NCBI GenBank assembly: GCA_964035545.1
Contig: OZ037768.1
Coordinates: 6,170,741 to 6,234,740, forward strand
Length of the DNA stretch: 64,000 bases
Source of the DNA: Bugula neritina
Lineage: Eukaryota; Animalia; Bryozoa
Reading direction: 5' to 3'
The notes under the pieces are model-generated. The model did not search any database and was not told the origin of the DNA. It was given only the letters and a program-made list of their open reading frames with translations. Below, piece by piece: positions 1 through 64,000 of this stretch. The position numbers and the translations under genes are program-made. How positions within the stretch are numbered: the first letter of the stretch is position 1; each line of letters starts with the position of its first letter.

Positions 1-48
1 GGCACAGGAGTGATTGTGATCAGATGTTTTTATTGATACCATCAATGG

Positions 49-111
49 TCATGCTGTGATTTGAGCCGGTTACCTAGACCATTGCTCTAACCACTAGGCA
101 ACAGAGGCTCC
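49..111 (-). mobile_element. Degenerate tRNA-derived SINE head or tRNA pseudogene fragment in an intron
   Basis: Minus strand reads GGAGCCTCTGTTGCCTAGTGGTTAGAGCAATGGTCTAGGTAACCGGCTCAAATCACAGC. It has an A-box/D-arm-like TTGCCTAGTGGTTAGAGC and a B-box-like GGCTCAAATC, with shortened spacing and no full cloverleaf. Confidence 0.4.
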
Positions 112-350
112 TTTTAACTATTTATGTAAACATGTGACTACGATTTAAACTAAATTAGGTTATAAATCACACTGTATTATACAAAGCTGATAAATTTTCA
201 TGTGGCTAGATTGCCAGCGGTTAGCAGAAATTTTGTCTATCATCAATTTTATTGAGTTGGCAGTATTTTAAATAACCTATTCATAAAGAGTAAACATACA
301 ACAGGCATTACAGCACATGTTAAAACATTTTTCACTACTGTAAATTCTCA

Positions 351-3300
351 CCTCTTCATTGTCATACTGATGCTGCTCTTTATACGAGAGGAAATCATTG
401 TGCAAGTTTGCACATCTCTCCTCACTACTTGCACACTACAAGCACACACTACAGTACAGCTGGGGTCATAAAAAAAAGCAGGTAAAAGCTAAAGACTCAA
501 CCAAATAGTTGAAAATAAGTAATGGTACATGCAAATAAACCAGTTTATTAACATGCATCTATATTAAATCTTGTATTTATGGTGCTTTGGTGAAATATTC
601 AAGCACCCACTTTAGGCTCAGTTAATTATTTGTTACAAATTATGCTACTCTAAATAATAGCTCTGGAGATAATCAAAAAGAAGACAATCAGCAAATCATG
701 TATCAGTGGCGTGGCAATTTGATTAAATTCAACGCAAAAAACAATTTTAATGATGAACACTGAGAAAAAGCGAACTCGAGAAAATCCAACTGCATTGTTA
801 CTAAATCATTTCTATATATGCCGGGCTCAAAGTTATGAGATAAAGGTGTAAAGTAACCAATCGCAATGCATGCCATGCAACATACAGAGATAGATCTCGT
901 TTCAGGCAATGATGTATAACTATTACTTAAAGCTGCCACACAAATAAAAGCTAAAAGCACACATGTATGTCTACTGATAACATCTAATAACTTTAATATA
1001 AAATTTATCCGGCTGCTTGAAAAAGCAAAGCTTAGTCTAACCTCAGCTACTCTCTGTTCCAGTTTACTTCTCAACCTCTGAACATTCGACTCATAGTCCG
1101 CTATCTTGTCATGTGACTTGGTCAGCTCTTCCTGCAGGGCTGTGATCTCATTGGTCAATCTTTCTATCATCTCTTCCCGATGCTGAACTTCTCTCTCCAC
1201 ATCCTTCACCTTGTTAGCCATGTTGGTTATTTCTTTTCCTAGCTTTTTGATTTCCTCATCTTTTATAGTGTTCTAAACAATTAGTAGACAACATTGATTC
1301 AAAATTCTAATTTATAACCAACAATGAAGTATCAAATATCATTTATTCAAAATAATACAGGAATCTTATTTAAATACATAAGCTAGATGACTTGCTAAGA
1401 GATAAACATACATTGCCTCGACATTCTGCCAGTTTGCTCTGCAAGCCTTGCTGGTCTTGCATCAGACTTTTAGCATGCTTGTTTCCAGCTAATAGCTTGT
1501 GTTCCAGAACTTCTACCTAGAGTTGAGAATAGCGACAATCAATACAGAAAACTTTATAAAGCTGGAACAGCAAAGATATGGGGGAAGGAAATCAGTTTTT
1601 GGGATACATCTTCATAACTTACCAGCATACTACCTACTTGAACAATGTAAGTCATCAGATGTGTTAAATGAGCATTAGTAAACAGCTGGTCTGAAGTTTG
1701 AAAAAACTAAACTTTATTTTGCCGAAAACTAGCACATTTATTAAAATTTATACGTTTGATAAGAGTTTTAAGGCTGATTTACATGTAAGAGTGTGAGATA
1801 GAATGTTGGCACTGGGTGGGGGAGCTATTTTCTCACCTGCTGCTGCCATTTTGCTGAGCCTGTTTTTTCATGCTGTACACTCATCTCTAGTCTGCTGATC
1901 TCCTCTCTTGCTTCATCCAATGTCTTTTCCATTTCAGATAAGAGTTGTCCTCTACTGGACAGCTACACCCAAATGAACGTGGAGCTAATTAATTCCGTCC
2001 AACATCATTTTCAACATCAAGTTCAGTATGAAAAGACTTTCATCAAAGATGAATGTTGAAAATTAAATACGATTTTCAACAATTTATTATTATTTTTCCT
2101 ATATGAAGTATAACAACACAGACGTATTACTGTATTAGGCTCCTATCCAATTTCAACAGTAAAAATGCTAGTAAAGTTTTTGTTGTACATCCTTGCTACA
2201 TTCCAACATACAAAAACACAGACGTATGACTGTATTGGATATCAACCTGCTGTCGCGCTGCCTCACAATCACTCTTCCACTGCTCTGCTGCATTCTCAGC
2301 CTCCCCCGTGAGCCCCTGCTGTGATGTCAGCTCACCCTGTAGACTGGCCACTTCGTCTCTGTTCACAGACAGCTGGTCCTGGACCAGTGCTATATCTTCC
2401 TTGTACCGTCTAATCTCATCCGTATGAGATGATCGGAGTTGTCTCATCTCATCTTGCAACGTTTCAATAGCAGAGACATGTCGTTTGGACTAAAACAGTA
2501 TTTGCTTAAACAATTGATTTTTAGAGCACATATTGTGACAACAAAACAAGCCTTCATGTGTTCTTATATCAAGCCATTTGTAAAACCGGATTTAACAGTT
2601 TGAACATCAAAAATACTCATATAGCAATAGGCTACTGCTAGGGAAAAATACGAGTTCTAATAATCCTTTACGTTTTTTGAATGGTAAATGATCAAACAGC
2701 AGGTAAGCAAAATATCCCCCATTTAATGCCATAAAAATCTGTAGAGGAAATTAGTCAATGCGAGACACAAAATCTGGACCTCTAGCAACTTAAGCAAGAC
2801 AAATACACGCAACACATAGTAGAGTAAAGCTGATCCTCCAAACACATAAAAATAGTGATTTTTCAGTTACATGCATATTACTGCTCACTCTTATTTGCTG
2901 TTTTTAATTTACTGATATCATGGCAATTGATTTTGATTTTAGTATTATATTATTATATTATAGAATACACTACCTCGTTTCTTGACATCTCTAACTCATG
3001 TTTCAACTCGTTTACTGTGATGGCCTGGTTGTTTACCTGACAAAAAAATTATTCTGAAATATTACTCTGTAAATCAATCGTCACAGTAAAAATTGCTGAC
3101 CATGAATTCATGCAGATTAACTTCTCTTATTGATGTATCACAGCAAAGAATAGAAATTACCTCCTCCGTTTGTTTGTTCAACTTTATTTGGAGTTGTCTA
3201 CTTTCTGCCTCTAGTTTCTGTATCTTATCTTTTTGAGAGTTAATTTTCTCTTGACGGTCATTTGACTCTTCCAGTGTGACGGTATACTTATGCTCCATGT

Positions 3301-6300
3301 GGTCCAAATCTTCCTGCAGCTTCAGTATAACAGCATCTCTTGCATTCACCTGAAATTAAAGTAATCAAGGACTATTGCTTGTGAATGACAAAGTTCTAAG
3401 ACAACAAGTTGCTTATACAACAAGGACAATATGCCCACACCTGGTATAAATTGTGCAAGTTGAAACAACAAATTTATGCAGATTAGAATATAACCAGCAA
3501 CCAATTATTGCATTGACCGCTGCGAATCGTGCATATTTTCAAAATTATTTATTATTATTTATTAATTTATTTATTTGTGACAACAACTTATTGTTTGTAG
3601 TTTGTAGGTGTCTGTTTTTTACCAAAAACATGAGCCACTAATTTATTTATGATGAGTTTCAAAAATATATTTGCAAAACTCGCAGCCTGAATTATTCACT
3701 CTAATTCCATTCCTTTATATTTGCCTAGTCCTAATAAATGAAGCAGATAAGGTTGATAGTCCAAGGAAAGTAAATTGTCCAACAGCTAAAAGTAAATTGT
3801 AAATCCTAAATATGATTGATTAATTGACCAGAAAGATATATTTAGAGAACATTGCATTTGGAGTTATCAAATCCCACCTCTTGTTGACATGTTTTGTTCT
3901 TCTGCTGAGACACGGTGAGTTCAATCTCAAACTTGTGCACCGTCTGCTCCAGCTCTTGTATCCGGTGAGTGGACTGCTGCAACTTCTGAGACACATTACT
4001 CATCTCATTTCTTTCAGCCTCTAGTTCAGATTCATACTGGTCTCTCTACAATAGAATGCGAAAGGGGTGCGGCAAGCCTTCGTGGTTTTAAAGTGTATAA
4101 TAAAACTGTCAGGTTTATTACGATAAATGTATATGAGTTCAACATTTCAAAGAAGCTCTAGATGCAGCACATAGTTACAAATGAGTCATTTTATCGTTTG
4201 ATAAAGACAGTTCATTATATTACTGTAACTAAATGAAGCTACCAGCAGAGTAATCACAATTATACTCAACTCGCTGAATAGAGATTACATGTTAGAATCT
4301 TGCTGCTTTGTGATTTTATGTTAGTTATAATGGAGTCAACTAAAATAATATAAATATTAGAATATTGTTAGGTTCTGCAGATATTTCACTGCTGCTAGCA
4401 TTACTACAGAGGGTTAAGGTAACTCGCTATTCTTATATTTATCTTTAGTCACATGACCATTCTCAACTTATTGCAAGTATCTTACTTGAGTTTTGCAGGT
4501 ACTTAATTCCCTTCTCAAGTCTGAGCTAAGTTTGTCAAGACGGTTCATCTCTGCTTTGAGTGTAGCCGTAGTATCGTTCTGTTTCTGTTTAGTCTGTGAA
4601 ATGGTCAACTGCTGATCAGCTAGAGACGTCTGCAACTTGCTGTGAGTTTCGTGCAGACGTTCCAGCTCTTTGGTCTTCTGCTCCAACTTCCTTTCGACTT
4701 GCAGCAACTTGTTCTGCAGGTTTCTTGTCTCAACTTCACTCGAGTGCATCTGTGTGACACGAACAGTAAATGTCTAACACATAGCAGAGAGTGGGCAATA
4801 TTCATCGCTTTTGTAATATAAAACAGCAGCACTCTTTTAACAAAACAATGAACTTCAATAATCCAATGATCGCAGCCAATGTTTCAGCTACTTATGGTAT
4901 TTCACAACTAATACTCTTCTGTGATATTCTTCAGAAAACCAACAACATTCACAAATAACTAAAAAAAGTTTTCTTTAATAAATTTAACAAAAATAAGACG
5001 CAATACAACATATTTAACATTCATTATATAATTTGACTGAGTAAAACGTGTAACCTGTTGGTGCAATTGATCAGCTTTGACTTTCAGCGTAGAAATCTTT
5101 TCCTGATGTTTGATCGTATCATCTTCTCTCACAGCTAACTATAAAGTCATTTAAAAATTCTTATATTCAAATATAAGTTATAGAAACGGATGCAAATTTT
5201 CTGATCACTCATGTTTACAGAAAATGCAATACGCTAAAACCTGATAATACAAGTTACTCGTAGTAACATCTGATTGGACATGGTACAGCATAATTGATTT
5301 CATATATCTGGACTGACCAGAAAAATAGTGTAAAATGGGAAAAACTCTGCTTAATAGTAAAGGAGGGACAACTCCTATTAACAACAGCTTTCCCACACAG
5401 CTAGTTACAGTTAATAGTATAACATGGAAACCTATCAAGTCAACAAGCAGAATATTCAGTAAATTATTACAGTTTGTGTGAGATCATCTTTAGCTCCAGT
5501 AACTGCTTTCAGTTCAGCAGACAGCTTTTGCACCTGCTCACTAAGAGAGAGAATATCTTGAGTCTGACCTGCGCATTTCCTCTCCTTCTCACCCAGTTCT
5601 GCACTCAGTTCACTCAGCTAAAGTAACAGCAAGCAACACCATGCACAAACAAAGTGCTTATTGCATTTCAACTACCTATGTATAAAAATCTCTATTTTAC
5701 TATTTAATTCATAGTATTTAATAATAAATTTTATTGAAAAACTGACAAATGCACAGCAGTACATTTTTCTGCAAAAAATTAAAAATTGTAGATTTTATCA
5801 TGCGAATAGAATTGACTCACTGAGAAAATACAATCTTAATTTTTAGCAATTAATTTTTAATAAGTAATAAATTTCTACAGTGATTGTTTCAATGAATCAA
5901 ATCAGCAGTAACCAAAGCTAAATAGTTACAAGTATAGTTTCTTTAGAGTAGAAAAGCTAATAGCAGACATTTTATGCTTCTATCAATCCAACGATTTTTA
6001 TAATAACTATATATTATAAACACATCTATATTCATTAATTGTATATTTTCTACAGATAAAAGGGTGTAAGAACCTGTCGCTGTTTGATCTCATTATCCAA
6101 GACGACACCCCGATTCTTTTCAGACAGCACTTCTACCTTGTCGTGTAGCCTTCTGCATTGATCTTCTTGCCTAGCCTGAGTTTCCTGTATCTTAGCCTTC
6201 TCTGCTCTCACAGCACTGAGTTCAGATTCACAAACAGCCAACTAGTGATAAAATAAACATGTCTGTTACATTGAGGTGCACAGTAGAACCAAGCACTTTG

Positions 6301-9300
6301 ACATAGCACTGGCTGAAGAGATCATTGAATGTCCACATGACTTTAATAGTTAGTGTATACTTCAAAAGACAACCTATTGATTGGAAAATAACATATATTT
6401 TCAGATGCTATTTTAATTAGTAGATAACTTCTTTTAAATATCAGGATAAATATACAAACTATTGAAACATCTTATTTTCAGATATTATTTTTAAATTCTA
6501 AGATAAATATATAAACAGTATATTATTTAATGCTCAGTTTATACTTAAAATCCATTGATCTAAAAATAACACATTTTCAAATACTATTTTAAATATTAGG
6601 TAATTTTCTAAACAAGAAGATAAATATATAACTAGTATATTATTGCATATATTTACTGTGAGTCAGTGAGAAACATACCTGCTGACTAAGCGAGTCAGCA
6701 TCAGTCTGGAAGTTTATCTGGAGAGCTCTCAGCTGAGCCTCTAGTTTACCATTCTCTGTGAGAGTCTGCTCGTGTTGAGAAGTCAGCATATCATAGTCAG
6801 ATTTCAGTTTCTTCTGCTCCTTCAACTGCTGCTTCAGCTATCATGTAGACAACATAAACAGTTATAGATATATATTATGGTACAAGCATGACTTTTCATT
6901 CTCATTATTTAGCGAAAGCTAGTAATGTGTAAGAAAAATATTTTAAACTGAAATTTAAAGCAGTTCAACAGAAAAACCTTTGCGAGTAAAAATAACTGTT
7001 TCTCCATGGCAGATGCATCAAAGTTAGATACATCATACACAGCTGATGTTTATTATTAGAAGTGTAAGGCTAACATCGTTCATGTGCGACACATAATATC
7101 CAATAGTCAAATACAAAACAACAGACAATACCTGAATAGTAAAACACTGATTGGCACACTAAGCATACATTTATGAAATGCATGCTTACCTCTTTATCTA
7201 GTTTATCATGTGACTCTTGTAACTGCGTGAACTTCTTAGAGAGATCTGTGTGTGTAGTTGTCATAGACTCAATAGATTGCTGCTTGGCAGCATTTTGCTG
7301 AGAGTACTGTTCTAGCTGAGCATTGAGAGAGGAGATCTGACTCTCTAGACTAGCTACTTTACTACTCAAAGTCTTTTCCTTGCTCACGCCATCTTGTAAA
7401 GCTTCTTCTTTCTCCATCAGCTGATGTCTTAGCATTTGCTCCTCCTGATCGGACGTCACTCTCTTTTCCTACATCAACCAAACATTTACCATAGTCGACC
7501 ACTGTTAGCTTTTGAAAGTCTGTTACAAAAATTAAATTTTACTGTTAGCTTATATAAATTTGTTATAAAAATTCAACTTGATATCACCCTAGTTTTACAT
7601 CTCATAAGATTTCCAGTACCTGTAGTTGCTGATTGGCCGTCTCTAGTTTTACTTCAGTAGCGGTAAGTTTCTCATTTGCTTCGGCTAGTCTTCGCTCGAC
7701 ATCAGAATGTTTGGCTTCAAGAGTGAACAACTGCAACATGCAAAAGTTGTATCAATTTAATTTAATCCTAATTTTCAGTGATCCAATGCAAAATCTTGCT
7801 GAACAAATTTTAAAATGGGCAGAGGTTAGATAGCTGTTATGCATGTTTTTATAAGAATTAGTAGTGCCAGTATAATTGGATGGATAAAACAAATATAATG
7901 ATAGATAAAAGTCAGTTTGACTACTAGAATTGTATATCCACAGCTGTTATAATTGCTTTAGATAGGTAAGAAAGCAACAAAAGAGAGTTCTAATAGTCAG
8001 CTGCACTAACTAACATCTCCAGACAAGCTACAGAAGCTACCTTACCTCTGATTTAGAAGATGTATAGTCTTCCTTCAAGCCTTCTAACAAGTCTTTCTGC
8101 TCTCTGCAAACTCTTTCTGACTCCTCTAACCTCTTCTCATATTCAGCAACCTTGCCTCTGAGAGCCGAGAGCTCTAGCTGCTTATCTACCACCTCATTGG
8201 CTAAATTCTTCTGCTGGTCTCGCGTATTTGATTCAAGTTGCTGCATGCCGTTACTCACTCTATCAAGCTGACCATAATAACAATATTTACAAATAATAGT
8301 TCCAAGAACAAATTAATCTAAATAATTGGTTGCAAATAAAGTTGCACATGTCATAGACAATATTCCAGTAATGAAATCGTTTAAACACATAGATAGCTTG
8401 AAGATGAGCACCATTCATGGCTTGTGCGCCTTGACTAGCTGTAATGCTATTACGCCATATAGCCATTAATAATTTTATTTTTATGTTATATGCCTTTTTT
8501 CCTTTCACTACTGACCAAATTTAACCAAATAAACAAACAAAACTAAAAATGTCGTCACTTTTTTTTCAAAAGAATGTTGACAACGTATCCAATATGATTC
8601 GATACAAACCTGATTCAATGTTGACACATGTTCATCTTGGAGAGACGTAAGTTCTGCCTCCAGACGAGCAATCTGGGCTGCCATCTGAGCACACTCCAAA
8701 TGACTGGCGTGGTAAGATTTCTCCATCTTCTCAAACTCTGTTCGAAGTTCACTAACCTCAGACTCATAATGCTTCACCTGCAGCAGGATAATGCAAAATG
8801 CGTTCCCTGCAGTCCTTTTATTGTGTATATATATATTTAAATAAAGCCTTGCGTAGCACGTTCAGTAACATCTTTAAAAATTGGCAGAAAGAAAGTATAA
8901 AAAAATACTTCATATGCTCAATTAATAAATTCAACCATTTTTAAAAGATTTTAATGATAATTTTTAAAACTATTTACTAAACTTATAGTATAAATGTTTA
9001 TCACATGCTGTACAAGCAAGTACACACTCGAGGTAGCAAATCAACAACACACCAGCATAGCCCTTACCTTGTGAGAGAGAACTTTTGATTCATTTTCTTT
9101 GTCCTTGTGAGCAGAATCTAATACACTCAGCTGTTTATAGAGCAAACATAATTTCACAGTTAATTCACATCTACTACTACAAATACTAGCAATCTACCAA
9201 ACTCACAGCCACTCTCTTTATTCTTGGAAACACATCAATCCTATGACTAGCATTAGAAACATTCTGCCGAAAGATCTATGCAGCTTATTGAATTTATCAT

Positions 9301-12300
9301 TTAAACACTTCAGTCATATGAAATGCGTTTAAAATGCTAAATTTCAGCATTTATACAAAACTTATTGAAGCTGTCATTTATACCAATTACATATTAACAA
9401 CTGTATAATGATCATTTGTCTGAATAAGTAGAGAAAAGATGTTATATGTTATGAAGACTAAGTCACATGACTGAGAAGGTCAATAAACCAGATTCATCAA
9501 AATAGATTCAGCTTCTACAAAATATTAGCTTTTCCGGAAGTCACAAATATAACTACTGTACCTGGCTTTCTAATCGCTGCTTCTCACTCTCCAGTTTATT
9601 CATTTCTTCCCTGATCCCTTTCACTTGGACATCACGTCTAGATATTTCTATTTTTAGCAATTCAGTTCTATCATATAACTTCCTTTCAAGCTCATCACAC
9701 TTGGTGTTTACTTCACAAACCTGACAACCCAACAGATTTAAGTAGCCAATAATATTCAATAACACATAATAATATTTAATATTAATGGAAAGACAACTAG
9801 TTCTTGCAATCCTATTTCTACCAATATTTTGTAAGTTCTGAGAGCAACATAATTAAACCTTAAATGTAGTGATTATCTTATTATTTTTCTTATTTCATAC
9901 AATTGTTATTCAGAATATCGTTGCATTGTTATTCAAACAAATTTTTGCTTTTAAAAGTGAGGCTTTGCTTATTATTATCAAATCAACATAATATTATACA
10001 AACAAAGCTCTCTAGAATGCAGGTGTTCACATGTCACTACTACACCACACACTACCTGCTCTGTGTAGAGTTTAGCATCAGTTTCCAGAGTAGCTATTGT
10101 TTCCAATAGGTGAGTATTTTCATTCGTTTTCAATGAGAGTTCACCATGCAATGAAGTTATCTCCCTTTGCAGGTTAGCATTCCGCTGCTCTCTAGCCATA
10201 AGCTTTAAAATACATAACAAATATTTCCTATCACTATAAATGACTAATGGGAGTCCATTGCTACAGCTTACATTCTTGCAGCTATATAAGTATACTTGGG
10301 TAACATGCAGTATATATTTACTAGAAAAACTACGGCACAGGCAAAGCTTTAAAGGAGAGCAAGAATGGATCACAAGCTATTACATCTATAGTTAGCTACA
10401 TACACATAATGTTAATATTTGCTTTCTTACCTCTTGCTTCAAAGCATCTCTGCCAATCATTGCTGCTGACAATTCAGACTTTAACTTCATAACATTAACT
10501 TCGAGCTCAGTGATAGGACGAGAAGAGTCAGTGGGTGTGGTGGACTGAGAAGAGGGCGGGTTTAGCTGTGCAGGACACACAGTATACATACAAATACTGC
10601 TAGCAGCACATGTGCAATACCCAGTAGCAGGAACACAAGCATAGGGTCAGGCCAGCAACTAACCACTTTGTAGAAGTTATACTATAAATTGTTATGCTAT
10701 TTTATGCGTGCAGGTTAGAAATAATATCAATTGACTGAAAGACATGGTTAACTACCAAAAGATAGTTTCTAGTGTAAAAAAACACACTGAAACATGCGCA
10801 CACAGTTTCATTCGGATTGAGTTGTTTTGTGAAGAACCTACAAAAACCCACTTACTGTTGCCAATAGTTGATCATAATCAGCTCGAACAGCTCCTAGTTC
10901 AGCTTGTAACTGACCGATTGTTAAAGACTTTTGATTGATTTCCGCATTCAGCTCCTGTATTTTTGGACTTTGCCTTAAAATAGCAACAACCAACAACTTT
11001 TCAAGTTTCGAAAATGCAAACTAATAGAAAATAATGCTGACTATGAGAATATAACATTGTAAAGCGAGCGGTAAGTCTTAACTAAAATATGGAAGCAAAG
11101 TTACGACAAATATAGTCACTCACTTGAGTGGGGTACTTTCTCCAAACACTCGGTTAAAGTCAACTTTCCTAAGTTTAACAGCTTCCAGCTGCCAACGACC
11201 AGTCCTACGTGCGATGCTGATCACAGTGACTAATGAGTGTAGATCGTGCTCTAAGGCTGCTCTGTTGTCCTCAACCTCATTGTAACGGCGCTCCAGCCTC
11301 CGATAACGATCCTGGAGATCCTAGAAACACGTATTACGCTTTTTAAACCTATGTAAATTATGTGACAAATGTTGTAGAACACATGCAGTATGCATATTTT
11401 ACGAGCACAAAATATTTCTTATTGTAGCCCTAAAAAATTTTCAGTCAAGATTTCAATCGTGAAATTAAAAAATTTGAAAACTTTTTGTTTAAATTTTACT
11501 TGGAGCATTTGACCTAATTAATGAGCCATTACAGTTAACATGCCTGTCATTCCACCTCTAATGGCATGATTAGTTGGACTGGCAGATCAAGAAAACACAG
11601 TACCGATCTTTTCTCTTACTTTTAGTTGTGAACTTCAATAGTATTGTGAAATTATAAAACAGTTGAATACATCTACTTAGACTTTCCTATTTAAAATACA
11701 GGCTTAAAACCTGAAACTGACATGTAAGGGATATTTATATTAATCAAAACTCCAAAATCGAAGACAAAAAATATTTTAGGGAAAAATAGAGATAAACATG
11801 AATACCCCAATAATGTCCTCATGCTTCTTTTTAGCCGATACTGCAGATTGCAGTTCTACTTCATAACCTTTAGCTTTCTGATTGCATTCCTATTATACAA
11901 AATATTCAGATAGCTAAAGGCAAAATAATTAAATATCAAAGTAAACATACCGCTCCCCTCTGGGTCATTAAAAGAAAATTTAAAAACAACATTATCTGCA
12001 GTGAATATAGCATCACTAAAATAGACAAAAACATTATATTGATACGAATGTTATTTTGCAGTAAGTTCATGTTGAACAATATATTTATAATTTACAATTT
12101 AAAAATAATATTTTACGAAGTCATTTTGGATTGCTGCTTACCTTGGCAGTGAATACAGCTTTATTTAATTTTGCTTCCAAACTATTTACTCGGTCATTAG
12201 CTTCAGATTCCAGTTGTTCAACAGTCTGCACCAGCACTTCATTTTGTTCTCCCAGGTCTTTCACATAACTTTCATAAACCCTAACTTGAGCCTAGATAGC

Positions 12301-13740
12301 AAATTGTGATTCATGATTAAATTAAAAAAGCAATAAGACATACTAACTTTGCTATTATTTTAGATATATAAAAAAAGGCAAAATCACGTATATCTAAAAT
12401 ATAGTAGAGAAAGTATACACAAGAAAGTACTCTAAAACCAAACTAACACATTCAAAACAAAAAGATGTTGACACCAAAAAGTTAAAGAGCAAAAAGTGCC
12501 AATATATACACAGTTTAGTTGTTTTGGCAAGTGATTCACATTCATATAATAGAGTAGTTAGCACCCAGCTTTCTTTACTGCTTCACACCCTTTTGTTTAC
12601 CACTGAAAGTGTATGATCTATATCTCTTTCAAATTTAGCATCAAAAGAAATATTTAAAGCAATGAACTCCATTTTAAATATATTACTGATTGTAATACTA
12701 CCCTTGGTTAAACAACCTACTAACTAATTAAATGTAAATTACCAAAAAAATAAGCTGAAAAACACAAAATAATAATTATACTTTGGGACCAAAGAATTAA
12801 TGTATTTTGAAAGTTGAAGTACATTCAAACGCTTTATGAGCACATGAACAATCAATAAAGCCATAAGCACCAACATAACTTGCAAGAGTTTTGTTGTTGT
12901 ATACAATCTGTTTGCTATTGAACATATTAATTTAGTATTAAATAAAAAAAATCCTTGATATTTGGTGCTGAGGCTAAAACAAAGATTTTAAACCTCTGAA
13001 TAACTACTAACATTAATTTCAAAATTTTAATTTTCAATACTTTAGCAAATAAGCTACATGAAAGATTGCAATCAATCTGTACAAAAAGATATGGCTTCAA
13101 GTACATAAAATTATTTGACTGCAACCCACAGCTAGAAGCATAAAATTAACGGTAACATGACTTACTCACCTATTTTATTTGATTCTATTCAAGGGAGAAT
13201 CTATTTACTGTTCTAATATAAATACTTCTATTACTATTAGTACTTTGAATACAAAATTGGTATTACTACTACTAGAATGTTCCCAGTCAAGCATTCTATA
13301 TCTAATACAGTTACTAATGTACTAATATATTTAGATTTTAGACAATCACAATAGACACAGAACTACTACTAGTACTAATAGTAGCACTACTACTAGTGTT
13401 ACTAGTAGTAAAAGTAGTAGTAGTAGTAGTAGTACTAATGCTACTACTACTAGTAGTACTAGTGCTACTACTACTAGTAGTATTAGTACTAACTCTCTAA
13501 CTTCTAAGTCTAATTACTTTCCCTACTGGATGATAGAAAGCATTAAAACATATTGAAATATTTAAACCTACGGCTTACCTCATAATTCTGAATAATTTCT
13601 GTTGAATATGGGTTATCGTCGTGTTCTATGGTATTATCCGCCTTTATTTTGGCTTTCAACTTGCCAAGCCTGCCTTCGTAGAGATTTTTAAACTCTCCTA
13701 GCAAGCCTTGCATGCGATGGCTTGGCGGCTTGTGAGCCAT
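351..13740 (-). CDS. Large multi-exon coiled-coil protein (3' end beyond window start); family not securely identified
   Basis: ATG at 13740 (MAHKPPSHRMQGLLGEFKNLYEGRL...), exon 1 13740-13579 ending at GAG|GTAAGC, exon 2 12291-12142 (AQVRVYESYVKDLGEQNEVLVQTVEQLE...). More than 20 further GT-AG exons, mostly phase 0 where checked, encode E/K/Q/L-rich heptad sequence (ORF-track fragments 703-10589). The last visible exon ends at a donor near 350. Confidence 0.85.
13362..13491. repeat. Mixed (TAG)n/(CTA)n microsatellite with nested inverted repeats
   Basis: AGTACTAATA (13371-80) and TATTAGTACT (13481-90) are exact reverse complements, as are GTAGCACTA (13381-89) and TAGTGCTAC (13460-68). TAG and CTA runs lie between them. 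Confidence 0.8.
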
Positions 13741-14012
13741 GTTTATTTTAGTCTGTTATTGCAAGACATATCAAATTGTTTATATGTCATATACCAAAAA
13801 GAATTTCCATAACAAGTGCTATTAAAATCGCTGCATATTAGTTTTTCATTATGAAACTAGTATGGAGGAAGCCAAGCAATCAAGTTGTTGTCAGGTTAAA
13901 TTATCCGCTGTTATGACGCTTCTCGCGTAGCATCCAATAGTGCGAGAAATATACGTCATTTGTTGCCCAAGTGTCATAGCGGTAAGTGGCTAACAGTACT
14001 ATCAATAGTATC
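13741..14012. promoter_or_regulatory. Putative bidirectional promoter (coiled-coil gene / DNAJC7)
   Basis: Divergent ATGs at 13740 (-) and 14013 (+) are separated by 272 bp. The CpG-containing core is symmetric: ATGACG (13913) ... TTCTCGC (13920) ... CCAAT (13934) ... GCGAGAA (13942) ... CGTCAT (13954). Confidence 0.65.
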
Positions 14013-17000
14013 ATGGATTCTGAAGCTGTACCTATGGATACTGATGTTTCCTCCTCGGAGGTAGAATTAAACAAAGAGTAAGTAAAGCAATTCTTAATAA
14101 GACTCTGTAAAACTGGTTTCAGTAAAAACTTTCTGTATGTGAAAAACCACGCATTTTCATTTAGTTAGACATTGTATATTTATTACCAACGTAGTGCGGA
14201 GACTGGTCATAGAAAGTGCTAGAATTTTCACGTTTCCGGCTTTTAAACAATTGCTAATTCGACGTATATTGTATGATGCCAGTATAGATATCAACTGGTG
14301 AACTTTGATTTAAAAGTGTTGCCAGCCTGTTTGGTGGTACTTCTAGTTGTAATTATATTAAATGGTCTATTTCAAAGACTGATAGTGATAAAGTAAATCT
14401 CAAATGAAAATGTTAAAATTGAATTTTATATCAATTTAAATCTTAAGTTTAATTTAACATTACTCATTACTCATTAGCCTTGGGCTTAGCATTATCATTA
14501 TGGTTATGATTATGAATATCAATATCATTACTTTTACTTTAAGTTTAGAGGTAAAAATTTAATATAAATAAATAATTATACTTGCAGTTACAGTGATACT
14601 GATACTGATAGTGATACTTATGCTGACTAAATCTAAGAATAATAATTTATAAATGTTCAGTAATATTAATAAATTTGATAATTTAAGACATAACAACTGT
14701 AGCAGTTAACAAACTAAGACTCCATTTGCCATTTGTTAGCATTAGCTGTTACTGTTAGTCTGCTACAGTTGATGTTGTTACAGTTATGTCTTCAATTATT
14801 AAATTTTAATACCAAATGTTTATGATTGTGGTTAAATTTAACATTATCACTGTAAGTATAATTATATTGATTATTTTTAGCAAATTTGAATCCTGTACGA
14901 TTGATTGAGTATGAAATGTGAATGGGTGTATCATTATGATTATGGCTGGCTATGTTAAGCTCATTAATAAAAAATATGTAGCTTAAAAGTGGAATTCATG
15001 TCTCAATATTTATGTTAATATTACCTGTTGTGAAGGAAAACTAACCCGATGCCATATATATTTGTGATTAAATTCTCTTGATACTAAAATTTCAGAAGTT
15101 TGATCATATTCAAGTAATTGCATATATGCTACTTGTGTTTGCCCCAATTCATATTGGTAATCTTTATAAAGTTGCTGTAATTTGATCATTTAGGTGCAGT
15201 AACTGAAAATTTCAAAAACCCCAGTTTTTTTTTAATTATCTAGATGAATTTTATATGGTTTATAGGTAAAAAATATCATGAGTGAACAATTACTAAATAA
15301 GCTACTTATTAAAATTCTTGTGTTCCATTCAATTGGAGTTACCCTTTCACTAATAAAATATGTTCAGTATTATAGCAGATGAACATCAAAACTCCTAGCC
15401 AATCCAATGTGTCGGTTTATAAGCAGCAGTTAGATGCCATCTCTTAGTTAGTGATGACTAATATTCATTAGTTGCTGTACTTGTAAACAGGGTAGCTGGT
15501 AATGGCATGTAATGTAGTGGATCTGTGTCATAAGTTCAATAGGTAGGTTGTCAGTGGTCAATTACTTTTAGGGGTGAATTTTGAAATATTACTAGCTTAA
15601 CAATTGATGATCATCAATAGAATAGGTTGCTTAAATTTAATGATTTAATATAATATTTTAATTGGGAAAGGGTTCCCCCCTCGCATCAAAATTTCTTGTT
15701 TTTACATTTTCTCAAGTGAACTAGAGTTTAAAATTAAATATAAGATAAATATTTTTAAATTATATCGTATTTTGTAGACTGAATGCTGAAGATTTAAAAA
15801 ACAGTGGAAATGAGTTGTACAAACAGAAGAAATATATGGAGGCTTTGGAGCTGTACTCAGAGGCAATTAGATTGCTGCCTTCGTGTGCTGCCTACTACGG
15901 CAACCGAAGTGCTACCTACATGATGCTCCAGAAGTACTCAGATGCACTGGCTGATGCCCAGCAATCAACTTCTATTGATAAAGAGTTCACTAAAGTAAGA
16001 ATGTGTAAAATCCCTATACATGAATATCAAATGAATGTGTATCTTGGCATTGTAACGGCCAACAACCCAATGCCTTTATTATGCAATTGTGTTTATCTTT
16101 CTAGGGATATCACAGAGAAGGTAAATGCCTTCTGGCTCTGGGTAAGCCATTAGCTGCCATCCAGTGCTTTGAAAAGTCACTAGTGATACAACCAGAAAAC
16201 AAAACCTTCATATCTGATGTAAGCTTTATTTTATTTCCTGTTTGTAACAATGCCACACCATGATGTAAGCAAATTCTTTCATAGCTTAGTTAGACCCAAC
16301 AAAGGTTACACCAGCTGTTAATTAGATGGTGCAGAAACACAGAATGTTCTGGAAGAAAGTTTCATTTGTTCAGCTGATAGTAACCTCTTTAAATTTTGGT
16401 ATTGAGATATGCTAGAGTTTTTTATATAAGGCAATCTTACTAATACCTATTCATTTTATCGAAAGTATATATATCGGCTTCTGTTCAGTATTAATTTTTG
16501 TTTGTAGAAGCTGCTAGCAGAAAAAGTAAAAAAGTCTGAAGACGAAGCTAATCGGCATCACTCAGCAGGGGATTTCCGGAGGGTAATTTCCATTCACTAT
16601 TTGATTGTTACATAAGGATGTTTTGTGTCATACACTGAAGCTCACACATGTATGTTATTGCATAATCTGGATACTACTGTGTAACATTATTCTGGTATAC
16701 TATTTTTCAGGCACTATATTGTATAAAACAGTGTCTAAAAGATGCACCAAATGCTGCCAACTACAAATTATTTAAAGCGGAATGCTTAGCTTATACCTCA
16801 CAGTACGAAGAAGCCTTAGAAATCTCCAAGTAGGTTCCAGTCTACATTATAACTTTATTGTACAACTATATAACATATAGTAAAGGTTTGGGTGCTGGGC
16901 GCGCATTGTTGTTAATTTTTTACAGCTTGGTTGGGGTCACTACTATTGTCATCTCTTCTTTTTCTAGTTCAGTGTTGGCATTTGATAAAAGAAATGCAGA

Positions 17001-19679
17001 CGCCATATTTGTGCGTGCCCTCTGCTTGTATTATGAAGACAATATTGATAAAGCTCAACAGCATTTCAAGCATGTCCTTAAAATGAACCCAGACCATGAG
17101 AAAGCCAGAGAAACTTTCAAGGTTAGTTCTTGATGGTCAAGTTATTCACTGCACTACCTACAGTTGGTCTAATATTAGAAGACTGAATAAACTATTACCC
17201 TCCATGATCATTTCGTGGTGAATTTCTTTCCATGTATTAGTGGTCAATCAGAGTTTCATTAAAATCTGTAACTTGGTTTCCGCAAATTTTATAGCATTGT
17301 TTGAGTTATGTCACCTCAGAAGCTGAAGGTGTGTGGTAACTAGTTAGTACACCATGTGTTCATCTCTGCTAATAATAGCCTGCCATGTGTAATAATAGCC
17401 TGTTGTTTGTTAATGATAACCTGTGTTCTATTTTTACAGAAGTCAAAATGTCTAATACAGAAGAAAGAAGAGGGTAATACTGCTTTCAAAGCTGGCGAGT
17501 TCCAGCATGCTCATAGGTTATACTCTGAGGCTTTGTCCATAGATCCTCTCAACAAACTCACAAATGCAAAGTTATACAACAACAGAGCTACAGTCAACAC
17601 AAAGGTAAGCTGTCCCTCCCCCCTCCCCCCTGCCTACATAATTATACCCTTGCATATGTTATATAAGATGTGGAGTTTCAATGTTTTGAAAGTATAATGC
17701 TATAAGGAATGAGATTAGCAAAGGTCAAATTCCAGTTCTGTTGTTAATTCTACATCCACTGTTGTTTTGTTGTCTTGTATTTCACTTTACTGGGTCAGTG
17801 TAGAATTTCAAAAGCCATGAGCAGTGTTGAACCAAACCTTTTGAAGTAGCAATATTTTCTTTTCATTTTAGCTTGGGAATTTAGAAGCTACTGTAGAAGA
17901 TTGCAATAGTGCAATAGCTCTAGATGAAAAATATGTCAAGGCATTTGCTAGACGGGCTTCTGCGTAAGTATTAATCTTTGCATCTTTGTTGTGAAATAAT
18001 GTCAGTAATTTGGCCATAATTGAACTCTAGTAGCCATATAACCATGATGACCAGCTGATATACAAGTATTTGTGCTATCACTGCTTATACTCTTTAGTTA
18101 TGTAATCAATAGTGAGAATGCATACATGATAGGGCAATGATGGGGTTATAGGGTCAAATTTGCTTTTGATGAAGCTTGATGCCCTGCAAGGCAGTGCCTG
18201 TTAGCATGGGAAAGGAAAGAATTTCTTATATTATAAAGCTCATTTCTATTCCTAATGTTGCTACTACTATTTTAGATATACAAGCCTTGAGAAATATGAA
18301 GAAGCACTGCGAGATTATGAAGCTGTCCTGAAGCTAGACCCAACTCCACGTAAGTGAACCCAGCTAGTTACTGCTCAGTAAATCAATCAGTAATTTAATG
18401 TGATTTGCTAGAAATAAACTATTTAGAAAAACTGGAATTTGGAGAACCCTGTCTTATTGTCACTTTGTTATTAAATTAAGTTGCTTTAGTGTTCCTAGGA
18501 GAACTTTTCTATTTCCAATCAGCCAGTTCCAGCTGGGAATTAATATGTCTAATAATCTCTGGATACTTTTTTAGAGAACAAGCAAGCTGTCAGTACAGCT
18601 AAGTTGGAGTTAAAGAAAAGTCAACGAAAAGACTACTACAAGATCTTGGGTGTTGATAAACATGTTAGTGATGATCAGCTGAAAAAAGCATACAGGAAAC
18701 GAGCAATGATACATCATCCTGGTGAGTAGACGGTCAGTGTAGCTGCTGATACTCTACACTGCCTCTTATTCAGTTATACCTGGGACTCTTATCTCTGCAT
18801 AGACGTTGGCACACTCACCTGTTGCAGGTTGAATGCAATGACTCAGCATTTTATCTCCTGATCGTGAGCAGTAGAAGCAGTGTTCTACACAAACTCCTTA
18901 CAATTATATAAGTATGGATATCACTTACATGGCTTGCTCCATTTTCAGACCGTCACAGTAATGATACTCCAGAGAAGCAGAAGGAAGAAGAGCGAGTATT
19001 CAAAGACGTGGGTGAAGCATACGCGGTGCTTAGTGACCCTAAAAAGAGAGCTCGTTACGATACTGGTGCTGATCTGGAAGAAGGAGGTTTAGGCAGTGGT
19101 TTTGGTGGTACGTGGAATTTATCTTTTCAACTCTTCTAACACATGCTGTATTTTTTGCCATTCCTGTGTGTTGGGCAATTTCTTCAGCATTTTTACTACT
19201 TCCTTTTTTTTGTGTCGGGTATTAAGTGTATTCAAAGTTACCTGCTTGGTATAGTGCATCATACTGCTTAGTCTATTTATTTCTAAGATGTTTTGTTATT
19301 CTACTTCATGCTTGAAAATCGAGTTTAAATTCCAGATGAAACATATAAGCATACATGCAACAATAGATGCTTTTAAATGCAGCTATTGACAATTGATTTT
19401 TATATTCTTTTTTGTTCAATTATATTTTGATATTAGTTTTAGTCCTTGTGGGTAAAAGTAAAGGAAAATTTATACTTAAACTGTAAAATGATAGATTCTA
19501 TTTCAGCATTGTTGTCTGTTGCAGATATGGATGCAAATAACATATTTCAAATGTTTTTTGGGGGCGGAGCTCCTGGCGGTGCAGACTTTGGTTTTGGAGG
19601 TGGTTTTGATGATTGTGGTGGAAGGACGCACTTTCAGCAAAGGCCACACCAAAGGGGAGGCTTCCACTTTCAATTCTAA
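14013..19679 (+). CDS. DNAJC7: DnaJ homolog subfamily C member 7 (TPR repeats + J domain)
   Basis: 12 frame-consistent exons: 14013-14077, 15778-15994, 16105-16218, 16508-16582, 16711-16829, 16968-17121, 17440-17604, 17872-17963, 18276-18349, 18575-18721, 18949-19107, 19525-19679. They encode TPRs ([30 protein letters not shown]), a J domain ([14 protein letters not shown]...HHPDRH) and the C-terminal [12 protein letters not shown]...GGFHFQF. Confidence 0.96.
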
Positions 19680-20392
19680 GTTTTTCAACGTCACTGCTGG
19701 TCTTTTATTATAATTTCTGGCGATATTGCTAATTAGGAAATTGTGACAATTTATAAAGATTAGAAAGTGTGCCAAAGGGAATTATTAAATCATTTCTACA
19801 GCTTTTCTGAACATTTCCATTTAGACGTATTCTCCTGACTGGACCATGCATGATGACATGACAAGCTCCTTGTTACATTAAATACTTGTAGCACCATCGT
19901 ATTTGTCGTATACATATTATCAGTTTTTTGGCTAAGTAAAACCGATTCTACCAGCCTCTCAGTTTGCTACAAATCAACACTATTTTTCTAGCGCATATTA
20001 TCACCTTTTCGTTTATTCATAATTATCCAAAATATGATTTATTAAATATATTCTTATGTCTGTATACACAGGAGTCTGCTGTGAAAACCTGATATTTGTG
20101 TCTGTTTTTGGCTAGAAATACTACTGGTCTGTGGACACAACATTTTATTACCATTTTTATGAATAAGCAATACTTGTTAATATAAAAACAACCTTAAAAA
20201 TGTCTTTCCAAATTTCTAATTCAACTGCTACTCTCACAGCATATAAGGTACATAGCAATAACTAATTAGATGCATGAGGAGAAAAAAAATAAAAATACAT
20301 ACATGTGATGGATTATCATGAAACATAGGATATGTCCAACTGCATTGTAAAAATATGTACATGTTGGGATTTGTGACCGAGTGTTAATTACG

Positions 20393-23300
20393 TCACATGA
20401 TGCTTTGATACTTGCAAGCAAACATAATCCATGTGGCTACAGCTGATTCTGCATAGGGGTACACACACACTCGGACAGCTAGCTTAACATTGTCTCCTCT
20501 GCATTGTAAAACCTCTGTGCAAGTTTTAGATCTGAAAGTTTATAATGATAATTTAGTTTATGCAAACAATATTTTCATATTTCCTGGCAAATAAAATGCT
20601 ATAATGTGCGAGAACATATAATGCAGCTAGTGCTGAGCTGTCAGTCTGTTCAGCATTGTTTCCTATATCTTCAGTGTTAGCTCTGTGACGATGTTAGAGC
20701 CGTTGTGTATTTCAACTTTTCTGTGTACTAAACCTCAAAGTACGCAAAGCTTCTTTTGGTGTTGAGTGAATGTATTCGTGTGACTCATAAGTTATACCAG
20801 AAACACTGGCAGTATTGGATCAAAATGCTAAAATACTAACAGTTTGGCAACCGTCTAACTTGGTATCCCAACGTCAGCTCAGCACTGAATGCATCTTTAT
20901 TGAAATAAAAGACACTATTTCTGCATCTAGATTGGGAAGTGGTATATTTGGCAATAAATTAGGAAGTTATGATAAACATGTCTTACCGGAGAACAGCTGC
21001 AAACGATCTTCTAGCGTTGGCATAGGAAAACTGTATAGGATAAGCTTTAAAAGTGTGCCCCTCGGGAATTGTGTGAGTCACTGATTGGCTAAACTCTTCA
21101 TTCCCATAATGCTGCCCTGTTCAGAATACATTGCACAAATATTGGTATTCTACATTATAACGGAAAATGCAGAAATCATTACAAAATGAGCTGAAGTGTT
21201 TTTGGAGATGTTTTGCAGAGCACATTCTCTTTAGTCCGGTGACTCATTGGTGTCAACTGGTTCATGCTGACATATTTTGAGATACCAACACATAAAATGT
21301 AAAAGAAATTTCGAGCTTTCGAGATTAAATTTTGATAGATTACTAGAAAATTGACAGTTATTTTGTAAAAATACTGTAAATTTTAAATTAAAATTAGAAA
21401 AAAAAATCAGTAAGAAATACTAAATTACAAAATTAAAAATATTTTTAAAATAGGCAGATCAAACTTTAAGCTAGGTTTTTATGCCTATTTTTAATGACAG
21501 TAGATTCAACTTGGATGTTTGGAAGTGAATTACTTGATAACTCTGAAGTTAACAGAGGGCTTATAATAAAACAATAGAGCAGAATGTATTACCAGTAATT
21601 CTTTCTGTTTCATAAGCTGAGAGGGCCATGCTGAGCATGTATGAGCATTGATCATCAAACACGGTGGTGAGACCCTCTCCTTCCCGGTACTCAGATATCA
21701 TCCTCCGCAGCTCAATCTCCATGCTGTTGCTAAGAGTTGTGGCATCATAGACGGAGCGCTGCAGAGGTGGCATATCCATCCAGGATACTGTTGGGGAGCA
21801 CACCGATGATATAGCCTCTGCAGTCATAGACTTCCACAGCGATGTATTGCCCAAATCAAAGTCAGCAAATGTCACATCGTCACTGGTCTAAACACATTCA
21901 TCAAATTGTGAGCTCAAGTGATACAGGTATAATGAATAAATTAATAAATATCGAACCATAAATATTAACCCTGAATAAATCTCCCACGACTATTTATTAC
22001 TTACTAACTATTAGAAAATGTGAGACAAATTTTAAATATTGTATCGCTACTGGTAAAATATCAATGCCAATTGTTTACCACGCCAACCTGTATATTAGCG
22101 TAGAAGGCTTTATGATTGAAGACGCAACCAAGAGTTCTGTACGGATGCTTTGAAGCTGGAGGAGGCTTTAACAGCATTCCATTTACAGTGGTAGGTTTAT
22201 GTATATATCTGTAATATCAACAGCCTGTGGTATTAGAGTATAGGTACACCACTATACTAATTATTGAAAACTGGAGAAGTAAATTTCTATAGTAGAAATA
22301 AATCCAACAATACAATAGTAAAACTTCAATAGAATCTATCATCTCAGAGGTATACTCCAATAATTTTTTTAAAAAAATTTCTAAAATATTATTTTTCTGA
22401 CTTTTGAAAATAGCAAGTTCAACTAAGCTCCACAGTAAAACACTGGTACATCCATATACAAGCATTGCAAACAAGATAATGGAAGACGAAAGTAAACTTC
22501 AACCATTACACAATGCACACAACAGACATATCTTAACTTGTACCTGTTGGCAGAGAGACTTTCCCAGAAAGTCACAGATCCATCATCCGGTCCAATAGTA
22601 ACCACCCAGGCATGGGGAGATGACTTGGCTTTAGTACCCAGGCAGACGTATGCATTTAAACCAAAGCCAAGGAGCAGACTGCAAAGTAGTGTTGCGTGGT
22701 TTTCTACATCCTATTAAATAGAAAACAGTTTTAATGTAATGCTAGAAACATGTGATATCTATAAATAGCCCACTGGAGTTGTCTTTAGACACAATTGTGA
22801 TCTGATTAAAATATTAATAACTTTGGTTTTTGATTCCTATACTTCAATAGTCATAAACAATTAAAAGTATTAAAAAGAAAAATTATTTCATCCTATCAGA
22901 GATAAATAAACGACAACAAATTATTAAACATTCATTACATTTACATGTATTGTAATAACATTCAAGTATTACATAAATCTAATCTGCAGAAATATTACAA
23001 TGGCCACATTGAATACCAATTTAGAGTGCAATAAACTTTTAATTTTAGTTAGTCTAATCAAGAAGTAAATGTATAATACTTCATAGGAATGCAGTATTAT
23101 ATACAAGAGCATTAATGGCATGTCATAGCTTAACATATTTATACTAAATACTAACTCCTTTGTTAGCAGCTATAAAAGAATGCAAGGAGCTCCATCTCTC
23201 ACTCCTCTCAGAATTCCCCACGGCACTTGGTTTATCATATTTTATGAGTGAGACAAATCTAGCTGCTTGACGTGGGTTCTCCAAGAGTCGCCCGCATCTT

Positions 23301-25790
23301 AGAGGCTGCACGTAGGAGCACACCGGTCTATTAACTTGATTGTCATCCTGTAAAATGATCGAGAATTCGTTTAGCAAGTTTTTGCTGCCTAAATAAGGTA
23401 TCCTATAGCCACCAGAATGTACATTGCATTAACTATAAGGAAAGACAAAGAAGTATTAGCTATTTACTGAAGCATATAGTTTGACCAGGCGACTGGAATG
23501 GGAAGGACGGATTTGGAGATACTCTCTCCACCATTGCTTGGTGTAAACCAGGAAGAGGCGGTCTCTTTCGGCCTGACGGCTCCTCTCCAGCTTCCTTTGT
23601 TCCGAGAGCACCTCATCAGACAGAATGTCGCACTGGGGTATGATGCTCAAGGTCAGGTCAAGGATGCCAACTGATATAGAGCTTTCAGTTCCTTCAAACA
23701 CCCAATATCACATAGCGAGCACAGAGTAAGTGGGCAGACAAATTTCAAAAGCTCAAAAGAGATTTAACAATAAAGTGATAAACATTGCAAATATTTGATT
23801 TTAAAATAAAGGAAAATTAAGCTCATGTATACTACTATGAATGTGCTGTATACAGAGTTATTTCATCAGCATCAACTTTTCTAGAACCAATTCATCTGAA
23901 AATATATATTTCCTGGACCAGGTTTGTATTCAATAATAATTCCGACATACCAACGCCCATCATCTCAATAGATATTGTCTTTTTCCCGGTAGGAATGCAG
24001 AGTACGTCTCGCCAGTCTAAATACTGTGAGGATACAAGATGTGTTTCACTGTTAGGGTCTGTTTTCACTAACACTATGTGAATCTTGTCTGCCACAGACA
24101 GTAGATCTGTAACCTCTAGCATTGCGTCTGCAATACCAACACAAAATTATACAGAGGCGAGTCATGTATTCTGCAATCCTTGCTTGATAACACATAAGTA
24201 TGCATGTTGAAAACCTACAGCCACAATGATTTTATCTTTTAAAAAATCACCAATGAAATGCACATTAAACAAATAAAAACATAACGTAAATTATTTTTAA
24301 TAGGGATATACTTATTTATACAATTTTTCAATAACATAAAAACCAAGCAGCTGAGTTCAATTGACATAATAATGCTTTAATAATCAAAGTAAAACAGAAA
24401 ATCTGCCTACCACGACTGCCATTAAGGTGAAGTTCTAAGAGAAAGCTTTCTCTAAGGTCGGGTTCATCGGAACATGCTACGGGACGACTCCTAAACCTTT
24501 GTCCTCTAAATGACAGGTGAAGAGTGTATGTAGGTGCAGTGTGACCAGGCAATGTCGGCTGATCCAACAAATGACTTGTAAAAGCTTTCCCTTTGTGAAT
24601 TTGCAGCAGAAGTTGTCTTCTCATGTAGTTAATACCTGGATGGGCTTGCTGCTCAATTGCTAAAAGAAAAGTGTAATGAATTATACAGATGTTCAACCTA
24701 CTTAGGTACACTGTGGCAAAACTAGCTTAAAATTTCAACAGTTTTTCATATTCACATTTAGCTGTGTGTTTGTTATGATTTCAAACAGGGTCTGTTGAGT
24801 AAAAAGCAACCAATGTGTAGCAAAAGCTACAGCATTTGGGAGAAAAAAGAACAGACAATTAATAATTTAGCTTGTGAGATATAGATCACAACATGGGAGC
24901 ATATCTGCTACACTTACTGTGAGGAGCTGGCTCTGACTTTCGTTTCTTCGTGACATTGTTTAAGTTAAATTCATCAATGAGCTCATCAATGAAACCTAAA
25001 ACATGTTCAATACAGAATGTACTTTTTAATCTGTAGGCTGATTGAAGTTATGACATCATGGCTTTGGTACGGAAAAAAGCTTTGTGAGAGCTGTTAATTG
25101 AATGTGCATGTGAACAGCTCGAAACTTCTGCTTCTAGTAGAAACCTGATGAGTTACACTAACATTATACAGCCAAGTAAATGTAGCAGCATTCAACTAAT
25201 AGTCATACTTAACGGACTCAACTATTAGTCATACTTACCAGACTCAACTATTAGTCATACTCACCGGACTCAACTATTAGTCATACTTACTGGACTCAAC
25301 TAATAGTCATACTCACTGAAGTCAACTAATAGTCATACTTACCAGACTCAACTATTAGTCATACTCACCGGACTGCTCCAAATCTCCCAGTAGCTCGTTC
25401 TCCACAGATGCTTTGGTAGTGCCACCCGCCAAGGCATTCTGCAGCCTCGTGTCAACATCTACCTACCATTAAAACTCTATAGTACATTCTCAACAGCATC
25501 AGTAATTTGTAATGTATGTATTACCATGAGCAGCGTATGTTTATTGCAAAATAAGTAATCACAATGCTCAAGTGGCTACTTTAATAAAATCATAACCACA
25601 TTATTTTTTAGCTAAAATATATTTTTATAAAATTGACAAAATAGGTGTAAAATATAGATTTTTTTGTTTTAACAAATACAATTCAGTTGTGAGCTAACAT
25701 GAAATTTAATAAATATCAATTTACTTGGGACAGGTATGATCTTATAGCAGTTCTTAAACCATTTTGAACTGCTTCATTGGGATATTCCAT
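20393..25790 (-). CDS. CEP76: Centrosomal protein of 76 kDa (C2 + transglutaminase-like domains)
   Basis: Starts MEYPNEAVQNGLRTAIRSYLSQ (25790-25725). Recognisable CEP76 motifs: LHLSFRGQRFRSRPVAC, FLVYTKQWWREYLQIRPSHSSRLVK, GDVENHATLLCSLLLGFGLNAYVCLGT, HAWV, FWESL, GNEEFSQ...GHTFKAYPI, and the C-terminal LAVRVCVYPYAESAVATWIMFACKYQSIM* (stop 20393-95). All junctions checked are GT-AG and in frame. Confidence 0.95.
25193..25374 (-). repeat. 7 x 26-bp tandem repeat spanning a CEP76 exon/5' splice-site junction
   Basis: Plus-strand unit is approximately CAACTAWTAGTCATACTYACYRGACT, with units starting at 25193, 25219, 25245, 25271, 25297, 25323 and 25349. The last unit overlaps the exon end (25369) and its GTGAGT donor. 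Confidence 0.95.
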
Positions 25791-28323
25791 TGTGACGAAT
25801 AATTCAGCTAAGTCCTCTTCAGAGGCTACAAAAAAAGATGTTCCTTATTGATTACCATATCAACTTCAAAATTGCATAAGTTTCAAAATTTACAAGATTG
25901 TAATTGAAAATAATTCAATTGTGTAATTAAAAACGACTAATTAATATTTAATTAAGTTCTTTCAACAGAAAACTAATATGCTTAGTACAAACCACTGTGA
26001 CTTATGATTTAGTTGTCTAATATGACTGTTAGACAAAAAGTATTAGTATAATTATGATTGCTTGGCAGTTATTTTTTTACTTAGTTTTATAGCTATAAAT
26101 ACTGTAGCTTAAATAAAAATAAAATGATAGTGACAAAATAGCAACATTAAAATTGATATTATTGGACAATTATAGTAAACAATTAATTTCTGAGACTGTC
26201 AATTTAGCAGTGTCTATCACTATAAGTATATCAATATAAACGTAATCATGCCTGAAAGATATGCTTGAGCCTTAAAAGTTAAAACTATACTATTAGTAAC
26301 AGATGTATTTTAATCCATATTCACTCATACCTACAATATTATTATTTAATTATTAATGTGACTAGTAGTAGTACTACATAGCTTATGCCTATGGCTATAC
26401 TAATAGATGTATAAATATCTGGTACAAATCTAATAATTCACTAATGTAATTGAGTTATTCTTATTGTCATAGTCACAATCACTGGTCAGCTTGAGCTTAA
26501 CACTTTACAGTTACATTGAATTTGGTTTATGAAGTAAACCTGATAATGATACCCAATCAATTAGTATTAGTATCAACATTCATAGTATTTAGTATTTATA
26601 AATATATTACTATTAGTTATGCTAAGTATTACTATAACTATATAAACCCCACTGATACGTTAAGCTTTAAGTAAAACTAAGAGTTGAACTTAATCATAAA
26701 GCAATAAAATTAAATCATCTTACAATTACAATGATACATTAGTTTATTGTTATTAGTATTAGTATTACTATTAGTATTAGTATTATAAATATAGGTTTAT
26801 GATTTATTTATACTTACAGCCTAAAGCATTAGACTTAGTTTCAAATAGTGATCACTAACAAAAAGTAAAACTTTAACACAGCATTTGTAAGCACAACACT
26901 AAGTCTTTTACTAGTATTAGTAATCTAGTGATGGGAAAGTTTGTTAGTAATAGGCAAGTTCAATCATATCAGTGTAAAACTAAATCAGTAAATGTGCTTT
27001 GATGCTAGTTTTAAAAAACTTTCAATGTTTGTAGTGAAGTAACTTATGCTGCACGCTAAATAATTTTTTTGCTACACACCATAAGTTTTTATGTATGCAA
27101 TTGCTTTGTTCAAAATAATACACAAACTAGCCTTTAGTTTTTGTCGGTACTTTATACCTACATCTAGAGAGAGGGTGACGCTACTGCTCACACCAAGCAT
27201 AAATATAGCTTTTGTTTGCCAAAGCTATATTTTTCGTTAAAGTTTTACCAAAACGAAAGGATAACCCCTATAACAAAGTAAGCAAACAGTAGATGGTCAT
27301 TTTCTTTGAAAATATTGTGTCTTACATAATATAGCTTTGGTAAATTGTAGAACAAATTGCATTGTTCCATTGATCTAGTTTAAATGTGGAGTAAATTGAA
27401 ATGAGACTGAGTGCAACAAGTGTAGCATAAGGTCCTTATGGCTTAGTTGAAAAAAGAAGGCAATAAAGTTGCATAACTGTTTAATATATTATAAGCTGAA
27501 TACGAAGTTCTTAGTTTTTTTAGGTTTTCAACTGCCAAAAATTATCTTGATTTATAAAACAAATTGTATAATTTTGCAACAGAACTTTTACACTTGCAGT
27601 TAGACAAATTACAAGTTGAAGATGATTTATTATATTTTAAAATTGTTTTCTCAAACAAGAAAGCAGGAAATTCGCACGTGTAATAGGAAGCTGTAACAGG
27701 TTCATCTATGTTGCTATTACAAGCGTTAATAAAGCTACTCAGTTCTTTGTTTTATTCCATGTTACATTTGTTTTCAATTTTCTAAATAAAGCTGTAAGCC
27801 AAATTTAAACTTTTTATATCATTATAATCAAGCTGTCTATTCAACGAAGAATTCTTTATCTACCAAAGCTAATAATCTTTATTTGTATATTTGCACTGTC
27901 AAGTTTAATATATAATTCACACGACCATTCATTTGATATGCTTCCATTACTGTATTAAAAAGCTGCTAAGCCTAGGAATTATTTATATAATGTAATTGAT
28001 ATGCTTTACTAGCAGCCCAGGTTGCATGCAAATGTGAAAATGACACCTTATTATTATTCCATAATAGTTTTTTTTATCCTATTTACGGCTTTATTAAACA
28101 TATATGAATTGTATTAATTTTATTGATTGATATTCTAAGCCTATTCAGGAAAAAGCACAGTCAATAAAATCACAATAAAAAGAGCAAAGCATGTACTTGT
28201 AGACAAGTATAATTGTGGGTTTGTGACCATCTTCAATTTATAATTAAAACACTTGTCAGAAAAAAAACAAGAAAAATGCAAGAAATAAAGAAGCTATACC
28301 AAGGCATTTTCTCTTGTTTTAAA

Positions 28324-31300
28324 ATGCACTTGACTATATACCTAATAGTTGGTAAGTTTCCAACAGTTTAATTTATGCATTCAATACTTTTATATTATAG
28401 GGTGCATAAATCTACAAATATATCATTATAATATGTAATGAAAATTCCAACATATTGTACTTTGCTTTCTTACCCCTGAAATATTAATGGAGTAGCTACA
28501 TATGTGAATCTTATAATTTTGATCAATCTGAAAAGCGAAGAATTTTGCAATAGTGAAATAACCATCCCACCATTACGATGTGATGTAAGGTTATTTATTA
28601 TATTGCAGCTGGTGGTTTCTATACAGTGTTTGGATGGCAGAGATATGTCCAGGAAGAGTGTGCTACAGACTACTCAGAAGGCAAGCTAATAACTGGAGTC
28701 AGATCTTTGACACAGTGCGCTTTATACTGCACTGCCGGCCCGGACTGCTACGGCTTCCACTACATTAAGATGGTGGAAGAGTGCTATTTTATCTCATGCA
28801 GTGACACTCAAAATGTTCAACAAGGTTATATTGAGAAACTGCTATTCACTTTCATAATATTTATGTGCAAAGAGTTAGATATTGCTAGATTACAGTCAGT
28901 AAGAACATAATATATATTGCAATGGTTTGTTTTTATTTTTAAAGTATTTATGCTATGCTTTACACAATCACTTAGCAGTAGACTTGATGAATGAAAGTGT
29001 GCACTCATATGTATGGATTTCTTTAACAAACTCAAGTTTTATTAGTTAGCTTTGTATATTTAATTTGACAGTTGAAGTTTATGGATAAACTGTGATATAT
29101 CTGAATATATTCATAATGAAAGCAATATATTGTTATGTTATAAGTCTTATTAGTTATTACATTATATTATTTAGCCATTAATAATAACTGATGGTTGTAG
29201 AGCCTTGCGAGTTCAAGTCTGCAGACATCCAAACTTATTTGAACATCATCATGTACACAGAAAACTTTAGTCTAGCTCGGGGTAGGTATATTATATATTT
29301 AAATTGACCTCAGCAACATGACTGTACATAAATAAATTAAACTAAAAGGACAACAAAAATCATGGAATTTGGTCAATTAACATCTAAATCTATATTATGC
29401 ATTTTGCAAAATCAGTATATAATTAATTTAAACTACAATACTAATAACCTATGAAGTATGTAACTTTTGATTTATTTATGTAAGGCTTTAATTGCTTATA
29501 AAAGGAAAATTAAGAGAATATAGTTAATCAGATTATAGAAGGAATAGAATTGTTAATTAAAGTACATTAGAGTAAGAAATTTATTGGTTACGCAATGTTT
29601 TAATATAGCTTGTATAGAAACTATTGCTAAGAAATTTATAAATCGTATGAATATGGATGATGAAAACTTTAAAGGGTGTTTATATGATGATGTCACGACT
29701 ATTCAATTAAATATTAAATTTGAAACAAGTTTTTGTAACAATAAATATATTTGAACTACAGAAAGCCAAGTTTTTGCATGGAGTTTTAATTTAGGTTGAC
29801 CTTTCATTGAATCTTATTAAGAATTGGTAATTTCAATTGCATCTTTTTTCAGCTCAGTACCCACTATAGCAAGTAAACAATGTGAGTAATTGAAATTTAA
29901 AACAACTTGATACAAAAATAAATAAAATACAAGCACTGTGCCTTTGTGTATTTTACAGGTAAGACAGCAACACAATCAACTTACTATTTTGAGAATATAG
30001 CAGCAGATGTTGGCTTTGACGGTGTATATGAACCAAGTGAGGAGGCTCAAGCAGGGGTCAGCGGAAAGTATGAGTCATATTATGCATTGCACACCGAACA
30101 TGAGCCTGAACCATGGGTTCTAGTAGACATGCATCAACCCTTCTGCATTAAAGGTGTAAAAATATGGAACAGATATGCTAATGATAATGATGAAATTGGT
30201 GAGTTGGAATTTTACAAAAATATACTAAACTTGCTCTTAAAACTACAGTTTATAGCATCTGATTGCTAAAACTTATATAGCTTTGCATGATAATGAGAGT
30301 ATATTTTCATATGTTACTTCACTAACTATTGTCACCCTACTGGCTTGTGCTAGAAATAGAAGGCAGCATATACTGTGTAAAATAATTGCCACCACTGGGA
30401 ATTGAACCCAAGTCCTCTGGCTTGCAAGTAAGTGTGCAGAGGCCACTGGGTAAACTCTACACTACATCCCACCCAGTTCTCTGAACTCCACTGGCCTATC
30501 TACCACTCCTTCAGTCATCAGGCTCTCCTGGCCACTCAACTCCCTCGGAGTACTACTACAACTACACTTCACTAAAGGCCGAAATAGCTTGTAAAATAAT
30601 TGCCACCACTGGGAATCGAACCCCAGTCCTCTGGCTTGCAAGCAAGTGTGCTACCATTACACCACGGAGGCCACTGGGTAAACTCTACACCACATACTGC
30701 TTTGTACAACCTATTGACCAATTAATTGCTATAGTTATTCCTTGCTAATTATTTCAATTACAATATTATCTAAAACCCATACAATACTGCTAAAGTTTTC
30801 TCCTTGTTCTAAAAGACCAATAATTAAAAGTTGATCATGTAGTGTAACACAACTCCTATATAACATCTTTTACCAAAGTAAAAGCAGCTTTAATCTAGTG
30901 AGATACTTTCTGATAATGGATGTATCATAAGCATATAAGATAGTTACTGTGTAAATAACAGGTTTTGTTTTATCTGCTGTAAGATCTTGGCTTACTCATT
31001 TAGAATACAGCTCCAATAATCTAAAATCTAAATAGTCTGCCTCACTTCAGCTATATGCTTTATTGAAAGTGTTGAAGAGTTTATAGCATAAAATACCACT
31101 GGCAGAACACACAGTTAAAGGTTTCAGGTCTGTAAGAAAACCAGCATAAATGGTTAAGCAAACTAAGAGCTTATACACAATTTTATTGTACTGTATGAAC
31201 TCAAAAACAATTATAATATGACAGTTTAAACTTTGAAGTTCCAAGCGTTGCAGCAGCTAAGAACACCATATGATGAAAGTTAGCAATATAAATTACTTTT

Positions 31301-31943
31301 AGTCTCATAATCAATGCCATGCATGGACGTTAGATTTAAACGACCACAGCAGACTATCAGAAATCCCACAATTAATCCAAAACCTGTTTGCACAAAATTT
31401 ATTTTAAAACAAAATTGTTTGAGCATACAACCCACAAACAGTCTGTAGATGATAGCTTAAAGATAATTACATAAGAACAAGAAACTATAACTCTAAAATG
31501 TGTGTCCTGTGCACATCACAGACAATTGCAGCATTCATGGTATATACATATAGAAAAGTAGTAATTGGTCTCCCACACACAATCATCATGGAACTTGGAC
31601 CAACATCGAACTACCAATAAATTGCACAAGTGTTAAATGTTGGCTCTAAGCATTTACTACTGTAAAAGCCATCAGCGTCATTTGTGTTGCAAACAACGTC
31701 TTTACTTTTTGTAAATAGAATATGTTTTATATTACAGAAGAAAGGCTACACAATGTAGTAGTTGGTGCTGGACTGCCAAGTGGAGAATGGGACTGGTGTC
31801 AAACCTATCTACCAAACTGGCCTCGAGTTTTCAGACTAGACTGCCGTAAACCTTTATACGGACAACTTGTTAGATTGTGGATAAAAGATGAAGCTAATAA
31901 CAACACTTTGAATTTTTATGAAATGGAAGTTATCGGACATTAG
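28324..31943 (+). CDS. Secreted PAN/Apple-domain + F-type lectin (fucolectin/FA58C-like) protein
   Basis: Exons 28324-28351 (an in-frame upstream ATG at 28276 is also possible), 28609-28824, 29201-29281, 29959-30198 and 31738-31943, all joined by phase-1 introns. Signal-peptide-like MHLTIYLIVAGGFYTVFG; PAN pattern QCALYC...DCYGFHY...ECYF; F-type lectin hallmarks SLARGKTATQS, GFDGV, HT...PWVLVDM, VKIWNR, ERL, LYGQLVRL, LNFYEMEV. Confidence 0.85.
30376..30694 (-). mobile_element. Non-autonomous miniature LTR retrotransposon (TRIM) with tRNA-derived LTRs
   Basis: Direct repeats at 30376-30466 (91 bp) and 30590-30694 (105 bp) both start TGTAAAA and end ACA, and differ by 5 substitutions plus a 14-bp indel. 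A 5-bp TSD, TACTG, lies at 30371-75 and 30695-99. The 123-bp internal region has purine-rich GAGAACTGGGTGGGA abutting the 3' LTR on the minus strand. Confidence 0.88.
30601..30671 (-). pseudogene. tRNA-like sequence (Pol III A/B boxes) embedded in the 5' LTR; not a functional tRNA
   Basis: GCCTCCGTGGTGTAATGGTAGCACACTTGCTTGCAAGCCAGAGGACTGGGGTTCGATTCCCAGTGGTGGCA. The acceptor stem pairs at 6/7 positions and the D-arm is intact, with A box TGGTGTAATGG and B box GGTTCGATTCC. The anticodon loop is only 6 nt (TTGCAA, Ala/Cys-like) and the T-stem has an extra base. It is followed by ATTATTTT. Confidence 0.8.
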
Positions 31944-32048
31944 ATTTGATTTATTTATTTCAAATACGCATAAAACACCACCATACCACTACTTTATTCA
32001 CAAATTAATTATTTATAGAGCTTTATAGTACTTAAAAGAAGACTTTAC

Positions 32049-32051
<3 letters not shown>

Positions 32052-32078
<27 letters not shown>
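32052..32078. repeat. (TA)n microsatellite
   Basis: About 13 perfect TA units just downstream of the lectin stop codon. Confidence 0.9.
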
Positions 32079-32082
<4 letters not shown>

Positions 32083-34002
32083 CTACTACTATACGGAGTC
32101 ATAACTAGAAGTTATGGTTATGTCTTTGTTACCATGGTTACAAAGTTGGATCTCAGCTGAGTAGCCATTAGATGCAAGATATCATTTGTTGCATAAAAGA
32201 GGCTGGAAGGTTTCAATCACTAGTATTCTATTATTGAATGGATGCGATTTAAAATTCATTTGATTTCTGAAAAATTAAACATTTTACATATGTTGTCTAG
32301 TGATAGTTTTTTTTTCTCTTCCAGGAATGTTTTATGTAATGTACTGAAAAAAGTGTGAATATGCAGCTTATCCCAACATCTTTTTTCCTCCCTATAATCT
32401 ACTCTTTTGTTTTCAACTTCGGAAAATATTTTGCTAGGTAGGTAATAAAGTACATGACAACTTTTAAGCACTGGCCATCACTTGTCATATCTACATAATC
32501 TAACAAGTGTTTTTCTTATTTTCACTCTTTTTCTATTTCTGCCTACTTCTAAATCATTAAAAAGCTTAAAATTGTTTACATGGAAAATAATTAACTTATA
32601 CTATTAACCTATCAAGTACTTATTATTCAACCTATATGTAAACATTGCATTATAAGTAAGCTTTTTATATAACAATTTTTATGTTGCTATGAATAGTGTC
32701 AATGATATAACATAAACACAGCTAGCAGCACATTCTATCCATCAAATTATTGTGTATTGGAAATAAAACTATTATAATACATAATATATATGTGGTTGTC
32801 AGCTTTTATAATGAATATTGGTTTAATTATTGAAACAGAGTTATATATTACTTCAGGCTAAATATACAGTAACTCGATATTGAAGCAGGAAAGAGGACAG
32901 GGGTTATTTTAGGATGTCAATATCTGTTGATCAATGACAAGAGCCAATATTAACACCACAACCACTTGTACCGCGGTTGTCACACAAATCAATTATAAAA
33001 CATGCATGCAGTGTTTAAGTAACGTATATAAATATATTTAAATTCAAATTAATTCTTAAGTATCGACCTTAATAATGATCCCATTATGTGGCTAATGGAT
33101 AACAATGCCATTACCTGTCTAGCTCTTGTTGCAAAATTTAGTAAACCGAGAATTTGAATTTGGCATGAAATGAAATGGCTTATTTCCTTGTTGAGTATTA
33201 TTTGCATACTGCAGATACCTTACCAGTCTTAGAGTGATAAAAACATGACTCAATTAAAGTAGAGCTGTTGTGAATACAGTAGCAGCTAGATCAGATTTGA
33301 TATGAATATTCATCATAGGATTAGGGCTAGTAGGTAGGTAGCTGCTGGCAGTGTGTAATATAATGGCCTGCCATTGTTTTACTATTTATAAATATTAAAG
33401 AGTCAAAGTTAGCATTAATTAGTATTAGTTCTATACATATTACTGCAGAAACTGAACGGAATAAACAACATCAGCAAGTGAGCTATCATCTCGAAATAAT
33501 TTAGGACATGTGCGCACAAGGTTTAGTGTGTAACAGATATGCTTGGGCAAACTATCCTCAGGTTGCGTTTAGATGATGGTAAAAATTTATGTGAATAATT
33601 AATTATTGCATAAATGTAGAGTTTTTGATCAAAGAGCTATATAAAAGCTACATATATATTTTCTGCATGTCCCTTCATTATGACTTCTACTATTACAACT
33701 TTGTATATTAATATTATGGTACTGATTTGTTTTTATTTGTTCGGAGGCATGTATTTAGGTTATTGTGTTGATCTGTGTTAATGAGCAATATTTTTTGAAA
33801 CTTACAAAAGATATAGGCTTGTAAGTTTTAAAATCAAGAAACGGTCTAGTTTATGAAATTTTCTCACTTGATTATATATTCACATATAAGTACAAGACGT
33901 CATTAATTATTGTATTTTCAGTAGAGTTAATAAAACAATTACAGTACAATAATTAAAAAAAACAATATAAAAATATAAATTATAATTCATAATATACAAA
34001 AA

Positions 34003-37000
34003 CTACTTATTAAGTAATTCAGAAATATCAAATGTTTTTGGGAGACTGTTTTCAGTCACTTCATATAGCTTAGCTGTACCATCTTCAGAAGCCGTTGCAA
34101 AGACAACTCCTTGCCTACAAATAGAAATTAGTTCTCTAACCTCAAACACAGTCTTTATCCATACATTTAACACAACGTTCTAAATTAGTGCATGACCAAA
34201 ACCCAACATGCATAAGCATTAATGTTCAGACAGGGGGGTAATGTTTACTTACTCTGTGACGGACAAGTCATGTATTTCAGCTGAATGACCATAAAACTTG
34301 GCGATATTCTCCCCAGTAAGTCCATTCCACAATGTTATAACACCATCAGTGTCAGCCGAATATAACATAGGAGACTTCTGATGCCAAATCACTTTAGTTA
34401 TGGGTACCTACATGACATTAATAAGCAATGATGAGTGAATTTGGTAGTTGAGTATATCCTTCAAAGTTATCAAGCTAATCTAGGATTACGTGAAAAGTAG
34501 ATTACATGAAAAGCGCTACTGCAACACATTCAAAGGTTTTACATTAGATTAAATACCCATTAAAATATGTATATATGATTCAAATAGAACACTTATACCA
34601 AGCTAGCAGAAAGTTGGCTTCGCATAATTTATTGAAATTTATCCGATGTTGCATTTTTGATGAGGAGTGAAGTTGAAAAATCAGTGAATAAAAACAATTA
34701 AAAACCTAAAATAAGGAGTTACAAAAGTTATCATGGTAAGTGGAATCCCATAAACTTATACTAGCATTGAAAACAACACATCAGACTATGCAACTTCAAG
34801 CATTACACCTCAGCGAGCCCGTTTATAACATTTATAATAATTTAATAATCTAATAATCAACACAGTTATTTCGACTTTCACAAGAGTGGAGCAATTTTTC
34901 ATAAACTGCAACAAGAAACAACCACTAACATTTCATCTGACTAACCTGATTTGTATTTAGTTTAAGAGCACATGTCATTGCTGTCAAGTTGAAGATAAAC
35001 AGATCACCGGAGGTGGTGGCGGCAGCGGCTATAACTCGACTACAAGATTACACAAGAGTGGTGAGGGTCAGGTGATAACACAAGTTGGTGAATAAACTTG
35101 GTAAAACAGATAAAAGCACTGTTGGGCCCAGCATAGACAAGTCTGTTTATATAATGATATATTCTACTAGTATCTTACTAAATATCAGATATCTCCAGGT
35201 AATGAGCCATCACTCTTGGCACAATATTTTTTATTATTTAAAGCTAACGGCAGTGCTGAACTGCTGCAGGGAAAATGGTTTTTAGCCAACATTTTTATAT
35301 ACTAAAAACCATAATTAGCTAGACTGGCGTCTGGCACTGCGGCTAATACCAGCTTCTGAACATTTTATACTTCGAAATTAGATAAGCCAAACTTCACATT
35401 TGGCAAAAGTTAGCTGTGATTGAAGCTCTTTTCACCCACTGAGAATTAAACGCATTTGTAACTCAACAAAATATTATTGAGCAAAAATATATAACCAATG
35501 ACGTCACAATTCAAGAGAACATAGATTGATCATATATCAATACAAAAATTGATTGTAAATACGAGTATAACTAGTTAGAACTTACTTTGAGCAGTGAGCG
35601 ACAGATTCTACTGATGCATTAGCTCCTTCCTCACCTGAGCCATGGCAGTCAAATGATTTTACCAACTGAAGAGAGAATGGAAAATAAACTAGATAAACAT
35701 AATTAATAATATTTTTATTAACCCTCCATATAAACTGGTCAAGTCAAAGAAGTAATTAAATCAAATCAAAATATAAAAAGAAGGAGGTTGCACCAGGCAC
35801 AGCGAGAATGGTCAAAACTTTCAACCATAGAATAATCTCATTGTAATACGAGAGCTTGAGTTGCCAGTATAAGGCAGTGTAGTAGCAGCACGTACCTTGC
35901 CTTTCTCTAGGTTATATACATTCATCATGCCATCTGTGCTACCAGATATGAGGGTGGCATTGTTATCTGAGGGATTGGATGAGTAAGAGTCTAGACAGGT
36001 GATGCTTCCTTGGTGACCATTATTACCTAAACACACCCCACACATTATGTTCACATACATACTAACTAAAAAAGTTAAATAAAATTCCAAATAACATATT
36101 ACAGAGGGACTGATATTAGCAGACCATAATAATAGTTGTCTGTAAATACGAAACACATCTTCACCTGAAAAAGTGGGCATCTGTTGGGAGGGAGAAGTCA
36201 GATTCCAGATTTTAACCACTCCGTTACCATACCCTGCGGCTAGCATGGTATTAAGTGGTAAAAAGTGACAAATTGTGGCAGCTACGCCACTAAAATCAAA
36301 CGTTGAACAACTACCAGAGGGAATCTTCCACATCCATACAATTCCATCAGCATCAGAAGCAAGAAGGAGCGATCCTCCCCTGTGCCACTGCATCCACTGC
36401 CACCATGAATAAAAGAGAATATAAGTCATAAAAACATAAATGCAAAAAAACAATAAAACACATAAATGCCATATAAAAAACATACATGTAAAAAACATCA
36501 ATACGTGGACATTTCAATTTTAGAAACCATAGGCAACAGGAGCCTGTAGTTATCTAGTTCAGTCAATAAAAACAGAGCAGCCTGATTTAACTATTTTGTC
36601 ATCTTTATTATACCAACACATTTTATTTAGTTTAAAATGCATTCAGCCAGCTTGTGCATCAATATTCATTACTCCAGTGCAGATAGTATCATATAGTTAT
36701 AGTTCACCTTACAACTGAGCCATGATTAAGAGGCTGGGCAAACTACTTAGAACTGTTAGGTATAAGTAAATTATTATAAAATTGAGAGCTCAACACGGCA
36801 AGGAAATGCAGCAACGTAGAATTATCTTACCTCCAGATCAGCTATTTCAAAAGACCAAACAGTTTCCTTAGTGACAATGTTCCAGACCTGAATGAAACCA
36901 CTCATATCGCCTGTAGCTAGGTAAGTACCATCAGCTGAGAAGGATACTTGAGTTACAGAATCTTTATGACCTGAAAAGAAACCAACACTGACACAATAAC

Positions 37001-38066
37001 CAAACACTAAAACATACGATACAGATGACTCAGTTACAAAGAGACTGGAGAAATTAATGTACGATACACAGGCATGCACAACCATACCATTTTATATAAA
37101 AGGCAGAAATTAAAGCAGCAGCATATTAATTAAATGACAATATTGAAAATACCGGCACATTTAAGAATTGTCTCCCCTGTGGAAGAGTTCCAAAGATATG
37201 CCAAGTCATCCTGTCCACCGGTAGCCACAAGTGAATGGTTAACAGGGTGAAGTTTAATGCAGAAAACTGGTTCTAAAACATATTAAATCCATTCAGAATG
37301 AGTCAGAAAAAACATAGAGCATATCAAGTGAAGTTTAAACAAAAATTAGAACTTGCAGATTCTGGCAAAACAAAAATAGCATCAGACTACACACTTTAAT
37401 TCTATGTTCTGAAAAGAAGGAATTCACAGTTTTAAAATTAGACTTTACAGAACCAAAAATCAAAATGACGGCATAAAAAACCAAAGAGCTTTCAATTTCA
37501 AGGCATGAAAGATGAAACAGCATATTCAAGTTTAAGGTTAGAAATACTACCTTTATGAGCTTCAAAAGTGAAGATAGAATCATCAATATGTTCTGCTTCA
37601 TCCAGGGGTTCACCATCACCTGTTGTGTTACAAACACTGAATTATCAATCTATAATACAATACGAATTAGCCAAATATGTACAACGTATCACAATAATAA
37701 CTCTCATCACAAATTCAACTAACATGCACTTAAATTCCCAAATGGAAAATACAAACTCAAACTCTGAAGATGAATACAGTGGTATTAGTTTACTTTGTTT
37801 TCATATAAATAATGCAATAATTAAATGTTTCTCGTCTATCTAATAAAAATCACTAGCTGTTACATATGAATTAAAAAAATACAAATATATGCGAGGAGAC
37901 TCTAACCTTCACCATCCATGTCTATTTCATCTCCCTCTTCCATTTGCATGATTTCATCATCTGAGCCAAGCTCTATGACCTCATCATCATCACCATTATG
38001 ATACTGGTTGTCATCTCCTGCACTATCTCCATTAGTATTATTGTCTGGCTTATCATCGTGCTTCAT
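34003..38066 (-). CDS. AAMP: Angio-associated migratory cell protein (WD40; Sqt1-like uL16 chaperone)
   Basis: Acidic N-terminus MKHDDKPD...EIDMDGEG, then [21 protein letters not shown]...[49 protein letters not shown]...[43 protein letters not shown]. Ten in-frame GT-AG exons; stop at 34003-05. Confidence 0.92.
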
Positions 38067-40728
38067 GTTGGCTGATTGCAGAATTCTACTTGGTGATAAT
38101 TCTGCTGATTTTGGTCCACCGAGCAATGCTGTTGTTCGCTACAGGAATACTCTCTACAAGGTAAAAGGTAAATACTATAATCAATGTCAACTATACAGTA
38201 TAAAATGTGTAGCACCCAGATTAGCAAAGTATACTAATGACAAAATGACCTTGACATGAGAGCTCCTGACATTTAGCAGCCATTTACAACTTTGATACTT
38301 GCCAGTCGCTATGTGACATACACTGTCAAAGGATATTCTACTATAAAGGAAGCAAAAATACATATAAAAAGCCACTTAACCTTAACCTTACATATTATAT
38401 GCATGATACATCTGCTTTACTGCAACTAATGTATATAATTTATTTCTTATGCACACTTTCATGTGAAGTAAACTTAGTACACCCCAAGCTTTTAAATAAT
38501 ATTAAAAAGCTCTAAATGGTATAAGACTTCAAAATAACAATTTACATTGTATCTGTAATAGCCTTTTGAGGTTTAAGCTGGCACAGCTTTGCATTGCATA
38601 GCTAACAGCTTTCTAACCTCAGGACTAGGCGTATTTCTTTCACAACACAGTATATATAAGTTTAGGCTCTGGGCTCTTCATTTTCGTCTTTTAGACTTTG
38701 AAAACTACTTCCAATTCCATCATTATTAAACTTTATCTTAATGCAAATCGCTCTTACTTTTAGCATTCGACCATTCACTTTGAGTTTCACTGATTCAGCC
38801 AAGATTATACTGGTATGTAATTTTATTTTATATGCTATACATTAATACAAACAATTCTATTTTAATAAATTTAATTTTTCATTAAAAATCATATTAATAT
38901 TAATATTATAGATATAATAATAATATTAATAATAATTATATTATATTTATAATTATTAATTATTAATATTTACTATTTAGCACTTCAACATTTAACATTT
39001 ACCTTAATATTATAATTAATAAACTATTATTACTATTAGAAGTATTGACTCAATTAGATCATTATAATCATAATATTACTATCTTAATTTATATTACAAA
39101 TAATTAAATATAATATTTAATAATTAATAACATTGAGATAAATATTAAAAATTATAATTGATACTAATTTTTATTTATTATAATTATAAAATTAAATATA
39201 ATCATTATGATTATGTCTATGGCCATACTCCATAGATTATCGCATTATGATTGAGTTTAACAATATGAATATTAAATTGAACTTTAACCTATCACTTTCA
39301 GTAAAGTTTTACTGATTCACACCACTCGTCACTGTGACTGAATCAGAATGAGTCTCAGAGTAAATCTGACACTCACACTGACTCTGAGTCTGACCACTCA
39401 AAATCAAACTGAACAGTTTTTCAACTTAATTTCCAATGGTGAGCAGTCAAAATTTGGGCTTCTTCACTTTTTCTCTAATAACCTAATGTGAAAGTTACTA
39501 TAATTCGTAAGGATAGAGCGAGAGTTTTGCTTTCGAATTTCAATTTACTGATCTAGTAAGTGTTAAAGTTAAACGCAAAATTTACAGCCCAGGTGCATTT
39601 AAAGGAAACCATTATATTGATGAAAATTGCAGCTATAAAACAATTCGAGTAACTTTAATTGTTGAAATTTGTTGAAATAACTATTTTATTTTACAAATAA
39701 TTCTAATTTCTAATTGTTTTAATAAACTTAGTCAATTAAAACAAAATATTTTATTTCAACTCACACGTTAGAGTAATTGAGCAAGTTTACTTTTCGCCAA
39801 TTTCCTTGTTATCAACCATGATGATGAAGCTGAACTCAATAATTGTAGATACTCATACTTTATTGATGATCATTGATGATTGTTAGATATATTATCCTAT
39901 ATTTTGCATCTGTAAGTGTTTATAGTAGATGATGAAGTTTTGCAATGCATGAATAGTATTTGAAATAGTCAATGTCATGCAGGTCTCACTCAGACTCTCA
40001 GTCTCACCCTCAGAGTCTCAGTTCTGGTTCAACTTCAAGTTTCAACACTAAGTTACTCACCAAATTAATGTCATCAGTTAACTTTATGTTTATGCTATGT
40101 TATAAGTATACTTATAGGTTATAATACCACAATTATATTTATACTAATGAATGTTAAACTTCAAGTATTACTATTTCACATCTGTAATCCAAAATTATAT
40201 AATTTTAATGATTAATTTATCATTATGATTATCTTAATCGTAATACTAACAATATTATTATTAATCATTATTGAATTTAATAATAAATTGTTATAATGGT
40301 TATCTGATTATAAATGTTAATACTTAGACTTTACTTATACTTATAGTTATAGGTAATGTAGCTGTAAGTGTTAGAATAACTATAAGAATTAACTATTAAG
40401 AGTAACTGTAAGTTAAATTACTATAACTATAAGTATAAGTATCACTGTATAACTAATTAGTAACAATAGTATTATTGATGTTATTATTATCAAATTTAAT
40501 ATCATATTTAATTTTATACTCCTCCTGTGCCGATATACTTATACAGTTATATGTTATAGTTATACGTTATACTTATAGTGTAAGTATAGTAGTCTGTATT
40601 AGTGTATAGCATTTAGTTATCACAAAATCAAAGCAAAAAGCTGCAAGTTGAAGTTGAACTTAAAAATAAGTTATAAAATAAATCTCTCATGTTCATATTG
40701 TTTTCAGTTGGCAAAAAGTTGAATAATT

Positions 40729-42963
40729 ATGTCCGGAGGTGGTGTAAATATGGAGCTTCTTCCATTCCTCAGCAGCTCTGCTAGGCATGACTTGAAATTT
40801 CTTGCTATTAAATATTTTGTTGGTAAGTTATTTATACTTTACCCACAATGCTTAACAGAATTTACAACTGCACTATATGTAAATTTGTTTAGTATGCTTA
40901 AAATTGTCCAGTCATGGAATTGATCTAGTTTATTCGAAGTAATTTGAAAGAAAATAGTGGTAAAAGCTTACTATAAAATTTATGCTATTCAGGTTGCTAG
41001 AAACCATTTGTTTTTTATGTTCTGAAGTTATTTATGTGTTGAAATGTAACCAACGTTTTAGAAGAATTGCTAGTTGTTGTCCATGTTGTAAATTCATGTT
41101 CATATATATTGAAATGCTAGACTTGCTGTATATGTCTTGTTATTTTAGGTCTTTCTGGGACTGTAGATGGTAGATTGTTTATCAACAGCAAGCCAGTATA
41201 TGTGGACAGGATCATAGAGCTAGCATCTGACAATGTTACGGATATAGTGTGTGAAGCGATATCTTGTTTGGTTAACTTAGCCGGTGATCCTAATGGTGTG
41301 AACTCTATTATGAAATCACATTTAGCTGGCCAGCTGCTTGATTCTGTTCTAAGTAATGTAGTAATGAAAGGGTGTGCTCTTGCTGATGCCCTAGCTATGC
41401 TCTTGTCAAATTTATCAAGAGAAGCATCGGCTGCGGAGAGAATTGTTGATAAACTGATTGGCGCTGATCCACCAACCACGTTAGACCAACTGGTTCAGGT
41501 CATGTGCTTGGTGGGATTCAATGAAATGGCGGAGCTGCATTTCCTGGCACCGTTTCTGGCCAATCTGTCTCAAGTCACCTCTGCTCGAAAATACTTCATG
41601 GACAAGCAAAGATGTGTAATTCAACGGCTTTTACCATTCATGAAACACAAGTCGGATGTTCGTCGCCAAGGAGTTAGCATGATTTTGAAGAACTGTTGTT
41701 TTGATTATGGTAATGCAACCCTACCCAAAAATATATATTGCTTTTAAATAGTTTATTCTGAACTTTAGCAAAACTGTTTTCTTTTTTGATGGAAATATTA
41801 ATTATTCAACTTAAAGGTTAAGTTAAGATCCTCTCTGTAATATTCAAGCTATATGTGTTTGAGTTCAAAGTATAATTTGAACTAAAGGATTGTGATGTCA
41901 TAAGCATATACATAGCTAGTGAATTTCACTGCAGTATTCTACTTTTTTAGTTGATGCATTCATTTAACCTGTGTCCTGTATTTTGCAATACTCTTTCTTT
42001 AGAGTATCATGACTGGTTGCTGGGCCCTGAAGTAGACATCTTGCCCTGCTTGTTATTGCCACTGGCTGGTCCCGAGGAATTTGATGAAGATGATATGGAG
42101 AAGCTGCCTGCTGACTTACAATACTTGGAACCTGATAAACGCCGAGAGCCACTGGCTATTGTCAGAGCCAACCTGGTGGAGGCTCTGATTCAGGTCGACT
42201 ACTTATTTGTTTGCAAACTTGTCTCTATATTTCTTTTTTAAGTTGTTATCAGCTTTTTTGAACTTTGTATTACTTTGGTCTCATTCTATTTCTGACCATG
42301 TGAGGTTTGGGAGTCTTTTACACGTAGTAGTAAAATAGTTTAATGTTTCTCAGTGTACTGTTTGCAACTACATCTGATCTATTTGTTACGAGAAGCTGCT
42401 GGCTCATCAGAATTATTGTGTCAAAGGCTTCATATTTTGTGTGTGTTGGTGTTTGTTTAATGGTTAAGTCACACTTTACTTACTTTTTCTATAGTCACAT
42501 ATTTGTTGACACAGTTCCAATAACATGATTGCTAGTTCTTGGACTACAGTGAACCCAATAAGTAGCTTTCTCTCAGTTTTGAAAAGTTATTTGTTAGCAT
42601 TAATATTTGCAGTTGGCCTTCCCACAGTTACCAAGATATAAATATATCAATATAAGCGCAGTTATGTGTATTATTTTCTTGCATGTTGATATTTTGTAGT
42701 TGTGTGCTACTGCTAATGGAAGGAATGTTCTGAGACAGAGTAACACTTACATCATCATCCGAGAGTATCATAAATCTGAAGATAATGTCATGAATCACCC
42801 AATGATAAACAACTTGGTAGACATTTTAATAGGCGATGAGCCTAGTCCAACATTGAGCTCTAACTTGAAGGAACTTGAAGTACCTAAAGACTTACAGGAA
42901 CAATTTTCAAATTACAGCAAAGAGGAATTGAAAACTCTCTCTACTCATCAAATTGCTGAATAG
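40729..42963 (+). CDS. HGH1: Protein HGH1 homolog (FAM203; eEF2 chaperone, ARM-like)
   Basis: Exons 40729-40822, 41149-41709, 42003-42193, 42700-42963. Motifs: MLLSNLSR, LHFLAPFLANLSQ, RRQGVSMILKNCCFD, DILPCLLLPLAGPEEFDEDDMEKLPADLQYLEPDKRRE, LCATANGRNVLRQSNTYIIIREYH, LVDILIGDEP. Confidence 0.94.
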
Positions 42964-45900
42964 TTTCAATTTTTTTTTCTTGCAGTGCTTTTGTTTTTTT
43001 AAATTTCATTTGTGAATGTGTAGCCATGACTATTGGTAATGAGTTCATACTTGGCATGCTGTTTACAGATATTGATAGTATTTAATTTTCTGGTATATGT
43101 TTTTTACATTTCTATTCTATTTTATAATTTAATAAAAATAATGCTTTGTTACTTCATTCGGTAAATTTAAAATTAGACGTTGAGAATCTAAGTTTAGAGT
43201 TTGGTAATACAGCATTGTGAAAGTAATAATCATTACCAGTGTAATGGTCATTGTAGTTCACCACTTTTCACTGCGAATTGACCACTTTAACACCATCGTT
43301 ACCAAAAAGGAGTCGATAGAGTTATTTTTTCGCCAATTAATGACTTGCTAGAAAAGACCAGTTGTAAATAAGATAATTTCAGAAAAACCACTGATAAATC
43401 GCAATATAAATACCTGCAGCAATTTAGTTTCAGCTTTTCCATAGCTACTAGCACTGCAGGCTTTTCCATTGGTTAGTAGTGATTTTTCTGATATGTAATA
43501 TAATTTATTATAAATATAGGCCTATTATGATACAACCTAACTCCTACAAGAAAAACTAGATTCTACTAAACTTACAAAGTTTTTTCAGCTGGGGTAGCTC
43601 ATTATATCTTAGAATGATAATCTTTCGGATTTATCCTATCAACTCCAACTACCGAGATAACTTGGTAGAACTGCGCAGAAATCCTCTAAATCTAATTATT
43701 ATCCCCCCTTATTAGAAAGATAACTCTAAATATGTAACCCGAGACACTAGCTGACCCCCAAAGTTGGTAGATACACTCTAGCTAAGTTCTGGAAGTAGAC
43801 AAACGTTCTTCAACTCTCGGCAGCTCAGTCTCAAACAGTGATGAAAAAGATATTATTATAATAATGGACATTTGACAATAATATATAAATGTAATTTGGC
43901 GTTTTTACGATACTAAAAGTAATAAAGTTAAATATTTTAGTAACTAAGAGTATAACCATAACCTAAACTTTAGTTGTAGTCTTATAAGTTATAACTATAA
44001 GTTAATGTTATACGTATTCATATGATATTGCCATCGGTATTGGCTACTACTAGTAGTAGTACTACTACTCAACTAGTACTTAGTTATACTAATACTGGTA
44101 ATAGTAGTTGTTAGTATTGCCATTAGCATTAGTATTACTATTAGTATTAGTACTATTAGTATTAGTCAGTGATACCATTGAATTCATCGACTATGGAGTT
44201 TCAATTTAACTAAAAGTATAACAGTAACACTAACTTCAACTTGTAGGTTATAACTATTGAGTTTGACTTTGGCCATTGCTCATTCAATGAGTCATTCACA
44301 TTGGGCTTGGCATTATGATTTAAATTATCAGTATGGTTATCATTGTCATTATGATTGTCATTTACATTGGTGATTACTGATACTCATACTGATAGTGATG
44401 GGATTTGGTGTGCAGTACTAGTAGCCTACTACTACTAGTAGTACTAGAACTAAAAATTTTTTGTTCTATATCACTATCAGTAGGAGTAGTAGACTTAGCT
44501 CATTAAAATCGCTAGGCTCCATGACTCTGACTATAAATTGTACTGTACAAGTATAACTTCAAGTTTTAAGTGATTAACTTTAAGTTTAACTGCATGTGTA
44601 AAACTAAAATTAAAAAACTTAGTATAAGTTAAAGTTAAAGTATTCCTAAATCTAATAGTAATGCTCTTAGTGTCAGGCACTGGTAGCTATATTATTAGTA
44701 TTAGTATTAGGCCTACTATCAGAATTAGTATTACATTTACTGCTACTCTAACTATTAGTTTTGCTATTAGTGTTAAATTGGTTTGTGTATTAATAGTGTT
44801 TCTTAGACTGAAATTCAGAAATCAAGAGTAAAAATTTCCTTAATAGTCATAGTTTTTCTGCTGGAAATAAAAAGTAAGTCTGCAGAAACTGAAAAAGGGA
44901 AATAGTTAGAGTAATTGATATTCGTAAGGATTTTACAGAACTATACTTATACTAAGTCTAACAGTATCACAGATTTGCACTCGGTCATCGCTGGCTTACT
45001 TTCATTGCCAATAATATGAATGATAATATGATACCGACAAAGTTCCACAAGACTATAGAAATGAAATTGAATACTATACTTAATATATAAGTAGACGATC
45101 ACTGTCTCAGTGACTAGTAAGAATATTTTTACGATTACTCGTGGTGATTTACTGATTTGGTGTTACTGCAGTCAGTGTGATTGTGATGATCATTTTAAGT
45201 ATGAATATCAGTGATTGACTCAAGGCTAGATCTTTTTAATTTATTGAGTTAGTATGGACTACTTTGTTCATAAGTTGTTCATAAATTGTTAACATAATTA
45301 TATTCAACAGCCACACAATCTGCCAGTATAATAAATGCATGTTTAACTAGCTTCACTTTTAAAAAGAAAATTATTTGGTATAATAGTTTGATCTGGCATG
45401 ATATTAGTTTACTGGATATTATGTTATAAATGGAAAAATTTGCGTTGGGTTAATGTACCCTCATGGGCAGAGGTTTTTACTGGATTGTGGTATTTGTAAT
45501 CTCTTCCATGTTTAACATGTTCATCTGCTTTATTCAATAGAAAGTATTCGTGATAATTTTATTATCGTAAATGTTTTCTACTAAAATATGTTAGTTTACA
45601 AAAAATTAATGCAAGATGAATATGCAATTGTTGGATAAACGCTTTGCTCTTTCACATTGTTTTGTAAAATGAAAGCTTAGTTTGTTGAGATAAAATTTTG
45701 AAAACCCAATTGATTCCGCACTTTCTAAAATTTTTCAATCAGTCTTGATAAATAGTGTTCTGTCACAATAACGGACATTATTAATAGTTTTCCTGACTAG
45801 GGATAGTTCATGTTTCATGTAGCATTCTTGCATGCTTTTATTTTAACTTTTAAAAGTTTTATTTTTCATTATCAGTTTTTGTATTACCCTATTCTGGTCC

Positions 45901-46129
45901 ACGTGTACTTGTGCCATCACTGTGTTGCGGAAGATTTGATAAGTGATTCTGTGACAGTTTTGTGAACACAATAGCAAACATATGGAATATCTCAATATTT
46001 TTATCTGCTAAGTGTTTTATTACAATTTATTCAATTACTGCACGTTGGCTAATTTGTTTTTCAATGAATTTTATTCGCTAGAGAAACAAATTAGACATTA
46101 GATGTTGCGGAAGATCTTTGTTAGTAACC

Positions 46130-49100
46130 ATGGAGGAAGTATCTTGTTCTTCAGCAGACCTCCGCCAGTTCCTGCTGGCCTGTGAAAATGGGGATTTAGA
46201 ATGGGTAGATAAAGCTTTAGAGTCTGGCATTGTACAGGTAACTCAATGAAATTTATTTATTTTCTGTTGGCAATATTTATTTATATCTTCATTTTATTGG
46301 CTATAAATAAGTGTCATATTCTCATAGATGGAACAGCAATTTTTCCTGTAATTAGTGGCGTGTGTAGGTATTGACTAATGTTATTAGTTCGGATAGCTAT
46401 TATAATAGATATCGTTGACAAGAATTATTTATAGAATTAATGTCATAATATACTGTAAATAATATACGATATTATCCAAATAATGTTAGGTTTCTTGGTG
46501 TTTAGTTCAACTAGACGAGTGTGTATATCATTCTAGGTAGATTCTAGTGATGACCAGGGATTCACTGGGTTACAAATGGCAGCGGCCAATGGCCATGAAG
46601 ATCTTGTCAGATTACTCATCATGAAAGGTGCTGCTTTAGAAAAGTCCAATCAGTATGACTGGACGCCATTGCTACATGCAGCCCGACACGGTCACACAGG
46701 TAGCTGTTCCATAAACCTTCGTATTTTATGTTGGGCAATGTAATGCTAAGGTATTATTTAAACTAAGCAAAGTCTTCACCTTCAATGCCCCATAGTCATG
46801 TACTATAATGATAACAACAGTCAATTCAAACTTATCTTTTTTAGGACAAATAACCTGCCTGGTTGTATTCTATTTAATTTTCAGCTCTCGATGTTATTAT
46901 TTACAATGAGTATACCTGTTGGCACTGTACTCCACAGGTAATCCCTATCTTAGTTGGCATTATGTCACTTAGTTGTATAATCACACCGGTTTAGTATTGT
47001 TTATTAAGTTATCTCCTCGTTCCATATCAAGGTGTGGCAGCTTTACTTCTGCAAAGCGGAGCAGAACTAAACAAGAAGACCTGCATGGGGGCCAACGCCC
47101 TCACCTATGCTGTTAAGGGAGGGCATAGTCGCACTGTCAGCTTCCTTCTCGACCGACAGATCGATTTCGATATAGTGGCGTCTCCTTGCGAACTGTCCGC
47201 CATGTTTGTTGCGTCATTATTGGGACATGATAGTTCACTAAGACACTTATCTGATAGAGGTCAGTACACTTCCTGTTGTATCTATAGTATTAGTATCAGT
47301 AATAGTATCAGTGATATTATTAGTATCAGTAATAGTCTTAGTACTAACATTAATATTATTAGTATTAGCAATCTGTTGGAAAACTTTATCTTGGTTCGAA
47401 CAGTCGGGAGTTGTGATTTTAATATTATTTTTATTCTTATTGTTTCTCTGTTGAGTTCTACTTGACATTTAGCACACTAGATTTCATGCTGAGAAGCTAT
47501 TGTTGTTAAAATGCTTGCCGAGTCTATTTCGAGGAGTTAACAAGTATTTCTAGTCAAGTTAGTCTGGTATGCAGTGTGGTATACAGTATGGTATACAGTA
47601 TAGTGTACAATGTAGTATACAGTGTAGTGTACAGTGTAGTGTACAGTGTAGTATACAGTGTAGTGTACAGTGTAGTATACAGTGTAGTGTACAGTGTAGT
47701 GTACAGTGTAGTAGACAGTGTAGTGTACAGTGTAGTGTACAGTGTAGTATACAGTATAGTATACAGTATAGTGTACAATGTAGTATACAGTGTAGTAGAC
47801 AGTGTAGTGTACAGTGTAGTGTACAGTGTGGTATACAGTGTAGTATACATTGTGGTAGACAGCTAAATCTGTCTGCTATACAATTGCAGAAACTGGATGA
47901 TGAATTGATATCATGGATCTGCCTCAACGCTTGATCAAACACACTGTTGAGTGCATAACATTGCTTGTATACATAATCCTTGTAGAAGTTAGGCAATCAT
48001 TGTTCTTTACTTTTCCACAATGTGTAATAAATTACCAAATGTCAAATGCTTACCACTTCTGTCAGAAGATCATATAGTATTAGTAACTGAGCTACTAGAT
48101 CACCTACCAGATGGCACTATGGGTAGATTGATGTGTAATATCTTATCTGTAGGTTGGGACACAAACCAGAGAATGCAGTCCACATTTATGACTCCTCTGA
48201 TGTGTGCGGCCATCAACGGTCACATGACAACTGCTCAGATACTGATGGAAAGTGGGTGTGACCCTAATCTCACCGATGTGAATGATAAAACCGCCCTCCA
48301 GCTTGCTCATGATAAAGGGAAGAAGGAAGTCTTTGGTTTTTTAGATAGAAAGACTTCAAATAAACTTTCGATGGGTCAGCTGTTACATATATTAACTGTC
48401 CGTGTTTAGGGTTTTATGATCTTCCTGGGATATGCACTACTCATTTAGTCAAACATGCTAAATACTTCTGCTTATTAAACTATCCAACTTATGAATATAT
48501 TGATTGTCATCCTCTAAAGTGTTATATTAAAGAAATGTGTTATGATTATGTAAACTTCTCAACTATTAGATATTCAAGTGTGCTGTTGAATTTGTTCTTG
48601 TGTTATCGGTTTTGGAAGTACTTATGCTCATTATTTTGATGCAAAGAAAAGCATGTTTGTGTGTTACTAATTGGGGCTCTATTTTGTTACAGTTGAAGAA
48701 GAAGATTACCGAATGGATATTCTGGAAGCTACTAAAATTGGTAAGTAATATTGTGGATGCAGATTACCTTTTGTAATGAGTCAATTTTACTTGTTTTAGG
48801 GTCTGTTTATTTTATTTAAGTAAGTAGATTTACAATAAGTAAGTTCCTCATACTTTTATGAGTAGTAATTGTGTTAGTAGCTTATACAAACACGTGGTAC
48901 ATCATTTTTTTATGTTCAGTTAATGGCTGACAATTTCATGTCGCCATCTCATATCTTGTAACAGGTGATATAGCTCGAGTCAGAGAAATATTGGTGGCAG
49001 ACAACTCTTTAAAAGACTACTGCTTGCCAACAGATGGCGCTACTCCTCTCATGTACGCTGCCATGTCTGGTAGAATCGACATTGCCATGTTACTCGTAGA

Positions 49101-52100
49101 CACTGGCTGCGACGTTGACAAGCAGGACAAGATTAGTAGTTGGACTGCACTCATGCAGGCCATATTCCACGGGTATGCATGTTGCACGCCCCATCTTCTG
49201 TGTTCAGTTGCTGTTTACATGCTGGCTAGGAACTCACTTATTATATATAGTATTAAGGCAACTGTTATTGATTGATGGCCCTTTTCCCAATAGCACTAGT
49301 TTAATTATTGCAAAATTTATATGCAACACTTCCTATAGCATAGCTGGAATTTTACCATCCTGACAAACTATGTTTTAATCTCTTGTTGTGGTTTCAAGCT
49401 ATTGCCTGTTTCTTGTAGAAGGAAGGTGTAAAGGCACTTCACAAACTTTTAATATGTGTTTTTCTTGGTTTTCTCAGTTGCCACTTGGATAAATATTTGC
49501 TTTAAATTTACACTAAACTTTGGTAATCATCATTTTCTATCTTTCTGTGAAACCTTTTACTGCTGCACTTTGCAAGCTGCATGAGTATGTTGATTCAGCC
49601 ACTCAAAATCTGTGTGATTAATATCCACTCCTTCCACAATGAATTCACTGAATATACTTAAAACTGTGAGATGAAGTTGTCTGCTGTTTTATATCATGTG
49701 TTTGTATGAAAGTGTTCCTGTACATGTAGAGTCAATATGATTGGTTGTTTTGTGACCTTTAAATGGTAATGTTGGTTGTATTTATTATTTTAGGAAAAAG
49801 CAAGTAGCTAAGTTTTTAATTGGTTCAGGTGCTGATGTTTCATTGGAAGCAAAGAATGGTATCACAGCGTTTGATATGGCTTCATTTATAGGTTAGTTTC
49901 TTTTATGAATGTGTATATTTGTAAGTTTGGTCTGTTTGTGTTACATTATCAGCTGAAATTGTACATATGTGTATGTGTTACAAGCTCAAGAATGGCTCGG
50001 GGGGGGGGGGGGGACTGAAGCCATACGTGATGTTAGGTGGTGCACTGTGTTATCATAAGTTAGTTAATGTTTGAATGGGATATTCTGGCATTGTTGAGTT
50101 CTGTTGTCTTCCAGCTCTGTTATTCACTGAGCTCTGTTACCTTTCCTCTAGATGATGTAGACACAGATTTGCTACGACTTCTTGCCTCCAAGGCTATGAG
50201 TAATAAGTCATCCAAGAAAGGCGATTCTCTGAAACGTCCTTCTGGGATGAAACGTTCTCAGCTCAGTAGTGCCGAGTTTCTGTAAGCTTAAATTTATTCT
50301 TTTTTCTTATAGCTAAATTACTTAAACAGCAGATTCTGACGACCTGTTATTAAAATTCCATAGTTTATTATGATCTTGCTAAACTGAATAATGTATATAC
50401 TATTAGAATATGGTAAGTTGAAATAGATTGAGCTAAGTTTTTTTAATATAGTTATTATATTTTAGTTCAAAAAGTTACAGTCACTTCTCTGTGCTTTCGA
50501 ATGTATCAACACATGAAAGATAGTATTATAGTATTAATTTCAATATGTATGACATTGTACAGCCACATTACAATGCATGTGTGACATTGTACTGCCACAT
50601 TATAGAGCAGATAGAGGTGGGAAGAAATGGTGGAGTAGAGTCTCAACTCAGCTGAAGAATTTGTCCAAAACATTTCAGCTGAAAGGCAGCAAGGCTAATG
50701 ACCCCGTGGTATGATAATCACGTCAGCATATTTGGCTAGTTTATCTGTTTTCCCAGCAGCAGTTTAGTAGCCGCTGTTGTGGGACAAAAATACACTGCTT
50801 TGGGAGGCGCATATCCAAGTTCTTCGATTGTAATCCGCTATAAGAAATTGTATTTTGTTTTTCTGAATTATATTGAAATTGTTTGTTGAAAGATGTAGTG
50901 TAGTATAATATAGACTTGTTGTTGGCGCATTACGTTTTGTCTACACGTCATATGAAAGGCAAAAAGACTAGTATGGTACGATTTATCACTTTTAGAAAAG
51001 TAAAATAAAGATGAGTAAAATGAACAGCACCTCCACAATGAATCTACCAATATACCAGGACTTCACTGCCTTGTCAAAGAAAGACTCAACTCTTTCATTT
51101 ATGGACAAGAAAAAGAGCGCGTCACTTTACCATCTGGTCAGTTTGCTCTGCATACACAAAGTTTCACATTATTCTGCTAAAAATCTAACATGTGAATTAT
51201 ATTATACTGAAATAATCATTTGCCTTATTCTTCACCATATGATGATGTTTAATGTTTGTATCTCTGCAGTCTTATTTCGGAAAAATATTTTGTAGGAATT
51301 AAAATCATATTTATGGTGTAATTCATATAACAACAATATAATTCGTAATGTGTTACACTTAATATAATATATTATTTAGTATTATAAACATATATTATAT
51401 GATATAAATATATTATATAATATTATAAATATATTACAATATTTTGATGTTATATGTTATATAATTTCTGTCACAGTATTGTAATTTTTTTAAATTTTGC
51501 TATTTACATGTTCCAGAATAGTATGACGCCGTATTCCACGGCCACCATGCCCTTAGGACTGGGTGGTGGAGGTGCACTAGGAGGGGAGACTCTCAAGCCT
51601 GTAATACCCCCTTTCTTACCCCAACCTAGTTATGAACTCACCGCTGAAACGTGGGGCATGCCTACTCAGCAAAAATCTCAATCTACACTAGATCTCACTG
51701 TCGTAGGTTCTAATCTTTACTCTTGCTTATCTCATGTTGAGTTTGAAATTGGAAATTTCAGGTTTATAAAACAATTTGATCGACTTTGTCAATTATACCC
51801 AAGAAAACTTGCTTTAGTCGAGAGATTTGTTTGTAGAATAACAAACATCCAATGATACGGCCCATGAGTGTGCGGAGTGGAAGGGATGGACCAACAAGTC
51901 CGCACTCTGACACCAGGTTTAGCTTTGGAAGTCCGAGTCCGAACTCGAGTGGTGGAGCGAGTAGTATCAGTGCTATGTACTCTGCACCAACCAGTGGCAG
52001 TAGTGCCACCTCCAGTACCCTAACACCCAATAATGTAGACAGATTCAACAGTATGTGTATTGAAGTCTTGTAGTTGACTCGTTACTATCTAAAATTATAG

Positions 52101-54041
52101 TAGTGCTGTTTAGTAAGCAAAACTCAATTTGATTAAGGAAAACTTGTGGCTGCAGCACTTGATAAAAAATCCTTGGAAGCAAAATGTGGATTATGGAAAT
52201 ATTTTACTTTATACATTATGCATGATACATGATACAGGCATAACATTTTATCTACTAGTATGTTAACATAATATTATTTATTTTATGGTAGTATTGTTTT
52301 ATTCAAGTGAAACTGGGTGCTAATTTCTGGTGATACTCAAAATCTTCTTACACAGTACTTAGCCTATGATTCTACTGACAAGTTGTGTACTTGTAGGAAG
52401 GCCATTTGACCCTGACTCTAGATACACCAAAACTCCAAGCTTTTTGCTCAACAACTCCAGCCACAAATACTCATCACAACCAAGGCTCTCTCCTACCGGT
52501 TTTTCTCCGTCCAGCTCCATTAACTCAGCGTACAAGCGTCAACATAGCAGGTTTTCCAACAAGTCGAGAAGCAACATGTCTCCCACCCTCACCAACAGTG
52601 GCAGAACTAAAGCAGCAGTGGTCAGTTTCATTTAATAAATTAAGTCTGGCTTCATTTCCAACTCTTGCATAATGCTGAGATACTAGATATACTTTGTCAA
52701 GTTGTCTTCTCACAGGAATTAACTTTGCTGTATTTCAGCATAACATGACTTGTTCCTATCCTGTTGTAATTTTATTGGTTAATATTTTGTGACTCACATA
52801 AAAGTTTCATTGTTGACATCTTTTGCTATAGATATCTCTATATGACTCTGGGACTAGCATGGGTAACTCCGAAATGCTATCCTCTTCCACGTCTAGCCGG
52901 GGAGTTATACTAGAGCTGGAAGGGGAGCAAGCAGAAGATTCTGACTCTAATGACCTTGGTATGTTATGTGGCAGCTACTCCAATTTCTTCAGTTCAATCT
53001 CATCGAGTCTCTTCATAGTGCAAACCAAGATTGAAGTTACAACTTATGAGTTGATAATTTACTGTCTTTGTTTAATGAAAGTGGAGAACATGATATTAAA
53101 TGTTATCCTCAATTTTTAGCTTCTACATAGTCATGCATTTTTGGTTAATACTGAGCTGAATTGTTTTCATTGTATTAGTTGTGCATTTTTTTAAAATTCT
53201 CTTTGAAAACACATTTAACGCCTCACTTGTTTGAACATGACAAATGTAATGTAATTCTGTTTTGAAAATATTATATTTTTAGCATGACAATTTATGTAAT
53301 GAAGTCCTTTATACCTTTGTTCAACTTGTCTATGACATTGTAGGCAGTGTACTGAAGAACCTATCACTAGAAAAGTACCAGTCAATATTTGAAAAGGAAG
53401 AAGTGGACATGGAGGCTTTTCTCATGCTGGATGAGAACGATCTGTGTGAACTGGGCATCACTCACACCGACTCACAGCGGCAAATACTCAGCGCCATTTC
53501 AGACCTTAGCTCTAACAATGTGAGTATTTTTATATATTGCGTTATGTGGAGAATGAGAACTTGAGCTTTGTTAGAGTAAAAGCAACTGTCAACAACATCT
53601 GAAATGTTTCATGTGTACAGAATAAGTTAGAACAGGCATTGTCAAAACAGAAATAGTTTTGATGAAAACTTCAAAAATATTTTGTCTGAAATGATTTCGT
53701 TTTCTACTAATTCTATGACTGCAGCTTTTTGTTGGAATTATGTTATTGAAAACATTTTAGCATGTACAGAGACATAGAAATGAGTTGAATGACAGCGTAG
53801 AGGCTACCATACCTGTACGCAACTCTGTTCATAGCGGTAAGTTCTAATAGTTATCTTTGTCAACTTTGTAATACAAAACATACAAAACAAACTGTACATG
53901 TTTTGGTGCAGTCTTGAGATGCTATCAGTTCCTATTTGATACGTTGTGCTGATATTTGTAGACTCGACTGATTTGGAGGAATGGTACCTTCACAGTCAGC
54001 CTAACATAACAACAGAACTTCAACCATCTTCTAATTCATAA
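46130..54041 (+). CDS. ANKS6: Ankyrin repeat and SAM domain-containing protein 6
   Basis: 17 in-frame exons: 46130-46237, 46537-46699, 47032-47259, 48153-48374, 48693-48740, 48965-49172, 49794-49891, 50152-50281, 50606-50708, 50996-51136, 51517-51702, 51837-52050, 52397-52620, 52832-52958, 53344-53519, 53761-53836, 53962-54041. ANKS6-type motifs [15 protein letters not shown]...[45 protein letters not shown]; Ser-rich region; SAM domain [21 protein letters not shown]. Confidence 0.92.
47566..47860. repeat. 12-bp minisatellite (TACAGTGTAGTR)n in ANKS6 intron 3
   Basis: About 24 tandem 12-bp units. These generate the four spurious low-complexity ORFs at 47554-47996. Confidence 0.95.
49999..50014 (+). 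repeat. G16 homopolymer in an ANKS6 intron
   Basis: 16 consecutive G. Confidence 0.85.
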
Positions 54042-55216
54042 CCTTAAATTCTATCCTCTCTCTGATTTGGCATCTTTCAGTCTGTAAAACTAAGGCTTTG
54101 GTTGGGTGTTTTTGTTGCTCAGTCTTCTACTTGGCACAAGACAAACAAATAAATATTTTAATTTCAACTTTCGAAACTTTATAATTTAACACTTTTTTAT
54201 AGTTGTTAATTTTTACAGCTTGCATAATTATATTAAAGTATTATTTTGCAGGCACCTTTCAAATTTAAAAAAGCAATATTTTGCACTAGTCTCAAAGTTT
54301 TACATTGTTGCAATATTTGGTTTGTAGTCTATTTTACCACTGTTATCTTTTTATATGTTACGTTAGTATTATTTTTTTATATTTAATATATTCTTTGATG
54401 CCCTAGTCTTGAAGGTTGTAACTTGCTATACAAGATAACGCTTATCTTTTGACTTGGTGTAATGTACAGCATACTGTCACATGATAACTATTTCAAGTTA
54501 TAGTGCATACATTGAACTGTTAGAAGCTCAGTCCAAGCTGCTATAATTTTGTTTTTTTTTTCAACTGAAATTTGAACAAAAGACCTGCACATAAAATTTA
54601 TTTTTTACTTGAACTAATTTTATGCAGTCAAAGTGTATGCCATAGGTCATACCGTTTACAAATATGCGCAATAATGTTTTGCAATATAATTATGTGTTTT
54701 ATTTTGCATTTTTTGTAAGACTCAAGGAATAGATTTTCCTTTGTTACATTCACACAATGTAATGCATGCACAACATGTAACATTTTTATGCAACAAAACA
54801 TTATTAAAGTAAAAACCAATTTAAAATAGAACTGTGTCGCCGAATTACTATCTCTCAGGTTGATAAGTGTATCTGAGATTGTCTTGCTCAACTGATGGCA
54901 TTAGGATTACTAGTGTGGGACAACTGCTGAAATGCACGCAAATATATTATTAATTCACATAATAATTACACAACGTACCACATGAAATTACATAATTAGC
55001 AAAATAATTCATTTCATAATGTTATGAAAATATTTTTCAAAGGGACATAATCGTAGTCGAAACTGTTGCTAACAAATTATTGAATATATAAAAAAAAAAT
55101 CCATTTTTGATTTATAGATGACCTAGCTAACAGATGTAATATTTTGCCACTGCCCTTTATTATAGTACGCAGTATGGCTAAATGTTGATGATGCTAGTTT
55201 AGTATATTTTATATCA

Positions 55217-58200
55217 TCATAAATGGTTTCGAGTAGACTTAGTAACACTCCTATCTGATGGAGATGGGGAGGGGGCGATGTTGTGCCCTTTCCTCCAAAC
55301 ATGGACATGGTCACGATGAACCTCCCAAAGCTGTTTGATAACGCCAGCAGCTACTAGCGGGTTGGCATTGCATGACATCAACTTCATTGTTATAAAGCCA
55401 TCGCATTTCAAATAATCATCAACAAAACTCATCAGCAGATATTTTTCTTTGCACGGGTTATAAGCATCGACGGAGAGCAGTTGGTTCTTTACATAACTAT
55501 ACCTTTTCCTAGAGGTGAAGGTTTTAAGCTGCCACACAAATATTATCACATTTAGAATGGCTACAAGTGCAACATAATACCACAGCACAAGAAATATCTT
55601 AGCATTAAATATGTTAATTGGTAGAGAGCACTGCACTGCATAGGGCAGGTTCTTGCCAATACTTCGAACTTCAAAATCACATATGGTTACTCTGGGAAAC
55701 ATTTTAAGCTCCAGAATTGGTTCGCCATGAGTATACATATCTGTGATGCAGCTTATCCCGTACATTAGATAGTCAAATCCTAAGAAGAGATAGAGCGAGT
55801 ATATTTGTGCCAAGCTGCTACATATGTAAAATAACTTAGTGACTGTCCAGATGATAGTTAATCTGTGGCCATTCAGTGATCTGCATAAATCTCTCCACTT
55901 TTTCTTTAGGTTACACCTAAAAGAGCAAAACAAAAGCTATGCCACAGAAACATGTTGTTTATGATAATCACAGTTGACTACTAAGAAAAGCAGATGAGTC
56001 AAAGTCTGCATGAAAAGTCCAGCTGTCAAACATGGAACTCTGTTTCAGCTACAAAAGTTGTAACAAGTTTGCTTCAGTACTTACTGTTCACATCTGCCTT
56101 TATCAGAGTTGTCTTCAGTTGTTGCCTTGGCAAGCAATAAAGCCCTATCAATGTGTATAGCAATCGCCTTACTATATTTGTCCATTTCACGAGGTCTTAT
56201 TGACACCGGTATTCTCCGGACACTGTGCACCTTATAAATAGTAGAAACTAAAAATGTAGAGTATACATATCAAGTTGCCATTTAGGTTGAAGCATCAATA
56301 AGTATAATTGCAACTTTGATCCAATAGAGGTTGTAACAAAATTGCAACTCTGATGAAATGCAATGCATCAACCAAAGCTTTGAAGACTTAGCTTCTAATA
56401 AGGATAGACTTTCTCACAAATTTATGCAACAGGTTATTATAAGTGCTAAAAACTATTATTATTGAACTCTACTATTGTTATTTATTTTACTATTATGTAT
56501 TATAATACACATTATCCATATGTATTATTATGAAAGTTACAAAAATTTTGACATTACTCCACGTTGCAGTACCAAATAACATACACTCCGGCTACCACAG
56601 ATGTGCTCTATTGTCCATATTTCTCTATACGACATCCTTCTATTGGATGTTGAGTGAATCAAATGATAGAAAGTAAAATACTTGACTCACCATATCCCCT
56701 ACACTTAAACCAGTAGCTGGTGAACCAATATACCACAGAAGACCAGGCAAGTAGAACAAAACTCCAATATAAGCCAGGATATAGGGTACCTATAATACAT
56801 CAACGTTTATCAAGTATAACGTGCAACTGTTACAGTTGTTACAGTTGTTACCTGTTATATCTTCAATAACAATGCTATGTTCTTATTTCTAATAATGAAA
56901 ATGTAAACAAACAAACCACAATATTTTTATTATTATAAATGTTATATCTAGCTTATAGTAATAATAATGACTTTTGTTTGAGGCCATCACGCAAAACAAA
57001 TGGTGCCCTCCAAAAATAGCTGTTTAGTGAGATTCAAATCTTTTATAGTCATGCGAAATTATCTTTTCAGCATGTTAATATGTGCAATAGTATTTATATA
57101 CTCATATAAATTTATATGCAATCACTTCATTTATTCAATTCCTTTTACTGCATGATGTCACTGTATGAATAAATCTAAAGATATAATATCATACTTTCAG
57201 AATGCTTATTATATCCTGACTTGTAGGATTTGTTGTGATTTGCAACTATAAATCTTAGGTTTATGCAGGTAACAGCAGCTAGTATATTGCTACATAGGGA
57301 GAACTTTTCAAGCCACTCCTTCTGAACTACTAACACATATGGTTGCATCTACTAGTTAGAAATTTTGCTAATCAATATACCCATTGATAATACACTATTA
57401 GTTTCTTGTCAGCCTCCAGAATGTTCTCTTCGTGTAGTGGAATAAAGTAGGTGTTTTTTGTCCAGCAATACGCATTGGTATACTCAACCCAGCTTTTAGT
57501 AAACTGTGACGGTGTCCAACAGTGTATTACTTCTGACAGGTAAATCTATTGAACAAAAATTATTCTTAATTCAGAATTAGGAGCCAGTTGTCGTACATTG
57601 TGCGTTAGTTAGACAAGTAAACACATAAACAAGCATGTCTATATGTTTACACAGCTTCATTTGATTATTCACAACATTCAAGGCACTTTATAATTTTTTT
57701 TATCTTTTAAAGTTCTACACTATGTGTTGAACAACTATATACACATATAGACAACTATTAGAGCCGCACATATTAGTATATCGGCAGTTTACTATTTTTA
57801 TCCTGTATAACGTTCTGCAAAGCTTTTGCCATGCTGTTAACAAATAATGCAATAACTGTGATATGCTAAGCACTGCTTTTTCGCTCACCTGGTAAAATGT
57901 TTGAATAAATACAAGAATAAACATCACTGTAGTTGACATCTTATGATTTAGTTTATCAAGGAAATCATCATCTCTCCTCTCCATGTGCATGGCTTCCAAA
58001 AATGGATCCACCACAACGGTAAGCATTTCTATGCTACAAGTGAAACACAACTCTATATGCTACTTCAATATAACTTTACAATCAGCCACTAGTGACTATA
58101 TAAACATGGACAACTCTGCTACCCATATTTATAGTATATAGACACAAATAAACTAAAATTACATTTCTCTCTACCAACTAAATCTCTTGATACTTTGACC

Positions 58201-58326
58201 TACTAAAGTTAATGGTACCAAACATCACTTTTTAATTAAGATTTACAAAAAACTTTAACCATTTATAAAAAATAGAGTTTCTAAATCGAGGCTTAATTTA
58301 ATAAAATACACTTACGCAAACGACAT
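55217..58326 (-). CDS. Innexin (gap-junction protein), divergent paralog with 5 CDS introns
   Basis: Exons 58326-58316 (MSFA; inferred), 58033-57889, 57545-57381, 56789-56691, 56230-56085, 55916-55217. Innexin signatures: DDFLDKLNH, HCWTPSQF...YTNAYCW.KNTY, YYQW|VP, FYLP, FPRVTICDF, VQCSLPINIFNAKIF, YLKCDG. Confidence 0.9.
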
Positions 58327-58776
58327 TTTGGCAGCTCCTTTGGTTTATGTTCCTCAAAAAACTGGAAGTTGCTTGATTATTTTCAACCAGTCAGGTTCAG
58401 TTGTACCTCAGTTGTTTTCTCAACACTCAAAGCTCGGAATATATAATATTATTCGTTCTTTTTAATGCTTGTAACTAATGAGCAAATGAAATTATGAGCA
58501 ACATTCTTACAAAGCAAATGCTTCCCACCAATTCCACTGGCTAATGTGTTGGTATGTGGCTACCAGATGTAGAAAGTGAGATACAGATGTGCACTGCCTT
58601 CTCTGTGCTGCTCCAGTTATTCAGCACGTATCATAAGCAGCATATGTTCATTATAGGAGAATATAAACTATTATTATATCCAGTTAGATACACACTAACA
58701 GTTAGGTTACAACAAGTTCATTATTTGCTATGATGTCAGTACATAATCCCAGCAACTGTATTTTGTGATGTTCCAA

Positions 58777-58792
58777 CCCCCCCCCCCCCCCC
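58777..58792 (-). repeat. C16 (G16 on minus) homopolymer upstream of the innexin
   Basis: 16 consecutive C. Confidence 0.85.
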
Positions 58793-60941
58793 GCATAATA
58801 AATAAATATTTGCATTTATCTTTTTTAACTATTTTATCACTTAATTTTATTTTAAACACATGTACTTATAATAATACGCTACAATATAGTTTAAAAATAT
58901 TATTATGTACTGCATGTGCATATAATGCTTTTTGCGAAAAAGCATGCATTTACCAATAATTTGTAAAGTTTTTCACGTTTGGCTTGCTGTCACTTAAACG
59001 GAAACTTTAATAAATAGTGACTATATGCAGAAGGCTGTGTGGTGATCTGTCTTGAGTTATACACGTAATTCTGTTTATACATCACTCAATAAAGTTAAAA
59101 AACAGCCAATTAATTTTACGCAAATGAACATTTTGTAATTGCCAATGTTAGAAGGTAATTGTAATTCATGCATGCAAGAGTTGGAAAAAATAAAACCTTA
59201 ATACAGTTCAACTCATTTCACAGCCACCTGTTAAAGACTTCATGCTACAGAATAAATTAGTTTGAAAAATTGTTTATATCTTGTTTCAATATCAGCATTA
59301 AACACAGTCTTATTAAAAATATTTGAGGACAGTTATAAACTTGATGATTATTTAACCTTTTGTGCAGATATGTTAAACTGGGTTTCTACTTGTTAGATGT
59401 AAGAAAACTCCTTGCTTCAAATCCATGGAGTTGTCTTCTTTAAGCATGTCTGAAATCACTTACCTGTCCTTGGTGCATGTTTTTACCAAACTAATGTATA
59501 TGATTACTAAACAAAATATTGAAATAAGCAATTTGAAACTTCATTATACGTAACATATAGTCAACAAAAACATAATAATTGAAAAAGTATTATAATAATA
59601 TATGTAATATGGAGCCTTCATGCAGTTCTTATTCTCAACATGTGCAAAACATGTACTTGGCTAATTAATTGCGTTACTTCAAACTCACAGCTAGTATGAT
59701 ATGCTAGCTACAAGATACTTTCTATGATTGATACAGCAACTTGCAAAATTTTTAGCAGTCTAGTAATTCTCGAATTTTGATGACCTTTGACAAGGTGAAA
59801 CCAATTGGCAATAATGTCCATGAACTGTGTATTTAATCAACATTATAATACTGTAAATTGCCTACACAAGTTTATGTATTTCAATGGCATAGCTTGCTTT
59901 ACATAATATCCTTGTTGTTGATCTTTGACCAATAAATCACCAACAAAAGAATGTCTAATGCTAATATTTAAATTGAATACTTTTAAAGCTACTAACATGG
60001 TTTATAATTCTTGTGAATGTATGATTTATGTACTTCAATAAACTTATATTATTCCTTCCAGAGTTGTATTGCATGAATATATCATGTAATCCAAGAATTT
60101 TGATATACTGTTATTTTTCATGTATAATAATAAGTATAGAATCAATAAACATATATATAAAACCACAAATCAAGTGCTATGAATTTGAATCTATTTTAAC
60201 AGTATGGTCCTTCTTAATTGATATACAAACTGTTTTAGTTTTGAACAAGCAAATATATAGCCATACATAATATACACAGTGCTTGATCAGATCAAGAATT
60301 TAAATTTTTACTTGAAAAATACCACTCATTTTAATAATAATCTAAAGTAACCAACTGTAGGAAGAAAATATATATAAATTCTGGTAAAAAGAAGTTTAAC
60401 TTTAGCCTAGGAAATTGCTAAAACTTATCTATTATGTGATTTAATTTCTAATAACATGAATGGTTAAAAATCATATTACATGTGTGGCTGCACCTACTAT
60501 TTAGGTGCCACAACAAAAAATATTGTCACTTTTACTTTGACAATTGACATTTGATATGTGTAGAAAAAGGAGGCAAGCAACTACATTTAGTGTTTGCCTT
60601 ATACAAACAGTGCTGTGAGTAATGAATGTACATTATAGAAATATATAACTAACTACATCATATAGAAAAATACTCTTATGCTAATAACGAAATGCTGCAG
60701 CTACATATAAACTGACCCAGCTTAATTCTTTGGGCAACTGAAATTATATATAATTAAATTGCTGTCCATTTAATCAACTATTAATGATTCATAAACACTG
60801 GTTATATACCTCATGCAAATGTCACAAATGAACTAATAATAGTACAATATTATAGTACATTTTTAGTAATAAGCAAAATTTTAAATACATCATATATATG
60901 ACTTATTTTTAACTGCTCAAATAGTTGAATGCGAATTTGTG

Positions 60942-62120
60942 TTAGACCTCTTGTTTTTGGTGAGATCTGTCATACTCTCTACTGAATGCATCCCAAAGTG
61001 CTGTGATTAGCTCACTAACCATCACATCGTTTGTGTTTTTCCCAATCATCCTGAGCATAAAATGGCCATCCTGCCGTAGGTATTTGTTGGAGAATGCATT
61101 CAGCTTCATGTGGTCGACCTTTTTGGAATATTTGTTAGCAACTCTGAGATAGGTTTTAATATAACTTCGTCGATTAGTGGTAAAAGCTATCCACAACCAG
61201 TAAGTGAGAGACATTAAATTCATTAGCACCAGAAAGACCAACCAGAACCAAATGAATATAAATATCTTTTCATTGAACAAATTGACAGGTAATGTACATT
61301 GAACTGTGTAAGGATGATTTTTTGCCATGCTTCGAACCAAGAAATCACACAAAGTTACCCGAGGAAATCTTTTGGATGCCAAGTAAGTTCCAGTTGAACT
61401 CAAATCTCGGAGGACATCCACTCCATAGAAAATATAATCTGTTCCCAAGAAATGATTCATCATATATAACTGTACGACCGCATCTCCAACGTACAGTAAC
61501 TTTGTCACTATGTAGATGGTTATCATGAAGTTTCCATAACGCTTTCCACAAAAGCAGCCACAGTCAGCCATACGTTGCTTAAACCGGGCACACGCCCCTT
61601 TCCTAATCTCTTTGGTATAGCTGAGTGATCTGTCAATGTGCTTAATGAGATACTTGGTAACCTTGTCTCTCGTGTCAGGGTTTATATGCTCCAGTTGTCT
61701 CAAAGTCTGCACTATTTTGTTGATGTCCATACCAATAGATCTGTTGAGCACTGACCAATGAACACTTGGCAAATAAAACATGAATGCTTGAAGGAACAGA
61801 ACTAAAGGTACCCACTGGTAGTACACTATCTCCTTCTTTGGAGCTTTTATAATATTTAGTTCAGTAATAGGGACATAATAAGTGTTTGATATCCAGCATA
61901 TGTTGTTGGTGTACTCAACCCAGCTATCTGAAAACTCAGCTGGGGACCAACATTTTATAATTTCTCCGACATATTGGTTGGTTGTGACGACTATTGCTAG
62001 GATACAGAACACTATTGTGGAGTATTTGTGGTTGAGTCTATCTATCCCATCCTCATCAAATCTGTTGAAGTGGTGAACCACCGAGGACATAGGCTCTACA
62101 GCCTCAAAAAGGATCGACAT
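60942..62120 (-). CDS. Innexin (gap-junction protein), intronless 392-aa CDS
   Basis: Single ORF with DRLNHKYS, IKCWSPAEF...YTNNICWISNTY, YYQWVP, FYLP, GKRYGNF, FPRVTLCDF, VQCTLPVNLFNEKIFIFIWFW, YLRQDG. An acceptor-like TTTTATTTTCAG about 20 nt upstream of the ATG suggests a 5'UTR intron. Confidence 0.97.
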   Translation of the reverse strand: MSILFEAVEPMSSVVHHFNRFDEDGIDRLNHKYSTIVFCILAIVVTTNQYVGEIIKCWSPAEFSDSWVEYTNNICWISNTYYVPITELNIIKAPKKEIVYYQWVPLVLFLQAFMFYLPSVHWSVLNRSIGMDINKIVQTLRQLEHINPDTRDKVTKYLIKHIDRSLSYTKEIRKGACARFKQRMADCGCFCGKRYGNFMITIYIVTKLLYVGDAVVQLYMMNHFLGTDYIFYGVDVLRDLSSTGTYLASKRFPRVTLCDFLVRSMAKNHPYTVQCTLPVNLFNEKIFIFIWFWLVFLVLMNLMSLTYWLWIAFTTNRRSYIKTYLRVANKYSKKVDHMKLNAFSNKYLRQDGHFMLRMIGKNTNDVMVSELITALWDAFSREYDRSHQKQEV

Positions 62121-64000
62121 TGTTGCACTCTTTTTTCACCTGAAAATAAAAGTTTTTAGCGTTAATAGGCATACAGAATTATGTCCAATAAGTAACCTAC
62201 TTGCCTATAATTACTATTTTTTAAAATAACTCTCACTAAAGCTTATGAAAATAGCATACATTTTAATTAATTGAAGATAATAGTGGTAGATGGTAAGTAA
62301 AACAGTTTGTGTTGAATTCTAGTAAACTATTAAGCAAATCTTCCTACAGATGAGCATGATCCAATTTGATAAACAAGAAACTGCAAAAATTCAGTAAAAG
62401 TGTTGAGAATATTAGTCATCATACGTACCTGTTTTGTCTTATAATTAATTTCAATACAAGTATGGTGGTTTAAACTGTATCTCCAATGCCCTATGTTTAT
62501 CAGCACATGCTTGATACATAAGACTGACTGTGAGACTTGCTAGTGGTTGCCCAGTGTTTACTCTCCTTCAGTCTAAGAGCTGACTAGTGAATTAGCTCTC
62601 AAGATGCATAGGTCATTATAAATAATAGCGAAAGCAATGTCTGGATCACAGGCGCTGGTTTAATTGCACTCCTTAGCAATATTACTTTATTATTCATACT
62701 GTATAGCAAAAAATAATTCATTATGTATTATATAATGAAACTGAATAGAAGGCTGCTCTATGAATGTTAGACGTATTATTCAAGAATACAATAATCAGGT
62801 TTGTTTAGGATAAATTTCATAGAACAAAGCATGAAAGGGACTAAGAATTTATGTAACGCAATGCTTTTAAATCTTAAAAACATAAGCACCATTAAAACAT
62901 TTGCAATGAAAATATATGGCTATTAAGGACTGTACAAAAGATCAAATTTAGTGTAGATTATCATATAGTAATAGATTATAATATTCAGTCATACTGCCAT
63001 CAATATGTCCTTATTATATCAACAAAGATATTATTTATGCTATACTACAATAATATTTCTAATTGTAGTGTGCTATGTAGATTAGTCTCCATCTAGGACT
63101 GCTAGATTTTATGAGTCAATGTGAACCAGCAGTCACTAACGAAACTCAATGCTGCATCGATTTTTAGTGAATATTTGGATGGCTGCAGTTACAAAAATTT
63201 TGATCAAATTGATTTGTTTTCACTGCTACATGACACTTTCTACTGAAATGTAACTTTGGAATTTAGTTTCTCAATGATGAAAACACACAATTTCCCTTTA
63301 TTTAGCTACAATAGTGAATAAATTTTAATAGCTTAATTTCTTGAATTTCCTTAATAAATTTTGGTTTGGGGTACAGGTTGAAATTCTCACGAGAACATAA
63401 CTTCTTTTGTTGCATTTTCAATCTATAATACAAGCATTTCTCAATTACTGCACCTACAACTTTAATACAGAATTACATTATTATTTCTCATATATAAACT
63501 ACATTCAATGCATTATTGGAGCTTCATAACTACATTTCCCTTTGTTGGTAATTTCATATCACAGGATTATCACATTTTTATGCTTGATCATTACACCTCA
63601 ATGTCATTCAATATGAGGTCTGCAGTGAAGCCACTCCATAAAGTAAATAGACATTCAGTCTTTAAGCTAATCAAGTTAACAGGATTTGTTGTAATACAGT
63701 GTTATAACAGGTGTCCAGTACTTCACATTCTCAGCGTAACACCTTACAAGTACATTCTACACCTTGCCAGTCAACATCCAGTAATAGTAATGGTATGTGT
63801 TCTTTTTGTAATGCACAACCGCCTAGAATATTATGTATAGTTTTATTGACAATAAACTACCAAGGCCAACAATCCTTAGCATCTTTCGCTGTGAATTGTA
63901 TTTACCTGCAGACACTGTAGACAACATCTATTGTTAGACAATCACTTTATTGTATTTGAATGACATAACAATATTTATGCATGTGTTATATTACTGAATA

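Follow-up and report, generated by a model that had tools for sequence, protein, structure and literature searches.

Miniature terminal-repeat retrotransposons (TRIMs) of the Helenus/TRIMp3 class are the closest described counterparts of the element reported here, with which they share their whole layout. In both, short LTRs hold a tRNA-like unit that has A and B boxes but probably does not function as a tRNA, the ends are TG...CA, and a short non-coding interior contains a primer binding site (PBS) just 3' of the 5' LTR and a polypurine tract (PPT) just 5' of the 3' LTR. Published Helenus LTRs measure 104-323 bp and full-length elements 311-1263 bp (Kojima, 2024; PMC10886601), and our element falls inside this size range. 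The six animal phyla named there as hosts do not include Bryozoa (PMC10886601). An earlier, sequence-only reading of our locus correctly stated that target site duplications (TSDs) of animal Helenus are 4 bp long, as they are in every family with a determined TSD (PMC10886601, Table S1). The PBS of animal Helenus fits the 3' end of a tRNA and that of fungal Helenus the anticodon loop, whereas the PBS found here corresponds to a tRNA 5' end (nt 1-12).

Two other groups invite comparison. Cassandra and Ajax follow the same principle, each LTR of the TRIM containing a small-RNA gene whose Pol III promoter is internal, and the Ajax TSD is also 5 bp; their unit, however, derives from 5S rRNA, their hosts are plants or nemerteans, and the Ajax PBS fits the tRNA-Leu 3' end. 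SINE2 elements resemble our element in being small, in their high copy number and in a tRNA-like head that contains A and B boxes, but they are mobilised by LINEs, have variable TSDs and a 3' tail, and lack terminal repeats, PBS and PPT. The tRNA-like unit in the LTR could have come from a SINE2.

The window, a stretch of 64,000 nt from Bugula neritina (contig OZ037768.1), contains on its minus strand a 319-bp TRIM (30376-30694) made up of a 105-bp 5' LTR, a 123-bp interior and a 91-bp 3' LTR. Its features are as follows.

30371-30375, no strand: left copy of the TSD (TACTG on the plus strand, CAGTA on the element strand); the same 5-mer stands at both flanks, and other copies have other 5-mers
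30376-30466, minus strand: 3' LTR, 91 bp, with a 14-bp deletion in the A-box/D-arm region (junction near 30438)
30379-30382, minus strand: T4 run in the 3' LTR, separated from the LTR end by 3 nt; it may act as a Pol III terminator and set the RNA 3' end
30467-30482, minus strand: polypurine-rich tract AGAGAACTGGGTGGGA, adjoining the 3' LTR; invariant in nearly all copies
30467-30589, minus strand: internal region, 123 nt, non-coding, with no T4 run and no ORF
30578-30589, minus strand: PBS AGCTATTTCGGC, immediately 3' of the 5' LTR; exact complement of host tRNA-Phe(GAA) nt 1-12
30590-30694, minus strand: 5' LTR, 105 bp, TGTGGTG...TTTTACA
30593-30596, minus strand: T4 run in the 5' LTR, right behind the tRNA-like unit and separated from the LTR end by 3 nt
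30601-30671, minus strand: tRNA-like unit (LTR nt 24-94), a cloverleaf whose anticodon loop has 6 nt (GCA-type), defective as a tRNA
30612-30622, minus strand: B-box motif GGTTCGATTCC, fitting the consensus GGTTCGANTCC, by direct reading of the sequence
30654-30664, minus strand: A-box-like motif TGGTGTAATGG, by direct reading of the sequence
30695-30699, no strand: right copy of the TSD (TACTG), the same 5-mer as at the other flank

The 319-bp LTR-like element with its 5-bp TACTG TSD is thus as the sequence-only reading described it, and the purine tract that it noted beside the 3' LTR is present and conserved across copies. The direct repeats (30376-30466, 91 bp; 30590-30694, 105 bp) align in two blocks at 95-97% identity, with 4 substitutions over 91 aligned nt between the 3' and 5' LTRs (divergence 0.045). 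As the element lies on the minus strand, the shorter repeat is the 3' LTR, and its 14-bp deletion takes out the A-box region. In the 105-bp LTR, a leader of 23 nt precedes the defective tRNA-like unit, which is 71 nt long and has A and B boxes, and a trailer of 11 nt (ATTATTTTACA) follows it; one T4 run falls in each LTR, at element nt 99-102 and 313-316. We rejected a TSD of 6 bp (ATACTG) as an artefact of the terminal A of the LTR, comparison across the family giving 5 bp.

The unit at 30601-30671 scores 41.3 bits against the Rfam tRNA model (gathering score 29), and an Rfam scan of the region returned tRNA only and no 5S rRNA-derived sequence. ARAGORN calls the minus-strand unit as tRNA-??? 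with a 2-nt anticodon and repeats this odd call in most copies of the family, with tRNA-Cys in a few, much as had been predicted of a tRNA scanner from the sequence. The 5' half of the unit, with regard to its parental tRNA, presumably resembles tRNA-Gln or tRNA-Val. Several subfamilies coexist in the genome, with differing leaders and interiors but the A box, B box and T-run kept. Across these subfamilies the A-box segment is the most conserved part of the LTR (mean majority frequency 0.92), the B box GGTTCRANNCC is kept in 32/50 LTRs, and the ending ...TTTT(A/T)CA in 44/50.

The structure goes far past what chance would give. The genome holds many further full-length copies at 82-92% identity to the window copy, typically ~330 bp long (105 + ~120 + 105), and conservation among them ends exactly at TG...CA. 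Perfect 5-bp TSDs, all different, flank 16 of 24 copies, and 5 further copies have one mismatch (by eye); for strictly full copies the TSD is perfect in 10/16, with one mismatch in 2 more. We looked among the copies for shared sequence past TG...CA, or for TSDs of variable length with A-tails, and saw neither. A 15-mer spanning the LTR/PBS junction has 63 genomic matches (control, 0), and a 16-mer from the LTR core has 294 matches compared with 57 for an internal 16-mer. All of the unpaired LTR matches that were sampled (20/20) are LTRs with no adjoining interior, and among solo LTRs with clear ends (n = 16) the 5-bp TSD is perfect in 9 and has one mismatch in 4. Tandem LTR-I-LTR-I arrays occur at two loci (L041 and L056). 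Divergence between the LTRs of one element is 0-0.08, except for one copy at 0.18, and the LTR pair is identical in two copies. The marks by which the sequence-only reading proposed to recognise such a family (many copies with variable TSDs, solo LTRs, tandem arrays) are therefore all to be seen in this genome.

The element is a mobile, integrase-type miniature LTR retrotransposon with TG...CA ends and a fixed 5-bp TSD. The window copy is very probably one aged member of a Helenus-type (TRIMp3-like) non-autonomous family that has no genes and borrows the proteins of a helper, which agrees with the earlier suggestion of a Helenus-like TRIM with LTRs around a tRNA-like unit; the architecture, the unit itself and the copies all support it. 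Like other animal Helenus, the family has several subfamilies side by side, many solo LTRs and tandem arrays, and its inferred helper is of the Gypsy type. Four diagnostic 13-16-mers had no exact match in the published Helenus consensus set (DataS1, PMC10886601), exact k-mer comparison being a weak test. With the bryozoan family, the Helenus/TRIMp3 class would extend to a seventh animal phylum. Both full copies and solo LTRs have 5-bp TSDs, in contrast to the 4 bp of animal Helenus, so that the family breaks a published rule.

The sequence-only reading had also raised the possibility of a helper with 5-bp TSDs and proposed a search for autonomous elements sharing the termini, PBS and PPT of the TRIM, and elements that share its termini, PBS and PPT style exist in the same genome. 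They are compact, 4.3-kb Ty3/Gypsy-like gag-pol elements, found through a gag fragment; with the gag query, at least 12 primer-site matches outside TRIMs sit 120-130 bp upstream of open gag frames. In two of them (in L079 and L080) the two LTRs of the pair are identical and gag and pol ORFs are present, with the pol order PR-RT-DUF7047-RNaseH-IN; their TSDs are ATGTA and CTTGT, respectively, and the 5' LTR/PBS junction reads ACA|AGCTATTTCGGC. Their RNase H is of the PF00075/RVT_3 type. TRIM and helper candidates have in common the PBS, the LTR tips (TGTA[A/G]TGT...ACA), the 5-bp TSD and a G-rich purine tract, which in the helpers reads GATCAGGGGGAAA or GATCAAGGGGAAA and lies next to the 3' LTR as in the TRIM. 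At one locus (L058/L059), an L080-type LTR (92-95% over 283 nt) is joined exactly at the PBS to TRIM interior nt 1-85 (95%). This locus was also considered as an autonomous parent and rejected, being a truncated chimera without coding capacity in a segmental duplication 170 kb apart.

From the shared cis-signals together with this single chimera, later duplicated segmentally, we consider it probable that the compact Ty3/Gypsy-like elements mobilise the TRIM. This would be among the few cases in which a TRIM is tied to specific candidate helpers by PBS, LTR tips and TSD length as well as by a chimera joined at the PBS. The best 150 of 1239 RT_RNaseH (PF17917) Gypsy matches coincided with no primer-site match, and the primer-site survey listed all but 12 of the genomic matches to the PBS 12-mer; other helpers may therefore exist. 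The PF17917 match list is dominated by other high-copy families.

The PBS does not begin with TGG and is the complement of a tRNA 5' end, not of a 3' end. Five host tRNA-Phe(GAA) genes start with GCCGAAATAGCT, of which nt 1-12 are matched exactly, and this 12-mer has 126 genomic matches compared with 3 for a control. The base that follows it is C in the TRIM and A in the helpers; since this base depends on the family, conservation is bounded by tRNA nt 1 and by the LTR end. Among relatives, which belong to a set of 749 homologues, Watersipora and two others keep the 12-mer and four others have AGCTAT-NNN-CGGC variants, the match of PBS to host tRNA having been compared in the Bugula neritina genome. 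A PBS that matches the tRNA-Phe 5' end and is kept or co-varies in relatives points to an undescribed priming route. From the complementarity to tRNA-Phe nt 1-12 we infer, at roughly even odds, that first-strand synthesis is primed by a 5' fragment of tRNA-Phe. A cut in the D-stem of tRNA-Phe would then create the primer 3' end, and priming would join GCCGAAAUAGCU to a DNA copy of ...TGTAAAAT. We know of no precedent for a primer that ends at tRNA nt 12, inside the D-stem.

More tentatively, a widespread compact Ty3/Gypsy-like lineage (PR-RT-DUF7047-RNaseH-IN) and its parasitic TRIMs with tRNA-containing LTRs might both prime from nt 1-12 of a host tRNA, tRNA-Phe in bryozoans, with a D-stem cut required. 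Such priming would resemble that of the self-priming Ty3/Gypsy elements Tf1 and Tj1, in which the PBS also pairs with the very 5' end of an RNA and a cut is needed for the primer 3'-OH, and which share the 5-bp TSDs and PR-RT-RH-IN order; here, however, it is a host tRNA, not the LTR of the element itself, that holds the complementary RNA 5' end, so that priming, if it occurs, would act in trans. In Copia/Ty5 and fungal Helenus, too, the primer is the 5' part of a tRNA and not the CCA end, but in those Copia-type systems it is the tRNA 5' half up to the anticodon loop, whereas the primer here would stop at nt 12, within the D-stem, in a Gypsy-like system. If true, tRNA 5' priming would amount to Tf1-type priming in trans and to a fourth RNA-primer mode in LTR elements, and the TRIM would rely twice on tRNA biology, on a Pol III promoter for its RNA and on a tRNA 5' fragment for its cDNA.

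The tRNA-like unit most likely serves Pol III as an internal promoter. Transcription by Pol III is plausible because, of all LTR segments, the A box and trailer are best conserved among subfamilies, because the T-run is present in TRIMs and absent from the LTR ends of the helpers, and because a Pol II promoter together with a poly(A) signal would not fit into so small an LTR. The chances that Pol III makes the genomic RNA of the TRIM appear to us about equal either way. Such an RNA would start at nt 24 of the 5' LTR, for a U3 of ~23 nt, an R of ~78 nt and a U5 of ~3 nt; the polymerase would pass the weak T4 run of the 5' LTR, and the RNA would end at that of the 3' LTR. As the first T4 run lies 75 nt after the Pol III start, full-length RNA would need leaky termination. 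In many eukaryotes T4 terminates Pol III only weakly. The earlier argument for Pol III read-through was right that the interior has no T4 run, but it overlooked the T4 run in each LTR. Contigs from RNA-labelled libraries (four runs, two of which are only guessed to be RNA) cover the element alone, with no flanks and at very high summed depth, and are without strand, start or end. Their ends, and joints in them that step back by 228, match what an assembly graph would make of LTR-I-LTR repeats.

Alternative readings of what the element is and what moves it fare poorly. Two tRNA-like units in direct orientation, flagged by a tRNA scanner, could suggest a dimer of a tRNA-derived SINE, or a tRNA pseudogene duplicated locally, rather than an LTR element. 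The copy survey rules this out, leaving it hardly any probability: dozens of full copies and hundreds of LTRs are bounded uniformly by TG...CA and have TSDs fixed at 5 bp, a tail of A-rich or simple-repeat sequence is absent, solo LTRs have TSDs of their own, and PBS and PPT are conserved. With the LTR retrotransposon reading retained, mobilisation by Copia or BEL/Pao elements instead of the Ty3/Gypsy-like ones is very improbable. Fungal and plant Helenus do have 5-bp TSDs, often 3'-truncated tRNA primers, and Copia helpers (PMC10886601), and Copia and BEL elements with open frames exist in this genome. However, among the 12-mers listed, neither a Copia (PF07727, 47 RT matches) nor a BEL/Pao match (PF05380, 81 matches) lies within 12 kb of an exact PBS in compatible orientation, and the elements that do bear the PBS have the order PR-RT-RH-IN.

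A 12-nt duplex anchored at an RNA 5' end recalls the 5' mRNA primer segment of Tf1/Tj1 (PMC4600332), the lineage is Ty3/Gypsy-like with 5-bp TSDs, and the PBS varies at three positions among relatives, all of which would suit a PBS that pairs with the 5' end of the element's own RNA, the tRNA-Phe match being incidental. Self-priming of this kind requires an RNA that begins with GCCGAAATAGCU, and the analysed LTRs have no good match to it: searched with each element's own primer-sense 12-mer, the LTRs of 7 elements did no better than shuffled controls (4-5/12 mismatches), and the best match in the TRIM LTR has 6 mismatches. Moreover, three families with unrelated LTRs in one genome have the exact 12-mer in common, and it equals the host tRNA-Phe 5' end. 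We therefore regard self-priming as highly improbable and reject it for the helper lineage, where LTR matches are at shuffled level, and keep the tRNA-Phe 5' fragment as the candidate primer. Transcription by Pol II, through read-through from a host gene or from an unrecognised promoter, with the tRNA-like unit a relic of a SINE or tRNA in the ancestral LTR, is a more serious contender, though on balance unlikely. The T4 run straight after the tRNA-like unit should halt Pol III short of the interior, family contigs in an oligo-dT library (X8) take in the interior, a promoter is not obvious in many TRIMs, and the window copy lies in or near a transcribed gene region. Against this, diverged subfamilies with differing leaders and interiors have kept A box, B box and T-run, and a 105-bp LTR with a 23-nt U3 offers no space for a promoter and a poly(A) signal.

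The sole nearby coding evidence that we found in the window is a PAN-domain exon at 28626-28910 on the plus strand. Placement of the insertion in intron 4 of a lectin gene, as originally proposed, was not confirmed: Pfam scans of 20 nearby ORFs contained PAN, TPR and CEP76 pieces and no lectin domain. Several hundred LTRs of this family are prone to being miscalled as odd tRNAs or tRNA-Cys pseudogenes in bryozoan genome annotation.

The element in the window (30376-30694, minus strand) is a genuine Helenus-type terminal-repeat retrotransposon in miniature (TRIM), aged and with one LTR damaged, and it belongs to a family that is new for bryozoans, has a 5-bp target-site duplication (TSD) and shares a tRNA-Phe 5'-end primer site with Ty3/Gypsy-like helper candidates. 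The layout proposed in the sequence-only reading was borne out, with TSDs, both direct repeats and spacer all re-read in the sequence:

30371-30375 and 30695-30699, both flanks: TSD TACTG, read from sequence
30694..30590, minus strand: 5' LTR (direct repeat 30590-30694, 105 bp)
30601-30671, minus strand: tRNA-like unit (ARAGORN and Rfam tRNA model, 41.3 bits; gathering score 29)
30589..30467, minus strand: interior, 123 bp between the repeats
30466..30376, minus strand: 3' LTR (direct repeat 30376-30466, 91 bp)

Since the tRNA-like unit is called on the minus strand, the element is oriented likewise. Its 3' LTR has lost the A-box region through a 14-bp deletion and carries 4 substitutions over 91 aligned nt (K ~0.045). 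No second family copy was found in the 64-kb window.

A search of the 216-Mb genome yielded 1074 first-look candidates, of which 40 were scored; all 40 match, mostly at full length and with 82-92% identity. A typical full copy is ~330 bp long (105 + ~120 + 105), and when 23 full copies were aligned together with their flanks, conservation began and ended exactly with TGTAGTG...TTTTACA. TSDs are 5 bp long and differ between copies, being perfect by eye in 16/24 (one mismatch in 5/24) and by script in 10 of 16 strictly full copies (one mismatch in 2/16). One full copy with identical LTRs (L002, C9:8506242-8506574) lacks a TSD (CTTAC vs AATTT), and its mismatched flanks may reflect recombination between two insertions. 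Exact-word counts, which are lower bounds on family size, gave at least 63 occurrences of the 15-mer at the LTR/primer-site junction, at least 294 of an LTR-core 16-mer and at least 57 of an interior 16-mer, with all controls at 0. The resulting 5:1 ratio of LTR to interior words exceeds the 2:1 expected from full elements because solo LTRs are present: all 20 sampled unpaired LTR matches were LTRs without adjoining interior, and among 16 solo LTRs with clear ends the 5-bp TSD was perfect in nine and had one mismatch in four. Tandem LTR-I-LTR-I arrays occur at two loci (L041 and L056). What the sequence-only reading had suggested seeking, namely other copies with TG...CA ends and differing TSDs, solo LTRs and tandem arrays, was all found. 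Local duplication of a tRNA pseudogene is ruled out by copy number, shared ends, 5-bp TSDs and solo LTRs, and a SINE dimer by the same survey of ends, TSDs and solo LTRs. LTR divergence within copies is 0-8% except for one copy at 18%, with identical LTRs in two copies, so the family remained active into the fairly recent past.

Each LTR is built from three parts:

LTR nt 1-23: leader
LTR nt 24-94: tRNA-like unit
LTR nt 95-105: trailer ATTATTTTACA

The tRNA-like unit forms a cloverleaf and contains both an A box (TGGTGTAATGG) and a perfect B box (GGTTCGATTCC). The anticodon loop is just 6 nt long, for which reason ARAGORN reports most copies as 'tRNA-???' with a 2-nt anticodon; a few variants were called tRNA-Cys(GCA) and many others gave no call. 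The unit is not a functional tRNA gene. Several sister subfamilies also exist in the genome; their leaders and interiors have diverged, whereas primer site, tRNA-like core and ...TTTT(A/T)CA end are retained. Across subfamilies (49 5' LTRs), conservation was highest in the trailer (0.93) and the A-box/D-arm segment (0.92), and lowest in the 5' acceptor strand (0.71) and leader (0.81).

In every subfamily AGCTATTTCGGC lies directly 3' of the 5' LTR. Five host genes, all of which ARAGORN identified as tRNA-Phe(GAA), start GCCGAAATAGCT, which makes the primer site exactly complementary to nt 1-12 of tRNA-Phe. Genome-wide, this 12-mer was counted 126 times, whereas a reversed control gave 3. The base that follows is C in the TRIM and A in gag-pol elements, so conservation is bounded by the LTR end and tRNA nt 1. 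Because the primer would end at tRNA nt 12, a cut in the D-stem would be needed. The closest analogy to this putative step is found in Tf1, whose self-primer is made by an RNase H cut (Levin 1996, cited in PMC4600332).

One relic (L078) combines a different LTR end with the same 12-mer, followed by a gag fragment, which we used as a query. The query placed open gag frames 120-130 bp downstream of at least 12 non-TRIM primer-site matches; the frames form two gag families, each ~48% identical to it. The L078 locus itself (L078:1-5713, C4:23824600-23834599) is a tandem 3.16-kb duplication at 93% identity, each unit holding a truncated LTR element that retains an LTR end, the primer site and a gag fragment, next to an opposite-strand protein-kinase-like ORF. 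Two elements are candidate helpers:

L079:1291-5560 (C2:30538267-30548266): ~4.3 kb, LTR pair of 210 bp, 100% identical, TSD ATGTA
L080:1230-5536 (C7:3180349-3190348): ~4.3 kb, LTR pair of 271 bp, 100% identical, TSD CTTGT

Both encode gag (CCHC) and a pol ordered protease, RT, DUF7047, RNase H and integrase, the RNase H being of PF00075/RVT_3 type with DUF7047 between it and RT, and their closest protein clusters are Ty3/Gypsy-type. In both, the 5' LTR ends in ACA directly before AGCTATTTCGGC, and the G-rich purine tract has A as its last base. The 5-bp-TSD helper postulated earlier thus has candidates with the same primer site. Copia and BEL/Pao elements are both present in the genome, and none was found near the exact primer site in compatible orientation. 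The helper LTR tips read TGTAATGT...ACA against TGTAGTGT...ACA in the TRIM, and beyond these tips and a 22-nt stretch spanning LTR end and primer site no sequence is shared between the TRIM and either helper, as would be expected of a parasite mimicking cis-signals alone.

In a chimera at L058/L059, an L080-type LTR (92-95%, 283 nt) gives way at the primer site to nt 1-85 of the TRIM interior (95%); the chimera represents a single event segmentally duplicated afterwards. A joint exactly at the primer site would be expected of strand transfer between two co-packaged templates, and offers indirect evidence that TRIM RNA and helper RNA met in one particle. The duplication (L058/L059 and L076/L077; C5:8186000-8195999, C5:8356000-8365999) spans at least 4.6 kb, with copies 170 kb apart at 93-94% identity; L077 has an additional 2.5-kb insertion.

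A search of public data with the helper pol gave 749 homologues (E <= 1e-20), many on ~4-kb contigs, and we inspected seven of these with genomic context. A Watersipora relative has CA directly before AGCTATTTCGGC, 3 nt ahead of the gag ATG, and two relatives in another assembly have the same 12-mer as the bryozoan site. Four relatives from other assemblies (L102, L103, L104 and L105; ENA ERZ25067901, ERZ25878500, ERZ26052287 and ERZ25070786) have variants in the same frame with three positions changed: two have ACA directly before AGCTATCCCGGC, one has AGCTATATCGGC and one AGCTATCACGGC. The implied primer, GCC-NNN-ATAGCU, would be a tRNA-like 5' end varying only at acceptor positions 4-6, and the primer-site type is, judging from the sequences of these seven relatives, a lineage trait. 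Tf1/Tj1-type cis self-priming (PMC4600332) is unsupported, since in all seven LTRs tested (two from this genome, five from other hosts) matches to the element's own primer-sense 12-mer were no better than in shuffled sequence.

Helenus comprises TRIMs with tRNA-derived LTR sequence and is grouped with Cassandra and Ajax as 'TRIMp3' (Kojima 2024, PMC10886601). The bryozoan TRIM shows all structural features of Helenus at a size in the published range, although Bryozoa lies outside the six animal phyla listed there. Animal Helenus have a 4-bp TSD in every family with a determined TSD (PMC10886601), as the sequence-only reading had stated, whereas this TRIM makes 5 bp; 5-bp TSDs occur in fungal and plant Helenus linked to Copia (PMC10886601). 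Likewise, animal Helenus primer sites pair with tRNA 3' ends (PMC10886601), in contrast to the tRNA-Phe 5'-end site here. Four diagnostic 13-16-mers of the TRIM were absent as exact words from the consensus file of that paper, and a full-text literature search found no description of TRIMs in bryozoans.

Contigs of RNA-labelled runs, read without strand, ends or polymerase identity, matched only 30340-30735 and none matched the flanking 1 kb. Summed word depth was ~6.5e5 in X1 and ~8.7e4 in X2, runs whose library type is guessed to be RNA, and ~47 in X8 (oligo-dT) and ~8 in X10, both recorded as RNA. This suggests that family members are abundant in RNA, interior included; if X1 and X2 are RNA and depths additive, TRIM RNA would be among their most abundant species. 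X1 and X2, which come from a symbiont study, are small libraries that carry the label 'METAGENOMIC RNA-Seq'; family contig depths in them are 1e5-6e5. We give even chances that Pol III makes the genomic RNA, in which case U3 would be ~23 nt, R ~78 nt and U5 ~3 nt. In its favour, the subfamilies have kept the A and B boxes and the T-run, the helpers' LTR ends have no T-run, and the LTR is too small to hold Pol II signals; however, a transcript begun in the 5' LTR must read through a T4 run. The interior is indeed free of T4, as had been noted, but the only two T4 runs on the element strand of the window copy, one at each LTR end, had been overlooked.

The insertion had been assigned to the fourth intron of a lectin gene, but scans of ORFs near the element found no lectin domain. 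The surrounding features, in the order listed, are:

21561-24711, minus strand: exons with CEP76 C2 and C-terminal domains
28626-28910, plus strand: PAN-domain exon
35821-36501, minus strand: exons with WD40 repeats
41175-41747, plus strand: exon with DUF383
55217-55933, minus strand: innexin ORF, C-terminal half of the domain
60942-62120, minus strand: innexin ORF, intact, complete in a single exon, 392 aa

The intact innexin is 65% identical to a Watersipora subatra innexin and ~45% identical to other lophotrochozoan innexins, which makes the host a bryozoan, but not Watersipora; the two innexin ORFs, ~5 kb apart, look like a local gene pair.
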